15,596 bases of DNA, taken from Chthoniobacteraceae bacterium. Its GTDB lineage: Bacteria; Verrucomicrobiota; Verrucomicrobiia; Chthoniobacterales; Chthoniobacteraceae. The first letter of the stretch is position 1. Every line of letters starts with the position of its first letter. The notes beneath the pieces are model-generated. The model was not told where the DNA came from. It searched no databases and worked only from the letters and a program-made list of their open reading frames with translations. Shown here piece after piece: positions 1 through 15,596 of this stretch. The stretch spans positions 1-15,596 of the forward strand of contig JANNWY010000113.1 of NCBI GenBank assembly GCA_031409335.1. Reading direction: 5' to 3'. The position numbers and the translations under genes are program-made.

Positions 1-1375
1 GATTCCGAACAAAAGGTCCGGATGGAAACTGCTCTCCAGACTCCCGTTGGCGTTGAGCCTGGCCATCGCGCCACCGAGGACCACCTTTCCGTCCGGCTGC
101 AACGCGATGGGAATACCAGAAGTCGTACCCGGGTCAAAGCCGCTGTCCCCGCTGCCGTCGGCATTGAGCCGGGCGATCCCGTGACGGTCGAGTTCTTTGA
201 CAGTCGTGAAAGCACCGCCAATCAACACCTTGCCATCCGGCTGCACGGCGAGAGCCACAACCGAGTTGTTCACGCCCGTGCCCGGATTGAAACTGCCGTC
301 CAGACCGCCATTGGCATTCAAGCGGGCGATGCGGTTGCGGTTCGTACCGTTGACGACCGTGAAATCGCCCCCGATGAAAATCTTCCCGTCCGGTCGCACC
401 GCGAGAGAAGTGACGCCCTGATACCCATCTCCGGTGGCACCCGCGCCTGGGTTGAAGCTGGTGTCGAGCGCCCCATCGGAGTTCAGCCGGGCAATGTTAT
501 TGCGGTTCGTGCCATTGACGGTGAGAAAAGATCCCCCGATGAGCACCTTGCCACCCGATTGCACCACGACAGAATTAACATTGCCGTCCACTCCTGGGCC
601 GGGGTTGAAGCTGTTGTCCAAACTCCCATCCGCATTGAGCCGGGCTATCCCGTTGCGGTTCGTGCCATCCACACTGAAGCCGCCGCCCCAGATGAGCACC
701 TTGCCATCTGGCTGCGCTCCGAGGTGTGAAACCGGACGGTCCACTCCGATGCCCGGATTGAAACTGCTGTCCAAACTCCCATTGCCATTGAGCCGGGCAA
801 TGTAGTTGCGGTTCGTGCCATTGACGGCGAAAAATCGTCCCCCGATGAGTACTTTTCCATCGGTTTGCAAAGCGAGAGAATCAACAAGGTTGTCGGCGCC
901 GGTGCCCGGATTGAAATCGCCGTCCAAGCCGCCATTGGCATAGAGCCGGGCAATGTGGTTGCGGTTCGTGCCATTGATGGTGTTGAACCAACCGCCGATG
1001 AACACCTTGCCATCCGGCTCCAGCGCGATTGACATCACCGCGCCATTCGCTCCGGTGCCCGCATACGTCGAATCGAAACTGCTGTCCGGAGTCCCGTCAG
1101 AATTCAGCCTAAAGATGCCGCGATCGTGACCCGCCAACACCTTGCCATCGGACTGCAAGGCGACCGCGTAAACGGCACCCCAAATCACTGTCCCCGGATT
1201 GAAACTGCTGTCGCCGCTCCCGTCGGCATTGAGCCGAGCGAGACCTGGACGCGCGAGACCTTTGACCGTGGTGAACTGCCCGGCAATGATCACCTTTCCG
1301 TCGGGCTGCACCGCGACGGCCTGCACAGGGCCATTGACGCCCGAGCCGGGATCAAAGGACAGGTCCACGTCCCCT
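1..1375 (-). repeat. Nine tandem ~150-bp coding repeats (delta-60 blades)
   Basis: Recurring + strand strings such as 'gcggttcgtgccattga', 'caccttgccatc', 'cccggattgaaactg' and 'cattgagccggg' at roughly 150-bp spacing. Confidence 0.9.
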
Positions 1376-1467
1376 GCCGCGCCGCGCGAGTGAAAACAGA
1401 GCGTGTTGATTTGCAGCAGGAGACTGCCCGCGAGAATGAGTGTTCTGACCGAGTATAGTTTTTTCAT
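1..1467 (-). CDS. Secreted delta-60 repeat (DUF5122-type) beta-propeller protein; runs off the left edge of the window (at least 489 aa)
   Basis: Not in the ORF track because there is no stop inside the window. Manual translation from ATG at 1467 gives MKKLYSVRTLILAGSLLLQINTLCFHSRAAAGDVDLSFDPGSGVNGPVQAVAVQPDGKVIIAGQFTTVKGLARPGLARLNADGSGDSSFNPG..., open to position 1. It has an N-terminal signal-peptide-like segment and 9 repeats of 'LQPDGKVLIGGxF..NGTNRNxIARLNxDGSLDxSFNPG'. Confidence 0.92.
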   Translation of the reverse strand, partial: MKKLYSVRTLILAGSLLLQINTLCFHSRGAAGDVDLSFDPGSGVNGPVQAVAVQPDGKVIIAGQFTTVKGLARPGLARLNADGSGDSSFNPGTVIWGAVYAVALQSDGKVLAGHDRGIFRLNSDGTPDSSFDSTYAGTGANGAVMSIALEPDGKVFIGGWFNTINGTNRNHIARLYANGGLDGDFNPGTGADNLVDSLALQTDGKVLIGGRFFAVNGTNRNYIARLNGNGSLDSSFNPGIGVDRPVSHLGAQPDGKVLIWGGGFSVDGTNRNGIARLNADGSLDNSFNPGPGVDGNVNSVVVQSGGKVLIGGSFLTVNGTNRNNIARLNSDGALDTSFNPGAGATGDGYQGVTSLAVRPDGKIFIGGDFTVVNGTNRNRIARLNANGGLDGSFNPGTGVNNSVVALAVQPDGKVLIGGAFTTVKELDRHGIARLNADGSGDSGFDPGTTSGIPIALQPDGKVVLGGAMARLNANGSLESSFHPDLLFGI

Positions 1468-1482
1468 AGCATGATGGTCTTT

Positions 1483-1521
1483 CAACCAGTCATGCGACGT
1501 GGGCGCGTGAAACCCCTCAAA
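1483..1521 (-). promoter_or_regulatory. Putative ECF sigma promoter upstream of the delta-60 gene (TTTGAGGGGTTT-N13-CGCATGACTGGTTG)
   Basis: Matches 7432-7470 in two boxes (13/14 and 10/12 nt) with an identical 13-nt spacer length. It ends 15 nt before the ATG. Confidence 0.7.
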
Positions 1522-1596
1522 TGTTTCTTGGCTGCCTTACACCCATTCGCTGCGCGGATTTGAAATCTTTCTCCAACGACCGTCGGGCGATGCGCG

Positions 1597-1989
1597 TCAG
1601 TAAACGAATAGCGACAGCGCCAGGAACCCAAAGCCTGCTGCCAGCAAGAGATAATCAAACTGCTTCACGTTGGGGTTGGCGACCACCTTGAGCATGGCTT
1701 GGCGATGTTTTGCCCAATGGAATACATGGTGAAGCGCCATGCACGAGAGCACGGAAAGGAAACCCGTGACGAGCCAACCCCAAGGTCGGTAATGGAGGAG
1801 GGTGGCAAACCATGCCGCCAGCGTAAGTGCGAGCACCAACACCGGCGGGATCAGCAGCCGGGACGGCAAAGTTTCCGAGGCATACTGCTGCTGCCGCCTG
1901 GAATAGAAACGCCGCGATGCGGTCAGCGCCACAGCGGCTTTGACCAACAGCGCTACGGCGATCACGAAACTTAGAATCGGAAACCACAT
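1597..1989 (-). CDS. Small integral membrane protein (about 4 hydrophobic helices), function unknown
   Basis: 130-aa ORF with four hydrophobic stretches (MWFPILSFVIAVALLV, LLIPPVLVLALTLAAWF, WGWLVTGFLSVLSCMAL, YLLLAAGFGFLALSLFVY), co-oriented with its neighbours. Confidence 0.8.
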   Translation of the reverse strand: MWFPILSFVIAVALLVKAAVALTASRRFYSRRQQQYASETLPSRLLIPPVLVLALTLAAWFATLLHYRPWGWLVTGFLSVLSCMALHHVFHWAKHRQAMLKVVANPNVKQFDYLLLAAGFGFLALSLFVY

Positions 1990-1996
1990 TCAATAG

Positions 1997-2044
1997 TCAC
2001 GGTTTGAGAGTTATGGTTTTCCTGGCAGCTTCGGACTGGTCGCA
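1997..2044 (-). repeat. Degenerate copy of the kinase C-terminal coding tail (CDQSEAARKTITLKP*)
   Basis: Ungapped codon alignment gives 31/45 nt to kinase codons FDPADAEKKTVTPSP and 32/48 nt to the 3481-3528 copy, with the stop codon in the same register as that copy. Confidence 0.6.
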
Positions 2045-2093
2045 CTTAAGCGCCCATTTCATAGATTCGGTGCTGCGCTGAATGGTTTCTCCG

Positions 2094-2891
2094 TTAGATT
2101 CGCACAATGTAGCAACTGCCGGATGCTTCTAGCTTCTTCATAGGAATCGCAAGGCGTTGGAAAAGATTCCTAATCTCAGGTTCATTGCGGTAGGGCTGTC
2201 TCTCCGGGGCCGTGTTGATCAGTGAGATGGCATGCTCCCTCTTCCTGAATATTCTTTGCAGATTGAAGGCGACCGTCTTCTCCTTCATCGTCGAAAACGC
2301 CCAGGCACGAAGCGCTAGAATTCCCGCCCGAAAGAAACTTACTTCGGCCTTCCTCGCTACCCAGGCGAACGTCTGAACCGGATTCATCCGGTAAAGTTCC
2401 AGGGTTTCTCTCAGGGACAGGACGTTGTTCCTGAGCAAACCCAGCTTCGCCAGAAACTCTTCTGTGGCAGCGCTCAATTTGTAGAACGCGACAAATATCT
2501 TCCCCGACTGACGTATGGTTCGCCTCGCTTCGTTCAGGATCACTCCGATCTGTTCTTCATCACCCATGAAATCAACAACCCCCGTTGCATAAATAATCGT
2601 TTCGTATGTTCCCTCTCCAAAAGGCAGAGCTTTGGCATCCGCCTCGATAAGGGTAAGCCCACGACGTGACTTGGCGTATCGAATCATCTCGGAACTCAGA
2701 TCGACGCCGTCAGCTTGAAACCCATTCCTGAGCAGTTCTTCCACGATCAGTCCCTGACCTGCACCTACGACCAACACCGGTTGGTGAATGTCATGAATGA
2801 TGCGACGGAGACCCGGCAAATCGAAATAGTTATTTTCAAGAGAAACGTGATGCGGTGCCAGCGCATCCCAATAGTCAGAAGAATGGCTCAT
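2094..2891 (-). CDS. Class I SAM-dependent methyltransferase
   Basis: Motif I VLVVGAGQG, post-I GVDLSSEMI, and EADAKALPF..TYETII. The ATG directly follows the TAA of the GNAT gene. Confidence 0.88.
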   Translation of the reverse strand: MSHSSDYWDALAPHHVSLENNYFDLPGLRRIIHDIHQPVLVVGAGQGLIVEELLRNGFQADGVDLSSEMIRYAKSRRGLTLIEADAKALPFGEGTYETIIYATGVVDFMGDEEQIGVILNEARRTIRQSGKIFVAFYKLSAATEEFLAKLGLLRNNVLSLRETLELYRMNPVQTFAWVARKAEVSFFRAGILALRAWAFSTMKEKTVAFNLQRIFRKREHAISLINTAPERQPYRNEPEIRNLFQRLAIPMKKLEASGSCYIVRI

Positions 2892-3437
2892 TTAGAAAGT
2901 CTTTGAATCCGCCTCCGATTGGTTCGGCAAAATCACGACGCCAAGTGATGCCGCGTCGCTGTGTTTCTCCCATCTCCATACCAATCCGTCCTCCGGGTCG
3001 ATGACCTCGCCGATGTGTCGGAAACCGCATTTGGTCAGGACTCGCGCCGAGGCATTCGATTCCGGGAGCGTGTGTGCCCGGACCACGCGAACCGGCCCGT
3101 GGCTAAAAGCGTAGGTCACCAGGGCGGCGGCGGCTTCGGTCGCGTAACCCTTGCCCTGATGCTCGGGCGCCACACCGCAAGCAATCTCCACCGCTCCTTC
3201 GGCTCCCGGAGGACCCGTGAAGCCACACTTGCCGATGACGCTATCGGTGGCCTGATGCACCAGCACAAAGCCATGAATCCAAGGATCGATCGAACTCGAT
3301 CCGTCTAGCAACGCCAGCCAGGCGGCTGAAACCTCGGCCCTTTCGTAAGGCTGCATTTGCTCGACAGACGCGCGAACCTCATCGCGTGTCTGGGGAACTA
3401 GCTTCAGACTTTTTGTTTGAATGTGCGTCGTGTTCAT
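2892..3437 (-). CDS. GNAT family N-acetyltransferase (RimJ/RimL-like)
   Basis: Acetyl-CoA motif A VAPEHQGKGYATEAA, and motif B AHTLPESNASARVLTKCGF. Confidence 0.9.
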   Translation of the reverse strand: MNTTHIQTKSLKLVPQTRDEVRASVEQMQPYERAEVSAAWLALLDGSSSIDPWIHGFVLVHQATDSVIGKCGFTGPPGAEGAVEIACGVAPEHQGKGYATEAAAALVTYAFSHGPVRVVRAHTLPESNASARVLTKCGFRHIGEVIDPEDGLVWRWEKHSDAASLGVVILPNQSEADSKTF

Positions 3438-3480
3438 AGGACGTGGATCGAGTCCGCTATTTCGCTACTTCCTGATTCGG

Positions 3481-3537
3481 CTACGGTTTGGGATCGGCGG
3501 TTTTCTTTTCGGCTTCGGCCTTATCGAACCCGGACAA
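3481..3537 (-). repeat. Orphan copy of the kinase C-terminal coding tail (LSGFDKAEAEKKTADPKP*)
   Basis: 3498-3529 matches 4135-4166 at 28/32 nt, including a 16-nt exact run 'cggttttcttttcggc'. It ends in an in-frame TAG. Confidence 0.8.
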
Positions 3538-3572
3538 GCTGGAAGGTTTGTGTCGCCCGGCAGTGGCGATGT

Positions 3573-4097
3573 TCACTTTGTCGGCGGTGAAGGCTCGGGC
3601 AGCCAGCCCAACTGTTGGAACTGACCGAGCCGGTCCATGTTCACGGTGATTTCTTGAATCTTCCCATCGGCTATTTGAAAGATGCTGATGCCTGTCACCG
3701 TCACCGTTTTTCCGGTCGGCGCATGCCGCTGATACTCCCCCAGATGCGTGGCACGCATCGTCCAACGAATCGCGATCTTGTTCCCCTCAGCAACCTCCTC
3801 CTCGATGGTGAACCGCAGGTCCGGAAAGGCGGTGTGGAAAGCAGCCATTCCTTGCTTGTACTCCGCCAGACTGTGAACGATGTGCGGCGGATTGCGGAGC
3901 ACGACGTTCGTCGCGATCAAGGCGTCGGCCACGGCCGGGTCGCCGCGATTGGCCCAGCCCTCGAAGTAGCGCCGGACCAGTTCCTTGTTCTGCTGGAGGG
4001 CGTGGTTTCTGTTGGCGGCGCAGCCACACAACAGCGCGACCAACAACACGGCCTGAATTGAGAGGATGGTTCTTAGCCTGTTGTTTGGGGGATTCAT
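3573..4097 (-). CDS. SnoaL-like / ester cyclase (NTF2-fold) protein with a probable lipoprotein signal peptide, 174 aa
   Basis: The likely start is ATG at 4097, overlapping the kinase stop as ATGA, rather than 4436. A hydrophobic stretch ends in the lipobox LLCGC. The core NKELVRRYFE...AFPDLRFTIEEEVAEGNKIAIRWTMRATHLGEY..HAPTGKTVTVTGISIFQIADGKIQE is typical of ester cyclases. Confidence 0.88.
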   Translation of the reverse strand: MNPPNNRLRTILSIQAVLLVALLCGCAANRNHALQQNKELVRRYFEGWANRGDPAVADALIATNVVLRNPPHIVHSLAEYKQGMAAFHTAFPDLRFTIEEEVAEGNKIAIRWTMRATHLGEYQRHAPTGKTVTVTGISIFQIADGKIQEITVNMDRLGQFQQLGWLPEPSPPTK

Positions 4098-4129
4098 TTT
4101 GGTTCTGACTTTTTTGTCGGCGGTGAAGG
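3577..4129. repeat. Exact 17-bp direct repeat TTTGTCGGCGGTGAAGG at 3577-3593 and 4113-4129 flanking the SnoaL gene
   Basis: Direct reading of both sites. The copies encode PSPPT(K) at the end of the SnoaL gene and near the end of the kinase. Confidence 0.85.
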
Positions 4130-7100
4130 AGTGACGGTTTTCTTTTCGGCATCGGCCGGGTCGAACTCCGCCAGCTTTTTCTTCCACTCCGCGGTCTGGT
4201 CCGCCTGGCCAGTGGCTTCGTAGAGTTGCACGAGGCGTTGAAGGGTTTCCTTCATACGCGGGTTGCCGAGGGCGGGAATTTTGTCCTCCCGCTGCTTCAT
4301 GCCTTCGTGACCGGAGAGCAGCAATGGCTCGGCTTCGGCGTATTTCTTCTGCCCGAGCAGACTGCCGCCCAGCAGGCTCCGGGCGTTGAACGTCCGCCAG
4401 TCGTCGGGAAGTTCCTTTTCGCGGAGGGTCAGGCACTCGCGGGCCAGCGGTTCGGACTCGGCGAACTTTTGTTGGACGAGGAGGCTCTTCGCGAACTCTG
4501 CGAGGGAAGCAGCCAATCCTGGGTCATCGGCAGGGAGCTTCCTGAGCAACGCCAACACTTCGCGGTACACGGCTTCGGCCTCGGTAAACTTGCCTTGCTC
4601 CGACAAGGCCCCGCCAAGCCCGTTGAGCGAACTGGCCACGTCCCGATGCTCGTTGCCCAACAGTTTCCTTTGCATTGCCAGCGCCTCACGAAACGAGCTT
4701 TCGGCTTCGGCGTGCCTGTTTTGGTACCAAAGGGTCCTACCAAGCCACTGGAGCGAGGCGGCCACGTTCAGATGCTCATTGCCTAACAGTTTCAGATACA
4801 TCGCCAGTGCTTCGCGAAACGGGCTTTCGGCTTCGGCATACTTACCCTGGCCCGAGAGCGCCGCGCCAAGCCACGAGAGCAAAGCGGCCACCTCCGGATG
4901 TTCGTTGCCTGACCGTTTCCTCCGCATTTCCAGCGCCTCTCGCAGCGTGGCTTCGGCTTCGGCATGCTTGGCTTGTCTCAGGAGGGCCGTGCCCAGCGCG
5001 GAGAGCGAGAGTTGTTCATTGCCCAACAGCCTTCTCTGCATCGCCAGCGATTCGCGAAGCATTTCTTCGGCTTCGGCATGCTTGCCCTGGCCCGAGAGAA
5101 CCGAGCCAAGCCACGAGAGCGAATCGGCCACGTCCGGATTTTCGTTGCCCAACAGTTTCCTCTGCATTGCCAACGCCTCTCGAAATTTTTCTTCGGCTTC
5201 GGCATGCTTCGCTTGTCTCACGAGGTCCGTGCCCAGCAAGGAAAGCGAAATGGCCACGTGTAGATGTTCGATACCCAACAGCTTTCTCCGCATCGCCAGC
5301 GATTCGCGAAGCTTTTCTTCGGCTTCAGAGTGCTTGTCTTGGTCCGAGAGAGCCCTGCCAAGCTCCCCGAGCGAATTGGCCACTAACGGGTGCTCGTCAC
5401 CCGACAGTTTCCTTTCCATGGCCAGCCTCTCGCGAGACACAACCTCGGATTCGGCAAACTTACCCCGGCTCGAGAGGGTCTTGCCAAGCCACGCGAGCGA
5501 CTTGGCCATGTCCCGATGCTCGTTGCCCAACAGTTTCCTCTGCATTGTCAGCGCCTCGCGAAACGAGCTTTCGGCTTCGGCATGCTTGTTTTGGTACCAA
5601 AGGGTCCCGCCAAGGTTCAAGAGCGACTTGGCCACGTCCGGATGCTCATTGCCCAACAGTTTCTTCCGCATCGCCAGCTCCTCACGAAACATTTCTTCAG
5701 CTTCGGCCTGCTTGCCCCGGCCCGCGAGGTCCGCGGCAAGCCACGCAAACGCACTGGCTAAATTGGGATTCCCATTGGCCGACAATTTTCTGCACATGTC
5801 CAGCGCCTCGCGAAACACAGCTTCAGCCTCACCCGTATTTCCTGAGGCGCGGAGCACAGCGGCCAGTTCACGAAGGGAATTAGCCACAAACGGATGCTCG
5901 TCCCCCGAAAGACTTCTCTCGATCGCCAGTTCCTGCCGCAGCACGGCCTCGGCATCGGTCAGGTTGCGCTCCTGACGGAGCTTCGCCCCCAGCTTGCCGA
6001 GGAAGGAGCCGAGCCGTCGGCTCTCGGCGACTTCGGCCTCAGCCTGGCGACGCAATCGCGCTTGATCTTCCTCGGCGGCGACGGCGCGCTGGCGGGCCTG
6101 TTTCTCTTTGAAAAACATCCAGGTCGAAAGCCCAAGCCCAATGACCAGCGCAGCAATGACGGCGCTTGCAGCGGCAAAGGCCAGCTTGTTCCGGCGGACC
6201 AGTTTTTGAAAGCGGTAGCCCGTGCTCGGCGGACGGGCGAGGACGGGCTCATTGTCCAAGTGGCGCTGGATGTCCGCCGCCAGCCCGTTGGCCGTGTCGT
6301 AGCGGCGGGCGCGGTCTTTCTCGAGCGTCTTCATCACGATCCAGTCGAGATCGCCGTGGATCGCGTGGATGAGCTTTGGCGGTTCGCTCGCGCGATGATG
6401 CGCCACGCTCGTCAACTTCTCCTGCGCCATCGTGTGCAGCGCCGTGCTGGGGCGCGCCGGTTCCTCCTCGCGGATGATGCGGCGCATCTCGTCATGGCCT
6501 GCTTTCATGAAGGCATCGGCATCGACGGGCGTGCGACCGGTGAGCAGTTCGTAGAGCAGCACCCCGAGCGCGTAGATGTCCGTGCGCGTGTCGATGTCCA
6601 GCCCGCTCATCTCCGCCTGCTCAGACGACATGTAGAGCGGCGTGCCGATCATCTGCTGGAACTGCGTATAGACAGTGTGCTCGGCGAGCCGGCCCTGCGT
6701 GGCCTTGGCCACACCGAAGTCGATGACCTTCGGCACGGGCACGCCGTCGTGCAGGGTGACGAGGATGTTCGATGGCTTGAGGTCGCGGTGGATGATGCCT
6801 TTCTGATGTGCGTGCTGCACCGCGTGGCAGACGATGATGAAGAGTGCGAGCCGCGCCTCCGTGGGCAGATTCGCCTGGTCGCAGTAGTCGGTGATCTTGA
6901 TGCCGCGCACCAACTCCATGACGAAGAATGGTCGCCCATGCTCGGTCGCGCCCGCATCGAAGACTTTCGCGATGTGTGGATGATCCATCATCGCCAGCGC
7001 CTGCCGCTCCTGCTCGAAACGCGCGACGACCTCGCACGTGTCCATCCCGAGCTTGATGATCTTCAATGCCACGGTTCGCCGCACGGGTTGTTGTTGCTCC

Positions 7101-7402
7101 GCCACCCAGACCACGCCGAAGCCGCCCTCGCCGATCTGCTCGCGCAGCTTGTACGGACCGATCCGCTCGCCCGCTTCCTCCGGCTTGAGCCGCGCCAACT
7201 CCGCCTCGATCTCAGGCGAAAGCGCCGGCTGCGCCTTCAGGAATTCGCCCGCGTTTTCGTGAGCACCGAGCAACGAAAGAACCTGCGCCTTTAACTCCGC
7301 ATCATTGCGGCAAGACTCCGCGAGAAATATGTCGCGCTCCGCGCCGGTCGCCCGGGCTTTCGCTTCGTTGAAAACTTCGATGAGTCGTTCTGCGGTGGCC
7401 AT
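4094..7402 (-). CDS. Membrane Hanks-type Ser/Thr protein kinase with C-terminal tetratricopeptide repeats (ECF-associated STK)
   Basis: Kinase motifs GEGGFGVV, VALKIIK, HRDLKPSN, DFGVAK, GTPLYMSSEQ and DIYALGVLLYELLTG. One TM helix (LAFAAASAVIAALVIGLGLSTWMFF) is followed by about 12 canonical 42-aa TPRs and 2 capping units. Confidence 0.95.
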   Translation of the reverse strand: MATAERLIEVFNEAKARATGAERDIFLAESCRNDAELKAQVLSLLGAHENAGEFLKAQPALSPEIEAELARLKPEEAGERIGPYKLREQIGEGGFGVVWVAEQQQPVRRTVALKIIKLGMDTCEVVARFEQERQALAMMDHPHIAKVFDAGATEHGRPFFVMELVRGIKITDYCDQANLPTEARLALFIIVCHAVQHAHQKGIIHRDLKPSNILVTLHDGVPVPKVIDFGVAKATQGRLAEHTVYTQFQQMIGTPLYMSSEQAEMSGLDIDTRTDIYALGVLLYELLTGRTPVDADAFMKAGHDEMRRIIREEEPARPSTALHTMAQEKLTSVAHHRASEPPKLIHAIHGDLDWIVMKTLEKDRARRYDTANGLAADIQRHLDNEPVLARPPSTGYRFQKLVRRNKLAFAAASAVIAALVIGLGLSTWMFFKEKQARQRAVAAEEDQARLRRQAEAEVAESRRLGSFLGKLGAKLRQERNLTDAEAVLRQELAIERSLSGDEHPFVANSLRELAAVLRASGNTGEAEAVFREALDMCRKLSANGNPNLASAFAWLAADLAGRGKQAEAEEMFREELAMRKKLLGNEHPDVAKSLLNLGGTLWYQNKHAEAESSFREALTMQRKLLGNEHRDMAKSLAWLGKTLSSRGKFAESEVVSRERLAMERKLSGDEHPLVANSLGELGRALSDQDKHSEAEEKLRESLAMRRKLLGIEHLHVAISLSLLGTDLVRQAKHAEAEEKFREALAMQRKLLGNENPDVADSLSWLGSVLSGQGKHAEAEEMLRESLAMQRRLLGNEQLSLSALGTALLRQAKHAEAEATLREALEMRRKRSGNEHPEVAALLSWLGAALSGQGKYAEAESPFREALAMYLKLLGNEHLNVAASLQWLGRTLWYQNRHAEAESSFREALAMQRKLLGNEHRDVASSLNGLGGALSEQGKFTEAEAVYREVLALLRKLPADDPGLAASLAEFAKSLLVQQKFAESEPLARECLTLREKELPDDWRTFNARSLLGGSLLGQKKYAEAEPLLLSGHEGMKQREDKIPALGNPRMKETLQRLVQLYEATGQADQTAEWKKKLAEFDPADAEKKTVTPSPPTKKSEPK
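4300..5990 (-). repeat. ~126-bp TPR coding repeats with high nucleotide identity
   Basis: Recurring 'ttcggcttcggcatgctt' and 'cgttgcccaacagtttcct'. 4641-4737 and 5511-5607 differ at 5 of 97 nt. Confidence 0.9.
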
Positions 7403-7431
7403 GATCGCGGTGGTGATGGGATGTGTCTCTG

Positions 7432-7470
7432 CAACGAGTCATGCGCCGCCGAATGCAGAATCCCTTCAAA
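7432..7470 (-). promoter_or_regulatory. Putative ECF sigma promoter upstream of the kinase (TTTGAAGGGATT-N13-CGCATGACTCGTTG)
   Basis: Lies in the 71-bp gap between the sigma stop and the kinase start, and is a second copy of the 1483-1521 motif. Confidence 0.7.
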
Positions 7471-7473
7471 AAT

Positions 7474-8043
7474 CTAACCCGGTTGATTGCGCGACTTTTC
7501 CATCTCCCGGAAAAGCCACGCGCGCGCAAAACTCCAAAGCCGCTCCGCCGTGCTGATCGAGACACCGAGTTCCTTCGCCGCCTGTTCCTGCGTCAGCCCG
7601 ACAAAGAAACACAGCTTCACCACCTCCGCCGCGCGTGCGTCCACGACGGCCAACCCATCCAAAGCCTCATCGAGCGCGAGCAATTCATCATCCGGCACTG
7701 GCAGCGGCACCTCGACCGCATCCACATCCACGCGCTCCAGCTCGCCACCATGTTTCACTCTCTTTTTCCGCCGCGCCGACTCCACCAAAATCCGCCGCAT
7801 CGCCTCCGCCGCTGCGCCGAAAAAATGCGCGCGATTTTCAAACAGCGGGGCCTCATTCCCGACCAGGCGCAGCCACGCTTCATGCACGAGCGCGGTCGGC
7901 TGCAAGGTGTGGCCCGGATTTTCCTGAGCCATACGATGGGCGGCAAGTCGGCGCAGTTCCGCATAGACGAGCGGGAGCAATTGCCCGGCGGCTTGCGCAT
8001 CGCCTTGCTCCGCGGCTTTGAGGATTTGGGTAACGTTTCGCAT
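7474..8043 (-). CDS. ECF RNA polymerase sigma factor, TIGR02999/ECF43-like (STK-associated), 189 aa
   Basis: Likely start MRNVTQILKAAEQGD at 8043. Family signature LLPLVYAELRRLAA...GHTLQPTALVHEAWLRL...FENRAHFFGAAAEAMRRILVESARRKKR, and region 4 VVKLCFFVGLTQEQAAKELGVSISTAERLWSFARAWL. Confidence 0.93.
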   Translation of the reverse strand: MRNVTQILKAAEQGDAQAAGQLLPLVYAELRRLAAHRMAQENPGHTLQPTALVHEAWLRLVGNEAPLFENRAHFFGAAAEAMRRILVESARRKKRVKHGGELERVDVDAVEVPLPVPDDELLALDEALDGLAVVDARAAEVVKLCFFVGLTQEQAAKELGVSISTAERLWSFARAWLFREMEKSRNQPG

Positions 8044-8149
8044 CTTTGAACTGAGCTCGACGAATCGTGAAGCAGAGCCAGTTGCCGGACGAGCCTTATC
8101 GAAAAGAGAGCCCAACGCGGATCGGCGAGCGCTGGAGTCCTTCCATCCG

Positions 8150-8242
8150 CTTCCACTCGATCATCGCCGGTAGCTCCCTGGAGTTGTCGGAGCAGGCGCG
8201 GTTCACGCCTTTGAGTTCATTGATGATGCACCGGCAGATGCG
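8150..8242 (-). pseudogene. guaA: Decayed 3'-terminal fragment of GMP synthase; possible att scar
   Basis: The intergenic minus strand translates to RICRCIINELKGVNRACSDNSRELPAMIEWK. This aligns without gaps to the conserved GuaA C-terminus ([31 protein letters not shown], consensus recalled from memory) at about 18/31 identity. Confidence 0.8.
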
Positions 8243-8278
8243 GGCGGCACGTCGCAAGGCGCCCGCCGATTTCCGTCG

Positions 8279-9493
8279 TCATGGCTTCTTTTCCACGACA
8301 CGCACGCCTTCGGTCAATGCTGCGGGTGGATCGAGGATCACCCGCTCGCCGACGCTTAGCCCGGCGGAGATGATGGCATCACCGCCATCCTTTCTCGCGA
8401 CGGTAATCGCGCGGCGCTCCACGCGATTTTCGCGCACGACCCAGACGACGGAACGCTCGTTCACATTTTGCACGGCATCGGCGGGAATGATGACGCCGGA
8501 CGCGGTCGCCGCCGGCGCTGCGTCGTCACTTTGAAAGGCGACCTTCACGCCCATTTCGGGCAGGATGCGCGGGTCGAGTTGATCGAACCCGACGCGCACT
8601 TTCACCGTTGCCTTTTGCCGATCGGCGGTCGGGATGATCGCGATGACTTTCGCCGGAATGCGCCACTCGGCATACGCGTCGAGCCGTGCTTCCACGGCCC
8701 GGCCGGGCTGGATGCGGTTGATGAAACTTTCGTTCACGTCCACGTCGATTTCGAGCGAGGTCATATCGACGATGGTGCAAATGCCGGTGCGCGTGAAACC
8801 GCCGGCGGACATTGGCGAAATCATCTCGCCGGGCTGCGCGTTTTTGGACGTGACGACGCCGGCGAACGGCGCGCGGATGATGGCGTCATCGACCTGCTGC
8901 CGCCACTGCGCGACCTCGCTTTTCGCGACCGCGATCTCGGCATCCTGGCGCTCCAGCCGCGCTTCGAGCGCCTTTGCCTCGGACTCGCGCCGATGCAGAT
9001 CGGATTCGCTCACGGCTTTCGTCGCGGCGAGGTCCATCGCGCGCTTCAACTCCTGCCGGGCGAAGACCAGATTGGGCCGCGTCTCTTCCATCATGGCGCG
9101 CGCGGAAAGCAATTGCGCCTGCGCGAGATGCAGACTCGCCTCGACATTCGATGCATCGAGCCGAGCGAGAATTTGCCCGGCTTCCACCTTCATCCCCTCC
9201 TCCACCATGACCTCCACGACTTTGCCGGTGAATTTCGACGACACCGTCGCCGCGCGGCGTGCCGTCACGTAGCCGGACGCATTGAGCAGCGTCTTTTGCC
9301 CGCCGGTTGCCGCCGCGCGGGCAGTTTCTGTTTTCACCTCGATCGCTGCCGGCCCGCGCTTCCACCAAACCACCCCGCCAGCGATCACCGAAAAAATAAC
9401 GAGCAGCGCCAAAACCCACGGCCTCCGCGACTGCGATGCCCCAGAGCGGCGGTCGATGCGCAGATCGTCGAGGCTCGCGTTGCTGGTGCTCAT
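8279..9493 (-). CDS. Efflux transporter periplasmic adaptor subunit (HlyD/MacA-type membrane fusion protein)
   Basis: N-terminal anchor, lipoyl half-motifs ASGYVTARRAATVSSKFTGKVVEVMVEEGMKVEAGQILARLD and IIRAPFAGVVTSKNAQPGE, a coiled-coil hairpin, and ILPEMGVKVAF. Confidence 0.92.
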   Translation of the reverse strand: MSTSNASLDDLRIDRRSGASQSRRPWVLALLVIFSVIAGGVVWWKRGPAAIEVKTETARAAATGGQKTLLNASGYVTARRAATVSSKFTGKVVEVMVEEGMKVEAGQILARLDASNVEASLHLAQAQLLSARAMMEETRPNLVFARQELKRAMDLAATKAVSESDLHRRESEAKALEARLERQDAEIAVAKSEVAQWRQQVDDAIIRAPFAGVVTSKNAQPGEMISPMSAGGFTRTGICTIVDMTSLEIDVDVNESFINRIQPGRAVEARLDAYAEWRIPAKVIAIIPTADRQKATVKVRVGFDQLDPRILPEMGVKVAFQSDDAAPAATASGVIIPADAVQNVNERSVVWVVRENRVERRAITVARKDGGDAIISAGLSVGERVILDPPAALTEGVRVVEKKP

Positions 9494-9537
9494 GCGCCTG
9501 CGGATTCGGCCCGGCGGTGGAGAATGTCAAGCAGGCG

Positions 9538-10932
9538 TCATTGCGCACCGAACTTCACGAGCCCGACGGCATTCCCCAGCCAGACGAGGGCGAAGGCGAC
9601 CAGCGAGGTGGCGGGGATCGTGAAGATCCATGCCCAGATGATGCGCTCGACCATGCGCAGTTTGAGCGCGCTGAAACGTTTCGCGCAGCCGACGCCCATG
9701 ATGCTCGTGGTGATCGCGTGGGTGGTGCTCACGGGCATCCCAAGCGAGCCGGTGACGGCGAGCACGGTGGCTGCCGTAGTCTCGGCGGCGAAACCGTGGA
9801 CGGGCTGCAGTTTCACCATTTTGTGGCCGAGCGTCTTGATGATTTTCCACCCGCCCGCGGCGGTGCCCGCGGCCATGGTCAGGGCGCAGGTGAAGACGCA
9901 CCAATGCGGGACGGCCTGGCTTTTCACATCGCCGACGGGCGGCATGTAGCCGAATTGCAGCCACGTCGGCAGCAGCGCGATCAATTGGTCGCCAAGGCCG
10001 AGATGGAGCGGGTCGCTGCCTTCCGGCGTGTGGAGAAAAGAGAAGACGGCGGGCACGTCGTTGAGGATGCCGGACTTGGTCGCGGCGACGAGCGCGAGGG
10101 TGATGATGCCCATCGTTTTCGTCGCGTCATTCATGCCGTGGCTGAAGCCCATGTAGCCGGCGCTGAGGAGTTGCAGGCGGCCGAAAACGCGGTTCACCCA
10201 CACGGGACGCACGCCGCGCAGGAGGATGTAGAGCAGCCCCATCATGCAGAGCCCGACGGTGAAGCCGACCACGGGCGACGTGATCATCGGGATGACGACC
10301 TTGTTTAAGATGCCCGCCTTCTCGGTCGTCTCGCGCTCCACGACTTGCTTCACGCGGCCCTCGAAAACGACGGCGGCAATCTTTTTTCCCTCAATCTGGA
10401 CGGTGTGCGTGCCGGCGACGCGCGCCTGGTCGCCGAGCGCGGCGAGCAGTTCCGGCGTCGCCTCCACTAGCGATTTTTCTTTCTTCGGCTTTGTCTCGCT
10501 CCATTTCAGCGCGCTCCAGACGCTCGCGGGTTTGCCCGCTTTATCGACGAGCGGCTGCGCGGCATTCATCACCACCGCGGCGGCGAGCGTCGCGCCGCAG
10601 AGGCCGCCGACGAGGGCGTGGGTGCTGGAGGACGGCAGCCCTTTCCACCACGTCAGGAGATTCCAAAAAATCGCGCCGAGCAGCGCGCAGACGATGACTT
10701 CCTGCGTGACGAAGGCATTTTCGACGAGCCCGCTGGAGATGGTTTTCGCGACGGCGAGGCCGAAGAATGCGCCGAGCAAATTCGTGCAGGCGGCGAGCAC
10801 GATGGCCTGGCGCGGGGTGAGCACTTTGGTGCCGACGACGGTGGCGATGGAGTTCGCGGTGTCGTGAAAGCCGTTGATGTATTCAAAGGCGAGCGCGACG
10901 AAAATGACGACGAGGACGAGGGTGAAATCCAC
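9538..10932 (-). CDS. pit: Inorganic phosphate transporter, PiT family
   Basis: GTG start. PiT signatures NGFHDTANSIAT, GLPSSSTHALVG, FSHGMNDATKTMG and GMPVSTTHAITTSIMGVG. Confidence 0.95.
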   Translation of the reverse strand: MDFTLVLVVIFVALAFEYINGFHDTANSIATVVGTKVLTPRQAIVLAACTNLLGAFFGLAVAKTISSGLVENAFVTQEVIVCALLGAIFWNLLTWWKGLPSSSTHALVGGLCGATLAAAVVMNAAQPLVDKAGKPASVWSALKWSETKPKKEKSLVEATPELLAALGDQARVAGTHTVQIEGKKIAAVVFEGRVKQVVERETTEKAGILNKVVIPMITSPVVGFTVGLCMMGLLYILLRGVRPVWVNRVFGRLQLLSAGYMGFSHGMNDATKTMGIITLALVAATKSGILNDVPAVFSFLHTPEGSDPLHLGLGDQLIALLPTWLQFGYMPPVGDVKSQAVPHWCVFTCALTMAAGTAAGGWKIIKTLGHKMVKLQPVHGFAAETTAATVLAVTGSLGMPVSTTHAITTSIMGVGCAKRFSALKLRMVERIIWAWIFTIPATSLVAFALVWLGNAVGLVKFGAQ

Positions 10933-10935
10933 GGT

Positions 10936-11562
10936 TCAGGAATTTTTGAGGAGGATGTGGGCGATGATCGCGGCGGCTTCGCGGGTGCGCTCAAGCGCGC
11001 GCTCGAGCAGGTCGAAGAGGTCTTTGACGATGATCGCCTTGAGCGCGTCGTAGCCCGGCACGTAGAGCGCGGCGAGGCTCTGGGCCAGCGCGATCTCGGC
11101 GCCGCGGGCGAGGCCGCGCAGTTCGCTCTGCTTGTTTTTGATCGTGGCGATGTCGGCGGCGTGCAGCGCGGCGACCATCTCGCGCAGCAGGCTCACGGCG
11201 CTTTCGAGTGCCTCGGCCTGGCCGTCGAACCGCACATCGGCGACGCGCGCCGCGACGAGCGCGTATCGCTCGGCGAATTTCTCGACGACTTTGGGAATCT
11301 TGTAGAGCCGGTCCGCGAGCGACTCGATGTCTTCGCGCTCAATCGGTGTGACAAAGGTGTCGATCAGCATTTGTTCGAGCCGCTGGGTGATTTCCTTGTC
11401 CTTGCGCCGCGCGGCGGCGAAGGCGTCGAGCGCGGGACTTTTACCCGGTGAATTGAGGATCGCGCGAAGGGCGGTGATCGAGGCGACACACTCGGCGGCG
11501 CTGGCTTCGAGCAGGCCGAAAAATTCATCCTCGCGACCGAGGAGACGTTGAAACGAAATCAT
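10936..11562 (-). CDS. DUF47 family (PhoU-like, Pit accessory) protein, copy 2
   Basis: FFGLLE...DTFVTPIEREDIESLADRL signature; lies directly upstream of pit. Confidence 0.9.
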   Translation of the reverse strand: MISFQRLLGREDEFFGLLEASAAECVASITALRAILNSPGKSPALDAFAAARRKDKEITQRLEQMLIDTFVTPIEREDIESLADRLYKIPKVVEKFAERYALVAARVADVRFDGQAEALESAVSLLREMVAALHAADIATIKNKQSELRGLARGAEIALAQSLAALYVPGYDALKAIIVKDLFDLLERALERTREAAAIIAHILLKNS

Positions 11563-11565
11563 CGC

Positions 11566-12201
11566 CTACGAATTTTTCAGGACGATGTGCGTCACCACGT
11601 TCCCCGCGTCGCGGCAGCGATCGACGATTTTTTCCAAAAGATCGTAAAGATCGCGCAGCGCCAGCACCTTGATCGGCTCGTGTCGGCCCGAGTAAAGATC
11701 GCCGAGCAGCGAGAGCGCGTGCTCATCCGCCTCGCCCTCGATTTTTTGGAGCTGGCGGTTCAGCTCCTTCGCGCGGTCGAGCTGCCCGGAGCCGAGATTG
11801 CGCAGCAGCTTCACCATCGTCACGACCTGCTGCGTGGCCTGGTCGAGCAGCGTGATGTGGCGGGAAAAATCGACGCCCTGAACGAGGCTCGCGCAAATGA
11901 CGAACCGCTCGGCGAATTTCTCGCACGTCTTCGGGATGCGATAGAGCGCGGCGCTGAGCACCTCGATGTCCTCGCGTTCGAGCTGCGTCACGAAAGTCTT
12001 CACCAGCGCGGTGCTGATTTGCTCGGTGATCTTTTTGTCGGCCTCCTTCGCCGCATGAAGATCCTGCACGCTGGGCGTTTTCTCCGGGTTGGAAAGCAGG
12101 CGGTTGAGCACTTCGACACTGTTGCGCGCCTCGTTGGCACTGGCTTCGAGCAGGGCAAAGAATTTGTCGTCTTTGCCAAAGAGTTTCTGGAGCGAGATCA
12201 T
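11566..12201 (-). CDS. DUF47 family (PhoU-like, Pit accessory) protein, copy 1, 211 aa
   Basis: Likely start MISLQKLFGKDDKFF at 12201, which parallels the paralog start MISFQRLLGREDEFF. Contains KTFVTQLEREDI, IEGEADE and LEKIVDRCRDAGN. Confidence 0.92.
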   Translation of the reverse strand: MISLQKLFGKDDKFFALLEASANEARNSVEVLNRLLSNPEKTPSVQDLHAAKEADKKITEQISTALVKTFVTQLEREDIEVLSAALYRIPKTCEKFAERFVICASLVQGVDFSRHITLLDQATQQVVTMVKLLRNLGSGQLDRAKELNRQLQKIEGEADEHALSLLGDLYSGRHEPIKVLALRDLYDLLEKIVDRCRDAGNVVTHIVLKNS

Positions 12202-12227
12202 GGGGCGGATTGGGGAATGCCGCGCGG

Positions 12228-12258
12228 TTGTCACCTGTTCGTCACACAATCGCAACAT
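12228..12258. promoter_or_regulatory. Pho-box-like cluster 1: three direct repeats at 11-bp period
   Basis: GTCAC at 12230, GTCAC at 12241 and GCAAC at 12252, resembling PhoB/PhoP TGTCA half-sites. Confidence 0.7.
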
Positions 12259-12299
12259 TTGAATGCGCCCGCCGTGCTCTCTGGCACGGTGTTTCCCGA

Positions 12300-12330
12300 T
12301 TGTGACACTGCTGCAATCACTTCGTCACAT
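12300..12330. promoter_or_regulatory. Pho-box-like cluster 2 upstream of pstS
   Basis: tGTGACa at 12301, tGCAATc at 12312 and cGTCACa at 12323, again at an 11-bp period. Confidence 0.65.
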
Positions 12331-12366
12331 GGCGGACGGATAGGTTTGGAAATGAAATCGCCTATC

Positions 12367-13371
12367 ATGAAAACCACACTCCTTTCGATCAGTGCCGCGG
12401 CATCTTTGCTGGTGCCGCTCATTCCGAACACCAGCCATGCGCAGGGCGCGATTATCAAGATCGACGGCTCGAGCACGGTCTTTCCCGTGACCGAAGCCGT
12501 GGCGGAAGAATTCCAAAGGGAATCCAAGGGCAAAGTCAAAGTCACCGTCGGCATCTCCGGCACCGGCGGCGGGTTCAAGAAATTTGCGCGCGGGGAGACG
12601 GATGTGCAGAATGCTTCGCGCCCCATCCTCCAGTCGGAGATCGATGCCTGCAAAGCCGGTGGCGTGGAGTATCTGGAGCTGCCCATTTGCTACGATGCGC
12701 TAACCATCGCGGTGAATCCGAAGAACACGTGGCTCAAGGCGATCACCATCGCGGAATTGAAGAAAATGTGGGCGCCCGAGGCGCAGGGCGCGGTGAAGAA
12801 ATGGAGTGACGTGAATCCGGCGTGGCCGGCGGAGGCATTCAAACTGTTCGGGGCCGGCTCGGACTCGGGCACGTTCGATTACTTTACCGAGGCCATCGTC
12901 GGCAAAGCGAAGTCGAGCCGCGGCGACTACACGGCGAGCGAGGACGACAACACGCTGGTCCAGGGAATCGAGGGCGAGAAGAACGCGCTGGGTTACATTC
13001 CCTATGCCTACTTTGCGCCGCACGCGGCGAAGATGCGCGCGGTGCCGGTCGATGAAGGCAAGGGCAAAGGCGCGGTGGGGCCGAGCGCGGACAACATCAA
13101 GAATGGCAGCTATAGCCCGCTCTCGCGTCCGCTCTTTGTTTACGTGAATGCGAAGTCGCTGGCCAAACCCGAGGTCGCGCAGTTCGTGGAGTTTTACATC
13201 AAGAATGTGCCCACGCTTTCCGAGGAAGTGAAATATCTGCCGCTGCCGCCGTCGGCTTACGCGGTGATCTCGGAGCGGGTGAAGTCGAAGAAGTTCGGCA
13301 CGGCGTTTGGTGGCGTGCCCGAAGTCGGCTTGTCCATCGAGGAACTGCTCAAGCGCGAAACGAAACCCTGA
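12367..13371 (+). CDS. pstS: Phosphate ABC transporter substrate-binding protein
   Basis: Signal peptide ending SHA-Q. Motifs IKIDGSSTVFP, SGTGGGFKKF, NASRPI, DSGTFDYF and YSPLSRPLFVYVN. The start is 12367 or the in-frame 12352, not 11548. Confidence 0.95.
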   Translation: MKTTLLSISAAASLLVPLIPNTSHAQGAIIKIDGSSTVFPVTEAVAEEFQRESKGKVKVTVGISGTGGGFKKFARGETDVQNASRPILQSEIDACKAGGVEYLELPICYDALTIAVNPKNTWLKAITIAELKKMWAPEAQGAVKKWSDVNPAWPAEAFKLFGAGSDSGTFDYFTEAIVGKAKSSRGDYTASEDDNTLVQGIEGEKNALGYIPYAYFAPHAAKMRAVPVDEGKGKGAVGPSADNIKNGSYSPLSRPLFVYVNAKSLAKPEVAQFVEFYIKNVPTLSEEVKYLPLPPSAYAVISERVKSKKFGTAFGGVPEVGLSIEELLKRETKP

Positions 13372-13384
13372 CCGCCGCGCCGGA

Positions 13385-14329
13385 ATGTCCGCATCGCTCA
13401 CACCCACTTATCCCGCCGTGGCGCGGCCCTTGCGGACGCTCGGCCGCAAGCGCCATCGCGACTTGCAGGAGAAGGGGGTCGAGCTGCTCATGGTGCTGGC
13501 GGCCAGCTTTTCCATCCTGATCACGGCTGGGATTATCTTCGTCCTGTTCTCGGAGGCGCTGGCATTTTTCCGCCATGTTTCGGTGAAGGAATTTCTCACC
13601 GACACGGAGTGGACGCCGCTCTTTGCCAACCCGCGCTACGGCATCATGCCGCTGGTTGCGGGAACCTTGATGACCACCGGCGTGGCGCTGGTGGTGGCGC
13701 TGCCGGTCGGGACGATCGTGGCGATTTACATGAGCGAATTTGCGCCGCACTGGCTGCGCGAAACGGTAAAGCCGGTGCTGGAGTTGCTCAACGCGGTGCC
13801 GACGGTGGTCTATGGCTACTTCGCGCTGCTTTTCGTCGCGCCGATCCTGCAAAAGTTCATGCCCGACCTGCCGCTCTTCTCCATGCTCAGCGCGGGGCTC
13901 GTGATGGGCATCATGATCGTGCCTTACGTCAGTTCGCTGAGCGAGGACGCGCTGCGCAGCGTGCCGATGATCCTGCGCGAAGGCTCCTACGCGCTCGGTG
14001 CGGGCAAGCTGTGGACGGCGGTCCGCGTGGTCGTGCCCGCGGCGCTCTCGGGCATTGGCGCGGCCTACATCCTCGCGATCTCGCGCGCCATCGGCGAGAC
14101 GATGATCGTGGCCATCGCCGCCGGGATGCAGCCCAACCTGACGTGGAATCCGGGCGAACCGGCGCAGACCATCACCGCCTACATCGTGCAGGTGAGCCTC
14201 GGCGATCTGCCGCACGGAGGCATCGGCTATCAGTCGATCTTTGCGGCGGGCCTCACGCTTTTCCTGCTCACCCTCGCCTTCAATGTTGCCGGGCATTTCC
14301 TGCGAACCCGGCTGCGCCAAGCCTACTGA
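13385..14329 (+). CDS. pstC: Phosphate ABC transporter permease PstC
   Basis: KPVLELLNAVPTVVYG, the EAA-loop LREGSYALGA, and SRAIGETMIV. Likely ATG at 13385. Confidence 0.95.
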   Translation: MSASLTPTYPAVARPLRTLGRKRHRDLQEKGVELLMVLAASFSILITAGIIFVLFSEALAFFRHVSVKEFLTDTEWTPLFANPRYGIMPLVAGTLMTTGVALVVALPVGTIVAIYMSEFAPHWLRETVKPVLELLNAVPTVVYGYFALLFVAPILQKFMPDLPLFSMLSAGLVMGIMIVPYVSSLSEDALRSVPMILREGSYALGAGKLWTAVRVVVPAALSGIGAAYILAISRAIGETMIVAIAAGMQPNLTWNPGEPAQTITAYIVQVSLGDLPHGGIGYQSIFAAGLTLFLLTLAFNVAGHFLRTRLRQAY

Positions 14330-14331
14330 CG

Positions 14332-15243
14332 ATGCCTGATTTGAAACAGATCATCCGCCGCCGCCGCCGCGAAGATGCCGTCTTCAAGGTGCTCGGCATC
14401 TCGTGCCTGGTGCTCTGCCTCGGCACGCTCGGCGCGCTCATCGGGGATCTGTGCATCGACGGATTGCGGCGCATCGACTGGCAGTTTCTCACTTCGTTTC
14501 CATCGCGCTTTGCCCAGCGCGCGGGCATCCTCAGCGCGATCACCGGCACCTTTGCGGTGATGCTCGTGACGCTGCTCGCCGCCGTGCCCATCGGCGTGGC
14601 CGCGGGAATCTATCTGGAGGAATACGGGCGGAAGAAGAGCTGGTTCAGCGATCTCATCGAACTGAACATCGCGAACCTCGCGGGCGTTCCATCCATCGTT
14701 TACGGGCTGATGGCGCTGGGGCTGTTCGTCTATCAATTCAAGCTCGGCCAGAGCGTCCTCGCCGCCGGCCTCACCCTCGGCATCCTCGTGCTGCCCATCG
14801 TCATCGTCGCCACGCGCGAAGCGTTGCGCGCCATCCCCGCGGCTATCCGCGAAGCCGCCGTCGCACTCGGCGCCACGCGCTGGCAGACCGTGCGCGACCA
14901 TCTGCTGCCTTACTCCATGGGCGGCATCGCCACCGGCATCATCATCGCCATGTCGCGGGCCATCGGCGAAACCGCGCCGCTCGTGACCATCGGCGCGCTG
15001 ACCTTCATCGCCTTCCTGCCGCCCGCGCCGGTCACGGGCGATTTCCCGTTCGTGTCCTTCGAGTGGCTGCAGTCGCCCTTCACGGTGATGCCGATCCAGA
15101 TGTTCAACTGGGTCTCGCGCCCGACCGCCGACTTCCATGTAAACGCCGCCGCCACCGGCCTCGTGCTCATCTTCATGACGCTGGGCATGAACGCCGCCGC
15201 CATCATCCTCCGCTACCGCATCCGCAAACGTATCAAATGGTAA
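14332..15243 (+). CDS. pstA: Phosphate ABC transporter permease PstA
   Basis: Start MPDLKQII lies 2 nt after the pstC stop. Motifs [32 protein letters not shown] and SRAIGETAP. Confidence 0.95.
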
Positions 15244-15245
15244 CC

Positions 15246-15596
15246 ATGACTGCACCTCCTCACGAAACGCCCGGGCAAACTGCGCCGAAGCTCACGGACG
15301 AAGAACCCATCCGTTCCCCGGTGAAGGCCGTCGCCCGCAACCTCAGCTTCTTTTACGGCAGCGTGCAGGCGCTCAAGGATGTAACGCTCGACTTTCCCGA
15401 GCGCCGCGTAACCGCACTGATCGGCCCGAGCGGCTGCGGCAAGACGACCTTCCTACGCTGCTTCAACCGGATGCACGACCTTTACCCCGGAAACCGCTAC
15501 GAGGGGGAAATCGTGCTCCAGCCCGACAACATCAACCTGCTCGGTCCCAAGGTCGATCCCATCGAACTGCGGATGCGCGTCGGCATGGTCTTCCAG
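15246..15596 (+). CDS. pstB: Phosphate ABC transporter ATP-binding protein (5' part, truncated by the window edge)
   Basis: Not in the ORF track. Manual translation: [10 protein letters not shown]...[51 protein letters not shown]...[10 protein letters not shown], containing Walker A and the Q-loop. Confidence 0.95.

Follow-up and report, generated by a model that had tools for sequence, protein, structure and literature searches.

The window, by which we mean the whole 15,596-nt stretch of DNA analysed here, carries an ECF sigma factor of the TIGR02999 family that scores above the family cut-off and adjoins a Ser/Thr kinase with C-terminal repeats, the features that define the TIGR02999 ECF and STK-TPR module (Table 1). 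A search of the host genome found the kinase C-terminus in single copy. The kinase ends in ...FDPADAEKKTVTPSPPTKKSEPK*, and this end overlaps the ATG of a SnoaL-like gene, as had been read at first pass (kinase 7402-4094, minus strand). Further downstream lie genes for a GNAT protein, a methyltransferase and a small membrane protein, and homologues of the SnoaL, GNAT and methyltransferase families exist without kinases. The Protein Atlas yielded no usable function for the membrane protein, and a promoter and terminator scan stayed at chance level.

Table 1. Features of the ECF-kinase locus and its downstream zone, from the sigma factor to the contig edge
Feature	Position	Strand	Basis or remark
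ECF sigma factor, TIGR02999 family	7474..8043	-	206.6 bits (cut-off 126); PF07638
Predicted ECF-type promoter 5' of kinase	7438..7469	-	2 mismatches to motif at 1489-1520; putative function
Ser/Thr kinase with TPR array, 1102 aa	4094..7402	-	Pkinase, TPR_10/12
Live kinase tail (tail 1), family-like part, ends at KKT	4135..4168	-	tail comparison and profile
Exact 17-nt copy of SnoaL 3' end, fused in frame into kinase	4113..4129	-	sequence match
SnoaL-like passenger gene, ATG overlaps kinase stop	3573..4097	-	PF07366; homologues
SnoaL native 3' end, second copy of 17-nt repeat	3577..3593	-	homologue comparison
Orphan tail 2, canonical family end and bases past the stop	3478..3531	-	59.2 bits, genome rank 1
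Tail end and spacer, 30/37 match to junction on contig C296	3454..3490	-	E 0.012-0.026
GNAT passenger, read-through extension in window	2892..3437	-	family search; homologues
Native leader of methyltransferase (the claimed PNQSE copy's 3' half; no tail)	2892..2908	-	alignment to G708 homologue
SAM methyltransferase passenger	2094..2891	-	GC 0.51 (genome mean 0.62)
Methyltransferase native 3' flank	2052..2093	-	ends where attC-like site of G708 homologue starts
Orphan tail 3, decayed	1994..2047	-	28.8 bits, genome rank 3
Membrane-protein gene, 130 aa	1597..1989	-	no Pfam or NCBIfam family
Predicted ECF-target promoter motif, closes variable zone	1489..1520	-	exact motif in 14/357 loci rows, own and duplicate rows included
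DUF5122 beta-propeller gene, runs past contig edge	1..1469	-	PF17164

Two orphan copies of a kinase tail stand between these genes, tail 2 (FDKAEAEKKTADPKP) before the GNAT gene and tail 3 (CDQSEAARKTITLKP) before the membrane-protein gene. The matches to the kinase given in the first-pass annotation, 28/32 nt for tail 2 (the FDKAE copy) and 31/45 nt for tail 3 (the CDQSE copy, with its stop in the same register as the FDKAE copy), were confirmed. As that annotation had proposed, a kinase tail profile was run over the genome. When this 54-nt profile, built from 12 unrelated kinases with the window left out, was scanned over 15,854,458 genome positions, tails 2 and 3 ranked first and third and the live tail second with 30.3 bits. 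Since the three best positions are the window tails and the fourth-best reaches only 19.3 bits, the motif is not a genome-wide dispersed repeat unrelated to kinases, an outcome that the annotation had itself set against its proposal. Tails 2 and 3 are kinase-family 3' ends. Tail 2 matches the tail of the related locus L129 at 46/54 positions, and it is closer to the relatives' tails (40-46/54, in 7/7) than to the window kinase (39/54), while the tail copies within the window are 34-39/54 alike. Because of the profile ranks and this greater likeness to other kinases, the orphans were not copied locally from the tail now present. The earlier statement that the best-conserved copy lies nearest the kinase needs a correction. 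The distal orphan is more decayed than tail 2, but the nearest orphan resembles the relatives more than its own kinase. Contigs from two runs, which may be the source sample itself, cross the window junctions with 0-6 differences.

A third copy claimed just before the methyltransferase ATG, PNQSEADSKTF* (2892-2927), was rejected as a tail. It scores -35 bits on the 54-nt profile, and its best match to 25 tails is 16/36, a value that 15% of 20,000 random positions also attain. Judged by the alignment in Table 1, it is mostly the methyltransferase's own leader.

The live tail departs from the family consensus after KKT (4135) and runs on into a duplicate of the SnoaL 3' end, which makes it chimeric. 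The repeat shared by the kinase and SnoaL is 17 nt long, a length reached in 0/300 shuffles. We considered it as a duplicated kinase target and rejected this, because SnoaL homologues natively end in this proline-rich motif (by eye). The GNAT and methyltransferase genes occupy one interval between tails, and the SnoaL joint duplicates SnoaL's own end, so the suggestion of one new tail and one passenger per event is not supported. To the left of tail 3, the flank native to the methyltransferase reaches as far as the joint, and no remnant of an ECF gene or a kinase head lies in it.

Comparison with other loci revealed emptier states. First, in L136 the membrane gene starts 7 nt behind an intact kinase, a gap equal to that in the window. 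Second, contigs of other organisms join a kinase to the membrane gene (X3), tail-2-like sequence to the membrane gene (X6, 2 contigs) and a kinase directly to the promoter region with a downstream promoter-like motif (X12). Third, a tail relic lies 5' of the membrane gene at 4/5 loci (the window, L136, C296 and G051; p <= 0.00125), the fifth being G817 (p 0.84), and the upstream genes are different each time. The membrane gene with a preceding tail relic occurs at a second host-genome locus and in G051, whose kinase has a different C-terminal domain; the distal unit of tail and membrane gene is the one that occurs attached to intact kinases. Finally, the planctomycete locus L061 shows the layout of kinase, genes and orphan tail, and its orphan scores 120 to the downstream kinase versus 92 to the upstream one. 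Downstream content is thus not invariant in relatives, since L136, X3, X6 and X12 differ, and the earlier idea of serial insertion at the kinase 3' end keeps two kinase-family orphans, varying downstream content and emptier states but loses its third orphan.

Orphan arrays are rare. A canonical orphan was found in 0/197 unique related kinase ends, among which only 20 have the canonical tail type and 15 have at least 2 kb downstream, and a short self-similar orphan in 1/205 related loci; with these counts a common or dedicated capture system is not supported. No orphans were seen downstream of the host's five other closest complete kinases, the other matches being paralogous ends of 136-158 nt or short weak hits. 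Several self-similarity matches elsewhere were set aside as further kinase copies (L025, L139, L249, L277), a long TPR remnant (L159), a non-kinase repeat (L049) or chance (L064, L081). In the phylum sample 7/401 genomes matched, all weakly except the host; a 15-nt tail-end pattern gave 3 matches in 151 family genomes, below its control, and no match was obtained in viral contigs and plasmids. No kinase standing directly ahead of SnoaL, GNAT or methyltransferase, which would be the donor state, was found among homologues from 151 + 401 genomes, for each of which only 2 candidates were scored. Across 76 loci, identity in the kinase domain correlates with C-terminal identity (rho 0.61), so a mosaic signal was not shown.

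To explain this arrangement we favour, with moderate confidence, a homology-anchored displacement of the kinase body by an incoming kinase and passenger DNA, with a microhomology joint near KLAEF. The orphans likely represent the closing 16-18 codons of former kinase genes, left by displacement. Incoming DNA from another ECF-kinase locus would displace the resident kinase body and shift the old tail downstream together with the gene next to it. The incoming piece would consist of a kinase 3' part, its own tail and passengers, and may pair via conserved kinase or TPR sequence. Its far end, situated immediately after a passenger gene and in at least one case at an attC stump, would use microhomology around the KLAEF codons to join the resident gene. 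One step might suffice, by homology-facilitated illegitimate recombination, or a single crossover could be followed by erosion of the displaced copy. Two events are likely, GNAT and methyltransferase first and SnoaL second, with probable further local duplication-deletion at the SnoaL end, and the passengers are putatively read from the kinase promoter. The locus seems to be a rare side effect that arises when paralogous modules recombine, with no recombinase dedicated to the task; that such arrays are so seldom seen speaks for a by-product and against a new machine, and limits their importance. The polarity of displacement rests on two orphans, and the joint of the live tail with SnoaL needs extra events under displacement.

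The main rival, which we consider rather unlikely, is the collapse of a tandem array (kinase, SnoaL, kinase 2, GNAT, methyltransferase, kinase 3, membrane gene) in which the bodies of kinases 2 and 3 were lost by microhomology deletions ending at KLAEF, with neither polarity nor capture; the tails would have survived because they abut the start of the next gene. Such a collapse, with the same end product, is seen directly in G873 (contig C109), where the second tandem kinase consists of 45 head residues fused to EFDQSEAAKKATAKKP* via a 7-nt microhomology and followed by an ECF start, and the intact form of this tandem arrangement is present in G688. Another same-strand ECF or kinase lies within 3 kb at 51/203 kinase loci (not de-duplicated), truncated kinase heads occur in L237, L266 and L278, and the 17-nt copy of the SnoaL end shows local duplication-deletion in the window itself. 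However, no ECF or kinase-head remnant is present left of either orphan, both left breakpoints would need to sit no more than about 45 nt from a passenger stop, and the passengers must still arrive between kinase copies; moreover, the collapse merges with the two-step form of displacement. In G873, deletion alone yields an orphan with the same right breakpoint.

A more ambitious version of the capture idea is that the 3' end of PVC ECF-kinase genes is an integrase-free platform for gene capture and expression, at which units of tail and passenger, taken mostly from the pool of integron cassettes and having lost their attC, move between paralogous kinase loci, are added in order beside the kinase and are kept by selection in an ECF-controlled transcript. 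We regard this as doubtful.

It is improbable that cassettes were inserted in trans by the host's integron integrase, with the GTT of the KLAEF codons serving as a secondary, attG-like site, and with aberrant excision capturing the tail and later decay of attC. The host encodes an IntI on C166, which exceeds the cut-off with 416 bits, and its contigs C122, C268 and C285 carry attC-like sites; the orphans start at or near GTT or GTG. Close GNAT homologues are 159-169 aa long, and several, with 83-85% identity, are attC-flanked, which is a clear sign of cassette origin; the attC-like flanks on a methyltransferase homologue (G708) and a membrane homologue (G817) are suggestive, and no such sign was seen for SnoaL homologues. 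An attC right-half profile from 9 sites, some of them doubtful, gives 5.6 bits for the live tail (p 1.2e-3 per position) and p 3.8e-3 for the GNAT-methyltransferase joint, but the joints at tails 2 and 3 are not significant (p 0.07 and 0.27). The window also holds no intact attC, as the junctions form no hairpins (fold signal z -0.37 to 0.70) and a home-made finder with a consensus motif found none. For IntI1 hotspots, the relevant part of a preprint (bioRxiv 10.1101/2022.09.11.507474) reports that, besides GWT, CRGM is needed at positions 6-9 and that CCAG there cut insertion by >2 logs. The sites here have GTT but read CCAG (canonical), TAAG (tail 2) and CCCG (tail 1) at these positions, a rule that applies to IntI1 only, and simple insertion would leave the tail unduplicated.

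An integrative element at a gene 3' end brings its own integrase and leaves a near-identical att duplication. Relics of such elements, which would have targeted the kinase 3' end, restored it with their own copy and later lost the integrase, could explain why each interval is flanked by a displaced 3' end whose start is nearly constant. Yet no integrase is among the annotated genes of the 15.6-kb contig, the flanking copies are only 34-39/54 alike, the intervals measure 0.6 and 1.5 kb and viral contigs and plasmids gave no match, which makes this very unlikely. Chance likeness of lysine- and alanine-rich sequence fits the PNQSE copy, and 3/9 pattern matches in 401 genomes arose by chance in unrelated genes, but for tails 2 and 3 chance and misassembly can be dismissed given ranks 1 and 3 among 15.85 million positions, the junction-spanning contigs from two runs (possibly the source sample) and the adjacency seen in intact loci (L136).

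The preferred displacement can be set beside several known systems. Kinase-linked ECF groups have been described (PMC7826278), and expansion of STK-TPR proteins by duplication or recombination within lineages has been reported (PMC11032199). As far as the passages of these two papers on kinase-associated ECF modules go, they share the ECF-STK-TPR architecture with the window, whereas orphan tails and passenger arrays, present in the window, are absent from them. Like integron arrays and attG insertion, the window has a promoter followed by small, unrelated genes that all point the same way, attC-flanked passenger homologues and a host IntI. The likeness to integron ordering drawn at first pass goes no further, because the window has neither a retained, foldable attC after each gene nor an adjacent integrase, the hotspot motif is lacking and the tail is duplicated. 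In naturally competent bacteria, homology-facilitated illegitimate recombination integrates foreign DNA through one homologous anchor and one joint of short microhomology, as described in part of PMC6382021; in the window host the process is putative, and the duplicated tail would follow from a joint inside sequence also present on the donor.

A close parallel is the effector-immunity arrays of the V. cholerae T6SS, for which the accessible part of Kirchberger et al. 2017 (PMC5361080) proposes sequential displacement and cites a displacement model for Rhs C-termini. A comparable displacement model has thus been put forward before for T6SS and Rhs arrays; no description of orphan tails at ECF-kinase loci was found in the open-access literature. 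According to the same part of that paper, these arrays have a conserved upstream anchor with new DNA beside it, the old downstream gene shifted back and the old 3' end sometimes left, and homology-facilitated illegitimate recombination is proposed with no integrase known. The likeness to Rhs/CDI orphans suggested earlier holds for the downstream same-strand 3' fragments of the live gene and for simpler intermediate states in other genomes (L136, X3, X6, X12), but in the window neither the live gene nor the orphans carry a variable toxic C-terminal domain and no cognate immunity gene lies behind each orphan. Instead, a signalling kinase serves as anchor, the orphans are conserved kinase-TPR tails of 16-18 codons and no variable toxin tips, the genes moved back encode unrelated enzymes, and arrays of this type are rare. 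Since the shifted genes are not cognate immunity genes, the selective reason of the T6SS arrays is absent here. What is new at this locus is the setting; the process is of a known kind, and a capture system is not proven. It suggests a possible route by which cassette-derived genes are fixed without attC inside a regulated operon, and the recurring breakpoint near KLAEF, twice in the window and once in G873, is a concrete, testable hotspot. Taken together, the locus offers a readable fossil record of gene gain and end swapping at PVC ECF-kinase signalling loci, and carries the displacement model over from toxin loci to signalling, at a locus without immunity benefit.

Features of the window are collected in the table below; the window is the entire contig C113 (15.6 kb) of a 7.9-Mb genome. 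A 54-nt tail profile was built from 12 kinases other than that of the window in order to avoid circularity. Among 15,854,458 genome positions, the three best were the near orphan tail (59.2 bits), the live kinase tail (30.3) and the distal orphan tail (28.8), and the fourth reached only 19.3 bits. Both orphans retain the stop register of the kinase family end, EFD.AEA.KKTA.PKP-stop, and the near one agrees with the tails of 7/7 relatives at 40-46 of 54 nt versus 39/54 with the live kinase. The counts first reported against the kinase, 28/32 nt for the near and 31/45 nt for the distal copy, were correct on recount. Ranking first and third on an independent profile, the two orphans are kinase 3' ends, as the first-pass annotation had claimed. 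Its third copy, PNQSE (2892-2927), scored -35 bits with a best identity of 16/36, matched by 15% of random positions, and was rejected as a kinase tail; its 3' half aligns to the leader that a methyltransferase homologue natively has in genome G708.

Features of the window and their coordinates
Feature	Coordinates	Strand
ECF sigma factor, TIGR02999	8043-7474	minus
Motif version with two mismatches	7438-7469	
Ser/Thr kinase-TPR	7402-4094	minus
17-nt repeat, copy in live tail	4113-4129	
SnoaL gene	4097-3573	minus
17-nt repeat, copy at SnoaL end	3577-3593	
Near orphan tail	3478-3531	
GNAT gene	3437-2892	minus
Methyltransferase gene	2891-2094	minus
Distal orphan tail	1994-2047	
130-aa membrane protein, without family	1989-1597	minus
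Conserved bipartite motif	1489-1520	
DUF5122 propeller	from 1469	minus

The closest relatives of the kinase C-terminus are for the most part Verrucomicrobiota and Planctomycetota records, and no second kinase with the same C-terminus was found in the host genome. The live tail itself is chimeric, which the earlier annotation overlooked. Beyond KKT, 17 nt of it exactly repeat the 3' end of SnoaL, a repeat length reached in 0/300 shuffles. Since SnoaL homologues natively end, as judged by eye, in the proline-rich motif of this repeat, the copy is derived from SnoaL. Elsewhere in the window, 8279-15243 holds an HlyD-like gene, a PitA-like transporter (below cut-off), a divergent phosphate ABC cluster (PstC above cut-off) and two paralogous genes which we take to be DUF47/PhoU-like.

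GNAT homologues in three genomes (G093, G130 and G714; 83-85% identity) have attC-like sites on their flanks, and their homology with the window stops just short of the first attC box. The methyltransferase 3' flank matches G708 as far as 2052, where the attC-like site of that homologue starts; there the window switches to the distal tail, a joint that goes straight from passenger flank into tail. At 2892-2950, the stop of the homologues is lost in GNAT, whose frame extends into the leader of the methyltransferase by ~20 codons. Elsewhere in the host genome are an integron integrase (G000:C166:399-1334, above cut-off, near the contig end) and attC-like sites on three further contigs (C122, C268 and C285). 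A home-built profile from 9 sites, resting on the attC consensus, found no intact attC in the window. A kinase tail directly upstream of GNAT, SnoaL or methyltransferase homologues was not seen at the inspected loci (two candidates scored per genome; 15/30 loci inspected in one set).

The junctions are covered with 0-6 differences by contigs of runs X1 and X2, which may represent the source sample, and a separate study (X4) supplied short contigs that agree with 1867-2017 and 2042-2192 apart from a single difference in each. The unit of distal tail and membrane gene occurs on intact kinases: at locus L136, a kinase with canonical tail is followed by a 7-nt gap, identical to that behind the distal tail, and the membrane gene (333/393 nt). 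Contigs from other runs join the kinase to the membrane gene (X3; shorter side 104 nt), to an end like the near orphan (X11) or to the putative promoter region (X12), and two (X6; shorter sides 38 and 29 nt) lead from such a near-orphan sequence into the membrane gene; at 80-82% likeness these are other organisms, not deletion variants of this strain. The expected variability of gene content behind the kinase is borne out by L136, X3 and X12, where the intervening passengers are lacking.

A tail relic precedes the membrane-gene homologue at 4/5 loci (window, L136, host contig C296 and G051; p <= 0.00125), the fifth, G817, having none upstream (p 0.84). The upstream kinase of G051 has another, hydrophobic domain at its end. 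On C296, the genes upstream of the membrane gene differ from those of the window, and a second stub with spacer matches it at 30/37. This paralogous zone (G000:C296:1-4722; L182, L185), on a contig with no kinase, runs from a propeller through a 370-aa gene (putatively sulfotransferase-like by eye), tail stub and spacer, a 246-aa gene without NCBIfam family, a 14-nt tail stub, an 88% membrane gene and a promoter-like motif to a secreted-type gene. One membrane-protein homologue (P0010) starts with MSEVTQILQ, an in-frame fusion of an ECF-like N-terminus and a further module scar.

The variable zone is bounded by the bipartite motif, which precedes secreted-type genes in 14/357 loci rows, own and duplicate rows counted, and recurs upstream of the kinase with two mismatches. 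L011, L013 and L109 also carry it before such genes, with up to three copies per locus. The motif is a candidate target promoter of the window's ECF group.

Orphan tails are a real, recurring but rare feature. No canonical orphan (>= 15 bits) was found in 936 kb downstream of 197 unique related kinase ends, just 20 of which have the canonical tail type, 15 of these with at least 2 kb of sequence. A self-similarity scan covered 151/159 loci plus a further 54 and yielded a single short orphan, in a planctomycete (L061:8363-13533: kinase, two genes without NCBIfam family, 110-nt orphan tail, second kinase, ECF). Across 401 genomes, the tail pattern matched 9 times in 8 genomes (control 0), comprising 5 live kinases, 3 chance matches and one collapsed tandem kinase in G873 (L333, G873:C109, ~22100-22250). 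There, 45 head residues of a second kinase run into the tail through a microhomology of 7 nt, at the KLAEF position shared with the window, and the product is a 61-aa mini-gene flanked by an intact WD40-type kinase and an ECF. In this family, the codons of the head (LLAAHE) and those of the tail (KLAEFD) make up an imperfect direct repeat. Tandem modules are frequent (51/203 loci), and L012 (G563:C126) has three tandem kinases with the window-type C-terminus at ~3-kb spacing. Truncated kinase heads occur at L237, L266 and L278; at L266 (G636:C297; two heads) and L278, stretches of unrelated DNA alternate with orphan heads ahead of an intact kinase, a mirror pattern.

We suggest, with a slight preference, that incoming kinase-plus-passenger DNA displaced the resident kinase twice. 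The incoming DNA would pair with the resident through the kinase, its far end would be joined by microhomology near KLAEF, and two rounds of insertion would each shift older material back. The absence of ECF or kinase-head remnants at the orphans and the stronger decay of the distal tail favor displacement over a collapse of resident tandem kinase copies that left their tails, which is distinctly less probable although G873 is a direct example of it. Displacement is weakened in turn, because no donor state was found, its polarity depends on two copies and the SnoaL joint requires extra events; no mosaic signal was shown over 76 loci (rho 0.61). A two-step version connects the two models. Insertion of cassettes by an integron integrase acting in trans agrees with the probable cassette ancestry of some passengers but is improbable, since attC is missing in the window, tail duplication is left unexplained and the tail does not fit the IntI1 hotspot rule, CCAG at positions 6-9 being a poor site in bioRxiv 10.1101/2022.09.11.507474.

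Searches of the main texts of the open literature turned up no description of ECF-kinase loci with orphan tails. That the ECF-kinase 3' end is an integrase-free platform for gene capture and expression seems doubtful, and would raise the importance of the locus markedly if true. The orphan tails are a known kind of recombination scar in a new setting, and the locus is not an integron. Its workings resemble those of the displacement that has been proposed for T6SS arrays of V. cholerae and for Rhs loci (PMC5361080), but it is not a member of these arrays because it has neither toxin tip nor immunity genes.
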